Below are positions 1-64,000 of a stretch of 64,000 bases of DNA, in pieces (within the stretch, counting starts at the first letter, position 1; every line of letters begins with the position of its first letter). The position numbers and the translations under genes are program-made. The notes beneath the pieces are model-generated. The model worked only from the letters and a program-made list of their open reading frames with translations. It made no database searches and was not told the DNA's origin. Source of the DNA: Hyaloraphidium curvatum SAG 235-1 (taxonomy: Eukaryota > Fungi > Monoblepharomycota). The stretch covers positions 682,001 through 746,000 of the forward strand of contig JAIVFI010000006.1 in the NCBI GenBank assembly GCA_025558095.1, written 5' to 3'.

Positions 1-1464
1 GCCCTGCCCCGGCCCGCAGTGGCGCGAGGCGAACGCGGGGGACGCAGACGCCTACGCCGCATCGCAGTGGGCCGCCCTGGAGGAGGCCCGCAGGCCGGAC
101 ATGACTTGGCGCACGCGGGTGGTCGAGACGCCCAGGGCGAGCAGGGTGACGGGGAGCATCGGTTACGGTCTACTGCCCGCCGCGGGGACGAGGGTGAATC
201 CGAGGGGGAACTGGATGTGCTTCGAGTGGACGAACCCGGAGGGGTGAGCGAATCCTTCAACTGGGCTCCAACGGGCTCCGCTGAACCTCCTCTCCTCCAG
301 CTACTCGTTCCCCATTCGGATCGTGGGAGCCTCCCCCGGCCAGCCCTCGGGAGGCAACCCCGCGTGCATGGCCAACGCCGACCGCACGGGTTGTCGTTGG
401 GTCAGTCCCTGGATCGGCCCGCCGGGCATCCAGAAGTGGACCGCGCAGTTCGGGGACTGGACTCGCTGCCAGGAGCTAGTGGACGGGGCCGACGAGAACA
501 CTCCTTACATTACGTGCGGGGAGGAGCACGCGCGGGTGTTTGGGTGGCCGGGCTACGACGAGAGTGGGTTGTCCGCCGCACCGACGGCTCGCAGAGAAAG
601 CTGACGATCCCCATCCACCCCCTTACAGGCGACCCGGACAGCTGGTGCGCCGCCGCCGCCCTCGCCATGGACCTCCGCCCCGACGGCCTCCGCCACCACG
701 TGTGGTCGGATCCTCTCCGCTGGACCTTCGAGGTGGCCGCCGGCCGCCCCCCCAACTTCCCCACCAAGGAGATGCGCCCCGCCCCCCGCCCCGAGGACGA
801 GCTCATCATCGAGTGCGTCACCTGGGGCTGGGGGTGCGCGTCGTGCGACGAGCTGAGGTACCAGTGCAACGACGGCATCCAGCACTCGTGCGAGTACCTG
901 CCGAGGATCCCGGCGGGGTGCACGGGCGACGGGGCGAGGGTGTGGGAGCTGGAGTGGTACCTGCGGCAGGTGGGGGGGGTCTACCCAAAGTCGAGATACA
1001 CGCAGACCAGCGGGAGGGGGAGGACGCAGGCGGCGGCGCCGACGACGACGACCGTGGCGCCTGTGGTGGCGACGACAACAGTGGCGCCGGCTGCGGGTAC
1101 GACCCCGACCAGCGCTGCCGCCCCGCGGACGACGGCAACGGCGGTCGCACCCAGCACGGGATCGCCGGCCGGCCGGACCACGGCAACAACTACCGCTGCC
1201 TCGCAGGCCGCCTTGGCTTCCTCCTCGGCCGGCAGCACCACCACCCCTCCCGCAATCTCCAGTACCATCACCCCTCCCCCATCCGCCAACGCCTCGACAC
1301 CGGCGGCCCTGACGACGCCCCTTCTTGCAGCATCGAGCATGGCAGCGCCGGCGAGCGGCACGACCGACCCGAGCACCTCCTCCGCCGCGCGGGCCGCGGC
1401 GTGGGGTTGGGCTGCCGCGTGCGTGTTCGCGGCGATCTGGGCTGCTGCTTCTGCGGCGGTGTGA
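1..1464 (+). CDS. Secreted/GPI-anchored cell-surface protein with Cys/Trp-rich domain and Ser/Thr stalk (5' partial)
   Basis: Introns 244-300 and 564-628 (GT..AG) join WMCFEW..PIRI..GNPACMANADRTGCRW..CGEEHARVFGWPGYDESDPDSWC. A Thr/Ala/Ser-rich stalk and hydrophobic C-terminus (GPI-signal-like) follow; stop at 1464. Confidence 0.7.
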   Translation, partial: ALPRPAVARGERGGRRRLRRIAVGRPGGGPQAGHDLAHAGGRDAQGEQGDGEHRLRSTARRGDEGESEGELDVLRVDEPGGVSESFNWAPTGSAEPPLLQLLVPHSDRGSLPRPALGRQPRVHGQRRPHGLSLGQSLDRPAGHPEVDRAVRGLDSLPGASGRGRREHSLHYVRGGARAGVWVAGLRREWVVRRTDGSQRKLTIPIHPLTGDPDSWCAAAALAMDLRPDGLRHHVWSDPLRWTFEVAAGRPPNFPTKEMRPAPRPEDELIIECVTWGWGCASCDELRYQCNDGIQHSCEYLPRIPAGCTGDGARVWELEWYLRQVGGVYPKSRYTQTSGRGRTQAAAPTTTTVAPVVATTTVAPAAGTTPTSAAAPRTTATAVAPSTGSPAGRTTATTTAASQAALASSSAGSTTTPPAISSTITPPPSANASTPAALTTPLLAASSMAAPASGTTDPSTSSAARAAAWGWAAACVFAAIWAAASAAV

Positions 1465-1814
1465 TCGGGGGCAAGGGTGGATCGGGAGCGGCGCAGGTCG
1501 CTGAGGTTCTTGATTATGCATGTATCGTGCGTTGCCTGCAGCAGAACATCCTCTTTGCCTCATCTCCTTTCTCGCTCTGGCTTCGAGTTCATGATCGAGT
1601 CATCGTAATCCATTCAGACGGTACACGATCGCCGCGGTTCTCCTCTCCAGTCGTGGGTTTTGGTGGCCTCCTCCGCGGGAAGCCTCTGCGTTTCGACCGC
1701 GTGGTCGGCACCTCCACCACCGTCTCGTCTCCCCGTCCGTCATTGACATCCGCTCGGGATCTGCCTGCATCCCTGTATGCACCGCTCCGCAAAGTTTCAA
1801 CGATCCTCCAAATG

Positions 1815-2980
1815 TCACTCCGTGCGCGCCAACCTGCGCCACATCTGTGCTTCGGGCGTGGTCAGGTCCAGCGGGCTGTAGCGGACAATGATCGTGCCGA
1901 CGACGCGGCGCAGCTCGTTCTCGACGCGCGGTAGGGCCTGTTCCTGGATCCTGTACTCGCAGCGGTCCAAAACGAGCTTGGCAGTTTGCGGAACCGCGGC
2001 GGCGAGCACAGAGGTGGGTGCGTTCCTCAGCTCGACGCTGTCAGAGGCGATCGGGGGACGAACCGTCCACCACGATGGGATGCCATTGTCCCCGGAGTTC
2101 CAGCCGAGAATCAGCTTCTTCGGCCGCAGGTTCCGATGCTGCATGAGAGCGGCAGGGACCGCGTTGGCGGAGACCCCCATGTTCTGAATGGCTCCAACGA
2201 GGCGCGGGCGCTCCGACAGCTGGCGGAAGAAGACGGCCGGTTGATCCGCCGTGGAGGCCCATGCGAGGTCCAGCTGCCGGAGGTTGACGCATCGCTCGAG
2301 CGCGCTTGCCAGGTTCTCGGGCACCGAGGCGTTCTGCCGGAAGGCGATCTTGGCCACCTCGAGCCAGGGTGGGAAGTCCATCTCCGGAAGCTGCTCGAAG
2401 AAATCAGATTGGTCCCAGAAGATGAGTCCAGGGTGATCAGGCTTTCCAGGGTGCCCATCCGTCTGCACGCCGCGGCGAACGGTTCCCCGGTCCCCATGAG
2501 TACCAGGCTAATGGGCTGCATCGGGTACGTCAAGCACTGTTCAATCTGCTGCGCACTGAGGCTTCCGGGGCAAGCGATGAGGATCACCGTGCGCACCAGC
2601 TCGGCGAGACGTGAGTCCTTGATGACCGGAACGAGTCTTGCGAAGTTCGTATCGCCGGACAGGTAAACTTGCTCCAAAAGCACAATCAGTGCGACTCGGT
2701 TCATGTACCTCGACGTGGCGGCGACCTTGGCGACTGCCCCCAGTCCTGACCGCACATCTGGGTGCGCGGGGGCCACCGTGTAGCGCAAGATCATCAGCCA
2801 GAGCTCTGGTGGGAGATGCGTCGCTTTCTCCTCGAAAAGAGCCAAGAGAGCCTTCGGAACGGCGCGGAGGCGCTGGCGCAGGGGACGGGGTACGGCGACG
2901 ACGGCGGTGTCCTCCGGCTCGACGCGGCGGGCTCCGCGACGGGCCAGCCCCGCGCGCTCAGAATCGCCGAAGCAGCCCAT
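1815..2980 (-). pseudogene. F-box-like/LRR protein with a frameshift near 2425
   Basis: HLPPELWLMILRY F-box-like motif in ORF 2111-3292. LRR-like continuation (LERCVNLRQLDL) lies in another frame (ORF 1815-2468), with no obvious intron at the junction. Confidence 0.5.
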
Positions 2981-3708
2981 GTGTTGCGATGGGAGTGCTC
3001 GTGCAAGAAGGGGTAGCGATGCGCGGTGCGCCGGAGTCCGGAGTCCTGGCCCAAACAATGTCGCTGGAGCGAAGAGGGCGAAGGATGAAGCAACGCGCGG
3101 CTGCGAGCGCAAAGAGTCCGATGTAGAGAGTGCGGGCGCGGGAAGGCGGCCGCGGGCAGCAAACGAGCACGAGGGAGCGCCGGTAGGAGTCGGGGAGGTG
3201 TGTGGCTGCGAGCGCCGCGGCCGAGAGTCCGCGGCAGTTATCCCCAGGATGTCGCAGAAGACGATACTCTGCCCATCATCGCGAGCGAGCATCCGATCTC
3301 ATCTGGAACAGGTCCATCGAGCAACTCTAGGCCCCTGCGCGGCGGGATTCGCCCCGCAGCAGCGCGATGCGGAGCAAGCCGCACATAGGCTACTCCAGAA
3401 TGGGCCGGGGACCATATGTGCTCAGAATCGATACCGATCGCACCCAGGAGCGGTCGGTCCACGCGACATGAGGTGCTTCCCGGGCCTGGAGGCATGTTCG
3501 AAGGCGGGTCGGCGGCGGGCGGGCTCCCGGATCGGGCCGTGTGGGAAGCCGCACTCCCGCGCGCGTTCGCACCAGCGGGGCATAGCCCGCAACACTCCGG
3601 AGCACGGATCGGCAGATCGAAAACGATGCTGCCTCCCATGAAATGGCGCCGGAGCCGCTGAAACGTCTCAGACGAGGAGGTGGAGAGAACGGGCGGTGGC
3701 GAGTCTCC

Positions 3709-5313
3709 ATGCCGGCGGACACAATCGCTTCGCGCCCATGGTGGGAAACCGGCGTCTTCTACCAGGTGTACCCGCGCTCGCTGCAGGATTCGGACGGGGA
3801 CGGCGTCGGCGATCTGCGCGGCATCGCGTCCCGCCTCGACTACTTTGCTGGTCTGGGCGTCGGCTCGCTCTGGCTGTCACCCATCTTCCGCTCGCCGATG
3901 GCGGATTTCGGCTACGACGTGGCGGACTACGAAGATATCGACCCGCTCTTCGGCTCGCTCGAGGACTTTGACCGCCTCCTCGCCGGCGCCCACGCCCGGG
4001 GCCTGCGCGTGATCCTGGACCTGGTCCCCAACCACACCTCGACGGAACACGCGTGGTTCCGGGAATCGCGTTCCTCGCGCAACAGCCCAAAGCGGGACTG
4101 GTACGTCTGGGCCGATCCCTCCCCGGACGGCGGGCCTCCCAACAACTGGATCTCGTACTTTGGCGGGCCCGCGTGGACGCGCGATCCGGCAACGGGGCAG
4201 TATTACCTGCACAACTTCGATCCACGCCAGGCGGATCTCAATTGGCACAACCCTGCCGTGCGGGAGGCGATCCACGGCGCTCTCCGTTTCTGGCTCCGCA
4301 GAGGCGTCGACGGCTTCCGGCTCGACGTGGCTTTCATCCTCCTCAAGGACGCGGAGCTGCGCGACAACCCGCCAGACCCTAACTGGAAGCCGGGGGACAA
4401 CCCCGTCTGGCGGCTGCGGAGGGTCTACTCGCAGGAGCGACCGGGGCACCACGAGCTGCTGGCCGGGATGAGGGCCGTGGCAGACGAGTTTTCGGATCGG
4501 GTGCTGGTCGGCGAGATACAGTACAGCACCGACCCGGCGCTCATGGCGTCGTACTACGGCACCGCGGCAAGACCCGAGGTGCACCAGCCCTTTAACTTTG
4601 CCCTCATCATGTTGCCCTGGGACGCACGCAGGGTGCGCGAGTTTGTCGCGGCCTACGACGCCGCGGTGCCGCCATGGGGCTGGCCGACCTACGTGCTGGG
4701 GAACCACGACCAGGACCGCCTCGTCTCGCGGATCGGGTCGGAGCAGGCCAGGGTGGCCGCCATGTTCCTCCTCACGGTGCGTGGGGCGCCGTACATCTAC
4801 CAGGGCGAGGAGCTCGGCCTGCCCAACGGCGAGGTCGCACCCGAGGACTACCAGGACCCGCAGGGTATCAACGTCGGGATCAGCCGCGATCTTTGTCGCA
4901 CGCCCTTCCAATGGGACGGGAGCTTGAACGCGGGATTCACAACTGGGAAGCCGTGGCTGCCCGTGTCGAGCACCTGGAAGACGCTCAACGTGGAGAGCGA
5001 GGATGCGGACCCCAAGTCGTCCTTGTCTTTGTACCGCCGCCTCCTGGCTCTGCGGCGCACGCACCCTGCTTTGCATGCCGGATCGATGGCGCTGGTCGAG
5101 AGCCCACCGGACGTGCTTGCTTTCGTCCGCAAGGAGGCGGGCGAGCGGTTCCTGGTCGCGCTCAACTTTTCGGCCGGACCGCAGGCGCTTGAGCGGCCGG
5201 AGCTGGGGCGCGGGAAGGTGTTGTTGTCGACGGCGATGGATCGCGAGGAAGCGACCGATCTGGGAGGACTGGCGCTGCGGGCAAACGAGGGCGTGCTGAT
5301 TCAGTTGGACTGA
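3709..5313 (+). CDS. GH13 alpha-glucosidase/oligo-1,6-glucosidase, bacterial type, intronless
   Basis: WW..GVFYQVYPRSLQDSDGDGVGDLRGI, DLVPNHTS, catalytic GFRLD / VGE / LGNHD, YIYQGEELG; ATG at 3709. Confidence 0.93.
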   Translation: MPADTIASRPWWETGVFYQVYPRSLQDSDGDGVGDLRGIASRLDYFAGLGVGSLWLSPIFRSPMADFGYDVADYEDIDPLFGSLEDFDRLLAGAHARGLRVILDLVPNHTSTEHAWFRESRSSRNSPKRDWYVWADPSPDGGPPNNWISYFGGPAWTRDPATGQYYLHNFDPRQADLNWHNPAVREAIHGALRFWLRRGVDGFRLDVAFILLKDAELRDNPPDPNWKPGDNPVWRLRRVYSQERPGHHELLAGMRAVADEFSDRVLVGEIQYSTDPALMASYYGTAARPEVHQPFNFALIMLPWDARRVREFVAAYDAAVPPWGWPTYVLGNHDQDRLVSRIGSEQARVAAMFLLTVRGAPYIYQGEELGLPNGEVAPEDYQDPQGINVGISRDLCRTPFQWDGSLNAGFTTGKPWLPVSSTWKTLNVESEDADPKSSLSLYRRLLALRRTHPALHAGSMALVESPPDVLAFVRKEAGERFLVALNFSAGPQALERPELGRGKVLLSTAMDREEATDLGGLALRANEGVLIQLD

Positions 5314-5382
5314 TTCGGCAGGCTGTTAGTAAATGGCCACGTGCGAAAGGGCACCAAGGAGTATGATTTCTTCCTCCCAGTT

Positions 5383-6664
5383 CTACATCCTCGCCCTCCC
5401 GTCCCGCTCCGCAAGCTCCTTCTCAACGACTTCCCTCGCCTTCTTCACCTCGTCCACCTCCCACTCCAGCTCCCTGACGTACGACATGCCTGCGTACTCA
5501 TATTTCCCCCCCTTGCTGATCGCCTCCTCCGCGTTCTTCAGCCTCAGCAGCGCCCTGTTCCTGCTCTTCAGCGAGACCGGCGCACCACCCGCCAGCTTGA
5601 CGTCCCCCGACGACGTGTGCGCGGGATCCCCGACGAGCGCGACGATCATGTCCGCGCCTGCCTCGTCGAGGACGGCGAATTCGGGCATGCAGGGGGCCAG
5701 CTCGAAGGGCGAGCGGACGCGGTGCGAGGCGTAGGGGCGGAGGAGGGAGAGCCGGGGGAAGCGCGTGGCGAGCTCGCCGAGGATGCAGAACTGCGGGTCG
5801 ATGAGGTTGATCTTGCCGGCGTTGAACTGGTCCATCGCTTCGGCTGTCGTGCAGGGGAGTGATCGGATCAATGAGTGGCCGAAGAAGCCGGCAACAGTGT
5901 GAGACGTACTCGGCGTGACCCATCGAACGCCGAGGATCTCGGTGCCGTCCGCCACGGCGCGCTCGCGCATCCGCCGGATGACGTCCTCGGTCGAGTCATG
6001 CAGGACAGCCATCATGAACTTAACGTCGAAGCGCTTCGGCGCGTCTTCGGGCGTAATCCACTGTATGGGAGGCGTCAATCGGCGGCGGAACGGAAGATAC
6101 GCGATCGGCGAAACCCACATTGCACCAGAAAGAGAGCGCACCCGTCATCGGCACGCTGCCCGTCTCCTCGCACATGGTCCAGAACTCCTCGCTCTTGTCG
6201 TGTATCCTCTTGCGCCAGTCCATCACCTCCTTCCGCGTCCACCGCCTCTGGTCCTCCCTCGCGCCGTCCTCCCCCTCGACGGCCTCCCGCGACGACGACC
6301 GGCCCCGGATCAGCAGCAGCCCGACCTCCTCGAACGTCTCCCTGATCGCGGCCAGCGCGTGCGGCAGCACAGCGTCGGGGAACCGGTGCTTCTCCCCGGC
6401 CAGCGCCTGCGCCCACCGCGGATCGCGGTCCACGGGCTCGACTTTGCCGCCGGGGAACACCGTCAGGCCGCCGAACTGCCCGCGCGCGGAGCGATCGACC
6501 ATCAACACGCGGTAGTCGGCCGGGTCCGCGGACGTCGCCTCGGACGGCGGCCGCGGCGCGAGGATCAGCAGCGACGACGCGTGGCCGGGCACGACGGGCA
6601 CCGCGGCCGGCGGCCGGCCCTTGAGCGCGCGCCCGCGCACCAGCGGAATAGGTTTGGGAGGCAT
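5383..6664 (-). CDS. NUDT19-like Nudix hydrolase (acyl-CoA diphosphatase family)
   Basis: VFPGGKVE...AAIRETFEEVGLLL split Nudix box; intron 6061-6118 joins to WITP..PKRFD; a second in-frame intron near 5850-5910; ends -ARM (PTS1-like). Confidence 0.8.
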
Positions 6665-6792
6665 CGCTGTGGGGGGACGGAACGGGCCGATCACGGATCA
6701 ACATCGACTGCGTCTCCAGGTCGGAGGAACGCGCATCCTGGTTGCCCGGCGCCGTTTACAGTGACTTTGTTTTTCTATTGGCCGACGCGAAG

Positions 6793-7884
6793 ATGGCCGG
6801 ACTTGGCGCCTTCAATCATCTGGAAACGGAGCGGACGCCGTCCGGCGTGGCATACGTGTGCGCACCTTCGGACTGCTCCAACGTGCCGAAGCGTGACTAT
6901 CCAGGACACTCTCTAGATCTATATCGAACCCTCCGATGAACATCATCACGCTTGGGCTCTACCAGTGAGCAGTCGGAACGCGTTGCTAGCTGTCTCCCTT
7001 CACCATCTCGTTACGCGCTCTCTACCTTTGCACCTATTCAGGGAATTCATCGCGCTTATCGAATCGCTCGCCACTGATCCCGCCGTTCGCGTCGTCGTCT
7101 TCCGCTCCTCCGTGCCTTCCTTCTTCATGGCCCACTTTGATGTCGAGCTGCTCACGAGGATACAGCCGCTGCGAGCGGGAGAGATCGGGCCCTCGGCTTG
7201 GACCTTGAATCCGTTCAGCAAGATGGCGGAGCAGTTGCGGACGATGCCGAAGCCGACCATCGCAATCATAAACGGGCGAACGGGCGGCGGAGGGTCCGAG
7301 CTCGCACTCTCGATGGACATGAGGTTCGCCGGACCCGAAGCTGTCTTCAACCAGCCTGAGGTAGGCGCTCGACTTCCGTCCCGGAATCTGCGGCCTGACA
7401 GTGAGCAGGTTGCGCTCGGGATCCTGCCTGGGGGCACGGGGACTGGAAGGCTGGCTAGGCTCTGCGGCCGGTCGAGGGCGATGGAGATCATTTTGGGATG
7501 CGAGGATTTCTCTGCCAAGGAGGCAGAAGCTTACGGTATCTACAGTTGTTTGCAGATGCTGGATCGCACCTGCTAACGTTTGTCGGCATCGCAGGCTGGG
7601 TCAACCGCGCCTTCGACACCGCGGAAGCTTTGGAAGCCCATGTTACTCGCCTCGCCGAGCGGATGGCAAAGTTCGAGCCTAACGCCGTCGCGCGCGCCAA
7701 GCAGTGCGTGCTGCGGGCGGAAAAGGGCGTGATCGAGGATGCCATCGCCGAGTCCGTGGACTTTGCCGAGCTGCTCAAGGTTGACAGCTGGGAAGAGAAC
7801 GGCCGAATGAAGAAGTTCTTGAAGATTGGAGGGCAGACGGTGGAGGGCGAGAAGAAGCTCGGATTCCTCTGTGGACAACTTTAG
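6793..7884 (+). CDS. Enoyl-CoA hydratase/isomerase (crotonase) family protein, multi-exon
   Basis: VRVVVFRS..FFMAHFD, KPTIAIINGRTGGGGSELALSMDMRFA, QPE|VALGILPGGTGT; several short introns. Confidence 0.85.
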
Positions 7885-8094
7885 TCGAGAGGTAGAAGTT
7901 TCAAAAGTTTATGCTATTCGGTTCTGACTTTCAGCAGTACTGCTGGGATTCCTCTGATGGACAACTTTCTTTTATAGGTAGAAGCTCATACGTTTATGTG
8001 ACTCGGTTTTGACGTTCGGCAGTAGTTGCGGGGCGTTGGGGTGACAGCGGTCAACTTGTCACCCGCGCTGAGTCACACCAACTCTTTCAGGCCA

Positions 8095-11000
8095 ATGTCC
8101 GAAAAGCACAACGCCGTGCCCCCGCTGCTCGCGGAGCAGCTCAAGAACATCCCGCACCACGGTCCGGACGAGCCGATGACCCCGCCGCAGACACCCGTGG
8201 CGCCCCGCATCGCCGGGGAGGCGCCCCCCCCCCAGGAACGCCACGAAGCCCAGACGCCCATCACCAACGTCGCCGGCACCGCGACCGCCGAGCCTGGAGC
8301 GCAGAAGACCGAGGCCGACATCGCCGACGATCCCAAGTGGACGTCTTTCCTGCTGAAGGACAGGTCGCAGGTGCAATCGAGTTACACGACCAAGCCCGCG
8401 GGGCGCGGCGAGTCCATCATTCTCAGGTGACCGTCTTCTCGTGCTCGGCTCTTTCTGCCTCCACTGATGGGCATTCCTGCGTGATAGGTCGCCCAAGACC
8501 CCTCCCGGAACGCCTCTCGTCGTGCGCCCCAACGAAGAGACCCGTACATGCTGGGACCTGTTTCAGCAGGGAAAGAAGCGCGCTGGGGCCGACAGCAAGT
8601 GCATGGGCGTAAGGAAGCCGGGATCAAGGGAGTATGAGTGGTTCAGGTTCGGATTCACTGCGGAATCGTTGGCCTTTTGTCGTGACTCACAACCTGCTGC
8701 CATCAGTTGGGCCGACGTCGAACGCCAGATCCGCGCTCTCGGCGAGGGCATGGCCAGCTCTACCGGGCTTGAGTTTGGATCGGGAGAGCGCGTCGGAGTG
8801 TTTATGGGCACGTCGATGGAGTTCGCGCTGGTCGACGGGGCGTGCAACAGCCGCGGATGGACCGTCGTCCCGCTCTACGAGACCTTCGCCAGCGGTGAGT
8901 CCACGGCATCCATTCGCAGCGAGATTTTGGTTGATGCTTTGGTGGCAGACGCTCTTATTCACATCGTCAAGCTGGTCGAGATGAAAGTCGTGTTCACTAC
9001 GCCTCGCCTGCTCGCCCGCCTCATCTCGATCAAGCCCGGCTTGCCCAACCTGACGCACGTGGTCGTCGCGCGCGCCGATCTGCCCGAGGATATCCCCGAT
9101 CTGGACCCGGCGCAGAAGGCCGGGTTCACAGTCAGGACCTGGCGGGAGGTGGTCGACGATGGCGCGAGGGTCATGGGCACCAAGGCAGACCAGCAGGGAT
9201 CCAAGTGGTGGTGGGACGTCAAGGATACGGACACGCAGACGATCTGCTTTGTGGGTGCACTTGGCTTCAGCTTTGACGTTTCACTCAATGTTCCCCTTCA
9301 ACTCAGACGAGCGGCACTACCGGTACGGCTCTCTGCCCGGCGCAGCTAGCTCTTGAACTCACTTTTTGCTCCAGGGATGCCAAAAGGGGCTGTCATAAGC
9401 CACGGGAACTGGGTTTGCGGTGCGGCGGGCGCTGCGGAGGTGTTTGAAGACTTCTTGAGCCCTGGCGACACCGTGAGTACATTGTCCGTCGTCGTGCCAC
9501 GATATGAAGCTGACTGCTTCACAGTACATCAGGTACTGCGTTGATTCGCGTTGCTCTACCTACCTGACTGGTCTACCTGAGCAGCTACCTGCCCATGGCT
9601 CATTGCTTCGAGAAAATCGATATGTACAACACGTGGGCTGATGCAATCGTTACGCATGCTCGTGTATTGAGCGTTTCCTTCTGTCAGCTTCAACCTCGGC
9701 TGTGTGATGGGCTTCTTTGGCGGCGACGTACTCAAGCTCTTCGATGACATGGAAGTGCTCAAGCCGACGGTACGTCGACCCAGCTTTCGATAGGGTTGCA
9801 TGACTAATGATTGCATTGCGGATGCAGTACTTTCCCACCGTACCTCGTCTTCTGAGTCGATTCCACGATGTTGTCATGAACCAGATTCACAAGTCCGGCT
9901 ACGTCGCAAATGCTCTGGTAAGCAGATCGCGGGCTCCTTGCGGTTTTCGCTGCTGATTGAGAAGCGCAGTGGAAAGTCGGCTACGAGTTCAAGCGCCAGC
10001 TCCTCTACCGCTTCGGCATAATCACCAAGAACACCCCCTTCGACAAGCTCCTGTTTGGCCGTATCCAGGCCAAGATGGGCGGATGTTTGCGGGGCATCGT
10101 CACCGGCAGCGCTCCGGTAAAGCCACGTCGGTTCCGTTCCTGCGCCGGTCTCGAACGCCTCTTGCAGATCCCGCCACCGGTCATTGAATGGTACCGCATC
10201 GTCATGGGCTGCGAAGTGCTCGAAGGATATGCCCAGACGGAGAACTGCGCGGTATCACTCATCACCCGGCCCGGAGACTACACCTTCCCGTACGGCAGCT
10301 TCGTCGGCGTTCCCTTCCAGTGCAACGAAATCAAGCTCATCGATGCCCCGGAGATGAACTACTTCGTCACGGACTACCCTCATCCTCGTGGGGAGATCTG
10401 CAGCCGCGGAGGTGCGTCTCACGCAGTTTCGTTGCACCGTGGAAACTCACAATGCGGTCAGCGGAGGTCATGCAGGGATACTACAAGCAGCCGGATAAGA
10501 CTGCAGAGACCGTTGACAAAGATGGCTGGCTGCACTCGGGCGACGTGGGCGAGCTGCTTCCCAACGGGACGATCAAGATCATCGACAGGTGAACTCTTTT
10601 CGAAGAAGTAAGTTCGTTGCTGATGCACATAACCTCGACAGGATCAAGAACGTTCTGAAGCTCGCACAGGTATGGCTCGATGTGAAAGAAGATGTAGCTC
10701 CGCAACTGATCTCCATTCCGTGATCAGGGCGAATACGTTGCTGTCGGTGGGAACCTACATGCCCGGAATGGCTGCGACGAGCACGCTGACATGATCGTGT
10801 TCCGCAGAGCGCGTCGAGAACATCCTCTCGCGCTCCGACTTCATCATGCAGATCTTCCTCGAGGGCGATTCGCTCAAGACATACCTCGTCGGCATAATCC
10901 ACCCCGACCCCGATCGCGTGGTGGCCTTTGCCGAGTCACACGGCAAGCTCAAGGGCCTGAGCTACGAGCAGCTGTGCGACACAAAGGACCTGCATGACGC

Positions 11001-11303
11001 TATCATGGCTGACATCAGGAAGCTGGCCAAGGAGAACGAGGTGCGATCGTTCCCCCTGAACTATCGCTTGACTAACGAGACACCCTGAAGCTCCACTCGT
11101 TCGAGATTCCGAAGTCTCTCTACCTCGAGCCGAAGCCTTTTTCTATGGAGAACGACTTGCTGACGCCGACGTGGGTCTCCCTATCGCGTCACCGATGCTC
11201 CAGCTGACCTAGTTCGTTCAGCTTCAAGAACAAGCGTCCCCAGCTCAAGAAGTTTTACGGCGGCAAAATCAAGGCGCTGTACGCCATGCTCGACGGCAAG
11301 TAA
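8095..11303 (+). CDS. Long-chain acyl-CoA synthetase (ACSL/FAA-like), many exons
   Basis: TSGTTG(M)PKG, YISYLPMAH, EGYAQTE, GWLHSGDVG, IIDR.KN..KLAQGEYVA, ENDLLTPT.K.KR; stop TAA at 11301-11303. Confidence 0.9.
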
Positions 11304-11416
11304 GAATTGAAACGGACTTTTTCCTTTCCATCTTGGACATCTTGTACGCAACGAGGTGAATCATGAAAAGAGAATTTCATTCACTCAATCTCGAGTCCAC
11401 TAAAGCAATGTCAAGA

Positions 11417-13246
11417 TCACACCACGCCGCCAAACAGCTCGGCTTCGGCCTTGGCCTCGTCCGCGACGAAATCGCCGCTGTTCCTCGCCGCCTCGACTTC
11501 ACGACGCTCCTTCTCCGCGTCCTCCTTGTCCAGGCCCCGGAACATGATGTACAGCAGCACTCCGACGATGCCAGCAACGATGGCCAGGGAGCCGTACATC
11601 CACGTGAGGTACGGGTCCTGAGAAACGGGCACGAGGGCGAAGCCGAGCGCCGAGCCGAATGCCGAGGTCAGCAGGAAGAGGGCCATGACAACCGACTTCA
11701 TGCTCGCCGGGGCGCGGGAATAGGCAAACTCGAGGCCGGTGATCGAGGCAAAGACCTCGCTGCACGCGATGAAAAAGTACGCCGGAATCTGCATCCAGAC
11801 CGACACCGAGTTGGGAGCTGCCGCGTCGTAGATGGTCTGCTGCACATAGGCGCTCCAGGCCATGGCAACGGCGGCAAAGAGGAAACCGAGCGAAATGCGT
11901 CCGACGGGGCGGAGAGCAATTCCGCAGCGGCGGAGGCCCGGGTAAACGACCTTGTCGAAGATCGGTATCGCGCAAATGACAAAGAGGGGATCGAGATTCA
12001 CAATGACGTCGTTGGGCACGCCACCAGTGTCCATGGTCGCGGCCTGGGAGACCAGGTTGTTCGTGATCTGGGAATAGACCACCCAATAGACGGGGAAGAA
12101 AACGAAGACCTTGCACGCGCTCAGGGCCCGGCCAACGTCGCGAACGAAAGTGGCGTTGATGTTGGTGCCCTCTGTGTGCAGCGCCGTCGCCTCGGCAGCT
12201 TCGCCAGTATGGCCTGCGGGCTTGCCAGCGGTCTTGGAGGCGACCGCCGCGGCACAGGCCTCAAAGTCCCCGCGGAACCGTCCGAACGACTCGCGGACCA
12301 CCCGCCAGGCATCGACGAGCACCGAAGAGCCGCGCTTTGGCTTGTCCGCCTTGATCGTGCCAGTGCGCCAGCCCGTAAAGAGCACGACGATCGTGACAAG
12401 GAACACCAAAGAGGGAATCAGGTACGCTAGCCAGAAGCCCACGTACTTCTCCGCGTAAGTCGCGGCGAAGATGCCGCAAAGCGAGCCGATGTTGATGGCG
12501 AGGTAAAAGTAGTTGTAGATCGATTGCGTGGTCATGGTCGGGTCGACAACCACATCGCCGCCGGCACGTTCCCGAACGAAAGGCACCTTGTGCGGATACT
12601 GGTCGGCGACGAATGGCGAGACGTTGCTCTTGATGGCGCCGGTTGCGAAGCCGACGACGATCATCGCGATGATGAGGCCGGCCAGGGCTCCTTGCGTCGA
12701 AGTGGCCAGGAGCGGAGGTACCGACGTGCCGACGAGGATCGCGAGGCCGGCCAGGTAGACGAAGCAAAAGTAGAAGATGGTCCGGAACTTGCCCAGCCCG
12801 ATTATGTCGGAAATGATGGCGCCGGCAATCGGACTGACATAGCACAGAAAAGTGAAGAAGAGGTTGAGCGCCGTGGCCGTCGACTGCCCGAGACCGAGAC
12901 CGCCGCGCTGGTCCGGGTTCGACGGGTCGGAAGGGTACGGAAACTCGCTGTAGTTTTGCAAAGGAGCGCTGATGCCATAAAAGGCGAATCTTTCGCTGAG
13001 TTCGGCGAGGACGACGAGCCAGGCAGAGAGGGGAAGCGAGTCGGCGACGTGCCGCAGGGTGGAGAGCTGTTCGTCCGTCGGCACCTTCCCGGGCAGCGGA
13101 GCAGCAAGGTCGGCAACGTCGGCAGAGAGCGAGGGCTCGACCGTCGCCCCGCGCTTGAGCGAAAGGGACATGCGCGTGCGCAGGGTGTCGGTTACGGTCT
13201 CCGGCGCCTCGGGCGCGTTCTTCGCGTTGGCGGTTGTTTCGGCCAT
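11417..13246 (-). CDS. PTR2: POT/PTR2 family peptide transporter (MFS), apparently intronless
   Basis: ELSERFAFYG motif, GAIKSNVSPFVADQY, FYLAINIGS, GLEFAYSRAPASMKS; ATG at 13246. Confidence 0.9.
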   Translation of the reverse strand: MAETTANAKNAPEAPETVTDTLRTRMSLSLKRGATVEPSLSADVADLAAPLPGKVPTDEQLSTLRHVADSLPLSAWLVVLAELSERFAFYGISAPLQNYSEFPYPSDPSNPDQRGGLGLGQSTATALNLFFTFLCYVSPIAGAIISDIIGLGKFRTIFYFCFVYLAGLAILVGTSVPPLLATSTQGALAGLIIAMIVVGFATGAIKSNVSPFVADQYPHKVPFVRERAGGDVVVDPTMTTQSIYNYFYLAINIGSLCGIFAATYAEKYVGFWLAYLIPSLVFLVTIVVLFTGWRTGTIKADKPKRGSSVLVDAWRVVRESFGRFRGDFEACAAAVASKTAGKPAGHTGEAAEATALHTEGTNINATFVRDVGRALSACKVFVFFPVYWVVYSQITNNLVSQAATMDTGGVPNDVIVNLDPLFVICAIPIFDKVVYPGLRRCGIALRPVGRISLGFLFAAVAMAWSAYVQQTIYDAAAPNSVSVWMQIPAYFFIACSEVFASITGLEFAYSRAPASMKSVVMALFLLTSAFGSALGFALVPVSQDPYLTWMYGSLAIVAGIVGVLLYIMFRGLDKEDAEKERREVEAARNSGDFVADEAKAEAELFGGVV

Positions 13247-13306
13247 ACTTTCGTTCGAAGTTGGGAGTTCCAGGAGTGGAATGAGGTCGTCATTGCTCGC
13301 CACGGC

Positions 13307-13312
13307 TTTATA
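13307..13312 (-). promoter_or_regulatory. Candidate TATA box of PTR2
   Basis: TATAAA on the minus strand ~60 nt upstream of the ATG, in an otherwise GC-rich context. Confidence 0.5.
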
Positions 13313-13332
13313 AGGGCCGCGTCGCGGGGATT

Positions 13333-13433
13333 CCAGAAGCTGGCCGTGCTCGGGGCGGAGTTTCTGGAAGCTGTACCTTCGTGGTGGCCAGAAGCTGGCC
13401 GTGCTCGGGGCGGAGTTTTCTGGAAGCTGTGCC
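13333..13433. repeat. Two-copy ~55-bp-period direct repeat upstream of PTR2
   Basis: ccagaagctggccgtgctcggggcggagttt(t)ctggaagctgt starts at 13333 and again at 13388. Confidence 0.9.
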
Positions 13434-13730
13434 GGCGTGGGTGGCGCAGCCAAATTGCAACACGCCCGCCTCATCCCCGAACGATCCCCAAGCAAATCCG
13501 AGGCTTCCTGCTGCAGCTTCGCGTGGCAACGATCGAAAGACGTTTGCTGAGCTACGAGGATGCGTGATGTTTCCATTGAAGTCGACGAAGAGCACCATCA
13601 GCATCGCCTCTGGACACAATTAATCGCCTCTGCGAAGTCTGACAATACAATCCAGTTCTATATCATCTCTGGCTCGGCCTACACGGTCTCACGAATCATT
13701 AGAAGGGCATCGTTCGCAATCCTGGCAGCG

Positions 13731-15309
13731 CTAATGGGCTGCCCGAACATTCCTTCCTCCCCGCCTTCGTTGACGGCCCCGATGCCCGTTGCCGGGCTCA
13801 CCGTCAGCATGTTCCGACTGCGGCCCAGCATTCGGCGTCGGAGCCTCGACGGCGGGGGCAGTGGTGAAGAAGGGATGCCGCAGCGCGGCCGCGGCTGAAA
13901 TCCGCTTCGAGGGATCGATTTCGAGCATGCTCTGGGAAAAAGAGGTGAAAAACGAGAACATGATCTCGCGGGAGCCCTACGCACCTCGAGCAAGTCGACG
14001 GAGATCATTTCCGCCCTGGTCCCCGAGGTAGCTTCGAAGACCGCGCGGCATGCCCTCCTTGATCGCAGAATCGTGGAACCCTGGGTTCGTCTCGTTTGCC
14101 CAATCGATGAATGCGGCGGACGGTGGGCCGCAGATGGCCATGATCATGCCGTAAATCTGGCGTACGGTGCCTAATGCGACGAAGCGAGTCACTTGCAGCC
14201 AGAAGTGCCGAATCGCTGCGACACGCACAATCGTTGATTGAAGGGGCGCCTAGAAGCGAGCGGGATCAAAAAGGGACACCAGATCACTCGAGAAAAGGTC
14301 GAAGACTGTAAGCCCAAATGTCCAGCTCGAATCCGTATTTCATCCAGCTGTCGATGGGAGCAACAAGTCCTTCAGGTCCGCGATACAAACAGCTGTGACG
14401 ACCTGGAAAGGCGCGTGATCAGCACCAAACCAAAGGTTTGGTGACGGCCAAGGCAGGCTTACATTCGCGGTCATGAAACCACCTTGCGCGCTCGAGATGG
14501 CTCTCGTGCAAGACCAAATCCGGTAATCGCCAGGCTCCCGTCGTCGTCTTCGAGCACGTTGCTGCGGAAAGAACGACGTCAGAACAGTGGCCACGATTTG
14601 CGTTCTCACAACCTCACTCGATCTTCAGATCCCTGTGCATGATCCCTTTCGCGTGCATCCGCGCAACGGCCTCCACGATCTGCCTTGCGTAATCCTGAAC
14701 GGTGAAGGCTGTCACTTGCGGGTAGCCCGTGCGGCGACAGAAAGCTCACCACCCGCTGCCGATACGAGGGGTTCTCGTTTCGAAGCTTCGTCCTCAGGTC
14801 GTGCACGTACTTCTTGAACAGCAAGACTACGTCGCGAGACTCGCTTGCAATGTAGTCGATCGAGGGGCAGGAAAAGATGGAGTAGATGTCGACCACCTCC
14901 CTCCACGAGAGCTCTGGAAAGCAGCAGAGATCCTCCTCTGCGAGCTCCGGAGGCAAGGTCCAATGCATCCCAACAGTCTTGCGGGGACAGACTATGAGTT
15001 GTGCAGTACGAGTACGAGCGACTAGCGACCTGCTGGATACATACCTTGACGCCCTTGAGCTTCATCAAGAGGAGACATTCGCGATAGACTCCAAGGTTGA
15101 AGAGCGAATCCGACTCCGCCGCAACGAACTTGGCGGCCAGCTGCCGCTCAGTCCAGAGGCAGAATGCTTCGTAAACCTCTGCGCCCACGTCCCAACTCGC
15201 GACCCTTCTTGAAGAGCAAATCAAAGACGTTCTTCGGGTGTATCTTGATGTGCGGTCCACGCCGGAACTCCGCGGGCAAGGCCGGTCGGCGGAGCGGAGA
15301 GCCAAACAT
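13731..15309 (-). pseudogene. Degenerate CMGC/CDK-like protein kinase
   Basis: ELGRG/AEVY (frameshift in the Gly loop), AAK, HRDLKIE, GFG in place of DFG, frameshifted VVT..YRGPE, TGA before KYGFELDIW, MLEIDPSKRISAAAALRHPFF. Confidence 0.75.
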
Positions 15310-17125
15310 CAAGAGCTCGAGGGCTCAGCCCTTATCTGACACTGCGAACGACCTTCCATCGGCTCCCGCCGCCGGCTATGATGCTGCAAATGAATCAGCC
15401 AGGCCGACCGCTGACTCGACGCTTCGGAAGCCTCTGATGTCCGTTGGGAACTGATCGCCCGAATCCATCCAGCCCCCGGTGCGACGAATCGCAAAGACCC
15501 GGAACGAAAACTCAAGTGAATGAATGCCTGTACTTCAAGTCAAATGTTGACAACGATCCTGGTTGACTCGTCGCCGCCAGGTCCATTCCGCGAAGCCTGC
15601 ACGACGCATCCGCCGATGGCACGTTACACAGTCCTACCAAAGCCATGTTGTTTCCACGAGCAGTCCGAAAGAGGGCGCATAGTCCATCCGCGTTTGGCGC
15701 GAGTCCGCTCGAGTTCAGGCCCGTGCATTCTCCCCTCTGGGCGCCGTGGGACCAGTTCGGGGCCGGCCTCGCGAGCACAGATCAGAAAAGCACAGATTCG
15801 CTGCTCAATGCACACTGCCAAAGCGCAGGCTGCAAGATTTGAGAGTTGAGCTGGCCTGGGACGCCGCGGGAAGGGACTGCGATGCTGGCGTACAACCTCC
15901 GTCGCCCGGTGCCACGTCCGCTAAAGCTGCTATCGCTGGCGCTCGAGCTCACATTAGAGCAGCTTTGGTCTCCCTTTGACGGAAACAGGCGGATGATCCG
16001 GGGCCTTTGGCAGATTCGTCACAGTTCAGCACCGCGGCGCTGTTGCTCGTCACGGACGCTGCCTCCGACGTTCAGCGAACGCCTGGTCTTATTTCAGCAG
16101 GATGACGGCGCCGACAGCAACTATACCATTAGAATGTTGCGATCAGTGGACTGCGGGGCGGATTCGTTGCGTCGTGCTCCAAGGTTCGACCTGCAGGTCC
16201 AACCGCGACTCGGTTGGGAGCTGCTCAACAGGGAGAACCCAGGACTGTGATCGGATGGCGAATCTGGATCGAACGATAAGACAAAAAAATGAAATCGATT
16301 CCGAGGATAGCTCCGAAGAAGGAAGGCAAGGCTACGGGGCCTTGCGGAGGTCGACGACTGAGCCGCTGGCACTTTCTCGTAGCCACCTGGGACGGCAAGC
16401 GAGTGCTTTGGCAATCACGTTCACGAACCTTGTGCAGTTCATCTTCCGCCCGTAACACGCGGGATGGCGGGATGTGGCGGGAACAGCAAACCGATCAGGG
16501 AAGCGACCCGAGGCGCTGAGCTGGCACATGGCTGGAGCCGGATGATCGTCCCACCGGCGGCGACACCGACGGCCAAAGCAGAATCGGATTCCGATGCTGC
16601 TACTCATGGTCTTTTGCGAGCGTGGCGGGAGATTGGAGATGGTGCTCGGGCAGAGGCGGCCGGGCGGGATTCGCCATCGTGCGCTCGCCACCCCAAACAC
16701 AAGTTCTCCGAAGCCGACAAACACTGCACCGCGACCGCCTCTCGCGCGGACGGCGTCATTTTTGCCGGCACGGACGGAGCCGTCGGAGCGCCGCCTGCGG
16801 CTGCGCGGGCCGCGGACAAGCCCGCCCACGGTGCGCGGCCGGCCAAAAGGACCCGCACGGACCCGAACGAGCGGGCCGACACGACCACGACGCTCATCAG
16901 CGAACTGAAACGCAGCATGCTCAGCACTCAGAAGCACCCGTAGAAGCCCAAGCGGTCGCGGAAGGTCCTAGGGAGGAACCTGCCTCCGCGGTCCCCTCCT
17001 TCGCTCCACCCGGTTTCCAGTTCGCCCCGTCACTGCCCGAGGGAATGCCCCAGTGGCCTGAACAAAGCAAAAGGGACATCATTCGGGTGCTACCAAGGCC
17101 CACCATTACTCTCCCGGACCAGCAG

Positions 17126-18500
17126 ATGACGAGGAGCATCGGAACGACTCGACGTGCGAGAATCCCGTCCAGCTTGGCTCCGCCTTCTTCACTGTCGGCT
17201 CGTTGCTCCCTACGACTCGCTTTACCCGTTCAGTCAGCTACCGAAGTGGCAATCGCGGCACCTCAAACCGAGCCAGCCTCACCGTCGAAGTGGAGAGCAT
17301 TTGTCGGATTGGTGAAGAGAGCCCTTCGCTTCTCCAACAAAACAGCTCCGCGTTCTCTCCCTGAGCTACCAAGGGACGTGCTTCTCATCATCATGGACGT
17401 CCTTGGAGCCCGCGGGTACCAGCGCACGCTGCTGAACCTGCTGTGCGCGCGTCGTGACCTTCGCGATCACGGGCTCAAGGCGCTCATACGCAACCTGGTG
17501 GTGCGGGACAAGATCGTGGACGCGCAGTCGGAAGTCTCGCTGGCATCGATGGTGCACGAGAGCTAGTTCCGAAGTCTCCTGCTTGGCGGAAAGCTACAGC
17601 TTGTGCAAAAGCTCGAGATCGAGATCCGGGACGGAAGCCAGGTGCTTTTGGGCATCTTGAGAGGCGCCGGACCTTCCCTGAAGGAGCTTGTCCTCCAATT
17701 CTGTGTCGATCCGTGTACACCTTTCGTCGTCGACGCAATTCGGGCTGCTACAGCGCTTCGGCGCGTATGCCTCAAGGTCGAGCATCATTCTACCGGCGTC
17801 GACGAGGTAGATTTCGGTTTCGGATGCTTCGACCACGACCTGCAAGCTCTTCTACCGCTCTTGCGCCATCTGGACGCCCTCGAAACTCTACAAGAGCTTG
17901 CGATCGACGAAACGTTGCTGGATTCGGCGTTCTTGCCGGCAGCGATCAGCGACCTTCCACGCGCTGCCTCTCTCTTGTACGAGCCATTACGGCACGCACT
18001 GTTTCGAGCGAATGGTACACCGGTGGCTTTCTCTCCGGAACTCCGCGCTTCCCGAATCTCGAGGACGTCCATCTCACGGAAGGAGATGTCGGTGGACTGC
18101 AGACCCTTTTGAGCAAACATGACCTTTTGCGCAACCTCTACCTCGACCATTTCAGCACGGGCTCGCTTGCGCTGTGCGAGTTCGAACGCCTCGAGAACGT
18201 GGTGCTGAGGCAGTGCTCGCTCAGCATCATCGACCATTCCATCGAGAATACGAGAAAGAAAATGGAGCAAAGCAGCGTCCGAGCTTAGATTTCGCCCGAT
18301 TGGACAGATTGGGATAACAAGAGGGCGCATTTGCCCGAAGAGGTGAAGATGTGGCACGATTTCGGCGTTCTCGACCTTGAGGCCATGCCTGATCGCCTGC
18401 GCGAATGGCTGGACGAAGGCGCGCAATTCTGAAGACTTTGCAAGGTTCGACAAGCAGCGGTCTGAAGAGACTCGGAGATTTGGACAGAGCTTGGACTGGA
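17126..18500 (+). pseudogene. F-box-like/LRR protein with in-frame stop and frameshift
   Basis: LPELPRDVLLIIMDVL..RTLLNLL motif; TAG at 17564-17566 in frame with ORF 17603; frame change near 17990; LRR-like FPNLEDVHL. Start and end approximate. Confidence 0.6.
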
Positions 18501-18602
18501 CTAGCTCGAGCAGCTAGGCGGGGCTGGATACAATTTGCTTTCGTGTATAATAACTAATCGATCATCATTTGTTCTCGTTTGTCTCCACAATCTTGAGCCG
18601 AA

Positions 18603-19722
18603 TCACAACCCCTTGTTGTAAAAGACGCTCTTGAGCCCCCGCGCCTCGGCCTCCAGCTTTATCGGCCCGTCCTCCAGCTCCTTGACGGCCAGTTCTCCGG
18701 TCTGCGGGAAAACGGCGACGGCAGCAGGCAGCCCCAGCCCGAAGCCGACCAGGGTGACGAAGGTGTTGGCGGTGATTGCGACTGCAGGAGACGCGGCCGC
18801 GGCGGCGGCAACGGGCGGCGCCATCATGAACACGGGGGGAACAAAGAACACGGGCAACTGGAGAAGAATCCGAGAGTAGACGGTCTCCATGACGGCCTTG
18901 CGCGCGGCCACGGACGAGCGGTGGCCGGCCGCAACGGGCTTTCCGTCGCCGTCAACAACCGCGATGCCGCTGCTGATTTCCGGCGACCGCATGATGTAGG
19001 CGTTTGCGGAGGAGGCGACCATCGACGAGGGCAGCGCGACAAAGGTGAGCATCCTCTTTGCCGTCGCCGGATCAAAGGATCGCTTGATCGCCGTCGAGAC
19101 GCTGAAGGCAACGAGCAGCGCACACGAGACGGCCGTGGCGTAGGACTGGGCGAGGACGCCATTGGATGTCTGCAGACAGCACTTTAGAAAGATTTAGTGA
19201 AGTGGCAAGGATGGAGCCCACCGGAGAGCTGGCGTTCCGATTGAAGTAGTTGACCAAGGCGTTCTGCGACTGATTCACCCAGTTCCAGAACAGCAACGCG
19301 GGTGTCGAGCTCGAAATCATCATGGCTACACAGACGGGGCCATTGTACGGAACATAGCCGGCCATGCGGAACGGCCGGGGAACAATCTCCCCAGTGTCGG
19401 GGTGCACCGCCGAATCGCGCAGCTTGCGCGCAGCCCACAGTTCCGAAACGGACGCTTTGGGTGCTGCACCGGCGTCAAAGTCCTTGAGCAGCTTCTGTGC
19501 GCCCCGCACCGCGTCGTTCGATGCCAGGAGCGTCGAAGGGTCCATCGTGGTGAGCATCGAGCCGAGCCTCCCGGCAAAGGTCCGCTGATCATAGCGCGAG
19601 GCCCGCGCAGAGTATTCCGAAGGCGGCGGCACGCGTGTTTCGGCGACGACGGCGGCACCGCTCACAACGGAGAGTCCGGCGACGAGGCCGAACGTGGCCC
19701 CGAGAAGAACGCGTGTACTCAT
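18603..19722 (-). CDS. Sideroflexin / mitochondrial tricarboxylate carrier family
   Basis: RYDQ.TF.GR, SAVHPDTGE..PRPFRM, FWNWVNQSQNALVNYFNRNA, AVFPQ, FYNKGL*; one intron near 19172-19220. Confidence 0.9.
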
Positions 19723-20069
19723 GTTTGACTTCGACAATATCTCGGCCGAATGGACGAAAGGATATAGTAGAGCAAGCTCCACGCGTTTCTACCGCGTCAA
19801 GGCTCTGAAGCGACCGTCCAGCCGGGGGATGGTGAGCGTCAGCGCTCAAGCCAACGACGATGAACAGAACGACGATGCATCAGATCTCTATCACAGGATG
19901 CATCACGCCCCACCGCGCGGCGCCTCCGGTCGTCACTCGAATGCTATCAGATCGCAAGAAGAGACGAAAAGAATCCGAGCAAAAATGTGCCTTTCATGCC
20001 GTGTGCAAATGCATTACAGGACGGACGAAGCTGCAAGCCCCGGCCGACCCGATCGACAAGAAGCCACCG

Positions 20070-20600
20070 TCAAAGAATCGTCACTCCTTCCATCCAGCTT
20101 TCAAAATGCGCCTCCCGTCTTCTCCAATAAGCATCCAAACGTACTCGGAGGGCAAGCTCTCCCCGAGCTTTGAGGCGTAGATCAAGTCAGTGCTCGTGCT
20201 TCTCCCCAGTCTCGCGTTCACCGATAACGGCTGCTTCGGAGACAATCATCGAGGTGCTTCGGAGGTCCTCCGGCCCCCAATGGGCATGAATCCAGTCCAC
20301 ATCGACGACGTTTTTGCCCGCGTTGCGCCCGACGATCCTTGCAGTGGTTTCCGCAAGCAGAGCGTTCATCGCGCTGCGGAGGCCGTTGTCGAGAGACGAG
20401 GGAAGCGAAGAAGCCCCAATTGCACTACCTAATCCATCAGAAACGAGGTTGGATTGGGATCGAGCGAGACGAAAGCCTGAAGCGGCTTCAGCGAGCGAGG
20501 CCGCCGTCGGCTCGGGCTGAGCGGGAGCGTGCTCGAAAGTGGATTTTTGCTCGGCGGAACGCCAAGGAGCGTCAGGATACGACGCTAACTGGGCCATCAT
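20070..20600 (-). CDS. Small coding segment, weakly chromo-shadow-like; separate gene or 3' exons of the chromodomain gene
   Basis: ORF 20187-20738 plus intron 20168-20221 gives ..ARIVGRNAGKNVVDVDW..SMIVSEAAVIARGELALRVRLDAYWRRREAHFESWMEGVTIL*. Confidence 0.4.
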
Positions 20601-20707
20601 ATCGAGGATGCGAGACAGAAGTGACAAAGGTGGTCGAAGGGGTGATGACGTGGCGACCCAAAGACAAATGATCAACTGTGACATATCAGATCGATGTGGA
20701 GATCTCA

Positions 20708-22771
20708 TTACATTTTGCGCTGGGCATCCTCGTCCCATCCGCTCAGGATCGCGCTGATCGGCAGTTTGCCTTGGTTTCCCTTCGGCCGCGTAGACTCATT
20801 AGTCCCAGATCTTTGCAAACAGCTGATGCTTGGCTCACCAGCACTCCCTGGCCTCCCGGTCCGCCCATCAGCTCCCCGTTGCTCTGCTCCGCGGCCGTCA
20901 CGACCTCCTCGATCACCTGCGTCGATGACTCCTTGACCGGTCCGACCGATGGTTTGGCCTGGTTGAGAAGGCTCGGCCTGCTGCCCCTCGAGACAGCCTT
21001 CCAAGCGCGCACCTGCTCAGGTTCGTCGGCGGGGGAGGGTGACGGGATCCTGGTCTCGGGGTCCGTCCCAGCCTCGGCCTCGGGTTCCTTCGAAAGCCGT
21101 TTGGAGCGACGCGACGAGGAGTCGTCGTCCTGGATCTCCTCCCGTCCTCGCTTCTTGGGAGTTGCCGCACGAGCTGCCCGGCCCTTCGCCTTTGGGGGCT
21201 CTTCCTTGGCAACCGACTTCTCGTACTTGGTCACCATCGCCTCGCAGCCCCTGCACGAACGTTGATCAATCAGCCGACACGCCCGCACATCACCCACTTC
21301 AAGTTCGATTCCGGCTCCCAGGTCGTGGTCTTGTAGCCGACCCACTTGACCCGGTAGTGAGGGACGGGTTTGCCATCAACCATCTTGTCTTTCTTGCCGG
21401 TGATTGCTTCGACCTGGTCAAGGCGAAGACTCTGATTAGCAACGAGTCACGAGGGCTCCTATTCTCGCTCGCTTACCTCGTACTCTTTCCCCGGGGATTC
21501 GTCGTCGTCGTCGTCCGACTCGTACCCGCCGGTCGATTCCGAGCTCGACTTCTCCCCTGCCGCCTCCTTCAGCTTGAGCTTCTCGGCCTGGTTCACGACC
21601 TTCGTCGCCGCCGCCTTGGCCTTGCTGTGCGCTCCTTGTCCACCCTTCTTGGACTTGGTCGATGCGGCAGCAGGTGCGGCCGCAGCCCGAGACGAAGACC
21701 GCGTGCGCTTTGCGGGCGGTTCCGAGGCGTCCGAAGATTCCGACGGGGCGTTCTCCTTGCGCTTCCGGAGGGCCCGCTTGCCCTTTCCGGACCCCGCGGC
21801 TTCGGCCTCGATCTCGACGTCCGTGCCCTTGTCGTTCTCTTTCCCCTCCGATCCAGCGTCCGCCGCCTTCTTCCTCGGAGCCGGAGCCCGCTGCTTCTTG
21901 GGCTGCTCCCTGGTCGGCGACCCGATCTGCGATGGAAACAGCTTTGCAGTCGGCGACGCAGGAGATCCCAACTTGGATGCGTCGGCGGGCAGCTTCCTCT
22001 CCGGGGTCTTCCGACCGTCCAGCTTCGCCCCGATCTTCTCGGCGTGCTTCATGATCGCGGCGTCCAGCTCCTCGTCGTGCACGGCGCCGTCGACCTTGGC
22101 GCCCGTCGGCGGCCCTGCCTTCGCGCTTCGCACGCCGAACTCGCTCTCCAGCATCTCGCCCAGGCCCTTGATCGGCACCAACCCCGCATCGATCTTCCCC
22201 TCCACCACCTTCTCGACCCTCTCCTTCTTGAGCGACCCCCAGATCGACCCGCGGCGGGCATCGTCGCCGGCCTGCTTCTGCTCCGGCGGCGCGAGCTGCT
22301 CGCCGTGCATGCGGGCAAAGTCCTTGGCGGCGAGGGCGCCGGAGAGCAGCGAGGCGCGGAGGGCGGCGTTGCGCGCATCGCGGAGGTTGAGCGCGTGCGA
22401 GCGGATCGAAGGCTTGTAGGCGGCGGGGAGGTTGGCGGTGCCAAAGGGGTTCTCGGCGGCGGCGATCGAGGGCGAGGTGGGCAGGTCGTCGGCGTAGAGG
22501 TACATCTCTGTGGGGGCATGCAATCAAAAAGTCATCACTTCGTCGCAAGGACAATCCATGCACCGCACCCACCGTTCTCGATCTCCTCCGCGAGCCTCCA
22601 CACCCGCTCGTCGACCGCGTCCGGCACGCCCGTGCCCGAGGGCGCGTCCGGCATATCGACGACCAGCGCGCGGTACAGCATGGCGATCGACAAGCTGCGG
22701 GAACCGTACGAGGTATGCGCGGGCTCGAGGTCGCGGGGGTTGACCTTTGGCTTCGGGGGCGGTGTCGTCAT
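20708..22771 (-). CDS. TFIIS central-domain + chromodomain fusion protein
   Basis: R..SIAMLYRAL..LAEEIE..YKPSIRSHALNLRDARNAALRASLLSG..FARM..EQLAP (TFIIS_M-like). Introns 21414-21476 and 21251-21297 assemble EYEVEAITGKK..HYRVKWVGYKTTTWEPESNLKGCEAMVTKYE (chromodomain). Both ends uncertain. Confidence 0.75.
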
Positions 22772-22899
22772 GAGCTGCTGGAAGACACGTCCGTTACTTG
22801 ACTTGGACTTCAAAGCACGACCGAAAATGAATACCTGGGACTGCACTTGCGTTCCGAGGTTGATGCCGTTCGTGTTGTCGACGTCCATCGGAGCCGCAG

Positions 22900-23856
22900 T
22901 CTTGCTTTGACGTCAGCTGCGGAAGCGACAGCAGCAAGCCACGGGCTTCAACCAACCGTTTCATTAGGCTCTGCGACCAACTTGCTCGCTTCTGATTCTT
23001 CTGTCGCCTTCTCGGTGGCAGCTTGATCCTGGGAAGGGCCGCGGGAGGTTGGCGATCGGACCCGCGCAATCGAACGAACGCGAAGACCACGACGCGCACC
23101 TTCTCCGCGCGGTTTGCCACCAGATCCTGGATTTCCTCGGCGAGCATGTCGTCGTTGGCGTTGCCGGACATGGGCTGGGTGTCTTTGCGGCGTGGGGAGG
23201 GCTGGGTCGCCGGTTGGTCCTGTCCCTGTGAATCGTTGACCACCGCCAGTCAGCAACAGAGTTCACTGACACGGGCAATCTCCCGACTCACGTCAATAAT
23301 CATTTCCTGCGAAGCCTGAGGCTGGGATCCTCCATCCGCGTCCATGGCATCCGACGAAAGCAGGGGCAGCTCGATGCTCTGCGCCCCGAGAACGCCGCCG
23401 ATCAGCCACGTTCGAGCCGATCCACCGCGAAAACGGCTTACCGAGTCCTTGTCCTCCCCACCGGTGCCCTCGGCGCCGCCGGGAGCGTTCGCGACCGCGG
23501 TCCCGACCGCCACGCCATCCTCTTGGAGCAGTCCGATCGGCCCCTCCTCCGCCTCCTCCCGTCCCTCGGCCTCCTTCCCATCCTTTTCCCCGTCCTCTCC
23601 GACGGGCGGGGGCGGTTCCCCGGCCTCCACCTTCGCCCGTTCGTCGCCCGTATCCTCGGCCCCGACGACCTCGAAAGCAGCGGCCGATTCCCCGTCCTGC
23701 ATCCACGCCGCCGCGTTTTCCGCCTCGGGCCGCGCGACGGCGCTCGGGGAGGACGGCGGAGGAGGGTCTGCGCGGGACGGGGGGGTCAGCGCGGTTGCGG
23801 AGGGGGCGCGCGGCGGGGGCGCCCGGGGAGCGGTGGGACGTGCCTTCGGCGGCCAT
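22900..23856 (-). CDS. Low-complexity acidic protein or 5' exons of the chromodomain gene; apparent 1-nt insertion after ATG
   Basis: Acidic ORF 23250-23702 is open back to 23853. ATG-G-CCG-CCG-AAG at 23856 would read MPPKARP if one G were removed. Confidence 0.35.
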
Positions 23857-24147
23857 GGCGCCTGCCGGGGGTTCGGATTCGTGGGACTCTGCCTGCCCTA
23901 TCGTGGGAATCGTGGGGAAAGGCGCGGAATCCGGTGCTCGGTTCGCGACGGTTTGGTGGGACACCGGGCCTAGGCATCCAATTAGCGAAAATGTAGTCTG
24001 ATCACCGCGAACCGGGCTCGCCTCGAAACCCGTGCGATTCCCCAATTAGAAAACGGATAGTATAGCTTGATGATCCGTAGTCCGGCTTCGGCCCTCGGAT
24101 CCGCCTCCCGGCCCGCCTAAGCGTCGGCCTGCCTGATCCACCCCCCC

Positions 24148-25191
24148 CTAGGCCTCTGCCTGCCTGATCTCCCACAGGTCGCCCAGCCTGTCCTTGCCGT
24201 CGAACCCTCCGTGGCACAGGACCGCCTCGTAACCCCCGCCGTCGCGCGCGGGCACCGACGCCGCGACCCACCAACCCCTGCCCGCGGGCTTTTCGCCCGC
24301 GACCTCGCACGGCAGCCATTCTGCCTTGAGCCCGTCCTCGCCCTCGATCAACCGCAATGCCCACACGTCGTCCCAGTACTTTCCCGCTCCGACGTGCCCG
24401 TACGGGCTCGGATCGCGCTCGCCGTACAGCGCGAGGAGAACGTCCTCCTTCCTGCCGTCCAGCGACACGCTCAGCGGCGCGAACCCGAGCACGCTCCTCG
24501 CCCCCGGCCGCTTCTCTCCGATCACGTGGGGTTCCAACCAGTCCGTACCCCCGGCGGGCCACACGTGCACGTCGCCGAGCTCGGCACCGTTGAAACCGCC
24601 GAACAGGACCAAGTGCCCCCGGAGGAGGGCGAGCCCGGGCCCGCCGCGGACCGAGAAGGGCGCCTGGGGAGATAGCTGCGACCATTTCGGGGCGGGCGAG
24701 GAGAGCGGGCCGAAGGACCACAGGTCCGAGGTGCGGCCGGCGGCGGCGACCCCGCCGAAGAGGAGGAGCGAGTCGGGGGCCGCGACGAGGGCGGCGTAGG
24801 AGCGCGGGGCGGGGCCGTCGGCGCCCGGATGGCGCACGGACCAGCTGCCGCTCTTGGGGTCGAATGCATGAAGGTCCATGGATGCCAGGCCCTGGTCGGT
24901 GCCCACGCCGGTGCGGCCTGCGAGGACAAACAGCGTGCCGTTCGCGGCCGCCGCCGAGTGGCCCACCCGGGCCGACGGGGCGTTGGCGGGCGCGACCGGG
25001 GCTTCCCACTTCTTGGCGTCGACGTCGTAGGCGTGCAGCGCGGCGTCGACGGGCACGCGCGGCTCGTTCTCCCCCGAAAAGGCGAGGAATGCGCGGCCGA
25101 CGACCGCGGCGGCGTGCGACGACCTCCCGAGCGGCACGGGGCCGGAAGCGGGCAGCTGGCGCCAGGCGAGACGGAGCACGCGCGATGCCAT
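24148..25191 (-). CDS. Kelch-repeat beta-propeller protein (nitrile-specifier-protein-like)
   Basis: Repeated P..RSSH / P.ARVGH / LLLFGG / LVLFGGFNG.ELGD motifs; GERDPS..GH.GAGKY.DD. Confidence 0.85.
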   Translation of the reverse strand: MASRVLRLAWRQLPASGPVPLGRSSHAAAVVGRAFLAFSGENEPRVPVDAALHAYDVDAKKWEAPVAPANAPSARVGHSAAAANGTLFVLAGRTGVGTDQGLASMDLHAFDPKSGSWSVRHPGADGPAPRSYAALVAAPDSLLLFGGVAAAGRTSDLWSFGPLSSPAPKWSQLSPQAPFSVRGGPGLALLRGHLVLFGGFNGAELGDVHVWPAGGTDWLEPHVIGEKRPGARSVLGFAPLSVSLDGRKEDVLLALYGERDPSPYGHVGAGKYWDDVWALRLIEGEDGLKAEWLPCEVAGEKPAGRGWWVAASVPARDGGGYEAVLCHGGFDGKDRLGDLWEIRQAEA

Positions 25192-25308
25192 CGTGCCACA
25201 GTGAGTGAATCGAAATCGGAGCAAGGGCACCTCGGAATCGGAAGCGTCCCGCGCGGCGCCTGACTCACGCGTGGCAAGTAACGACGCGCGCAAACAAACA
25301 GACGCGCC

Positions 25309-27306
25309 ATGAGCGGCGCGGTGGGCGCGCCGGGACGGGCGCTGGCGGCCGCCCGCGCGTGCAGAAGACATCAATTGGGTCTCTACGCCGTGCAGAGGCC
25401 CCGTGTTTCGCCGTCGGGCTCCCTGGGCGGCGCCCAGCGGACCGCGTTCTCTTCGTGCCTAGAATACGGCCGAACAGCCCGACCATGTGCCACAAATACC
25501 CTCTTTCGGCGTCTCCTCCACGCCTCGCCCGAAGCGAATCAAACGCTGGACGTGTTTGCGGAGCGCCGGCTGGGCGGACGGCGGCGGAACCTGCCCGCCA
25601 TCGCCGAGGTCGTCATCACGTACCCGTGGCCCGGCTTCCTCGCCGAGGACCTCGCCCGCGTGGCCGCCGCCCCGCTGCCCTTCGCTCCGCCCCTTGTGCA
25701 CCACATCGACGAGCCGAGGGGCGCCACCGTCGAGGGCCTGACCAGCGTGGCCGCGGCGACGCTGTTCGAGGCGACCGTGTCGCAGTTCTGGGAGCTCGCC
25801 AGCGCGGGCCGCATATCGGAGATCCCCTCGTACGATCTCGGCGTGGTCATCGAGACCATCTGGCGCGCCAGGGACAAGCCCACGCCCCACCCGCACCGCC
25901 TGCTCTCGGCCATCCTACACGAGCTTCTCGTGGTGCGCGGCGCGACGGTGCGGGAGCAGACGCTCCTCTTTGCCGGCGTCGTGCTGGCCGATCTCGGACA
26001 CGGCGACCTCGCGGTCGCCACCGTGGCCGCCTACTGGGCCCAGGGCGGCAGCATGTCGCGCAACTGGGGCTCGCTGGCCGCGCTGGCCTACCTCGCCCGC
26101 AGCCCGCCCGACACGGCCATGGCCGAATCCATCCTCCGCTTTGTGATCGACAACGCCGACGAGCCGTCGCCGCTGACGGTCGCCAGCCAGGTTTTCCAGC
26201 GCCTGATACAGTGCCTCCCCCCCGACGGCGCCAAAGAGTGGCACGCTACCGCCCTGCACCAACGCGGCTTCCCCCGCGACCCCTTCTCCTCCGGGCCCTC
26301 GGCCTCGGAGGAGTATCTGCCCCCCCTCGCCGTCAACCGCGCCCGCCTCAACCTCGACGTCAGCCTCTCCTCGGCCCTCGCGCGCGCCGGCGACGCGGAG
26401 GCGTGCAACGCGCTGCTGGCGCGCTGGGCCCCCTTCGCGGGGCAGATCCGCGGCTCCGCCATGTTCCACCTCCGCGGCAACCCCGTCATCGCGCACTGCG
26501 CCCGCGGCGACCCCGACGCCGCCGTCTCGGCCTACGCCGAGGCCGACGCGACCTCGGAGGGCACCGCGCACGACGCCGCCGAGGCGCTGGCGGATCTGCT
26601 TGCCGCGCGGGGGAGGCGCGCAGAGGCGATGGGCGTGTTCAGGGCGCGGATGGCGCAGGTGAGCGCCGAGCACGCGGCGAGGAGGGCGAGGTGGGGGCCG
26701 GCGCCGATGGGGAGGGACGTGCTCGTCGGACGGTGGACCCGCGCGGCTTACCTGTTCGCCGCGAGGGCTTGCCATCCCGACGCCGAGGCCGTCGCGGGGC
26801 TGCTGAAGGAGCTGGAGCGGCTGGGAGTGAAGCCCGGATGGGAGGCCGAGGCGGTGCTGGGGTCGTGCTTGTTACTTGGGGAGGGCGAGCTATGGGGGCA
26901 GATGCTGGCCGTGTCGGCGGCGGCGAGGCTGCCGCTGCCGAGGGTGCTGGCGGGCGTGGCGCAGTCGCTCGCGCTGGGGCACAACATCGAGCTGATCCAG
27001 AGGCTGTGGGACGAGGTGCTGGTGCGGCTGATCGAGGAGCCGGACGAGCGGGCGAGGCTGGGGCAGGAGCCGGAGAGGGAGATGCTGGCGGCGCTGACGC
27101 CCCCGCGCGGACGGGATTTTGCCGACCTGCTGAGGGCCCCGCCGTACGCGGATCGCCCGCTGGCGGGATCGGGGCTGACGGGGAAGGATTGGTCGGAGCT
27201 GGTGGAAAGGGCGCGGCGGGAGCTGGAAGAGGTCGTGGGGGCCCCGGCGCCGACGCAGGAGGACATCGAATGGCTCGAGGCAGGGTACACGGATCCACTG
27301 GTGTGA
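25309..27306 (+). CDS. Alpha-helical repeat (PPR/TPR-like) protein, possibly mitochondrial
   Basis: 665-aa intact ORF with Arg-rich N-terminus and PPR-like segments (VIAHCARGDPDAAVSAY, LLKELERLGVKP). Confidence 0.55.
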   Translation: MSGAVGAPGRALAAARACRRHQLGLYAVQRPRVSPSGSLGGAQRTAFSSCLEYGRTARPCATNTLFRRLLHASPEANQTLDVFAERRLGGRRRNLPAIAEVVITYPWPGFLAEDLARVAAAPLPFAPPLVHHIDEPRGATVEGLTSVAAATLFEATVSQFWELASAGRISEIPSYDLGVVIETIWRARDKPTPHPHRLLSAILHELLVVRGATVREQTLLFAGVVLADLGHGDLAVATVAAYWAQGGSMSRNWGSLAALAYLARSPPDTAMAESILRFVIDNADEPSPLTVASQVFQRLIQCLPPDGAKEWHATALHQRGFPRDPFSSGPSASEEYLPPLAVNRARLNLDVSLSSALARAGDAEACNALLARWAPFAGQIRGSAMFHLRGNPVIAHCARGDPDAAVSAYAEADATSEGTAHDAAEALADLLAARGRRAEAMGVFRARMAQVSAEHAARRARWGPAPMGRDVLVGRWTRAAYLFAARACHPDAEAVAGLLKELERLGVKPGWEAEAVLGSCLLLGEGELWGQMLAVSAAARLPLPRVLAGVAQSLALGHNIELIQRLWDEVLVRLIEEPDERARLGQEPEREMLAALTPPRGRDFADLLRAPPYADRPLAGSGLTGKDWSELVERARRELEEVVGAPAPTQEDIEWLEAGYTDPLV

Positions 27307-27581
27307 AGACACGGATGAGCGATAGAAGACGGGTTTATTTGTGCGGGTCCTCGTGGTCACAATTTGGGATTGGTGGGACGCCTTCGGACTTGAGTTTGGG
27401 CGTCGCACCAGCGCGCGGCTTTTCTACACTTCACTTCAACCACCCGCCGCCCCTCGCCGACCGGCCACATCCGGAGCTCAGCTCTGTCGGCTCTCGCGCG
27501 CATTGACCGCGGAAAGGCTACTCCAACGTTGCCGCCCCGCCGCGTCGCCCGCCCTCCCGCGCACGCCCCTCCGAACCCGCC

Positions 27582-29311
27582 ATGGCAGCCGGCGCCGCCC
27601 CGAAGCCCACGCCCGGCCGCAAGCGCCGCTCCCTCTTGGGCGATACGGACGACTCCGAAAAGCACGGCGGACCGCCCGCGCTGCCACAGCTGGAGCGGAT
27701 CTCGCCGCCGTCGCCCGGTTTCGCACCGGTTCCGCGCCCCTCCCCACAACCTTCGACTCCCCTATCCGTGTACTCGCTGCCGCCGTCGCCCGAGGAGCCG
27801 AAACCCGTGAACGAGAGCGGGCTCAAGCTGAGCGCGTGGGACCGCAAGACCATCAAGGAAGTGTACGGGCACGCGATCGCAGACCTGTCGCCGTCGGAGC
27901 TGCACGAGATGGACACGGAGGCGCTTGTCGACATCTGGTGGTGAGAAGCGCTTTTGCTTTACCTGGGAAAGAGTTTCGGCTGACGTTTGGGTGATTCCAG
28001 CTACATCGCGCGAATCAAAGGCAACCTGCCCGATTCGTTCCGCTACGGCGACCCTCGAAGCATGAAGCACGCCGACCTCATTGACGGGTGAGTCTCACAG
28101 ACGATCAAGCTCTTCGAGCTTCTTTCTAATTGGGTTTTAGGCTTGACGCCCTTCTCAGGCCGGACCGCCCGACCGCCTCCAAGCCCGAACGATCACGCAC
28201 CGGCTCTTTCCTCACAAGCGCGGAAGAAGAGGATCCGATCGAGTCGCCGTCGCCCTTGTTCCTTCCCGAGCCGCGGATTCGGACCCGCTCGCGTACCCGC
28301 ACGCCGGCGCCGCGGGAGGTGCGCTCGATCGACACGCAGACCCCGGTGGAGCCGCGCAAGAAGACCCGCGACGAGGCCAGCTCGGCCGTTCCGGACTCCC
28401 AGCCTGTGTCCCTGCAGACAGACCCCATGGAGGTCGATGAGGCAGGCAACCAGACCGACCCGCCCTCGCTCGCCGACGCCTCGGTTCAGGTCGCGGAGCC
28501 CGATCTGCTGCCCTGGCTCGCCAACTCCCTCCTCGCCTCGCGTTTCCTCCTCGAGCGGGAACTGCACTCTTCCGCCGTGCGTTCCGCGGAGGTCGGGGAT
28601 GCCGAAAAGGGCAGGCTGAGGAGCGATCTCGCCGGCGCCTCGGCCCGCCTCGCCGCCGCCACCAACTCTCTCTCCCGCGCCAAGAGCACCACCTCCGGCG
28701 TCCCCGCCCTCAACGCGCGCATCGCGGAGCTCGAATCCTCTCTGGCGTCCTCGGCGGCGGTGCAGGAACGCCTCCGCCAGTCGATCGCCGCCAACGCCCG
28801 GTTCCTGCAGCAGCGGAGAAGCCTCCAGGAGGAGGTTCAGCGGCTCGCTTCCCTCGTGCGGGGGCTGTGCGGGAGCAAGGAGAATCCCGCGGAGCTGGCG
28901 TCGCGGCTGGCAAAGAGCGAGCGCGCTGCGGCGGGTCTGCGGGCGGAGCTGCAGCGCGCGAGGGAGGCGATGCAGGGGCTGATGGGCATGCACAAGGAGG
29001 CGGTGGAGGCGCTCGGGGAGGCCGCGAGGATGCTGCGGAGGATCGGGAGGGGGGAGGCGAACGACGTGGCGGGGTTGGCGGAGCAGGTGGCGGAGACGGG
29101 GGCCAAGGCCGAGGTCGATCGGCTGCGGGAGGAGCTGGAGAGGTGCAAGAAGGAGAGGGATGCGGCCAAGGCGCGCGCGATCGAGGCTGAGGCCGAAGCG
29201 GAGGGGCTCAGTAGGGTGCTGGAGAGCGCGGAGGGGGGAAAGAGGAAGCGGGAGGACGGAGAGGAGATGCGCGAGGCGTGGACCAAGGTGATGAAGGTGC
29301 TAGATGTCTAA
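27582..29311 (+). CDS. Coiled-coil protein of unknown function, multi-exon
   Basis: ORF 27582-27944, introns near 27941-28000 and 28088-28140, then a long heptad-rich C-terminus in ORF 28130-29311. Confidence 0.65.
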
Positions 29312-29345
29312 TTCAGTTGAATCATCGATACCTCGATTCGGTGTC

Positions 29346-30978
29346 CTAAAGTGTCGGGCAGATGCTATCCAGTGTGAAGAACACGCCCACGCTTCGGAGC
29401 ACGGACCATAGTCCGACCAGCACCGTGATCAGCGCGACCACGAGCGCCCTGATGGCGCCGTAGTCCACCACGAACCCGAGCACCCTCGCCGCCCCTGGAC
29501 CACCCCCGCGTAGCTTCCCAGCGCCGCCTCGTGGGCACGCATGTTTGCAATCACGCCCGAGAGCCTGGGATCGGGGCCCGAGGCGGGATGCGAGAGGATG
29601 AGCAGGGTGCGGATGTGCTGCTGTGCGGCGAGGTAGAGCGAGGAGATGGAGGACACCTCGGAGTTGAGGGAGGCGACGTTCCAGAGATCAAAGAGGAGGG
29701 TGCCGAGGATGTAGAGGAAACAGGCGACCATCCACGCCGGGATGCAAGAGCCGGTCGCCTGCGGGGCCCGAAAATCAACTTTCGAGGTCCGAAAGGGGCA
29801 TGATCAAGGGCATGCTGACTTACGAGAGTAGCTATGGCACCGAAAAGGACAACGGAGGCGAACGAGATCGCACCAGCCACGGGAAATCCTGCAAGGACTC
29901 CGGCAGCCCACCGGGAGGCGAGGTTTCCCTGGAGAGCCAGGTGCGTCTCGGTGGGCCCGGTGTTCTCCAGCAGCTTCCCGTCCTCGGACGGGGATTCGAG
30001 CTGGGCGTGAAACGTATCGAGGAGCCGTCCGAGCGTGAGCTTTGTCGCTCGGTATCGGAGACGCGAAGTTATGCGGCCGATTGCGACGTTCGGGGGCAAG
30101 TACGGTATGACCTCGACATTGAAGAGGAAAATGTCGAGCACTGCGGAGTGGAAGGAGTCATTTTCGACGCTTCGGTCGTGTCCGCCATCGTGCTCACCTC
30201 CCAAAGATGCGATCGTGGCGCCCCATGGTGAGCTCCAAGTCCTGTCCGCGAGCGTAACGAAGGGAGTCCAGAACATGAAGATCCAAATCAGGAACCCGGC
30301 TCCGAGACGGAAGACCAGTTCGAATAGCCGGTACACAAAGGCCGCGCGTGGCAAACCCCCTGCACAAGTCTTGGCGGGACAAGAGCAGAAGCGGTCATTG
30401 GGGAAGTGTTCCAGCAATTCCCCGTCCGGTTTCTGGTTTCCCACGAGATTCGCCCAAGCGACCAAGCCGGCGAAACGCGAGGCAAGGAACTCTTTGGACT
30501 CTCGCAGGCCGGATCTGCCGGGCCAACCCCGCCCACTAAACAGCGCTCCGTAAAAGAAGGAAGCCGCCACGGTGGCAACAGCGGCCGTGCCGCCCGCCAT
30601 CTCCTTTGCACCGAACCGCCCGTCCGCAAAGGGCCAAACCAGGCATATGCACGCCACGAGGCACGCAGAGTGCACGGTGTAGCGCCATTTCCGGGCCGCG
30701 AGCCAGACCGCCATGGCAAAGTGCACCCGCGCGAGGTTCCGGAGGTTCGGCCACGGGACCAGCGCGTCCAGCACGTCGGGCGGAGTGAGCGGGGTGCGGA
30801 GCTTGGCGGCAAAGTCCGGAGGCGCGCCGGAGGTCGGGAAGTTGTCCGCCGGGGGCGCCGGCAGGGGGAACAGCGCGAGCCATCCTTCGGGGCTGAACGG
30901 GGCCGACGCGGTTCCGGGAGACGCGTCGTCGGCTGCCGCCGGTTTCGAAGATTGCGAGACGCGTATCCTCGTCTCCAT
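29346..30978 (-). CDS. Multi-TM protein, GRL/7TMIC-like family, paralogue A (1-nt frameshift near 29493)
   Basis: Introns 30141-30197 and 29759-29823; about 7 hydrophobic segments; C-terminus AARVLGFVVDYGAIRALVVALITVLVGLWSVLRSVGVFFTLDSICPTL* after the frameshift. Confidence 0.65.
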
Positions 30979-31195
30979 TGCTCTCCCAGCAGACACGGAA
31001 GTGGCCGCGGAGTCGCGGAGGCTGCTTTGCCACACCCTCCACCCAACGGCTCAACGTTGAGCCTGTCTCCAACTCCCGCTACTGCCGCGGCCCCCTTTGT
31101 CCCCGTTTTCTGCTTGCCGGTTTACGGAGTGCTTCCTCTCTCGTTGGGCCCGCGGTCTTTGGCTCCACTTTCCCGCCGCCCCTCGAAGCAGCGCA

Positions 31196-31941
31196 ATGTC
31201 GGACCCGCGGCCCTCCGAGTGCCTCGGCCCCACGGCCATCGTGGACTCGGACCACCCGCTCGTCGTGGACTTTGTCGCCAAGCACGCCCGCGGCGGCACC
31301 GACCTCGAGCGCGCCGTCTCCCTATACTACGCCGTCCGCGACGGCTACCGGTACGATCCCTACAAGTTCACCGTGACCGTCGAGGGCCTCCGCGCCAGCA
31401 CGGTGCTCGAGAACGGGTACGGGTGGTGCGTGCCCAAGGCCAACCTCCTGGCGGCCGTCTGCCGCGCCGCGGGGATCCCCGCGCGGCTGGGGTACGCGGA
31501 CGTGCGGAACCACCTCTCGACCGCCAAGATGCGGGCGTCGATGAAGACGGACGTGTTCCAGTGGCACGGCTACGTCGACATCTGGCTCGAGGACAAGTGG
31601 GTCAAGGTCGGTGCCTGTTGTCGGGGGGTTTGCTGCGCGGGCTGACTTTTGCCCTTCAGGCCACGCCGGCGTTCAACAAGTCGCTGTGCGACAAGTTCGG
31701 CTGGCTCCCCCTCGACTTTGACGGGCGTTCCGACTCTATCTACCACCCGTTCGACAAGAAGGGCGACCGGCACATGGAGTACCTCGCCTACCGCGGGGTG
31801 TTTGTCGAGTGCCCGATCGACGCCATGGCCGCGACGTTCGGCAAGCGCGACTCGGAGCTGGCGGGCGAGGACTTCCTGAAGGACGTGGACAGGGAGGTCG
31901 CCGCCGGGGCGGGGGAGCGGGCCGGCCAGGCGAGGCTGTAG
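31196..31941 (+). CDS. Transglutaminase-like cysteine protease family protein, bacterial type, one intron
   Basis: YYAVRDGYRYDPY, GWCVPKA, ARLGYADVRNHL, WHGY..WVK|ATPAF; intron 31607-31659; ends -ARL. Confidence 0.85.
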
Positions 31942-32081
31942 GGCGCACGGGCGCTTCCCGCCGGAGGAGGGCCTTAGGGCTGGAAGGCAGCCATTGTGTC
32001 AATTGTTATCCAACCGTGATAGATTCTGGGTGCAACTTTACGGCAGCTTCGCTCCGCTTTCAGCCCACGCGCCGTCTCACC

Positions 32082-32528
32082 TCACGCCGCCTCGCCGTCC
32101 TTTGCCCTCGGATACTCCAGGTCCAACCACCCGCTCGTCACCAGGAAATCCGCCGCCGCCGGGCTCATCGCACAGGGCACGTCGTAGAGCACCACGAGCC
32201 TCAGCAGCGCCTTGACGTCGGGATCGTGGGGCTGCGCCTCGAGCGGGTCCCAGAAAAACACCAGCACGTCCAGCCTCCCTTCGGCGATGGCCGCGCCGAT
32301 CTGCTGGTCCCCGCCCAGGGGGCCGCTGAGGAAGCGGTGCACGGGGAGGTCCAGCGCGGCGGAGGCGAGGCCGCCGGTGGTGCCGGTGCCGAAGAGCTCG
32401 TGCCGCGCGAGGGCGTCGCGGTGCTTGGCGGCCCATTTCAGCAGGAGGGACTTCATGTTGTCGTGCGCGACGAGGGCGATGCGCTTCCGCGCGGGGAGGG
32501 GGTGCGGGGCGGGCATTTTCGCAGGCAT
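32082..32528 (-). CDS. mgsA: Methylglyoxal synthase, intronless
   Basis: KRIALVAHD..K, GTGTTG, SGPLGGDQQIGA, FFWDPL..QPHDPDVKALLRL. Confidence 0.95.
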   Translation of the reverse strand: MPAKMPAPHPLPARKRIALVAHDNMKSLLLKWAAKHRDALARHELFGTGTTGGLASAALDLPVHRFLSGPLGGDQQIGAAIAEGRLDVLVFFWDPLEAQPHDPDVKALLRLVVLYDVPCAMSPAAADFLVTSGWLDLEYPRAKDGEAA

Positions 32529-32874
32529 CGCTACTTGGCTGTCCTTGGCGATGCGGAATGGCTGAACGGAATGTGCCTTGGCACGCAGGGCAGGAGCTTG
32601 ACAGGGCCCGGAGGTTCGGGGCTCGGAGACTTGACGTCCAGGACCAAACCGGCCGGCTGCCGCGCGGCAGTCGACGTCGAGAGCAAACACGGCTCCGTGA
32701 AAGGTGCCGAAGTCGCGCAAAATCGGCCGTGGTGTGCCGTGACTCCTGCGCGAACCCTGGCAACCGATCGTCTGTTGACGCGTTGATCGCGCGTCCCGTC
32801 CCTCACTCTCATTGGTCCGCGCCTCGCCCGCTTCAACGAGGGCCAGCCGCCGCCGACGCACTCCCTGCCGCACG

Positions 32875-34098
32875 ATGCGCCCGCAGCCGTTTCACGCGAC
32901 CCCCGCCGACCCCGCCTTCCCCGCGTCCTTCCTCGCCCTCCTCTCGCTCCCCGATCTGTCCCCCACGCTGCCCTCCCTCCGCGCCCTCGTGGCAAAGTGC
33001 ACCTCCCGCATCCCCTTCGAGTCGATGCAGCTGCACGAGCACGCGCACCATCCGGGGCGGCCGCACTACGACGGCGTGCCGAGCAACCCCGACCCCGGCC
33101 CGCAGCGCGTGGACGCCGAGCCCGCGGCGGTGTGGGAGCGCGTGCGCAGGGGGAGGGGGGGGTACTGCTGCGAGCTCAACGGCCTGGTGCACGCGGCGTT
33201 GAGGGCGTCGGGGTTCCGCGACGCGTGCGACGGGGTGCAGAGGGGCGGGGAGCCGTGGGTGCTCGCGACCGCGGCGCGCATCTCGCGGCTGGGCGTCGTC
33301 GGAGGGCTTACGCACCGCGTGTCGCTCGTCGGCTTGCCTTCCGAATCCGCACCGGGGGGTTACGACGCCTTCCTCGTGGATGTGGGATACGGCGCGGGGG
33401 CGCCTTCGTTGCCGGTGCCGCTGGACGGTAGAGTGGTGGGCAACGCGCAGGGCAGGTTCAGGGCCGTCAGGGGCGTGTGGGGCCAGCCGGATGCCGGGCC
33501 CGCGGGGGCGGACGGGGACTGGTTCGCGCGCACGGACGACGAATGGTGGCAAGGGCTCGGGAGGGGTTGGTACGTGCAGAGCTACCTCCCGGGCAACATC
33601 TACGACCCCAAGGCGGACCCGGCCTTCCGCTGGACATCGCTGTACTTCTTCACCCCCGTGGCATACCACGCGCCCGACTTCTTCGAGTTCAACCACTACG
33701 TGAGCACCTTCCCCGAGGCGCGCTTCGTCGCCGAGGAGGTGGCCTTCCGGTACCTCCGCTCGCGCGAGGGGGGCGCGGCGACGTTCCTGCGGACCGCGGT
33801 GGCGAGGAAGGAGGGCGGGCACGGGGTGCTCAGGGTGCGGTGGGGGAGGGTGGAGGCGCACGGGGACGTGGAGATGGATCCGTCGTGGGATGCGGGGGCG
33901 GGGCCGTGGGACGAGGAGGAGGACGAGGTGGCGGGGCTGCGGGGGAGGCTGGAGGGGCTCGAGAGGGACGGGTGGCTGGAAAGGGCGGAGGGGTCGGCCG
34001 AGGGCAAGCTGGCGTTCGTGCCGAGGTCGGAGGAGGGCAAGTGGAGGGCGCTCGAGGCCGTGTTTGGGATCAGGCGGCTGGCCGACATGGACGGCTAG
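32875..34098 (+). CDS. Arylamine N-acetyltransferase family protein
   Basis: IPFES, RGRGGYCCELN (Cys), THRVSLV (His), LVDVGYG (Asp) catalytic triad; intronless. Confidence 0.9.
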   Translation: MRPQPFHATPADPAFPASFLALLSLPDLSPTLPSLRALVAKCTSRIPFESMQLHEHAHHPGRPHYDGVPSNPDPGPQRVDAEPAAVWERVRRGRGGYCCELNGLVHAALRASGFRDACDGVQRGGEPWVLATAARISRLGVVGGLTHRVSLVGLPSESAPGGYDAFLVDVGYGAGAPSLPVPLDGRVVGNAQGRFRAVRGVWGQPDAGPAGADGDWFARTDDEWWQGLGRGWYVQSYLPGNIYDPKADPAFRWTSLYFFTPVAYHAPDFFEFNHYVSTFPEARFVAEEVAFRYLRSREGGAATFLRTAVARKEGGHGVLRVRWGRVEAHGDVEMDPSWDAGAGPWDEEEDEVAGLRGRLEGLERDGWLERAEGSAEGKLAFVPRSEEGKWRALEAVFGIRRLADMDG

Positions 34099-34222
34099 GC
34101 CGCCGACGTCGTGGCGGATGACAGTCGTGGATAGAGTCAAGCGGTGCGCGCTCAACGGGGTATCGCATGCCAGGTACTACACGACCACCAATCCGGGAAG
34201 CTGATCACGGCGCCCGCGCCGC

Positions 34223-35077
34223 TCACGCGATGCCCAGGCCTCCGGCGCTCGCGCCGCTGTCGGCCACGCCGCCGGACCTGTTGTCGTCGCCTGCCGGCGC
34301 CGGCGCAGGCGGAGATTGCGGGTCGGCGGGCGTGGTGTCGCCGCCTCCAGCGGGCTTGATCGCCTCGCCTGGCCCGCCCTTGCCGTCCTTTGCCGCGTCC
34401 GCAGCCGCGCCGCCGGCAGCCTTGGGTGCCTGGTCCTCGGGCACGCCCAGCACCACCTCTGGCGACGCCGCCTCGCTCCCCAGCATCTCGGCCTCGATCT
34501 CCTCGTCGTCCACGTAGTCCGGCTTGCGCCGCTTTGCCGCCCTGGCGCCCGCGCCGCCCCTCCTGCGCGGCGCCTTCCTCTCCTTGCCCAGCCTGCGGCC
34601 CGGCGGCGGGTTCCCGGCCTGGCCGGCCCCTGCGTCGACGCCCTCGCGTCGCATGTCCCTGCGCTGGCCGTGGCCGACGCCCAGCAGCTGCAGCTCGCCG
34701 CCGCCCTCCGCGTGCGGGTCGCCCACGCGCACCTTTGTGGGCGGCCCGGGGTCGGTCAGCGCCCCGTCCGCCGGCGCCGACCCGCCGAAGTGGTCCGCGT
34801 AGACGTGCAGCGCGACGGCGGCGGCGGCGAGCACGGCCAGCGCGCCGCGCAGCATCCGCCGCACGCGCTTCATGGCGAGTTTGGGCAGCAGCGCGCGCGT
34901 GGCCGCCGGCGTCGACCCCGCCGCGCCGCCGATCGCGGGCCCGCTGGCGCGCGGCGGCGACTTTGAGCGGTGCACGGGCAGCGCGTGCGCCGACGGCGGG
35001 CCGGCCAGCAGCGGCGACGTCGGCGACGAGTGCGACGGCCGCCGCTCGTTGTGTCGCGGCTGCGGCAGCGGCAGCAT
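34223..35077 (-). CDS. Single-pass (type II) membrane protein of unknown function
   Basis: 284-aa ORF with a basic patch, then TM ALAVLAAAAVALHVY, then a disordered tail. Confidence 0.5.
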   Translation of the reverse strand: MLPLPQPRHNERRPSHSSPTSPLLAGPPSAHALPVHRSKSPPRASGPAIGGAAGSTPAATRALLPKLAMKRVRRMLRGALAVLAAAAVALHVYADHFGGSAPADGALTDPGPPTKVRVGDPHAEGGGELQLLGVGHGQRRDMRREGVDAGAGQAGNPPPGRRLGKERKAPRRRGGAGARAAKRRKPDYVDDEEIEAEMLGSEAASPEVVLGVPEDQAPKAAGGAAADAAKDGKGGPGEAIKPAGGGDTTPADPQSPPAPAPAGDDNRSGGVADSGASAGGLGIA

Positions 35078-35250
35078 GGCGGATTCCCGGGAAACCAGGC
35101 CTCGGAGTGTTTGGTGCGTGCTTTCGGGGTTGATAGGCGAAAGTCGCTAGACCGAACAGCCGATATAAACAAAGGACTTTCTGCTTCGGGCCGATTCCCG
35201 CCCACTGCCCATTGCGGCGGCAGCAGGAAGCGCGTTCCGCCTTCCCTACG

Positions 35251-35991
35251 ATGTCGGCTCCACCGCGCATGCCGCTGCCTCCGACACCCACCACCCCCCT
35301 GCCGATCCCCGGTCCCTCGGTCGCCAAACCCACGCTCTACCACTGCCCCTCCGCGCGCTCCTTCCGCGCCCTGTGGGCCCTGGAGGAGCTCGGCCTGGAC
35401 TACGACCTCGTGGTGATGCCGTTCCCCCCCCGCGTCTTCGAAAAGGCCTACCTCAAGGTCAACCCGCTCGGCACGATCCCGCTGTACCTCGAAGGCACGA
35501 CGCGGATGACGGAATCGGCGGCCATCTGCGAGTTCCTCGCCGCGCGGCACGGCCCGACAACGCTGGCCGTGAAGCCCGAGGAGCCGGCGTTCGGGGACTA
35601 CCTCAATTTCCTGTACCAGGGCGAGGCGACCCTCACCTTCCCGCAGACCATCGTGCTGCGGTACAGGTTCCTCGAGGTCGGCAAGCAGGGCCGCGACGGC
35701 GCCGCGGACGACTACGGGACCTGGTTCCTCGCGCGGCTGCGGCACGCCGGGGCCAAGCTCGAGCGGGAAGAGTACGTCTGCGCGGGCAGGTTCACCATGG
35801 CGGACATCAGCTTCGCGTACGCGCTGATGCTGGCCGAGCGGGTCGGCCTGGACAAGGGGTTCCCGCCCGCGGTGGCGCGGTACTGGGCGAGGATGAAGGA
35901 GCGCGACGGGTTCAAAAGGGCGATCGCGGCGCAGGAGAGGGGGGCGGAGGCGAGGGGGCTCGCGGCCAAGCCGAGGACGTACGCTTCTTGA
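35251..35991 (+). CDS. Glutathione S-transferase, bacterial-like, intronless
   Basis: LYHCPSARSFRALWALEELG, NPLGTIP, TESAAICEFL, FTMADIS. Confidence 0.9.
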   Translation: MSAPPRMPLPPTPTTPLPIPGPSVAKPTLYHCPSARSFRALWALEELGLDYDLVVMPFPPRVFEKAYLKVNPLGTIPLYLEGTTRMTESAAICEFLAARHGPTTLAVKPEEPAFGDYLNFLYQGEATLTFPQTIVLRYRFLEVGKQGRDGAADDYGTWFLARLRHAGAKLEREEYVCAGRFTMADISFAYALMLAERVGLDKGFPPAVARYWARMKERDGFKRAIAAQERGAEARGLAAKPRTYAS

Positions 35992-36036
35992 TTGTCCCCC
36001 CCCCGCGCGCCATTACAGCGGACGGACCGCCCCGCT

Positions 36037-37062
36037 CTACACGACCTGCACGTTCAGGCCGTGCGCCCACCCCTCCGCCTCCACTAGCAGCCTGTCGAGC
36101 TCCTCCGTGACGATCCCCGGCCTGCCCAGGATGTTGGTCCTGTCCCACTGGAAGGCGATCGGCGACCCCGGCACGACGAGGTGCCCGTGCAAGCGGGTGT
36201 TCTCCTCCTCGAACCCGTCCCCCGCGTGCACGAGGTCGGGCCGGAACACGAGCACCGACCCGTCCTCCAGGCGCAGGCGGAGCATCCTCCCGCCCCCGTG
36301 GAGCTCGAACGGCCCCCTGCCCCCGCTCGTCCACGCCTTCTGCATGCACTTCCACGAGTACGGCCACAGCCTGATGGCCGTGCCCTGCCCCGCGGCGATC
36401 ATGAAGAGCAGCGGCATGTCCCGCTCCGGCCTCGCGGCCTGCATCGCGTTCCTCGACGCCGCCGTGGTGAACACGAAATCCGTGTGCTTGGGCTGCGGCT
36501 TGCACCCGGGGAGCGACCGCAGCGCCGCCACGTGCTCCATGCGCCTCCCCGGAAACAGCGCCTCCAGGCACCTCCGCAGGGAAGCATGCAGGTCCCCGCA
36601 CCCCTGGTTCATGTACCGCACGAACGCCTGCATCCGCAGCCCGTCGCCGGACCCCTCTCCCCCGGTCGCGGGGTCGACGGCCTGGAACACGGGGGCGTAG
36701 GCCAGCCCCGAGCCCCGCGCGGGGTCCAGCAGCGCCGCGGGGTCGCTGATCGCGAAGGCACCCGGGATCACGGCGAAGCCCGGGCCGTTCAGCAGCCGGT
36801 GCACCGCGTCCATCCGCTCCCGCGTGGCCCACGCGCGCACCCGGAGCTCCGCGCTGCGGGGGGTGTCGACGTACGAGGGGAGGAAGGGGACGCAGGTGCG
36901 GGGGAAAGCGCGGAGGGCGAAGCGAGGGGGGGTCTCGGAGGCGCTCGAGTCGTCCGAGTCCAGGTCCGGGGCGTCGTCAGGGGGGCCGGGCGGGAAAGCG
37001 GGGGCGCCGCCACCGGAAGGCACATCCAACGGCGCCGCGTCGATGAGCTGCAGGGAACGCAT
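36037..37062 (-). CDS. 2OG-Fe(II) dioxygenase-like (PhyH-like) protein
   Basis: LRSLPGCKPQPKHTDF (HxD), FRPDLVHAG (distal His), ENTRLH (Arg). Confidence 0.7.
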   Translation of the reverse strand: MRSLQLIDAAPLDVPSGGGAPAFPPGPPDDAPDLDSDDSSASETPPRFALRAFPRTCVPFLPSYVDTPRSAELRVRAWATRERMDAVHRLLNGPGFAVIPGAFAISDPAALLDPARGSGLAYAPVFQAVDPATGGEGSGDGLRMQAFVRYMNQGCGDLHASLRRCLEALFPGRRMEHVAALRSLPGCKPQPKHTDFVFTTAASRNAMQAARPERDMPLLFMIAAGQGTAIRLWPYSWKCMQKAWTSGGRGPFELHGGGRMLRLRLEDGSVLVFRPDLVHAGDGFEEENTRLHGHLVVPGSPIAFQWDRTNILGRPGIVTEELDRLLVEAEGWAHGLNVQVV

Positions 37063-37331
37063 GCGTGCAACGAGTTGTTCTGCGGAGGGTGGACCGGGCA
37101 ACGTCGGCGTTTTCGATCGGTGACTCAGCGTAACAACGGAGGGAAGAGCAAGCGTTCGTCAAGCAGCAGCGAGCACATAGCTCAACGCGGCGAAGCCAGC
37201 CAAAGATCGCCGCTTTCATCGATGAAGAAGATGTCAGCTACTCTAAACCACCCTTGCTCTCGAAAGAACGGTCAACCGCCCGTGCATGATCACAGCCCTT
37301 CCCCTCCCTGTCCACTCCCCGACGTAGCCCT

Positions 37332-38563
37332 TCAGACCCCGGCGCACTTGTAGACGATGTCGACGTAGTAGAATGAGTTCAGGAACTGGTCCGTGGGGTA
37401 GGACGGGGCGCTGCTGTACGTGTACCTGCCGGCGGTCGCGACGACGTCGCCGGATCCGTAAGTCACACCGCCGGCAAAGACGTCGTGCTTGAAGACGTAG
37501 TAGGTCGGGCTCGTCGGGCCGGTGTTGGCGAGGTACGACGCGATGACTGGGTGGATGGCGATGCGTCAGTTCACGGCAAAGTCGGAGTAAGTTCCCTCGG
37601 GCCACCGACATTGTCCGCCGGCAGCAATGCGGATGGAAGTGATCGGGTACTCGGTCCATCCTGATCCGACGGTGATGGGCCCGGTGCTGCGAGCCGGGGC
37701 CGAGGGATCGGTCCAGATCTGCCCGTACACCGTCTTGCCGACGAAGGACGACCCCGTGCCGTAGATGCGGATGGCGACGATGTCGATTGCCTGCGATGCC
37801 TGCATGACCGTGCCCAGGGTGACGGCGCTCGTGTCCAGGGGCTGGCCGTTATGGCCGTCGGCGACGTTGGCCCCGCCAAAGTCACCGAAGACGTTGAACG
37901 CCGTGGTCGGCGCCGAACATCCCGTGTAGGTGCGGAGAACCCTGATTCCGGCGGCGTTGTTGCAAGTTCCGACGCCGTTGGATTGCTGCGAGCAGGCACG
38001 TGCGTGAGTTGGAGATCAACAGATCATTGGCGGTCGCCGTGCGACACGCACAATCTGGTTGCGCGACGTGGGGCCGGCAGCGAGCGAACTCTTGGTGTAC
38101 CATCCCTTGACGGTGAAGCACAGCTGGTCGGTGCTCTTGAAGCCGGGCGGGAGGGTGAACTTGACGGTGCCGACCTCGTCCGACGAGATCAAGCACGATG
38201 CTCCGCAGTCGGTCGGGAGATCCGGCAGGAACCACGCGAGCTTGACCCAGGTGAGAGTGTCTGTCGAAGACAGAGTCAGCTTCGCCTGAATAGCGGAGGT
38301 GCGGGAAACATCACCTCCACAGTCCGTGCCAGAGAGCGAATAGCACAGCTTGGTCGTCGGGACGGCAGGGCACGTGCACTGCGACGGGCGGCTGTTCTGC
38401 TCGGCGCTGAGGAGGGTCATTTCCGGGGGGCAGACGCAGCGAGGGCCTTGGGCTGCGGGATTTCGGTCCGGTCGGCTCCGGTGCCGGGAGAAAGCGCATC
38501 GGACCTACCCTGCGCGGCCGCCAGCGGCAGAACCAGGCAGAAGAGGGCGGCGATGAAGCGCAT
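37332..38563 (-). CDS. Secreted protein with Cys-rich N-domain and C-terminal DUF4082-like domain
   Basis: Signal peptide MRFIAALFCLVLPLAAA; about 3 introns; C-domain AVTLG..AIRIY..GQIW..SGW..IRIAAGGQFIASY..GRYTY..SYPT..NSFYYVDIVY. Confidence 0.75.
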
Positions 38564-38843
38564 TGCGGTAGGAGTCATTGTGCCTTGGAAGTCAGAGCGC
38601 GATTCGCGAATCGAGCGCCGCGGAAGGAGACAGTTATGATGTGAGCGGTGATTCGAACACCGCTTCCGTTCGCCACAGTGAATAGACCAACACAGTGAAT
38701 CACTCTGCAACAGGTTACACCCGACGAACTGATATCAGGAATCACACCGCGAAGCGAAAACAACGAAGAAGAATGGAATTCACAGTGAATGTACAGTTCA
38801 ACTTTCGCCCTTCGCGGCCACCGCCTGCCGGTGCGGGTCCAGC

Positions 38844-41281
38844 TCACAGCTTCGCCTTCCCGGCCATCACCTGCTGGTACCGCTCCCTCGTGAGCGGCAC
38901 GTAACCCTTGGCCTCGTCGTACACGTAGAGCGGCTCCGGCACCTTGTCCAGGTCGTACCCGTCGTTCTGGAACGCCGTCTTGGTGTACTTGAACGTCACC
39001 GTGCTCGTGGCCTCGAAGGTCTCGAAGAGGCGGCAGAACCGCGGGGCGGCGTAGCTCGGGAGCGCCTTCTTGCAGTATCGCCCCAGCTCGGCCATGGCCT
39101 CGTCCGTTTGCACACGCTGCTCGGGTTCGAGGATCACCGCGGCCTGGTGTGAAGGGCAGGTGAGCAATCCGTCGCGATGGGCCGTACCCGAAGGCGCGAC
39201 GTACCATGCCCGCCCGCCCGTCCTGACCGGGCACTTTGACGCCGTACACGTTGCAGTCGCGCAGCACGGGACACTCGAGCATGACGTCGCGGACCTGCAT
39301 GGTCGAGCAGTTCTCGCCCTTGTAGCGGAAGGTGTCCCCCAGCCGGTCGACGAAGTGGAAGTAGTTCTGGGAGTCGCGGACCAGAAGGCTGCGACACCGT
39401 TAGCAGAGGCACTTCGGGAGACCTTCGAGAATGATACGCACTCGCCGGATCTGACCCAGACGTCCCCTTTCTCAAATGCATCGCGGATGTACTTCTTTGT
39501 GGTGGCTGGGGAGAGGGAAGATGTCAATCCGATGCAGGCCAGACGATGCAATGACATACCCTGCTCGTTCTTGAAGTAGCCGACAAAGTTCTCCCCGACC
39601 AGCTTGCCAATAATCTCGCCCGGCTCGTTGGCCGCGCACTCGATGCAGAAGCCCGTCTTGGGGTCGCGGATCACTTGCGGGGATCGGTCAGTTCGTCGGT
39701 ACTCGTGAACCGGCAAGGAGCCGAGCAACCCACGCTCCTCCGTGTCGAGATCGATCTTGATCATCCGCTGGTACGTCGAGCGGAAGAGCAGCCTGAAGAG
39801 CGGGCCCTGGAATCCGACCGCGCCCGGCTTGCCGAAGTAGCTGTACGCCCGTCAGCGGCATGCTTGCCCGAGCACCCGAGCAAACCCACTTCATCGATCC
39901 GACGTTGCCTTCGGTGCTTCCGTAGCTGCAGTGGATGAGATGCGCACGTCAGATGCTGGAAACATGGCATAAACGAGCGGAAGCCACACACCCCTCGCAC
40001 AGCATCACCCCGAACCGCCTCTCAAACTCGGTCCAGATGTCCGGGCGCACCCCGTTGCCGAAGCACACGCGCACCTTATGCGCACGGTCGTAGGGGGAGG
40101 GAGGGCTGAGCGTGAGGAACCTGTCGTGGGGATGGAATGGAAGCCGAAAGCATTCTGAGTTGGCCAATGGCAACGCACCTGATGAATTCCCCGACGTATG
40201 GGTGCGTGGTCACCCCAGTTTGTGTGCAGAATGCGAAGAAGTTGGACGCCGAGAACCGCCGGGTGAGGCAGACGGGGATGCCGAGCATGCACGCGAGGTG
40301 CACCGCGAAACCGCCGTTGGCGTGGAAGAGCGGGCCGACGCCGTACACCCGCTCCTCGGAGTTCTTGCGCACGAGGCCCGCGGTGTTGAAAATGATGTAG
40401 CCGGCGTGCTTGGCGTGGTTGAGGATGGCGGCCTAACCGAAAAGGATGTCAGCTCCGCCGCACACCCATCCCGGAACAAACTTTCCCACCTTTGGCAACC
40501 CGGTAGAGCCCGAGGTGTAAACAAGGGAAGCCACGCTGGTCGGTAGCACGTCCTTGCGCATCTCCTTCGGTATCTCGGCCACCTTGATGTCCGGATACCG
40601 CCGCACGAGATCCCCCGGGCTCACGTAGCTGTGCTCGAACGCGAACGGCGTCGTCGGCGGTGGTAGAGCAGAATAGCAGACCAGCTTTGTGCCCTTCTCG
40701 CGGAAGAACTCGGGCACGTCGGCGATCCTGGACTGCAGCACGGGCTCGAATACCAGCACCCGTGCCGAGCTGACGTCGACCGAGTGCGTGAAGACCTTGC
40801 CCGCTTGGTTGTAGTTGAGGTAGGCCACGGGGCACCCGAGCTTCCACGCCGCCAGCATGACGATTACGAAGCCCGGGCAGTTCTCGTGCAGGCTGGCGAT
40901 CATCTCCCCAGGCCTGACACCGTGCTCCTCCATCAGGTAGCGCGCCAGCCGCGTCGACTCCTCGTCCGCCTCGCGGAAGGTGACGACCACGTTCTTGCCG
41001 TCCCCGGGCTGCTCCTGGAACACTATGAACGGCTTGTCCGCGTTGGCCTTGGCAGTGAACAAAAAGCGGTCGATCTGGGAGTAGCGGCCCGCGGCGATTT
41101 CCTTAGTGACGTAGTCGACCGCCGCGGCGCCGGCGCGGATCTGGAAGAGGTCCTTGGAGAAGCCGTAGCGTTCTTTGGGGGGGGTCACGGAAGTCCTGGA
41201 CAGCGGACGCGCGGCGGACACACCGTCCAAGGCCAGCATGCCCAGGCCCGCGGCGGCCCCGGCAATCAGCGCGCGCTGCAT
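38844..41281 (-). CDS. Very-long-chain acyl-CoA synthetase / fatty acid transport protein (FATP/FAT1-like)
   Basis: VYTSGSTGLPK, PLFHANG, YVGEFIR, GNGVRPDIW.EF..RFG, FVDRLGDTFRYKGEN, TFKYTK; many introns; ends -AKL. Confidence 0.9.
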
Positions 41282-41573
41282 CGCGGGAAACGCGACTTCT
41301 GGCGGGGAATGGGAGTGGATGTTTGGGAGACAACTTGCCCCGTGCGAACGTGTCGCCGCCACCTGCGAATCTGGCCAAGGGCGCTTGCCCAAGTTCACGT
41401 TGGTTCGCTGCATCTTATGTACATGCGATAATTTTGGCAATAGATTGCCACCGGCCGCCCTGCAGCCGGGTCCGAGGACGGCCGGCCGCCTACGGGCAGC
41501 GCGACCGCGGGCCCAACGCCTCCACCAGCACCTCCGAGCCGTCCGCCCTCGTTGCACCGCTCCACCCCGACGT

Positions 41574-43235
41574 TCACGACCGCAGCGCGACGGCCAGCTC
41601 CTTAAACGAATCCACGAGCTTGTCCATGTCCTCCGCCGTGTGCTCCAGCGACACGAGCCACTGCTCGTCCAACCCCGGGGGCGTGAGGATGCCCCTGTTG
41701 ATTCCCCACAACCACATCAGCTCCGCCGCCTCGAAATCCGTCGCTTTGCTGGAAATCGACAGCAGTTAGGCAACTTCCCAAGGAAAAACCGATGAAAACC
41801 CACTAGTCGCGGTAATTTCTGACCGGCAGGGGCGACCAGATCACCGCCCCCTTGATCCCGAACCCGATCGTGTGCGCGGGCAGGCGGTGCTCTGCAATCA
41901 CCGCGTCCATCTTGGCCAGCGCGTCGAGGTTGATCTTTTCCGCGGCGGCGAGGGCCTCGGGGGTGCAGAGCTCGTCGACGGCGACGACGGCGGCGGAGAC
42001 GAGGGGGTTGCCGTTGTAGGTGCCGAAGTGGGCCTTAGAAAACGAGTGGGGTCAGAAAGGGTAGCTGCAAAGCTGTCGGGAGGTCTTACCATTCGCCCGT
42101 CGACGACGGCCGACATGTACTTGGCTTTCCCGCCGAATGCGGCGACGGGGAAGCCGCCGCCGATGCTCTTGGCGAGGGTGATCAGGTCGGGCTTCACGCC
42201 AAGGCGCTCGGCGCCGCCGTGGGCTCCGGCCGTGAGCCCGGTCTTGACCTCGTCGAAGATCAGGCAAACGTCGTGCTTGTCGCAGAGCTCCCTGACGCCC
42301 TTGAGGTAGCCCTCGTCGGGAAGCACGATGGACAGGTTCTCGACGACGGGTTCCAGCACGAACGCCGCGATCTCGCCCTTGTGCTCGTCCAGGATCTTCT
42401 CCAGGTAAGGGAGGTCGTTGTACGGCACCACGTACACCGTCCCGGGCACGGCGTCGATCGGGGCGTGCGGGATCGGCGCGTCGGCGGGGCCGATGGCGGA
42501 GAGCGGGGGCTTGACTGAGACCTGGAGGGCGTCGTAGCCGCCGTGGTAGCCGCCCTCGAGCTTGATGATCGCCTTGCGGCCGGTGACGGCGCGCGCGACA
42601 CGGATGGCGTACATCTGTGCCGGGATCAGTCAACATCGAGGTGCATTGAGGATGATCACGGCGGAGCGACCCACGGTGGACTCGGTGCCCGAGTTGGTGA
42701 AGCGCATCATGTCCAGCCCGAAGCGGCGCTTGAACCGTTCCGCGGCGTCGGTCGACGCGGGCGAGGGCGTGACGAAGAGAGTGCCTGTGCCGTCCAGCGC
42801 CTCCTTGACCCGCTTGACGACGTGCTCGTTGAGGTGGCCGACCATCATGGCGCCGAAGCCCATGGACAGGTCGAGCATCTTGCGGCCGTCGATGTCGGTC
42901 AGGTACGCGCCCTTGGCGGAGACCACCGAGACCGGCCAGGGGTCCCAGTGCTGGAAGCTCGAGGTGACGCCGAGCGGCAGCACCTCCGACGCCACCGCAT
43001 TGTGCTCGCCCGACTTTTTCGTGGTCGCCGCGAACGTCTCGCGCTCCTTGGCAAGCAGCGCGGCGACCTTTTCGTGGTTCAGCGGCTCCCACGTCGACGG
43101 CAGGTTGCGCCAGCCGGCGGGGTCATGTGGCGGGAACGAGGCCGCCTTGGCCGGCGCGGGCGGCGCGGCGGCGACGGCGGGCACCTTTGCCGCGACCTCG
43201 GCAATCGTTGCGGCGGGCAGCGTGGCGGCGGGCAT
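41574..43235 (-). CDS. Class III aminotransferase, glutamate-1-semialdehyde aminomutase-like (bacterial type)
   Basis: LPLGVTSSFQ, KGAYLTDIDG, RFTNSGTES, EGGYHG, LIFDEVKTG, LAKSIGGG, GTYNGNP, PPGLDEQWLVS; 3 introns. Confidence 0.85.
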
Positions 43236-43660
43236 CGTGAGTGGGCAGCGGAAGGCGAGTGAAGTTTCTCAGGGTGTTTTGCTCGTCGCGCGGGACGGAA
43301 CTCCGGGCGGCGTTGCGGCTCAGCCTCACGCGTGAGCAAAGGCGCCGCCGTCGGCTCGCCGTGCCGACAACATTCCATCGTCTTCCGAAGATTCATGGCT
43401 GCTTCCACGGCAGCCCCCCTGCATAATACTCGGCGTCCTCCGCAGCAATTATGATTTCGTCGCACTTTTGCCGAGCTGGACCCGGCCAGGCTACCAAACC
43501 ACCGGCATCTTGGAAGTCCACGACGCTCTTGCGGCCACCTCCGCGATTGAACTCGGTCGGCCAGTTGGGACATCAATTCATCGCGACGGAGTGCCTGTAG
43601 CTCATCGCCCACGCGAAGCTCACTGCGAACCCTCAAGCAGTGCATCAAATTGATCAAGAA

Positions 43661-44462
43661 TCACATCCCATCATCCTCGTCGTCTACATTGATCTCAATC
43701 TCCTCGTTGTTAGCCCATGGCGGCCCGCCGAGGCCACCAAAGGCGCCGTGCCCGCCTGGCTGCCCGTCCCCGCCGTCGTCCATGTCCTCGTCCTCCATGT
43801 CCAGAGCGATTTCCTCCTCGTTCGCGACGGGAGCAGCGCGAAACGGGGCTGGAGCTGGTTCGGCCGCCCCATCCCCGCCCCACTCCCGATCGCCGAAGTA
43901 GCGGCCTCCTCTGCTCCCGTCTCCCCCTCCTCCCCACCCACCCCCGCCCCTTCCCCCTCCCCTCCCGGGCCTTCCCACCCGCCTCAGCACGTCCCCCTTG
44001 TCCGTCATCAGCCCCATTTCCACCGGCCCCGGGCCCCACTCGGTGCCCTCCCCCAGTCGGGCCCACGGGTCCTGCGTCATGGATTTGCGGTAGAACCGCG
44101 CACCGTCCACGGGACGGTCATCGGCTTGGTGTCCGTGGCCGTAGTTTCCGCCTCCGCCGAAACCCCGGCCCCCTCGACCCCGTCCGCGACCGCGCTGGTT
44201 GCCCCCGCCGCCGTGTCCCCCGCCGCGCCCAAAGTTCCCACCGCCAAAGCGCTGCTTCTGCCACAAATGCACCACATGGACGCGTAGAAATGGATATGGA
44301 AGGCGATTGGGCTAAATGAGTGCCGCGGAAGACAACGAGCGCCCGGCACCGGCACACTTTGAAGGGCGGGCCTCCGCCGCCGTTTCCGCCCCCGTAGCCG
44401 CCGCCGCCGCGCGGACCTGATCCTCCGCCGCGTCCTCCGCCACCGTATTGGCCGTCGGACAT
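43661..44462 (-). CDS. RGG-rich protein with MPLKIP/TTDN1-like SMxxDPW motif
   Basis: Gly/Arg-rich repeats, FYRKSMTQDPWARL, acidic EEIALD/EEIEIN tail; intron near 44313-44357. Confidence 0.6.
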
Positions 44463-44649
44463 CCCCAGGCGCGTTGCAGAAGATGGTGAGGTGTCCCGTC
44501 TCAGAGGCAGCAACCAAGGCGCCGACAACGGCTTTGAGGCGCTCTCGCCGGGGTGGCAAGCTCCTCCGCACGTTTCGGATCTAGTTTCCGGACGGAAACA
44601 GGAGAGCCAGCAGTGGTCGATTGCTGACTACAAGATTCTTCGCCTTGAT

Positions 44650-47600
44650 TCAGTACACGTCGTCGAGCATCAGCGTCCGATCTTCCGGCCCCGCCAGGCT
44701 CCCGTCCAGCGGCCTGTACTGCGACCTCCCGCCGCCTCCCGCATACCCGCCCGCCCGGCCGTTGCTCGCCTTGAACACGACCCAATCGTACCCGTCCTGC
44801 GCCCGCTCCCAGAGCCACGTCGCACCGATGGCGATGTAGTGCGCGGCCGTGTGGAACGCGGCGATGGAGTAGTCCACCACCGCGTTGAGCCAGGGCGGCA
44901 GGTTCCCGGAGGAGCGCGACCCGGGCATGAGGCCGAAATCGTCGTCGGGGAGCATGATCCGCGAGTGCTGCTTCCGGTAGTAGTCCAGGAAGGCGATCGC
45001 GGAGCCGAAGATGGCGACGAAGAGCACGATGAGGCCGACGACGCCGCCGACGCCCATGCCGCCGCTCGGAGCCACTGCGAATGTCGTCGTCAGACAACCC
45101 AATCCAACCGAGATCGACAGCACGAGCAAACTCACCGCAAGCGACCATCTCGGTCCCCTTGTCCAGCTCCTCGCCGCCCTGGCACGTGCTCTTGACCATC
45201 TTCCGATACCCCGTGGACAGCTGCGCCCGTCCTCCGATGCACTCGAGCTGCGGCCGCGCCGCCCCGCTCACGAGCACGCACCGGCCGTCCGAGTCCCTCC
45301 GGTAGTTGAAGTCGCACTCAAAGTCGGCCCGCGTGCAGGCACAGTTCTTCTGGACGACCTTGGGCGTCTCCTGGAACTTGTCCCCGACGAAGCAGTCGGC
45401 CTCGCGCTTCTTGCGCCAGTACTGGATCTCGTGGCCAAAGTGGCACTCGGTGTGGTTGGCAGCAGTGGGGCTCCACAGCTCAAAGTCGCTCTTGGACGGG
45501 TCCGACTCGTCCAGCTTGCACTTGCGCGACCGCGCGCCCTCGAAGTTGAGGTGGATCGCCGCCTGCTGGCCGTCCCGGGCGGATCCGACATAGCGGCCAA
45601 AGAGGACAAACTGCTGCGAGGTCGAGTCCGGCTCGGTCGCGATGTCCGTGATGCGGATCTTTTCGTTCATGCTGTCGACGATGCGGTATTCGAGCCACGT
45701 CAGGCCCATGGTGAGCGAGTACAGGACCTTGTCGGTCGGCCCCTCGTCGAACACCATGAGCAGGATCGAGCCGTGGTCGCCGTACTCGAACATGAAGGCG
45801 TCCTTGTGCACCTCGATCCAGGTCCGGCCGGCATCGCGCGTAAGGTACGTGTTGCCGTCGGTGTACTTGGTGAGGTACGGGCCGACGTTGCCCACGCCCA
45901 TCATGAGGCCCGGCGCCGAGAGCTGGCTGAACTGCATCCTCGGATCGCGACGCTCGGTGTACGAGTGGATGTTGAGGGAGCAGCCGCCGGCGCAGGAAGA
46001 GTACGGCGTGCCGTCCACGGCGCGCTCGGGCGGCGTCACGGTCGACCAGGTGGAGCCGTCGTCAAAGGTGATGAGGGTCTTCACCTTCTTGTCCGCTCCC
46101 TGCTCAGCCTCCTTGGGGTTCGTGACCTGGTTGACGAGCGCGATGCCCTGGATGCCCTGCATCTTCTCGAAATCGACGTAGCCCAGCGCGTTGCGGTTCG
46201 TGTTGTCCACGGCGACGCTGTAGTAGGTACCGTTCCAGTTTGAAATCATGAGGCTGCCCCACTCGGAACCGCGCTCGGCATGCGAATAGACGTCGAGGAA
46301 GACGCGGCCGGTCGAGCTCTCCAGCACCGTGTAGCCGTGCGAGGGCACGCGGAAGTTGGGCGGGAACTGCGCCCTGGCAAAGTTGGTGCCGTCCACGGAG
46401 ACAAAGAGGTCCAGGTGGCCGGCTCCGGGCTGCATCTCCGCCACGACCATGAAGCTCTCGAACAGCGCAAAGCCGAGCGAGTTGTCGACGACGACCTGCG
46501 AGCCCTCGCCCGTCTCGCCGTTGGCGAAGAAGTTCTCCGTCCGGAGGAGGCGCAGTCGGTTGTCCTTGAGCGCCCCGCGCTGGTTCCCCTTCTTCTCCTG
46601 GTAGGCCTGGCAGAAGAGCACCGTGTCCGTCGGGTGCTGGAACTGGGCGTCCCGGCCCCACGAGCAGGCCTCAACGTAGGTGGTTAGCGACTTCCAGAAC
46701 CGGCCGCCGTCGGTCGAGAAGTACGCCTCGGTGTGGCAGTCCTGCTCCGACAGGGCGTGGCAACCCTTGATGCTGCCCACGAAGATGAGCCACTCGGGGT
46801 GGTCGCGGTGGAACTTGAGGATGGGCGCCTTCAGGATGTTGGGCTCCAGTGGAAGAAGGATCTCCTTGACCGTCTTGCCGGCGTCGGGCGTGTACCACAG
46901 GTATTTGGACTGCGTGATGAAGTACGCCTAGGGAGGAAGGGGCGTTAGACATCGGCAACGGCAAATTCCGAACCCCACCCACATATCGCCTGTCGTACGG
47001 GTTGGGGATGATGTCGATGACCTTGGTGTCCTTCTCCAGACCGTCGCGGTCCTTCTCTCCGCGATGCGACTTGAGCAGATCGTCCCAGTCCTTGCCCTCG
47101 TTGTCCGACTTCCAAATCTTGCCATCCGAATCCCTGGCCAGCACCGTCGTGGTGTCGACGAACCACGTCCAGTCCTCGATCAGCGAGTCGAACGTGGTCA
47201 CGGTCCGCTTGACGGCCACGGAATCCGAAGGGTCGCTGTCCTGCCCGCAGACCTTTTCGACCTTGCCCGAGAGATCGACCCCGCCCTTGCACGTGCTGAG
47301 GGCGTTCTTGCGGTACCCGCTCGGCGCGGTGTACTTCTCGCCGGGCTTGCAATCCTTCGGGGCATCGGGATCCGCGCCGTACAGCGTGCACTTGCCCGTG
47401 TTCTCGTCGCGCCAGTAGGTCACGTCGCTGCGACATCACCCGTGAGGAACTGAAGGGCCAGAAGCACACGGGGCGATCACTAACCACTCGTAGTCGGCTG
47501 CGCTGCATTCGCAGTCCTCCACGATGACACGGCTATCGGTGTAGAGGTCTCCGATGTAGCAGTCGGCGGTGGGCAGGCGCCTCCACCAGTACGTCCTCCG

Positions 47601-50600
47601 TCCGAGCACGCAGTCGGGCTTGTCGTCCGTCCCGGTCAGAACCCACTTCTCAAAGTCGGCGCTGAAGGTGCACTTGCGCGCAAAGGCCTGCGAAAAGTCC
47701 ACCTGCACCAGGACGGTCTCGCGGCTGCGGCCGAACGCGGACTCGGCGTAGCCGACGAGAAGGAAGCGGAGAGAGGTCCCCTTGGGCTCCGTCGTCACCG
47801 TCTTGACGCGGATCTTGCCGTCCTTGGAGAACTTGTACCGGTACCAGTTGGCGCCGTAATCGAGCGTGAAGAGGAGCTCGTCGGTCGCCGATTCGTCGTT
47901 GACCAGGATGATGACCGAGCCGCGGTCGCCAAACTCCCACTGGTGCGGTCCCTTGGCAATCTCGCGCCAGTGCGCGCCCGCATCCGTCGACATGTACGTG
48001 TCGCTCATCGTGTACGGATTCAGGCGATCTCCGACGTTGCCGACGGCGACCATGATCCCCGGCGCCGACTCGGACGAGAAGAGCGAGCCCATGGTGCTTT
48101 CCGGATCGGTATCGGTGATCGAGTGGATGTGAAGCATGCACTGCCGAGGGAAGGACAATCAGCGATGGCTCCGACCTACTCAGTCAGAGCTCCCACCTTC
48201 GACGACGATGGGCACTTGTACGGCTGACCCAGCGAATCCTTCGACGGCGCGATCCATTCGTTCCACGTCGCGCCGTTGTCGAAGCTCACCACGGAGCCGA
48301 CCTGCTTCTTGTCGCCGGTGCTCGCGCCGGTCGGGTTCAGCACCCTGTTGGCGAGGATCACGCCCTCGACTGCCATCGACTTTTCGTAGTCGACGAGGCC
48401 CCGCGAGTTGCGGTTGGTGTTCTTGAGCGCCTGGGTGAAGAAGGTGCCGTTGCTGTTCGAGACAAAAAGGTTGCCCTGTTCCTGGCCGTGCCGCGTGTTG
48501 CCCGCGACGTCGAGGTAGATGGTGCCCGGGTGCGAATCGAGGAGGGTGAAGCCGTTCTTCTCCACGCTCAGGTACGGCGGGAACTGGGCCTCGGCAAAGT
48601 TGAGCCCGTCCACGGAGACCATGAGCTTGAGCTTCGATCCGTCGTCCTGTCACGGGAGGAAATCAGCACCGCCATCGAACGACAAGCAACAGCCAAACCC
48701 ACCAAGGCCACGACCAGGAAGCCGCTCACGACATACCAGTCCGACACCTGCTCGAACAGCACCCGCTTCGTGCCCGCGTTGGCGTACTCTGCGAACTCGA
48801 CCGGGTTCTCCTTGGGCGACACCAGCCCGCTCTCGAGCTGCTCCTGCCCGCCGAACTTGCCGTCCTTGATCTTCCACCCCGAGCAGTAGACCGAGTCCCG
48901 GGTCAGCGCCGAGGCGGTGAAGTTGACGTCCTGCGCCCAGAGGCACTTGCGCACCCAGGTGTCCCACGGGTTGGTCGACCACGTGCGGCCGTGGTCGATG
49001 CTGGTGTAGGCCAGCGTCTTGCAGTCGCGGCCGGGGCACTTGCCCGCCGGCTGCGCGACCAGGACGAGCCAGTCCGGTTCCGTCGGGTGGAAGTCGAACA
49101 CGGGCACCCCGAGGCGGTTCCACTCGAGGCCCGCGGGGAGCTCCATCTTCCTCAGGCTGCCCGCCTTGTCCTTCTCGGTCGCGTAGCCCTCGAGCCGGTC
49201 CTCGGTGTACCATGTCTCGCCCTTGGCGGTCAAAAAGTATGCCCGCTTCTCGGCCACGTCCGACAGGATCACCATCTCGACCTTGCCGAGGTCCGACAGG
49301 ACCCGCGTCCACTTGCCGCCCTCGTCGCCGCTCCACCAGACCTCCCCCGCGAGCGTCCTGAGGACAACCACGGGCGACCGCTTGAAGTAGCTGATGAAGG
49401 TGATGTCCGCCTCGCTCATGGAGGTGATCTGCGTCGAGATCTTGATCGAAGACGGGGCGTCGCCGATGGTGCCGTTGCTCCGAGGTTCCTCGGGGGCGGG
49501 ACCGATCCCACCGCCTCCGCCGGCGCCGCCGTCCGCCCCGCAGACGCGGTCTACGGGGGCATCGAGCACCTGCCCGCCCTCGCACGCGTCCCCCGGCTTC
49601 TTCACATACGCGGACCGCGAGCTGTACTTCTCCCCGTCGCGGCACCCGCGCGGCATGTCGGGGTCGCGGTTGTCGGGCCACGCCTTGAGCGTGCAGTTGA
49701 GCGGGTCCGACGCCGAGCCCGAGTGCTCGAAGTAGAGGTCGCAGGCGTAGTCGGCGGGGGTGCAGGCGCACTTCTTGACCTCGGTGCGGACGTCCTTGCC
49801 GACCTCGCCGACGTAGCACTCTGCATTGGGCTTTCGGCGGTACCAGCCTGTCCCAAAAGAAACGGTCAGCCACGCGCCGCGAGTGCCGATCGGGCATAGA
49901 ACCCACCGAGCTCCTGGCCCAGAATGCAGTCCGACCCCCCAACGTAGTCCCTCGGCTTCCACAGCTCCATGTCCTCCGCGCCGCACTTGCGCCCCCACAC
50001 GCCGCCGAAATCCAGGTGGATGGCGTGCCAATCCACCGGCCCCTCCTTGCCCTGCCCGTCGTGCGCGTACGCGAGGACGAGGAACTGCGCCGAGCTCGAG
50101 TCCGGCATCGTGAGCACCCTCTCCACCGCGAGCTTCTTGCCCGCCGCCGCGCCCTTGACCTCGTGGTCGAACCACGTGCGCCCGTGGTCGGGCGACCACC
50201 GGATCTGCGACTCGCGCGCCATGACGATGAGGGCGCCGATGTCCCCCACGGCGTACTCCCACTCGCCCTTGCCGACCGCCTTCCACGTGGCGCCGCCGTC
50301 CGTGGAGAGGAAGGTGTCGCTCTCGGCCGTGGGGAGCAGCTTCTTCCCGACCGAGCCGACCCCCAAGAGCACGCCGGGGGCGGGTGAGCTGAAGGTGCTC
50401 TCCCCCGAGATGGACGAGTGCAGGTGCAGGTCGCAGGGATCCGCGGCCGTCAGCGAGCACTTGTACGCCTTGCCCTCGTTGTCCGTCGGCGGCCCGCGGA
50501 GGGGGGCCCATGTGAACCCGTCGTCCCAGGACCAACGGGTGACGACGTCCTTGAACCGCGTGGTGCCCTTCTCCACCTCCTCCCAGTTCTGCACCACGTT

Positions 50601-52121
50601 GGCCATCAGGATGCCCTCGTAGATGCCGCCGCCCTTTCCGATGTCGACGCGCTCGAAGTCGACCTTGCCCGTGGTCGCGTCCCGGTTGGTGTGCTCCAGC
50701 GCGGGCACGTAGCGCGACCCCGTGGCGTCCGAGATGAGCAGGGTGCCGGTGAAGGAGGGGTGCGAGCCCGTGGGGTTGCGGACGGTCGAGGAGAGGTCGA
50801 TGAAGAGCGCGTGCGGGGCCGAGGGGAGGATGGTGTAGGCGTTCTCGCGGATGTTGAAACCCACGGGGAAGCGCGCGCGGCGGAAGGTCTGACCGTCGAC
50901 CGAGACGAAGAGCTCGGCGCCGACGGTGGCCGATTGGGCGGCCTGGAATTGGTCGGCCAGGAAAGCGGGAACGGATCAGCCTGCGTCGTCCGCGGAGACG
51001 GTCCGGCAACCCACCACCGCGACGACCATGAACCTCTCGATCACGCCGAGCCCCACGACCGCGCCGTTCACCACCTCCCCGTCGTCCCCGCCGCCGAGCG
51101 TCACGGTGGTCTTGCTGCCCTTGAAGAACTCGCCCGAGTACACGAGCCGGGGCAGCTTCCCGTCCGCGCCGGCCTCGGTGCAGTACACGGCCTTGTCCGG
51201 CGGGTTCGTGAAGGCGGGGTTGCTCCGCGCCCACACGCACGAGGTGGTGTACTCGAGCAGGGGCTCGAAGGAGGGCGAGGTGGAGGTGGAGACGAAGGTG
51301 TCTTCGTGGCACTTTTGCGCCAGGCCCAGGAACACGGGGACGCACTTCTTGCCTGCAAAATGGCGCTCATCTTAGCAGACGTTGTCTAGGTAGCCGACGT
51401 TGTGCCACCCACCCTGAAAGAGGAGGTAGTTGCTGTTTCCCGAGTGGAAGCCGAGCATGTAGCCCGCGGTGTCGAACGCCGGCGCCAGGGGCGTATCGAA
51501 CGTGGTCCACGACAAGCCCTTGTTCCTCGTGATGTAGTGCGTCGTCGAGTCGGTCAGGACAAAGGCCTGTGGGTGAAACGCGTTCAAAATCAAGTCGCGC
51601 GACTCGGCGACCCGCCGCTGAGGCGACACCCACCGTGTCGGGATCGTGCTCGTGCCTCATCAGCACTTTTGCTGCCCCCTTCGGTATGTCTGCGGTCATT
51701 GTCCACGTCTTGCCCTGGTCCGCGGAGCGGTACAGCGCCTCCGCGTCGCCCGAGAGGATGAGGATGACCTGACGACGGGGCAGCCGGGAACGGGGCGCCG
51801 GAATGAGCACATGAAATGCTGCCTGTGCCCCGCAGTTGCGCGCACCTCCGAGTCCTTGAAGTAGACCAGCCTGCGCGGCGCGTGGTCGAAGCGGACGGCG
51901 GTCTCGACGACCTTGGAGGCCATGTCGGCCGGCGGGGCCGCGGCGGCCCCGCTCCACCCGAGCGCAAGCAGCGCCGCCGCGCAGCCGAGCAGGAACGCCG
52001 CCCCGAGGAACCGGCCCCGTGCGGGCGCGCCCCGCGGTGTCGGCGGCGCGCGCGGCCTCTGCCGCCCCTCGGCCGCCCCCCGCGCGCGGCCCGCCGGCGC
52101 GGCGTGCTCCGCTCGCTCCAT
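44650..52121 (-). CDS. VPS10: Vps10/sortilin-type vacuolar sorting receptor with three Vps10 modules
   Basis: N-terminal hydrophobic segment; many Asp-box (SxDxGxTW) repeats; three NRN/NRD..G.VD[FY]E cores and three Cys-rich 10CC regions; TM GVVGLIVLFVAIFGSAIAFL; cytosolic tail ending MLDDVY. Confidence 0.92.
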
Positions 52122-52417
52122 GGAAATGCGGCTCAGGCGGCGGGGACCCCGCGTGCCATACAGCCAACAGCGCGAGCTCAGCGAGGACAGATCGTCCGCA
52201 CCCGTTGCGTTGTCGTCCGCGGATACGGAAAATCGGGCGTTAGAGCCACGATACCCCAAATTCCCGCGCAACCAAAACCGCGCGGTTCCGCGTTTCCAGG
52301 GCGAGCGCGGCGGGGAAAACCCCCGGAAATCCCGCCTCTCGACCTTTGAGCACTTTTGGAACGCGTCCGGGACGCGTGCGGGCCCGACTGAGCGGGATGT
52401 GGCACGACTCGAATTCG

Positions 52418-54494
52418 ATGCAGAACAAGAGGCCTGCCCAATACGGGCCCGCCGCGCCGGCGAAAAAGCGCAGGATCACGCTGATGTTGCTGGACGGGAC
52501 AGAGCACCTCCTGGAGGTGCGGCCGGATGGCTGGATCACCGGTATCGCCGGCCCCGAACCGTCGACGCCCTCCCAAGCGCATTCGGGCTCCGCGGGCAAA
52601 CGGCGGCGGACGGTCATTCCATTGCCGCCCGCGTCGCTCTCCGCCTGCACGAGCTTCGGCTCGCCGGCAATACCGGCGGACCTGCACCGGCGTTCCCTGC
52701 CTACCCCCCTCCCATCCTCATCCGGTCTTTCGACGCACCGCAAGCTCGTCGTCCCGCTCCCCACTCCGACGCCCTATGCGTACCCAACGCCTCCGCTCGA
52801 GATTACCCCGAGTCGTTGCGTTGGGGTGTTCCCGGTTTCGCCGGCCCGCTCGGCTGGTACGGTGGACCTCTGCGGCCACGTGCGGTCCGAGGCGTCGACG
52901 CCGGTCAGGGGCAGGGAATCCATTCCGGCGATTCCTCTGGTGGTTAGCGTGGTGCAGGAGTGTCCGTCTACGGGCGCGACGGACCGGCACGTCGAGTTCC
53001 TGCCGGCGTCGCCGGCCCGCTCGTACGGCACGGTGGACCTCTGCCGCAGCCCCGTGCCGTCGGATGCACCGACGCCGGGCAGGGTCGGGGAACCGGCGCC
53101 GGTCGTCAATCTGGTACCCGGCGTGCGCGAAGATAGGCCGCTGCTGAAGGAGACTGACCGGGTCTGCGAGGCTGAAGGCAGGGAGTCGGACGGGTCGGAC
53201 GCGGAAGACCTCGGGCCGGGTCGAGCTGTCGGGCCGCGGCGCGAGAAAGCACACGAGGCCGGCCAGGTGTCGGAAATGGAAGGCACGGAGACGGACGAAT
53301 CGGACGCGGAAGCCGCTGTTCCGATTGCAGCGAGCGGGCCTGAGCCCGTGGAAGCAGCTCCAGCTTCGGAAGCTGCACCGAGCGGGGACGGAAGCGGCGC
53401 CAAGCCCGCCTCCCGCAAGAAGGTGATCATTGGCAAGCCACATTACTTGCTCGAAGCTGACGCCCCTCCCACAGCGAAACGCCCCGCAGCAGCGCTGTCC
53501 CGTGCAGCCCGTCCAGGAAGCCGAGATCACCGTCTACTCCTGCCCGGCCCCGCCCCCTACGCGAGACCCTTCGGAGCAGCTCCTCGTCGACGACGTCCTC
53601 GCCAGGGTCGGCACGGTGCTCTCCCGGCGCGGCGACATGCGCACTCTGGCAAACCTCGCCTCCGCCTCGCGCGAGATGCACCTGCGCGGCCTGTTTGGCC
53701 TGTACGACCGCGTCGACGTCGCCGACGGGCGCTGCGCGGACGTCGTCTTCGTCTCGAACCTCTTCGGGTCGCTGGCGAGGGCGGTCACCGTGCGGCCGCT
53801 CTTCTGCCACGTCCGGGAGCTCAAGGTGGCAGCGGACCTGCTCCCCCAGGTGGTGGAGACGCGGAACTACCTCGAGGGCCATCTCGCGCTCTGCAGCATG
53901 CTGAAGCGTGCCTTTGCCGAGGCGGAGCAGCAGGTGTTTGCCTCTGCCGAACAGGGAATGGCCGGTGCGCCTTCTGCCTCCAAGGAGGATGCGCTCGATC
54001 GCATGCGGAAGCCGCTGGTCGATCTGGTTGACGTCCTGACGAGGGCGGAGGACCTCGCGACGCCCCTCCTCGCGGTGCTCGAGGTCGACCTTTCCGCCGG
54101 GCCGGCCAAGCGCAGCGGCTCCCTCGACCGGCTTCACCACGCGCTCTCGCAGCTGTCCTGCCTCGACACGGTCAGGACGCTCCGCCTTCTCTCACCGAAC
54201 AAGGACGCGCTCGAAGCCATGCGGCTGCCGCCGAAGCTGGAGCTCCTGCACCTCAAGTCGCCGACCGGCAGCCCGAGCCAGATCGACGGCTTCCGTGCCC
54301 AACTCCTCGCGCGGGAGGGCCTGCGCCTGGTTATCGAGGTGGATCACAAGCCGAGGGGACCCAATCCCGAGCGGGACTTCTGGCGGGGGTGGGGCGGCGC
54401 ACAGTGGAGGCAGCACGGGCCGGGGTGCAAGCGGAGCGGGGGCAAGGATTGCACGGTGTGCGGGAGCGGGAAGGGCAAGGGTAAATGCAAGTAG
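52418..54494 (+). CDS. Disordered N-terminus + F-box-like/LRR protein with Cys-rich tip
   Basis: Intron 53423-53474 joins ORF 52346 to ORF 53430; LLVDDVLARV..RTLANLASASR motif resembles the 17.3 kb gene; ends HGPGC..DCTVCG. Confidence 0.65.
52830..53130 (+). repeat. Intragenic duplicated ~45-codon unit
   Basis: PVSPARSAGTVDLC..STPVRG versus PASPARSYGTVDLC..PTPGRV; DNA tcgccggcccgctcg..acggtggacctctgc occurs twice. Confidence 0.85.
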
Positions 54495-54625
54495 TTGCTA
54501 GTGCATGTAGGTGCGAGGGAGTGATGGGAGATTGTCCGCGGTTTGTCCTGGTTGGCCGCGCCACGTCACGCACCATCTTCGAGCCATTCATTCATTCGGC
54601 AACGCACAGGATCGGTCGCGACGAT

Positions 54626-56372
54626 ATGCCAACCCCAGTCACGGAAAGCGAAACACCTGCTGCTCGGGTGGAAGAAGAGTTGCTGGCTGCGCCTGATGCC
54701 ACGGGCGACTCGGACCGCGACTTTGACGGCTCCCGCTCCCCCGTCTCTATGCCAAGCTGGAAGTCGATTCTCTCCAGGCGAACCTACTGGGGTGCACTCG
54801 TTTTCAACGTGATCATCTTCACCGTCCCGGCTCTGTACGCGGCGCTCTCAAAAGTGAGGGGCCGTCCGGCGAAGCTCCCAGCCAACGTTCACGGGCCGCA
54901 CGCCACGGCAGCTGTGGATAGCAAGCATTGACTCGTCGATGGTCGCCACCACGGACGTGTACACCTACGTCTCGATCGTCGCCGAGGTGATCAACGAGGG
55001 GATCCCGCGGGCTTCGTGGCTCGTCATCGGGGACTCGGCACGGACGTCGCGGGTGGAGCGCATCGGGTACATCCACACCATGCTGGCTTTCCAGATGTGT
55101 CTCGGGCTCGTAATATCTCTCGCGGTTCTCGGATGCGCTCCCCAGATGGCTTCGGTGGGCTCGATCGAGGATCGAGACGGCCGCGCCTGACGCGCATCGC
55201 AGACTTTCGTTCCTGCCGAGACCAGAGCGGCTTCCATCGCCTACGTGCGGATCAGCTCCTTCTCCATCCTGTTCTCGACGGCCAACTACGCCCTCGGACT
55301 CGGCCTCCGGGCCTTCGATCGCCCCGACGTCCCGCTCGTGATCAGCATCTCGACGACGCTGGCCGCCATCGTGCTCGATCTGCTCTTCCTCTCTACCGTG
55401 AGGGTGGTTCCGAACGCCAACGTCAACACGCAGGCAGCGATCCGGCTCGCCTGCGACGGGGCCGGTGCCCTGGCGGGGCTGATCTACTTCTTCGCCACGG
55501 TCCGATCGCGGCTGCGGATCTCGTGGAGGAGCCTCGTGGATCTTGGCAAGCCCGGCCTCGTGTTCTTCGTCGAATCCGCGGTACGGAATGCCCTCTATCT
55601 CACGTGAGCGTCTTTCTGCACGGGAGCGCGGTGATTGGATTGGCATGCGTCGACTGAGGCTCGTTGCCGGCATCGTCTCGCTCGGATCGACCTACGCAAC
55701 GGCTTTTGGCGTCTTCAACACCATGCGTTGGGGCCTGATTATGGTTCCCGCCTTCGCCCTGGAAGCCTCGGCGGCGCCATTCGTCGGACACGCCTGGTCG
55801 GGGTTCCGAGCTGCACATCAATCTTTCCAGAGGCGCCCGTTCCGCGATCTGCTCCCCATCATGCGCCCTGCGCTTGTCTCTTGCGCCCTGGTGCTGGCCG
55901 TTGAACTTGTCATGCTGATCGTTATGGCTGTGGGGGCTGCAGAGCCTTACGCTTTCTACCTGTCCGGAAGCTCCGAGGTCGCCGAACTTGCCGAGACCAT
56001 GTGGAGGACTCTGCATTGGACGTACGTCTTCTTCGTTGTCGGTATGCAGCTCGCCGTCGTCCTGGTTGCCACGTTGCCTCTGTTTTACTTGGTGAGTGCG
56101 GCAGCGTCCAGATGCTCTTCAGCTGATGGGTGCCGCAGGCAAGCTCGCTCGCCGCCAACATCCTTTGGGTGCTGCCTTGGGCCGTTGCGGTCCGGTACAT
56201 GGTGCTAACGCCCGACAACGCTTGGCCGTGGTACGCCATCATCTTCGGGGGAAGCCTGGTCGTCGGCTCGGTCTTCACCGCAGCGGCCGTAGCATCGTGG
56301 GCAGGCTACGTGGCCGGGAGATGGAAAAATGGGAAGCGGGCTGGAAGACAAGCTTGTGGATGCGAACGGTAG
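54626..56372 (+). CDS. MATE-like multi-pass membrane protein (fungal family), multi-exon
   Basis: RRTYWGALVFN, VATTDVYTY..EVINEGIPRA, FVESAVRNALYL, FGVFNTMRWGLIMVP; about 12 TM segments; 4 introns. Confidence 0.75.
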
Positions 56373-57025
56373 TGAAGGGCAGAATTCCACTCGCGTCCTC
56401 CCTGTCGACCCGATCGGTCGAACCAGCGCGGTTGGGCTATGGGCGTCAAGGCGGCAGGCCTGCAGCGGAAGATGGACCACTTTATACTCCGAGCCTAGAT
56501 CATCGCGCTTGCGACGTCGCGGTCGCTGCCCTAGCAGCGGCCCAACCCGACCATCCGGGTCTCCTCGGCGCGAGTGAACCGCGCGAACCCTCGTCGGGCT
56601 CGGGTTAGCAGACAGATCTTTCTTGAACCTCAGCCCGCAAACACTCTCAATGGTGATGGTGACCGTGACCCATCCCCTCATTACCCCGAACAGCGCGACA
56701 ACAATCGTCAAGACCGTCGCCAATACGGTCCTTAGTACCCCGACGATGACCGGCGCGCCCATGAACCGTCCCCGCAACCCGTCGGTTTCCGAGGCGGCAG
56801 AAAGCAAGATTCCCGATCGAAGAGCTGCCACCCCAGCACTTCCCTTCCAGGTGGAAGCGAAAGCAGCAATCGACGTATTTCCCCTGCCGCATCCCGGTGC
56901 AGCTCTGCGATCCGATCCGCCCGCGCGTGGGCCCTGGTCCGCGGCGCGCGATGACAAGCGCGCGGCTGTTTATCTGTCATCCCTGACTAGAGCTGGAAGC
57001 CAGACACTCTGCCACTACGAGCCAG

Positions 57026-58532
57026 ATGACCGAGGAAGCAAAAGCCGACTTCCGCCCCGCGGAATGGCTCGCATTGTTCCCCGCGCCGGCACCCCCGCTG
57101 CGCTCGTTCGGGAATGTGTCTCCCGCGTTCCCCGACGACGCTCCTCGCGCGGCCGACCCGCTGACGCGCGACGGAATTCTGCGGGATGTCGACGGTGCCG
57201 CTTGGCTTGCCGCATGGCCCGCGTTGCGGCTGCACGCGGCCCTGCCGGGGTGGCACGCGGCCGCCTTGTTTGCCGTCGCAGGAGCGGCAGCGGTCGCCCT
57301 CCTCGGCATCGTGGTTCCGATTTCGGGGGCGCGCTTCGCCGCCAAGGACATCGGCATAGGCCTTGCCGCTGTCGTCTTCGTTTACGTCGCGAACGTGATC
57401 ATGTTCGCTGCCTACGGCCCTACAAACGGGTCGAATCTGCTCCGGAAGGGCCTGCTCGAGTTCTCTCCTCTCGGGGCTGTCTGCCGGTGGCTGCGCCTCG
57501 TCCGTGCTGCGGATGCGGACAACCCTTCAAAGGGCAGCCTGGACACTCTGGTGGACCACGTTCCCGGCGACGAGGATTGCGCATGTGCTTCATGCTGCGG
57601 ATGGTTGGAGAAATCCGGAGGCGTCCTGTCACTCGTTGACGTGCTCGTCAACGTCGTTATGACATGGGCTCTCTGCCTATTCACGGTCTACACGCCACTC
57701 GTAAGTTATGGTGGTGCAATCTGGTCCTCCCCGTACGGTGGCCTCCTCGGCTCGCTCTGCATTCTCGCCTGGGGCTCTGCGTTGCTATCCCAAATGGGAG
57801 CCCGGCCCCTGCTTGTGGCCAACGTTGCCTACACGACCTTGGAGCGCCGGCTGCATTGCCGAGCGGTGGCCGTGGCCATGGCCGACTTGCTCGGCCGTTT
57901 CCACGCCGCTGCGGGCGACGGCGAGGAGCCCCCCCGGCTCCGTTCGTGGCTGTACGTCAGGCTGCACTATCGTTTCGCCGCCATGTGCCGCTTCCGACGC
58001 CAGCAGGACATGCTCGTTGTCTCGCGGCTGTACGGCATGATGGAATTGCCAGGGGTGCTCGTCTTTACTGCACTCTATGCGGTCGGTGCCGTCATCTCCG
58101 CCGACACGCACGCGCTTGCTCACTCTTCTCGTCTTGCAGGCTGTCGGACGGTGCATCTCCGCCTGGCAGCTCGCCTACCTGGTCCATGCCGTCGTCTACT
58201 TCATCATAAACACCATCAACCTCGCCTCCCGCAACGCTCTCATCGACGCCGTGGCGGGCGTGTACACCGACGCGCAGCGGGAGCTCCGCGCGCTCTCGCT
58301 CTCTGCCGGCCCGGGCCCCTTGGCAGCGGAGCTCGCCCTGCACGACGCGACGATATCGTCGTTCCTCGACGTCTCGCGTCACCGCGCCCGGCTTTTCGGG
58401 TTCGTCGTCTCGTTCGGGACTGCAAGGACCATGCTGGTGACCCTGCTCACGGTCTGCGTGGCGCTGTGGACCGTGCTGCGGGCGTTCGGCGTGGGCGTGA
58501 CCCTGGAGAGCTTCTGCCCGTCGCAACCGTGA
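57026..58532 (+). CDS. Multi-TM protein, GRL/7TMIC-like family, paralogue B (intact)
   Basis: Intron 58082-58139; C-terminus HDATISSFLDVSRHRARLFGFVVSFGTARTMLVTLLTVCVALWTVLRAFGVGVTLESFCP. Confidence 0.75.
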
Positions 58533-58634
58533 GGGCGCAAAGGACCGACTCTGTGGGTAAAGTACTGTGGCCGGGAGGTGCGGAAAGCTGGAAGACAGGC
58601 TAGCAGTTCGCGATGCAAGATCGATTGAAACGGA

Positions 58635-60196
58635 TCAACTCCGCCTCGACACCCTGACCTCCAGCTCCCCCGCCGCGGGTGCCGACGTCAGGTACGTCCG
58701 CACGTCCAGCGGCCTCCCCCTCAGGAGGTCCTTCCTGACCAGCGCGAGGTCGAACGCCCGCACGACGTTGGCCAGCAGCACCCGCAGCTCGATCAACGCG
58801 AGCCCGGAGCCGATGCAGTTCCTCGACCCGCGCGAGAACGGAAGCCATGAGAACTTGACGTCCGCCTCCTTGATCCCCTTTTCCCCGATCCACCGCTCCG
58901 GGACGAAATGGTCGGCGTCGGGCCCGAAGACGGCCTTGTCGCGGGCCATCAGGCCGTTGGCAAAGGTGCACGAGACGCCCGGGGGGATGAATATCCGCGG
59001 GTCCGTCGGGTGCCGGAACCCGGGCTCGGGGACGATCCGGCGGGTGATGTAGAAGGTGGTCGGCAGCAGGCGGAGGGATTCGTTGATGACGGCGTTGATG
59101 TAGGGCAGGTCCTTGAGCATCTCGTTGGTCAGCAGGTCGGAACGCGTGATGTAGTGCTGCTTGGCGGCAGCGTCGACCTCGGCACGGAGGGCGGAGAGCT
59201 TCTCCGGGTTCAGGAGCAGCTGGTAGGTCGCGAACGAAAGCTGGTGCGCGGTGGTTTCATCGCCGGCGACGATGAGCATCTGAGGCAACCAGATGAGACT
59301 AACGTCTCTCGGATCGCGAGAGAAGGGCCACAAACCGTGCAGTTGACGGCCACCTCGTCGTCCGTGAGCTTGTCCCCTGTCTCCGGATCGACAGCGTCGC
59401 ACATCCTCTGGAGCAAATCCTCCCGCGGCCCCGTTTTGCCGCTGCGCCGGTCCTTGACCACCTTCAGCGAGTACCGCTCCATGAAGAGCGCTGACTCGAT
59501 GCCCTCCCGGACCGTTTTGACGTAGCGGTAGGCGTACGGCAGGAGCCGCCCCAGGAAGTTGGCGAACATCGAGGTCCGCACCATCCTCTCGGCGTGCTCG
59601 AGCACCTCCGAATGGCCCTGCTTAACCATCCCCCAGCGTTCCCCGAACGCGACCTCGCCGATGACGTCTCCCGTGAACAGCCCGTACATCTTCAGGATGT
59701 CCACCGAGCCCCCCGCGTCCGCGAAGCTTCCCAGCTTGTCTAGAAAGTCCCGAACGACCTCGAGCACGATCGGCTCAATCGAGTTGAGCGACCTTATCGA
59801 GAAGGCCGGGCTGAGCTTCCTCCGGAGCGCCTTGTGCTGGTCCGGATCGATGTGCGAAAAGAGCGACCGCGCGCCCTGCCTGTCGGCGCGGTAGATGGCC
59901 GGGTCCTTGGGCCAGCCGTTCTGCGCCAGCGCGGCCTTTGCGATTTCCGGGTCCGCCACGATGACCATGTTGGGCAGCGACCGCACGACGGGGCCGTAGC
60001 GGGCCACGTAGCCCTTTGCGGTCTCGTGCCGCTTGCCGCGGAACCCCTGGGCCAGCAGCACGGGCAGGCTGATGAACCACGTGTTGCTCCACCACGGCCC
60101 GGGGAGGTGCGACAGCGGGCTGCGGAAGACGGCCGAGAGCGTGCGGAGGAAGAGGAGCGTGGCGATGGCCAGCGCGAGGGCGGAGAGGAGCTCCAT
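58635..60196 (-). CDS. Cytochrome P450
   Basis: N-terminal TM + PGP, AGDETT I-helix, ESLR, PERW, PFSRGSRNCIG heme motif; one intron near 59280-59335. Confidence 0.95.
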
Positions 60197-60431
60197 GGCG
60201 CCCAGGAGGGGCGCGTTTTGCGGTCAACGTTGACGGAGAGACGCGCTTTTGCGGCTAAACTCGCGAGTGAGCGATCACAGGCGTCACCGTGTCAGGCGGC
60301 CGAAGCGAGAAACAGAGAGATTTATCGAGGGGACTCTAGTTCTAGCCGCGAAGCTGTCGTCCCGCCGTGCGCACTGCTGCGGCGGTGCCTCCGATTACAT
60401 CGCCTCCCCCCCCCCCCGGAAGCCTCGGGCC

Positions 60432-61446
60432 TCACGCCACCTTCCCGCCCCCTGCAAGGCCGTCCAACCACGTGGTCGCCCCCCGCCGCGCCAGCCTCTC
60501 GTCCTCCTCCGCCCGCACGTCCCTTTCGTGCCGGTCCCATGCCCTGTCCCACACCTTGAAGCACTCCTCCGGGGTAAACTCCTTCGCCTGCCTGCCGCAG
60601 AACTGGCAGCCGGTGAAGTGGACGACGGAGAAGGAGGCGTTGGTGCGGACGTAGCCGGGGGGTTTCCATGTTCTCAGCCCTGGCGACGCGGCGTGTGAGC
60701 GGGGTTTCCGAGGGTCGACCGGGCAAGCACCCACACATGTCGGGGCTGTTGAAGAGCATGTCCTCGAAGTGCACCCTCCGACGGTCCTCCACGGGCATGT
60801 GGCTCAGGATGTATATGAGGGCCGTCTGATCCTGGATCCAGAAGTCGTACCGCGCCCCGAAGAAGCCCCTGACCTCCGATGCCAGAGGGCCGTGGGGATC
60901 CGTCACGAATGCCCGGGCAATCTCGAGCTGCCTGTCCAAAAACCCTCGCATCCACGGCGTGTTGCGCAGCAGCAGCACGCCCGAGTTGATGCTCTGCCGC
61001 GGATCCGGCGCCGGACCGAACACGGCCGACGCGTTGCCCGCCACCACGAGGTCGACGCTTCTGGGGTACCTTCCCAGCGGCAGCGGCACTCGCACGTTCA
61101 CCACCATCGCATCGAGATCGGCAAAAAATAGCCATTCTGCGTTTGGGTGCAGCCGCATCGCCCGATGGAGCACGGCGACTTTGTTCCAGTGCTCCTTCAC
61201 CTGCGGGTTGATGTCCCCGTCGGCGCGGAACCCGTAGCCGTGCAGCCGCGCGTAGTCGGCGCGGGCGCGGACCGACCGCAGCTTCTGCTCCTCGCCGTTG
61301 GGAGTGAGGCAGCGATGCGGCGACAGCGCCATTACGGCGACCACCGACTGGTCGGGCATCGGGCCGGCGGCCCTGAGGCTCCACACGACAAGCGCGGGGA
61401 GGAAGACGCCGGCGACGAGCTTCCTCGGCGTCACATGGAGCCGCAT
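60432..61446 (-). CDS. GT34 glycosyltransferase (galactosyl/xylosyl/mannosyltransferase family)
   Basis: Type II TM, DYARLHGY, HWNKV, EWLFFADLDA, INSGVLLLRN..W, DQTAL; after an intron near 60678-60737, VVHFTGCQFC. Confidence 0.85.
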
Positions 61447-61796
61447 ATCCGGCTCTTGGAATGGGAAACCCCCAGGATGACTACTGGTGAGGCATCGCGG
61501 GCGTGGCAATTCAGGGACCAAACGCCAGGGATCACTCGATGGGTCTCCCGCCCAGGCAAAGGGCTCTCACGGTCTAGTAGCGCCCCGTTATCAACTATCG
61601 GCCCGTCAGTCCATTTTTCCGGTCGAACCCGCACCCATTGGAGCCATCGGTTCTCGCGTACGAGGACAGCGACCCGCAGTCAGATCAACATGCAAGTCAT
61701 TGAAGTAATGCTATCAAGCCTGTTGGCACCCCTTTTCGATGTTGTATTCAACAAACGAATGGCAACGACAGGCAGTGGGCGTGTACTCACTAGTAC

Positions 61797-63287
61797 TCAA
61801 AGCGGGATGGTCACCATCTCGTGCGACACGACGGGATTGGGCGTCCACGGATCCGTTACCGTGGCAATCTTGTCCGCCAACCACGCCGCGCACACTGCAG
61901 GGTCTTGGTACTCGCCCACGCCGTTGGGTTGGGCCCCGGGCCGGTATGGGGTCCGAGGGGCTGGGGGCTGCCCCTCCGTCGCCGCCGCACCGCGTTCCTG
62001 CGCTCCGGGAACCACGATCGTGAAGTTTGATGCCAGATTCTCCACGGTCACGCGGAACCACTTGGACGTGCCGACGTCTTCGCTGCGCTCCACCATCACA
62101 TCGAGACCCGGAACGTTGTACACCACGACGTCCCCGGGGGCAGGCGCCCACGTCCCCCCGGTGATCGAGTTCGGGTCCCCGCCGGGATACGTGAGCGCAT
62201 CCGAGTAGCTCCTTATCGCGGCGGTGCACTGCCCAGCGACCGAGGGCGCCGTGACCGAGTTCCCCAGGAGGAACTCGGGCTTGCCGATCGCCGGGTTGCG
62301 CGCCACCGCGAGGAATGCCAGGTCCCAGGTCCCGCCGCCGCCAAGCCTATACACGAGCGTCACCACGCCGTTGTCGATCAGGAACCCGTCCGTCGCGTGC
62401 GCGCCGCACTCGTTCATGCCCAGGATCTGCCGGTCCGTCGGGATGTACCCCCCGCCGATGCTCCAGCGGGTGATCAGGATGGGCGCCGCCATGGCATTGC
62501 ACACCTCGGCCGCGACGGTGTCCAGTGAGCCGAATGGCAGGAGGCCGCCGCCTATCGTGGGGATGGAAATCGGGCAGGCAAAGCCCGCGACGGGGGAGGG
62601 CAGCAGCCCCTGCGTGTGCGTCCACACGAAGGCGTCGCAGCACCAGGTGTTTGCCTGCTGGTAGCCATTGTCCCCGAGCAGGGAGACCATCTTGGCGGAA
62701 CCGCACTGCAACGATGGGCTCTTAAAGTGGGCGTACTGCCCCGCCGTGGCGCAATCCTCGCCGGGAGCGGGCCAGACGCACGCCGTGCCAGCTTCGTTGA
62801 GCAGGCACGAGGGATCGGCGTTGTCCCCGTAGAGCATCACGGGGGTTTGCACATCGCCGACGCAGGCGTAGCGCGGCGGCGTCTGAGGGACCTGTGAGCA
62901 CCACCCCTGCGAGCCATCGTCCCCGAAAGCCGCCAGATGCTCCTCGCCGCAGATCAGTGCCGTTTCGTTGGTGATGTCCGGCAGAGTGTGGAACGCCTGG
63001 GCGCAGTCCTCGAAGGTCGGGAACCACTGACAGTTGGTCCCGTCGGGCGCGTAGCAGGCCGCACGCTGGTGCCCAGCGACGCCGAGGTAGGCGACGGCCG
63101 CGGAGGGGGGGCCGGGGAGGCAGCCGTCCCACGGGGGCAGGATCACGATGCGCCTGTCGAGGGCGTGCGGCGGGGAACCGGGGGGATGGGGAATCGAGGC
63201 GCCGTCGCAGGCGTCGAGGGCCGCCGCCAGGGCCGCTGCCAGGGCCACCAGCGGTGCGAAAGCCGCGAGCGTTGCACGTCGCCCCAT
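61797..63287 (-). CDS. Secreted protein with two Cys/Trp-rich repeats
   Basis: Signal peptide; ACYAPDGTNCQW..CGEEHLAAFG..GWC and PSCLLNEAGTACVW..CGS..LLGDNGY..TWC. Confidence 0.75.
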   Translation of the reverse strand: MGRRATLAAFAPLVALAAALAAALDACDGASIPHPPGSPPHALDRRIVILPPWDGCLPGPPSAAVAYLGVAGHQRAACYAPDGTNCQWFPTFEDCAQAFHTLPDITNETALICGEEHLAAFGDDGSQGWCSQVPQTPPRYACVGDVQTPVMLYGDNADPSCLLNEAGTACVWPAPGEDCATAGQYAHFKSPSLQCGSAKMVSLLGDNGYQQANTWCCDAFVWTHTQGLLPSPVAGFACPISIPTIGGGLLPFGSLDTVAAEVCNAMAAPILITRWSIGGGYIPTDRQILGMNECGAHATDGFLIDNGVVTLVYRLGGGGTWDLAFLAVARNPAIGKPEFLLGNSVTAPSVAGQCTAAIRSYSDALTYPGGDPNSITGGTWAPAPGDVVVYNVPGLDVMVERSEDVGTSKWFRVTVENLASNFTIVVPGAQERGAAATEGQPPAPRTPYRPGAQPNGVGEYQDPAVCAAWLADKIATVTDPWTPNPVVSHEMVTIPL

Positions 63288-63562
63288 CTACGTGGTTGGA
63301 CTCGGGGATTGTGTCCTTTCTTGCGGGTGGCGGAAGGCGTCATCCCTCAAATTAGATTCGGGCGGGTTTTCGACAGCTTTGACCGAGATCTCGCAGTTCA
63401 TGTGGGAGAGTCCGTCAAGTACGACGCGAAACATCTCCAATTCGAAGCGGTCCGCACATTTTTTCTTGGGATGGCCAGTTTCGCCGATTGCGTGGGCCTA
63501 ATGTCAGCACCAGAACGAAGGCGGGGCCGTACATCGAGCCGTTTGTTGAATCCGCGATTCAT

Positions 63563-64000
63563 TCAATCGAGAGACAGAGCTTTGGCATCACCGACATCCA
63601 CCACGCCTTCTCCGGCAATGGTCCGTATCCAGTGCTTGCCGCCCTCGACCCACGCCTCGGCCTCCTGGAACCTTAGTCGTCGCGCTTTGCCCATGTACAG
63701 GCCCTTGGACGTCACCACCACGTCCTCCGGCCCGTGGACCTCCAGGATTCCCGTCCACCCTGGTGTTCCCCCGACCGAGAGCACCAGGTCCAGCCTGTCG
63801 CCCTCCGCCGACGCCGATTCGACCTGGTAGTCAATGTCGTTGGGCCTGACGATGGCCGCCTTCCAGAAGCGGATGTTGCCGAAGGGTTTTCGGAGGAAGT
63901 CTCTGGTGACGAGGTCCGCGGCGAGGCCGGCCTTGACGGCGCGGTCGCGCGTGCCCATTCCCGGCGATGCGCGATCCCACGCGTCGCTGGAGCTGCTGAG
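63563..64000 (-). CDS. Hypothetical protein (may extend beyond the window end)
   Basis: ORF 63563-63958 with coding-like GC3 bias; no recognised motif. Confidence 0.45.
   Translation of the reverse strand, partial: LSSSSDAWDRASPGMGTRDRAVKAGLAADLVTRDFLRKPFGNIRFWKAAIVRPNDIDYQVESASAEGDRLDLVLSVGGTPGWTGILEVHGPEDVVVTSKGLYMGKARRLRFQEAEAWVEGGKHWIRTIAGEGVVDVGDAKALSLD

Follow-up and report, generated by a model that had tools for sequence, protein, structure and literature searches.

The window, i.e., the entire stretch of 64,000 nucleotides of an early-diverging fungus analysed here, carries on its minus strand a single-copy, expressed gene of 11 exons, which runs from position 23702 down to 20708 and encodes a product of ~797 aa. 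In this protein, the middle domain (TFIIS_M) of TFIIS, an elongation factor, is combined with a chromodomain. An earlier note on this DNA had given 20708-22771 as the limits of the gene. However, 22771 is not its start, as RNA shows four more exons upstream and the frame is open to an ATG at 23702. The continuous ORF described in that note (21459-22523) is indeed present on the minus strand, and the two short introns that it had proposed, at 21414-21476 (63 nt) and 21251-21297 (47 nt), have both been spliced out in a contig from run X1, but a third, in-frame intron at 20959-21012 had been missed. The features of the gene are listed below in the order of its reading, together with some features of its orthologue on Logan contig L017, which was reached through protein P0001 and is discussed further below.

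23442..23702, minus strand: exon 1 (predicted), 87 aa, with the ATG at 23702, the first in-frame start of ORF 23250-23702
23379-23441, minus strand: intron 1 (predicted only), GTAAGC..CAG, 63 nt
23292..23378, minus strand: exon 2, 29 aa, with a short motif SQ..EM..ID in common with L017
23100..23225, minus strand: exon 3, 42 aa; RNA contig rec4, joint 23027/23099, cut +1
22957..23028, minus strand: exon 4, 24 aa; RNA joints 22900/22957 and 23027/23099
22835..22900, minus strand: exon 5, 22 aa; RNA joints 22777/22835 and 22900/22957
22573..22777, minus strand: exon 6 (68 aa and 1 nt), candidate N-terminal half of TFIIS_M, ending with ..VWRLAEEIEN
22508..22572, minus strand: intron 6/7, which splits TFIIS_M, GTGGGT..CACAG, 65 nt; L017 has an intron at the identical codon position
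22254..22424, minus strand: exon 7, C-terminal half of TFIIS_M, YKPSIRSHALNL..N..LR..LLSG..FA.M; Pfam PF07500
22131..22253, minus strand: exon 7, conserved stretch ..IKGL.E.. that follows TFIIS_M and is probably helical, common to the window and P0001
21477..22130, minus strand: remainder of exon 7, basic linker rich in K, A, S and P with NLS-like runs, then the acidic/serine run SSSEST.GYESDD and the first cage residue (EYE)
21298..21413, minus strand: exon 8, chromodomain core, ..HYRVKWVGYKTTTWEPESNLK; Pfam PF00385; both flanking introns confirmed by RNA
21013..21250, minus strand: exon 9a, chromodomain C-terminal helix GCEAMVTKYEKS (21214-21249), followed by a disordered segment rich in charges; RNA contig rec2
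20959..21012, minus strand: in-frame intron, GTGCGC..CCAG, 54 nt, removing 18 aa; RNA joint 20957/21012, cut +1
20839..20958, minus strand: exon 9b, 40 aa, initial portion of the conserved C-terminal module; rec2
20708..20779, minus strand: exon 10, conserved 23-aa tail GNQGKLPISAILSGWDEDAQRKM and TAA stop

The earlier note had both domains on a single transcript, and one spliced RNA contig indeed joins them. This contig, rec2 (1366 nt, run X1), extends with zero mismatches from 22334 to about 20746 and contains a TFIIS_M half, the linker, the chromodomain and the C-terminus. Also the intron at 20780-20838 is confirmed by RNA. Since the RNA contigs skip seven GT..AG introns, their source must be spliced RNA. 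At the 5' side, the junction of exon 2 (23292/23225) is indicated by a 133-nt loose end of contig rec4 at 23225, which reads sequence starting at 23292, and the frame of the predicted exon 1 is open, encoding an acidic, disordered N-terminus; the N-terminus encoded by L017 is likewise acidic. The intron at 22508-22572 has an RNA depth of 0 in its bin, and no RNA contig covers the junction between exons 6 and 7. This junction was accepted because the orthologue is identical in its exon structure and the alignment to TFIIS_M is collinear. Searches, domain scans and the single fold prediction were run on individual exons, exon by exon.

The N-terminal module, which the earlier note had taken for TFIIS_M, is recognised as such by the Pfam profile (PF07500) in exon 7 alone (21477-22505, minus strand; 48.4 bits, with the curated cut-off at 29.2; E 1.4e-12; positions 51-107 of the 114 in the profile), and this match was also recovered in a profile scan of the genome. 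The ORF at 21459-22523, in which the note had located the domain, holds its C-terminal half, but the first half would lie in the preceding exon at 22573-22777. Against a reference alignment of TFIIS_M, exon 6 is collinear with the first half, with R, L and E retained at their invariant positions. Its hhalign match to TFIIS_M is in register but weak (E 0.0045, probability 7.7%), and a Pfam scan of exon 6 alone gave no match. In exon 7, six of the six invariant columns are kept, which brings the total to all nine invariant reference columns in both the window protein and its orthologue. Thus, exons 6 and 7 together encode a candidate complete TFIIS_M. With an identity of only about 37-44% between the two orthologues here, the preservation of these nine positions argues for selection on the usual surface of the domain. 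In TFIIS, Bye1 and PHF3, this domain II (TLD) is the part that is seated on the jaw/funnel of Rpb1 in Pol II. However, as the N-terminal half is too divergent for Pfam alone and scores so low in hhalign, the contact with Pol II could be weakened. An AlphaFold2 model of residues 1-190 of exon 7, built on a two-row alignment, had a mean pLDDT of 50 and showed the extension after TFIIS_M as helical, with low confidence. In the Pfam scan, no exon matched the TFIIS_N domain I (PF08711), the Zn-ribbon domain III (PF01096), PHD or SPOC; TFIIS_N/Zn-ribbon domains were displayed in the same kind of scan by the positive controls P0005, P0008 and P0011.

The chromodomain that the earlier note expected after splicing of two short introns matches Pfam Chromo (PF00385) with exon 8 alone (21300-21413, minus strand; 29.0 bits at a curated cut-off of 25.1, E 1e-6), and the match was again recovered in the profile scan of the genome. 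The intact aromatic cage and, immediately ahead of it, the acidic run, both of which the note had also claimed, are directly readable: the cage consists of Y (EYE/VE), W (VKW) and Y (VGY), as read by eye against the HP1 pattern, and an acidic/serine run directly precedes the domain as in HP1. Single chromodomains with a canonical cage after an acidic run are typical of readers of methylated H3K9 or H3K27. Sequence matches of exon 8 in the PDB were to the chromodomains of cpSRP43, Polycomb, HP1, Chp1 and Clr4 (E 0.003-0.03). By sequence, the domain is of the HP1/Polycomb kind, and it is too short for assignment to a subfamily or a mark. Its match to the cellular-type chromodomains of the genome is at 50-58% over ~20 aa; capture from a chromovirus was considered and rejected, as the many retroelement chromodomains of the genome do not match exon 8. 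Likewise, a chromo-shadow-like module downstream was rejected: the protein ends at the TAA at 20708, as in the orthologue, and the downstream ORF has no Pfam match. Consistently, no match to the chromo-shadow domain (PF01393) was found in any exon nor in the downstream ORF, and the only chromo-shadow match in the genome lies on another contig (C31).

When 1.84 billion representative proteins were scanned in full with HMMER, one close relative was obtained, P0001. In L017, the modules occur in the same order as in the window gene, and introns at the IEN/E and E(Y/F)E/VE junctions are common to both genes. The aromatic cage is intact, as F/W/Y, and the counterpart of the C-terminal helix of the chromodomain, NCDALLAEFEKS, is found in the same place. 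Exon 6 is 44% identical to the corresponding exon, with the donor at the same position, and exon 9b is 60% identical. The tail of 23 aa encoded by exon 10 is the best conserved part (87% identity, with the stop at the same place) and is unique within the genome. Overall, conservation between the two sequences is strongest in TFIIS_M, the acidic run before the chromodomain, the chromodomain and the tail; in addition, a KRTRSSS run is present in both linkers in the alignment.

Other searches gave no further relatives. Word-based protein searches with the 354-aa ORF, its residues 7-190 or the two-sequence alignment found nothing beyond P0001, but they are blind above ~620 aa and are therefore weak evidence of absence for a product of ~797 aa. 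Scans of JGI metagenome contigs with the alignment of the TFIIS_M region and with the C-terminal tail as queries found no relative, and a feature search of the ESM Atlas gave no usable match. In the literature searched, the combination of TFIIS_M and a chromodomain was not found, and a review of 2025 lists only TFIIS, BYE1, PPS, DIDO, PHF3 and SPOCD1 as TFS2M proteins, with two members in fungi (PMC12139180). Thus, the earlier note, which did not recognise this fusion, appears to have been right in regarding it as unfamiliar; judged by these searches, it is not a widespread known family.

The window gene is the third TFIIS_M gene of the genome. A canonical TFIIS is encoded elsewhere (L002), and a separate Bye1-type gene encodes TFIIS_M and SPOC (P0012), with a PHD-like Cys/His motif upstream (L001), which was read by eye. 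The TFIIS_M of the window protein is 39% identical to that of the Bye1-type paralogue (45 bits) vs. 35% to that of TFIIS (37 bits). The genome also contains a toolkit for silencing, including a Clr4-like gene with chromodomain and Pre-SET, one chromo-shadow (HP1-like) gene, about three Argonaute/Piwi loci and several DNA methyltransferases (DNMTs). A search of the genome for EZH2 CXC was blank, which is a weak negative.

The only recognisable modules in the protein are the TFIIS middle domain, the HP1/Polycomb-type chromodomain and the short conserved tail, with disordered basic and acidic linkers between them. The data show the gene model, the two domains, their joint transcript, the conservation in a second organism and the rarity of the combination; each binding event and the direction of the effect are inferences. 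With a confidence that stays somewhat below even, we propose that the protein is tethered to chromatin and holds or restrains Pol II on methylated, probably H3K9-methylated, nucleosomes, which would make it a candidate member of the Bye1/PHF3 kind. Most likely, the protein is held at methylated H3 tails by its chromodomain, and H3K9me is the likelier mark, since Clr4-like and HP1-like genes are present in the genome and an EZH2 signature was not found. Anchoring would raise the local concentration of the TLD, which may then take the TFIIS site on elongating Pol II. By analogy with Bye1 and PHF3, Pol II would thus be tethered to marked chromatin and the TFIIS-dependent rescue of backtracked polymerase would be hindered, so that transcription entering silent chromatin would stall or terminate. 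Stimulation of transcript cleavage is not expected, since domain III is lacking. The conserved tail probably serves as a peptide on which a third partner docks. Precedents are found in the published TLDs. That of Bye1 binds the Rpb1 jaw without stimulating cleavage, that of PHF3 is required for competition with TFIIS, although a second docking domain is needed as well, and a TLD without domain III competes with TFIIS and diminishes elongation on an arrest template (PMC8526623).

Restraint and licensing are two opposite directions that the effect might take, and the published TLDs without domain III would point to restraint. As a licensing factor, the protein would have an identical architecture, but its chromodomain would bring the TLD to heterochromatin to promote non-canonical transcription by Pol II, e.g., of small-RNA precursors in a Rhino-like manner; the earlier note had drawn this analogy to Rhino-dependent transcription. 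An Argonaute hook could be provided by the conserved SGWDED tail. The Argonaute/Piwi loci and DNMTs in the genome fit this option, as do the conserved W of the tail, which is flanked by G/S and acidic residues, and the precedent of SPOCD1, another TFS2M protein, which is tied to de novo genome methylation (PMC12139180). However, a lone GW is poor grounds for postulating an Argonaute hook, and competition with TFIIS and diminished elongation on an arrest template are what has so far been shown for a TLD that lacks domain III (PMC8526623); hence, we consider licensing unlikely. An extended version, in which H3K9-methylated nucleosomes, elongating Pol II and, via the tail as an Argonaute hook, the RNAi machinery are bridged by one chain, is a speculation that we would hardly bet on. 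If true, evolution would have arrived independently at a compact counterpart of RITS or of Rhino-type complexes for co-transcriptional silencing or licensing, and an occupant of the TFIIS site would be used for the control of Pol II specifically inside heterochromatin.

It is quite unlikely that the protein is a general elongation cofactor of the Bye1 type, which accompanies Pol II along genes while its chromodomain recognises either active or transcribed chromatin by a mark or a methyl-lysine outside histones. Its TFIIS_M is nearer to the Bye1-type paralogue than to TFIIS, and its chromodomain is not assignable to a subfamily, but a cage chromodomain after an acidic run is typical of H3K9me/K27me readers, the PDB matches include Polycomb, HP1, Chp1 and Clr4, and a PHD-TFIIS_M-SPOC gene is already available in the genome for such a role. 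The divergence of the N-terminal half of TFIIS_M and the superior conservation of the tail would suit a heterochromatin adaptor, in which TFIIS_M is a degenerate helical scaffold off Pol II and the function resides in the chromodomain and the tail. The nine invariant positions, kept in orthologues that have diverged so far in this very region, make such an adaptor improbable. Finally, two adjacent genes or a mis-assembled contig might have been misread as one gene. The gap in RNA coverage at the exon 6/7 intron leaves some room for such an artefact, as does the RNA label of run X1, which is a guess. Nevertheless, it is largely refuted and scarcely credible, given the seven skipped introns, the in-frame joining of TFIIS_M and chromodomain on one contig, and the same adjacency and frame in the unrelated assembly of L017.

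Under the preferred reading, i.e., restraint of Pol II on methylated nucleosomes, the nearest relatives are Bye1 of yeast, PHF3 and DIDO of vertebrates and PPS of insects, which, like the window protein, combine a reader of histone methylation and a TLD in one chain without domain III. The TLD of the window protein is most similar to that of the genome's own Bye1-type paralogue, and the same logic may be expected to apply, i.e., docking by the reader and filling of the TFIIS site by the TLD (PMC8526623). Whereas these PHD-TLD-SPOC proteins read H3K4me3 with an N-terminal PHD, the reader of the window protein is a chromodomain located C-terminally of the TLD, and the protein lacks SPOC but possesses its own conserved tail at the C-terminus. 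With TFIIS itself (Dst1/TCEA), it shares domain II but neither domain I nor the Zn-ribbon domain III. SPOCD1 of vertebrates also is a TFS2M protein without PHD and is linked to genome silencing rather than to active genes (PMC12139180). However, it has a SPOC domain and no chromatin reader, whereas in the window protein SPOC is missing and a chromodomain is present.

HP1/Swi6, Chp1, Rhino, Polycomb/CBX and Ccc1 of Cryptococcus share with the window protein the canonical three-residue cage and the preceding acidic/serine run, but their partner domains, as well as a chromo-shadow, are absent from it. None of them is known to carry TFIIS_M. The annotation of AIPP3/BDT1 of Arabidopsis may also list a TFIIS central domain, although this was not confirmed in the literature searched, and this protein would then be the nearest functional analogue, with a BAH domain as the reader where the window protein has a chromodomain. 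AIPP3/BDT1 reads H3K27me3 in a BAH-PHD-CPL2 complex, in which the reading of a repressive mark is coupled to restraint of Pol II (PMC7718874).

Found in one other organism only and in none of the literature searched, the combination of TFIIS_M and chromodomain is thus a candidate for a direct connection of silent chromatin with polymerase engaged in transcription. The handling of Pol II in methylated chromatin, be it by restraint or by deliberate licensing, is usually attributed to multi-protein chains, among them HP1/Rhino adaptors, RITS, and effects of PHF3/Polycomb. In the present fusion, a reader of methyl-lysine and a TFIIS-like domain that docks on Pol II are united in one chain that is under selection in two divergent organisms, and such a 'Rosetta-stone' fusion predicts direct physical coupling of the TFIIS-like domain with methyl-lysine reading. 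If this coupling is true, the TFIIS/Bye1 superfamily gains a member that reads a repressive mark, and a third TFS2M protein is added for early-diverging fungi, against two in the reviews.

The gene lies on the minus strand of the window, where the open reading frame 21459-22523 is present. Domain profiles and searches for relatives were scored on single exons, and the gene model was counted exon by exon. The two domains proposed in the earlier note were both recognized by HMM above the Pfam cut-offs, i.e., TFIIS_M in window:21477-22505:- (E 1.4e-12, 48.4 bits, cut-off 29.2, profile positions 51-107 of 114) and Chromo in window:21300-21413:- (E 1e-6, 29.0 bits, cut-off 25.1). Pfam detects only the second half of TFIIS_M, within exon 7. 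When exon 6, which ends ..VWRLAEEIEN, and exon 7 were entered as separate fragments into an alignment (A2) among eight full TFIIS_M domains, the first half of the domain was covered by exon 6 and the second by exon 7, and together they retain every one of the nine invariant columns (R, L and E from exon 6; Y, R, L, N, L and F from exon 7). Profile-profile comparison placed exon 6 in the same register, with a weak match (E 0.0045, probability 7.7%). Judging from its sequence, we read this TFIIS_M as a domain II that is divergent yet complete and is interrupted by an intron. The TFIIS Zn ribbon, TFIIS_N, PHD, SPOC and Chromo_shadow found no Pfam match in any exon. Since Chromo_shadow is among these and the ORF downstream of the stop codon is also without a Pfam match, a chromo-shadow module downstream of the gene is not supported.

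The public sequencing run X1, whose record is silent on RNA versus DNA, holds 57% of the sampled words from window 20300-23300. Its contigs skip seven intervals with ends CT..AC on the plus strand, i.e., GT..AG on the gene strand, and are, therefore, derived from spliced RNA. One contig of 1366 nt spans 22334 to ~20746 with zero mismatches, and a second one contributes upstream exons.

Introns and upstream exons of the window gene
23379-23441, minus strand: intron, predicted only
23100-23225, minus strand: upstream exon, second X1 contig
22957-23028, minus strand: upstream exon, second X1 contig
22835-22900, minus strand: upstream exon, second X1 contig
21414-21476, minus strand: intron of 63 nt, skipped by the 1366-nt X1 contig
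21251-21297, minus strand: intron of 47 nt, skipped by the 1366-nt X1 contig
20959-21012, minus strand: intron of 54 nt, in frame, not predicted in the earlier note, skipped by the 1366-nt X1 contig
20780-20838, minus strand: intron of 59 nt, skipped by the 1366-nt X1 contig

Thus, a single in-frame transcript carries everything from the TFIIS_M half in exon 7 through linker and chromodomain to the C-terminus, which confirms the link between the two domains postulated from the sequence as well as the two short introns (21414-21476 and 21251-21297) on which it depended. The intron between exons 6 and 7 (22508-22572) is spanned by no X1 contig. The loose end of the second contig reads sequence from 23292 on, and the open frame extends to an ATG at 23702. 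The gene model comprises 11 exons and ~797 codons and ends at the TAA at 20708-20710. Hence, the X1 contigs and the open frame place the 5' end of the gene ~930 bases further upstream than proposed previously.

The contig depth in X1 spikes (up to 149) at window 21411-21915, with loose ends at 21499, 21517, 21824 and 21978; probably, this reflects other transcripts sharing GAC/GAG-rich low-complexity repeats rather than raised expression of the gene. Upstream of the proposed start, an ATG at 23856 (window 23780-23860) begins a long frame rich in Arg and Gly that runs across exon 1 in a different reading frame; this could be an upstream ORF, or transcription could start downstream of the ATG. 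The upstream neighbor (window 24148-25374, minus strand) encodes a Kelch-repeat protein (PF24681, E 1e-38), and its stop codon lies ~450 bases from the proposed start.

Word-based protein searches, to which proteins of more than ~620 aa are invisible, revealed no relative besides P0001. A full HMMER scan of 1.84 billion representative proteins, queried with residues 1-190 of exon 7, gave 15 matches at E <=0.001, and P0001 (317 aa, E 4.5e-15, 44% identity) was the sole match below 1e-10, which argues against the fusion being a known widespread family. Nine other matches that were examined turned out to be standard TFIIS, TFIIS_M-only or TFIIS_M-SPOC proteins. No further copy emerged from two scans of JGI metagenome contigs. 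P0001, a Logan-assembly singleton called as a single-exon ORF, ends ..STTGYESDDEEEFEV, matching the end of exon 7. On its 91-kb contig (L017), the sequence upstream of this exon reads ..VWRLAERIEN, and the intron after it sits at the codon position also used in the window. Downstream, a chromodomain extends across four exons (EFE, VEKILGKKEKELD, GKMVTHYKIKW and KNYKTMSWEPRTNLVNCDALLAEFEKS) with cage residues F/W/Y, and a charged linker is then followed by a C-terminal module that stops at the same residue as the window protein. Identity between the two loci amounts to 44% in exon 6, 37% in residues 1-190 of exon 7 (second half of TFIIS_M plus the part that follows), 60% in the 40 aa preceding the last intron and 87% in the last 23 aa; the SSSEST.GYESDD run is nearly identical, and identity in the linkers is low. 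This uneven conservation indicates that the architecture is under selection in two divergent organisms. The GC content is ~61-67% around the window gene and, by eye, clearly lower in L017. The conserved tail (..LSGWDEDAQ..) occurs nowhere else in the genome and resembles a docking peptide; more speculatively, it could be an Argonaute hook. The otherwise divergent basic linker (window 21477-22130) and P0001 both contain a KRTRSSS run (..AKRTRSSS..), slightly offset in the pairwise alignment, which is probably a nuclear localization signal or phosphorylation site.

A 2025 review of the family lists TFIIS and five other TFS2M-bearing proteins (BYE1, PPS, DIDO, PHF3 and SPOCD1), with two members in fungi, and does not mention a chromodomain (PMC12139180). 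Full-text literature searches pairing TFIIS with chromodomain terms retrieved no title or abstract on such a fusion, which is rare, with two organisms so far. The window protein differs from TFIIS by the lack of the defining domain III, from Bye1/PHF3 by the lack of PHD and SPOC, and from HP1 by the lack of the chromo shadow, whereas it follows the logic of Bye1/PHF3 in pairing a reader with a TLD. In plants, AIPP3/BDT1 may combine a TFIIS central domain with a BAH reader of H3K27me3; if so, no other protein would come closer in function, and the conceptual novelty would be somewhat lower.

The TLD of Bye1 binds the Rpb1 jaw like TFIIS but does not stimulate cleavage, because domain III is missing (PMC8526623). 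PHF3 dislodges TFIIS from elongation complexes and lowers elongation on an arrest template, for which its TLD is needed but does not suffice by itself, as a second docking domain is required (PMC8526623). In the window protein, a TLD is present, domain III was not found, and the chromodomain is the obvious second docking module. By analogy, the most economical reading is that the protein is tethered to chromatin and occupies the TFIIS site on Pol II. The chromodomain would concentrate the protein on methylated nucleosomes, and the TLD would then hold Pol II and block TFIIS-dependent rescue; we infer every binding step. In the opposite reading, the protein may license heterochromatic transcription. 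The fusion makes a clear and testable prediction. H3K9me is the favored, presumed mark because of the silencing toolkit present in the genome, where we found a chromo+Pre-SET (Clr4-like) locus, a second Pre-SET locus, one chromo-shadow locus, approximately three Argonaute/Piwi loci and several C5 DNA methyltransferases. The EZH2 CXC motif gave no match in a search of the genome, a result that cannot be read as absence of EZH2.

The 31.9-Mb assembly contains exactly three TFIIS_M loci, i.e., the window gene, a canonical TFIIS and a Bye1-type PHD-TFIIS_M-SPOC gene. In identity and score, the window TFIIS_M is slightly nearer to the Bye1-type copy (39%, 45 bits) than to TFIIS (35%, 37 bits). A product fragment of the Bye1-type gene (P0012) carries TFIIS_M and SPOC, and at its locus (G000:C39:240717-244088) a PHD-like Cys/His motif, noted by eye, precedes TFIIS_M. 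Most chromodomain matches in the genome sit in retroelement-sized ORFs. Exon 8 is unlike these and resembles the cellular-type copies; therefore, its recent capture from a chromovirus is unlikely. Loci L005-L013 (on contigs C1, C8, C9, C12, C16, C17 and C41 of G000) contain many copies of a retroelement-sized frame, often 1498 aa long, whose chromodomains are nearly identical and score 53.2 bits each, which suggests a young chromovirus-like family. On the contig of the window, ~108 kb before it (G000:C6:573736-579213), three equal-scoring chromodomain matches with one internal TGA each are spaced by exactly 2673 bases, as if a chromodomain-bearing unit were repeated in tandem.

Follow-up and report, generated by a model that had tools for sequence, protein, structure and literature searches.

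What kind of protein is encoded at positions 57026-58532 of the stretch of Hyaloraphidium curvatum DNA analysed here, and how are its many relatives in this fungus to be understood? The stretch, called the window below, is 64,000 nucleotides long and corresponds to positions 682001-746000 of contig 6 in a 31.9-Mb assembly of 55 contigs. The original prediction, made from the letters of the window, was that the gene and a second copy nearby encode channels resembling the insect odorant and gustatory receptors. These receptors belong to the 7TMIC superfamily, which we take to comprise insect odorant and gustatory receptors (ORs and GRs), GRLs, DUF3537 proteins and PHTF. The reading that we favour, with a probability of about 60%, is that the locus encodes an expressed 482-residue subunit of the 7TMIC fold, with seven transmembrane (TM) segments and its N-terminus inside, that its paralogues in H. 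curvatum number several hundred, and that it is a proposed ligand-gated channel.

A spliced gene and its paralogue in the window

The gene at 57026-58532, referred to here as copy 2, has two exons, a start codon at 57026 and a TGA stop at 58530-58532 (Table 1). The open reading frames, the intron and the GenBank annotation agree on the coordinates that had been proposed for it: the spliced model has the same sequence as GenBank protein P0001 ([quoted passage not shown], 482 aa), which reads ...LYA|AVGRC... across the splice junction. The intron interrupts the codons for the outer loop that joins TM5 to TM6, which is very short. In RNA run X1, a 27-Mb contig set from the same organism, one contig of 1339 nt spans 57246-58080 and 58139-58620, with GT..AG ends at the skipped 58 nt and 255 nt on the shorter side, and a second covers 56700-57182, in the region of exon 1. 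As the former skips exactly 58082-58139, copy 2 is transcribed and spliced as modelled. Its neighbours within the window are an amylase, a POT transporter, a sortilin and a P450.

Table 1. Features of the two gene copies, in window coordinates.
Feature	Position	Strand	Description
Copy 2 exon 1	57026..58081	+	Residues 1-352; open reading frame translation 100% identical to P0001; cytoplasmic N-terminus with EWLALFP motif, TM1-TM5, IL1, IL2
Copy 2 His/Cys loop codons	57557..57595	+	H178, D182, C185, C187, C190 (H-x3-D-x2-C-x-C-x2-C); in IL1
Copy 2 intron	58082..58139	+	58 nt, phase 0, GTCGGT..CAG; RNA contig skips exactly 58 nt
Copy 2 exon 2	58140..58532	+	Residues 353-482 and stop; opens AVGRCISAW; EL3 with C357, long TM6, TM7a, turn, TM7b, outer tail with C478
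Copy 2 TM6	58161..58307	+	Single 49-residue helix 360-408, reaching well past the membrane on the cytoplasmic side; hydrophobic part 357-382
Copy 2 TM7a and turn	58317..58412	+	Helix 412-433; turn 434-443 RARLFGFVVS; G439 at least 90% conserved
Copy 2 TM7b	58413..58484	+	Helix 444-467; T456 invariant; R448, R466 and G469 at least 90% conserved
Copy 1	29346..30978	-	ATG 30978, stop 29346; exons 30978-30198, 30140-29824, 29758-29346
Copy 1 intron 1	30197-30141	-	GTGAGC..CAG, phase 1
Copy 1 intron 2	29823-29759	-	GTAAGT..CAG, phase 0; same place as copy 2 intron, directly before ATGSCIPAW
Copy 1 frame change	29489..29515	-	Last exon, G-rich run; spacing, when set against copy 2, consistent with the loss of one base

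The second copy lies where it had been placed, on the minus strand. When the two copies were compared exon by exon with BLASTP, the N-terminal parts gave 32% identity (E 6e-24), the middle parts E 6e-5 and the TM6 region E 5e-11, and over the final 46 residues identity is 54% (E 2e-16). The claim that these are two dispersed paralogues is therefore well founded, the similarity being far beyond chance. The motifs quoted for the pair (EWLALFP, H.P.D..C.C, TP.V......WSSP.G, A[TV]G.CI.AW and AR..GFVV...LW.VLR...CP) are found in both copies, and so is the phase-0 intron directly before A[TV]G.CI.AW. Overall, the copies are about 28% identical, which is typical of a random pair in the family, and a recent tandem duplication is therefore ruled out as the origin of the pair.

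The statement that both copies share the C-terminal motif holds for copy 2 as it stands, but for copy 1 only after a change of frame between 29515 and 29489. In copy 1 the C-terminus ARVLGFVV...CPTL is in another frame than the preceding HEAALGSY, with the turn and TM7b encoded downstream of the frame change. The corresponding GenBank model, P0109 (475 aa), has the same two introns, keeps the first frame and runs to a stop at 29429, so that it lacks TM7b; its match to the family profile stops at position 437 of 484. Analyses at full length were run on the database records P0001, whose sequence is that of the spliced model, and P0109. As assembled, copy 1 has thus lost TM7b by a frameshift, and it is either a pseudogene or the product of an assembly error.

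Topology and conserved residues

An alignment of 89 full-length paralogues, mostly 470-545 aa long and with a mean column identity of 23%, provides the basis for the topology. Seven hydrophobic segments were found in the four paralogues inspected, and in the AlphaFold2 (AF2) model of P0001 the helices assigned by DSSP are 77-99, 106-134, 192-220, 236-263, 330-355, 360-408 and 444-467. Median lengths of the loops IL1, IL2 and IL3 are 71, 75 and 65 aa over the 89 paralogues, against 6, 15, 4 and 14 aa for EL1, EL2, EL3 and the tail. The three long loops, which are on the same side as the N-terminus, hold on average 25.4 Lys and Arg residues compared with 1.5 on the opposite side. By the positive-inside rule, the N-terminus is predicted to be inside, with inner loops much longer than outer ones. 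The seven-helix, N-terminus-in topology that had been forecast is in this way upheld computationally.

In the same model TM4 runs on into a cytoplasmic helix (267-298), and a further helix (309-327) leads into TM5. A cytoplasmic anchor domain and a split TM7 are hallmarks of 7TMICs (PMC9998090), and at the level of secondary structure, as assigned by DSSP in the AF2 model, both anchor-domain-like long helices and a TM7 divided into TM7a and TM7b are present. The length of P0001 also falls within the range of about 350-500 aa that is criterion ii for 7TMICs in Benton 2020 (PMC7746228).

Conservation is distributed unevenly along the protein. TM7b (1.63 bits of entropy) and the turn before it (1.77 bits) are the most conserved parts, while TM1-TM5, at about 3.0 bits, are the most variable. 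Residues T449, T453, T456, G460 and S463 share one face of the TM7b helix. Outside TM7b the best-conserved regions are cytoplasmic, namely the N-terminal EWLALFP motif, the His/Cys loop and IL2. Seven residues are invariant in the 89 paralogues: H178, C185, C187, C190, C357, N384 and T456.

Four of these invariant residues belong to the His/Cys loop, in which D182 is at least 90% conserved. Since the loop lies on the side rich in Lys and Arg, that is, the cytoplasmic side (89 paralogues), H178, C185, C187 and C190 would most likely hold a structural or regulatory Zn2+ rather than form disulfides. A different role is suggested for the invariant C357, in EL3, and for C478, in the outer tail, which is at least 90% conserved. 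Both are outside. The model has two short strands, 357-359 and 471-473, and each cysteine belongs to one of them or is separated from it by a few residues, so that C357 and C478 would most likely form a disulfide. The His/Cys loop and the C357/C478 pair are specific to the Hyaloraphidium family.

Fold and relation to known 7TMICs

The AF2 model of P0001, which was computed from the 89-paralogue alignment of a single species, has a mean pLDDT of 91.7 and a pTM of 0.91. A Foldseek search of the PDB with this model returned insect GRs and ORs as all of its top 10 hits, with probabilities of 0.72-1.0, marginal E-values (3e-3 to 0.15) and TM-scores of 0.25-0.37. The alignment keeps the same order along the entire chain; residues 54-468, for example, align with 12-469 of MhOR5. 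With two independent aligners all top hits are 7TMICs, and no other fold covers more than about half of the model. For the model of copy 1 (pLDDT 87), too, the top hits are insect OR/GR chains, so that the models of both copies agree with the 7TMIC fold that had been proposed. Cnidarian and echinoderm clusters modelled in the ESM Atlas match as well, with TM-scores of 0.60/0.70 and 0.60/0.67. When language-model features are compared, the named clusters nearest to the family are mostly DUF3537, 7tm_7, Trehalose_recp or SRR, DUF3537 (score 0.92) being the commonest Pfam family with seven of the nearest 30, although recognition is low (1887) and these neighbours are a lead only. On the basis of the models, we consider the Hyaloraphidium family to have the predicted 7TMIC fold and to be probably a remote homologue.

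Primary sequence gives no such link. Pfam yields no consistent match for the exons, and none of the 89 full-length paralogues matches any 7TMIC Pfam family at E<=1. Searching the whole genome with PF12056 (DUF3537) and PF08395 (7tm_7) gave no matches, which is weak evidence as the control genomes were silent too. Against the sequences in the PDB, the family profile finds only noise, the hits at E 0.24-0.26 being an opsin and a Ca channel. The expectation that no unrelated family would lay claim to these proteins is borne out by the same searches, since neither Pfam, applied to the exons and the 89 paralogues, nor the profile search of PDB sequences gave anything consistent.

The motif (T/S)Yhhhhh(Q/K/E)(F/L/M) of TM7 is the only primary-sequence hallmark described for animal GRLs, and is regarded as diagnostic but not definitive (PMC7746228). 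It is absent from the last 47 residues of all 89 members, with at most two to three of its four positions present at any register. Conserved phase-0 introns near the 3' end, a trait of animal GR and GRL genes, are likewise lacking, the shared phase-0 intron of the family being situated between TM5 and TM6; in the genome search with the C-terminal exon, many copies show reading frames that run on without a break for more than 500 aa. One hallmark put forward in the original prediction as established, a (T/R)-x-F-G-F-x-(V/I)-D turn, is absent from the 7TMIC literature searched, which names only the TM7 motif, and we have dropped it from the argument.

Could the family, then, be a lineage-specific set of seven-helix proteins unrelated to 7TMICs, its resemblance being due to convergence, to a generic match between helical bundles or to a bias of AlphaFold? 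Against the 7TMIC reading stand the lack of a link in sequence to any known 7TMIC family, the marginal Foldseek E-values and the single-species alignment. However, a chance resemblance would hardly be expected to give 7TMICs alone as the best matches of both aligners, in collinear order along the entire chain, or to combine long inner loops and an inside N-terminus with a TM6 of 49 residues and a TM7 that is split. Most language-model neighbours are 7TMIC families, and known distant 7TMICs are also without sequence similarity and the TM7 motif (PMC7746228, PMC9998090). Taking these points together, we regard an unrelated family as improbable.

If the proteins are 7TMICs, they differ from each of the groups described so far. 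Insect ORs, GRs and Orco (7LIC MhOR5, 8V00 AaegOR10, 8V3D AgamOR28, 8VC1 BmGr9, 8JM9 Gr43a and 8Z9A Orco) show 8-11% aligned identity to the family. Unlike the insect ORs and GRs, this family has no Pfam 7tm_6 or 7tm_7 match and no TM7 motif, it has an IL1 of about 70 aa with the invariant His/Cys loop and a conserved N-terminal EWLALFP, and its host is a fungus. Many insect ORs have a longer EL2, whereas the outer loops of the family are very short.

Within the fungi, the closest comparison is with the chytrid GRLs SpunGRL1 and SpalGRL1 (Benton et al. 2020, PMC7746228). Like the Hyaloraphidium proteins, these come from early-diverging fungi, have 350-500 aa, seven TM segments and an inside N-terminus, hardly conserve the TM7 motif and lack a 3' intron at the animal position (PMC7746228). 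The chytrid GRLs are, however, single genes in each species that were found by BLAST similarity to GRLs (PMC7746228), while the present family numbers hundreds. The lack of detectable similarity to GRL and DUF3537 profiles sets the family apart from the Spizellomyces GRLs as these have been described; by sequence, single GRLs in two Spizellomyces species are the only ones reported from fungi (PMC7746228). In the survey of Himmel et al. 2023 the fungi with 7TMICs are Chytridiomycota and Blastocladiomycota, and Hyaloraphidium, large fungal repertoires and a His/Cys motif all go unmentioned (bioRxiv 10.1101/2023.08.30.555482). Class-B (PHTF-like) 7TMICs are described as stereotyped 7TMICs in which the loop from TM2 to TM3, IL1, is lengthened by an addition (bioRxiv 10.1101/2023.08.30.555482). 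The IL1 of the Hyaloraphidium family, with a median of 71 aa, is enlarged too. Plant DUF3537 proteins (PF12056) are, like the family, predicted members of the superfamily without the GR TM7 motif (PMC7746228), but they form small families of 4-12 genes and have a long IL3, and the Hyaloraphidium proteins do not match the PF12056 HMM. In the searchable literature, no paper pairs Hyaloraphidium with “gustatory”, and the sole paper tying 7TMICs to Chytridiomycota does not mention Hyaloraphidium.

A family of several hundred members and its possible role

The suggestion that the two copies belong to an expanded repertoire proved correct far beyond a pair. When the genome was searched in six frames with exon 1, at least 111 matches were obtained at E<=0.01 (115 scored of 445 first-look candidates). 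Of 534 first-look candidates for the C-terminal exon (130 aa), 150 were scored and every one matches, the weakest at E 1.6e-18. At least 150 genomic loci match the family, some family counts being inflated by duplicated contigs (C30 and C48 have identical scores, as have C17 and C47). In an exhaustive search of 1.84 billion representative proteins, with a profile built on four close paralogues, the matching clusters (50% identity) number 364 at E<=1e-3, of which 131 pass E<=1e-30. The family thus has several hundred members. It is not, as had been thought, unannotated, as its genes are present in the databases as “hypothetical protein”.

The source organism is H. curvatum in all 19 of the named hits sampled (9 + 10), every one a “hypothetical protein”. 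A word-indexed protein search, run with one sequence and with the 4- and 89-sequence alignments and reaching close relatives only, as it is capped at 8,000 candidates, had only the close H. curvatum subfamily among the matches listed, and a limited metagenome scan with the 4-sequence alignment produced 203 pattern hits, none of which was confirmed. Judging from the 19 named hits, the family is likely to be confined to H. curvatum.

Hundreds of copies in a 32-Mb genome could also point to a selfish or repeat-borne gene, carried by mobile elements or amplified as junk reading frames. Several contigs carry close paralogues in inverted pairs with 11-16 kb between them, about one in ten of the exon-1 genome matches contains stops, and frameshifts occur. 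Against this, the copies are old and diverged and yet keep seven invariant residues in 89 members. Invariance of this kind, at 23% mean column identity, indicates selection on the protein. No transposase-type domain was found in the family (Pfam, 89 paralogues), copy 2 is transcribed and correctly spliced, and the genes next to it are ordinary host genes. On the strength of divergence, invariant residues, splicing and ordinary neighbours we reject an origin as a mobile element, and we consider any selfish origin highly improbable.

What such a family would do can be suggested by analogy with the solved ORs and GRs, from which we infer ligand gating, ion conduction and a receptor role. Subunits would form tetramers through the cytoplasmic extensions of TM4-TM7a, and TM7b, with its conserved Thr/Gly/Ser face, would line a cation pore at the centre. 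The pore would then be opened by a small ligand sitting in the outer half of the TM1-TM6 bundle, which is variable. The repertoire as a whole could serve as an array of environmental chemosensors in a non-motile planktonic fungus. H. curvatum is described as an atypical non-flagellated member of the Monoblepharidomycota (PMC8371127), and any sensing would therefore feed growth or physiology rather than swimming or chemotaxis.

It could also be that the proteins are true 7TMIC homologues but neither ligand-gated channels nor chemoreceptors, acting instead as channels, constitutive or regulated, of internal membranes, as scaffolds or in recognition of self and non-self, with the number of copies reflecting an arms race. 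The function of most non-insect 7TMICs is unknown (PMC9998090), the organism lacks flagella (PMC8371127), and the best-conserved parts of the protein apart from TM7b are cytoplasmic. The tiny outer loops (4-15 aa) might be thought to favour such a role too. Insect ORs, however, bind their ligands inside the helix bundle, as established OR and GR structures show, and long outer loops are not needed; by analogy, short ones would be no obstacle to a receptor function. Moreover, variable TM1-TM5 together with a conserved TM7b is the pattern expected of receptors with diverse ligands and one pore, and a set of several hundred diverged members, broken ones among them, is reminiscent of the way chemoreceptor families evolve by birth and death. 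We therefore judge a non-chemoreceptor role rather unlikely, though worth keeping in mind, and prefer the reading of the family as ligand-gated channels. An extension of the preferred reading is that H. curvatum has independently built a several-hundred-strong, chemoreceptor-like 7TMIC repertoire with a new Zn-binding HCCC module in IL1 that couples the channel to intracellular regulation; this we put forward tentatively, at somewhat worse than even odds.

The 7TMICs known from outside animals are single genes or belong to small families, and their function is unknown. If our reading is true, the H. curvatum family would be the largest non-animal 7TMIC repertoire reported in the searchable literature, on the scale of the insect OR and GR families combined and amounting to about 3% of genes, assuming some 13,000 genes per 32-Mb genome. 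Large ionotropic chemosensory repertoires would then have arisen outside animals, without neurons or motility. A culturable fungus with a haploid-sized genome of 32 Mb would be a tractable system in which to address the role of the ancestral 7TMIC fold in a unicellular organism, and it bears on whether ligand-gated channel function predates animals and on birth-and-death expansion of receptor families outside nervous systems. The His/Cys loop is a testable addition specific to the family. More generally, structure prediction from an alignment of paralogues from one species can de-orphan a large family of “hypothetical proteins”. Expression may extend beyond copy 2: other X1 contigs give short matches of 90-95% over its TM7 region, a hint that further paralogues are transcribed as well.

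Copies and intron distribution in the family

The nearest relatives of copy 2, at 48–55% identity, occur as opposite-strand pairs with a spacing of 11–16 kb on four contigs of the H. curvatum assembly (G000), an arrangement that points to two genes having been copied together by segmental duplication. In two cases, family loci on separate contigs (C30 and C48; C17 and C47) have identical scores. Duplication of contigs in the assembly, or the presence of haplotigs, is the probable cause, and the family copy counts are therefore likely to be slightly too high.

Across the genome, many family members have an open frame longer than 500 aa that runs unbroken through the position of the TM5/TM6 intron, the phase-0 intron common to both window copies, while in other members exon-sized frames of 130–140 aa start exactly at this position. 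Thus, only some family members carry the intron.

Coordinates of features in the window and of family loci in G000
Feature	Location	Strand	Remark
Alpha-amylase	window 3643-5313	+
POT-family peptide transporter	window 11417-13576	-
Frame change, copy 1	window 29489-29515	-	immediately ahead of turn and TM7b (last helix)
Sortilin/Vps10-domain ORFs (two)	window 44501-46780, 48568-51345	both -	gap ~1.8 kb
Segments of copy 2 matched by metagenome contigs	window 57354-57504, 57648-57798, 58239-58389
Cytochrome P450 gene	window 58607-60196	-	convergent with copy 2
Opposite-strand pairs	C4:860816/872276, C29:36395/52025, C30:47053/60694, C46:130685/147565
Equal-score pairs	C30:60694-61734 and C48:16243-17283; C17:637745-638644 and C47:83214-84113

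Copy 1 and the neighbouring genes

The GenBank model of copy 1 (P0109) continues in the wrong frame as far as a stop at 29429; the frame change itself would reflect a pseudogene or else an assembly error in a homopolymer run. The RNA contigs of copy 2 and the P450 gene end and start about 15 nt or less apart (58620 and 58607). The alpha-amylase, POT transporter and sortilin/Vps10 ORFs are ordinary host genes.

Viral fold matches and environmental occurrence

The third row of the ESM Atlas fold search was a 63-protein cluster in which viral sequences, chiefly from Nucleocytoviricota, make up 57%. The AlphaFold2 model of the copy 2 protein (P0001) aligns to this cluster with TM-scores of 0.50/0.71 over 303 residues, and its members may be giant-virus 7TMIC-like proteins.

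Contigs of 151 nt in two 2024 freshwater metagenome runs (X2 and X3) match copy 2 at 99–100% identity, which places H. curvatum, or a strain very close to it, in those samples.
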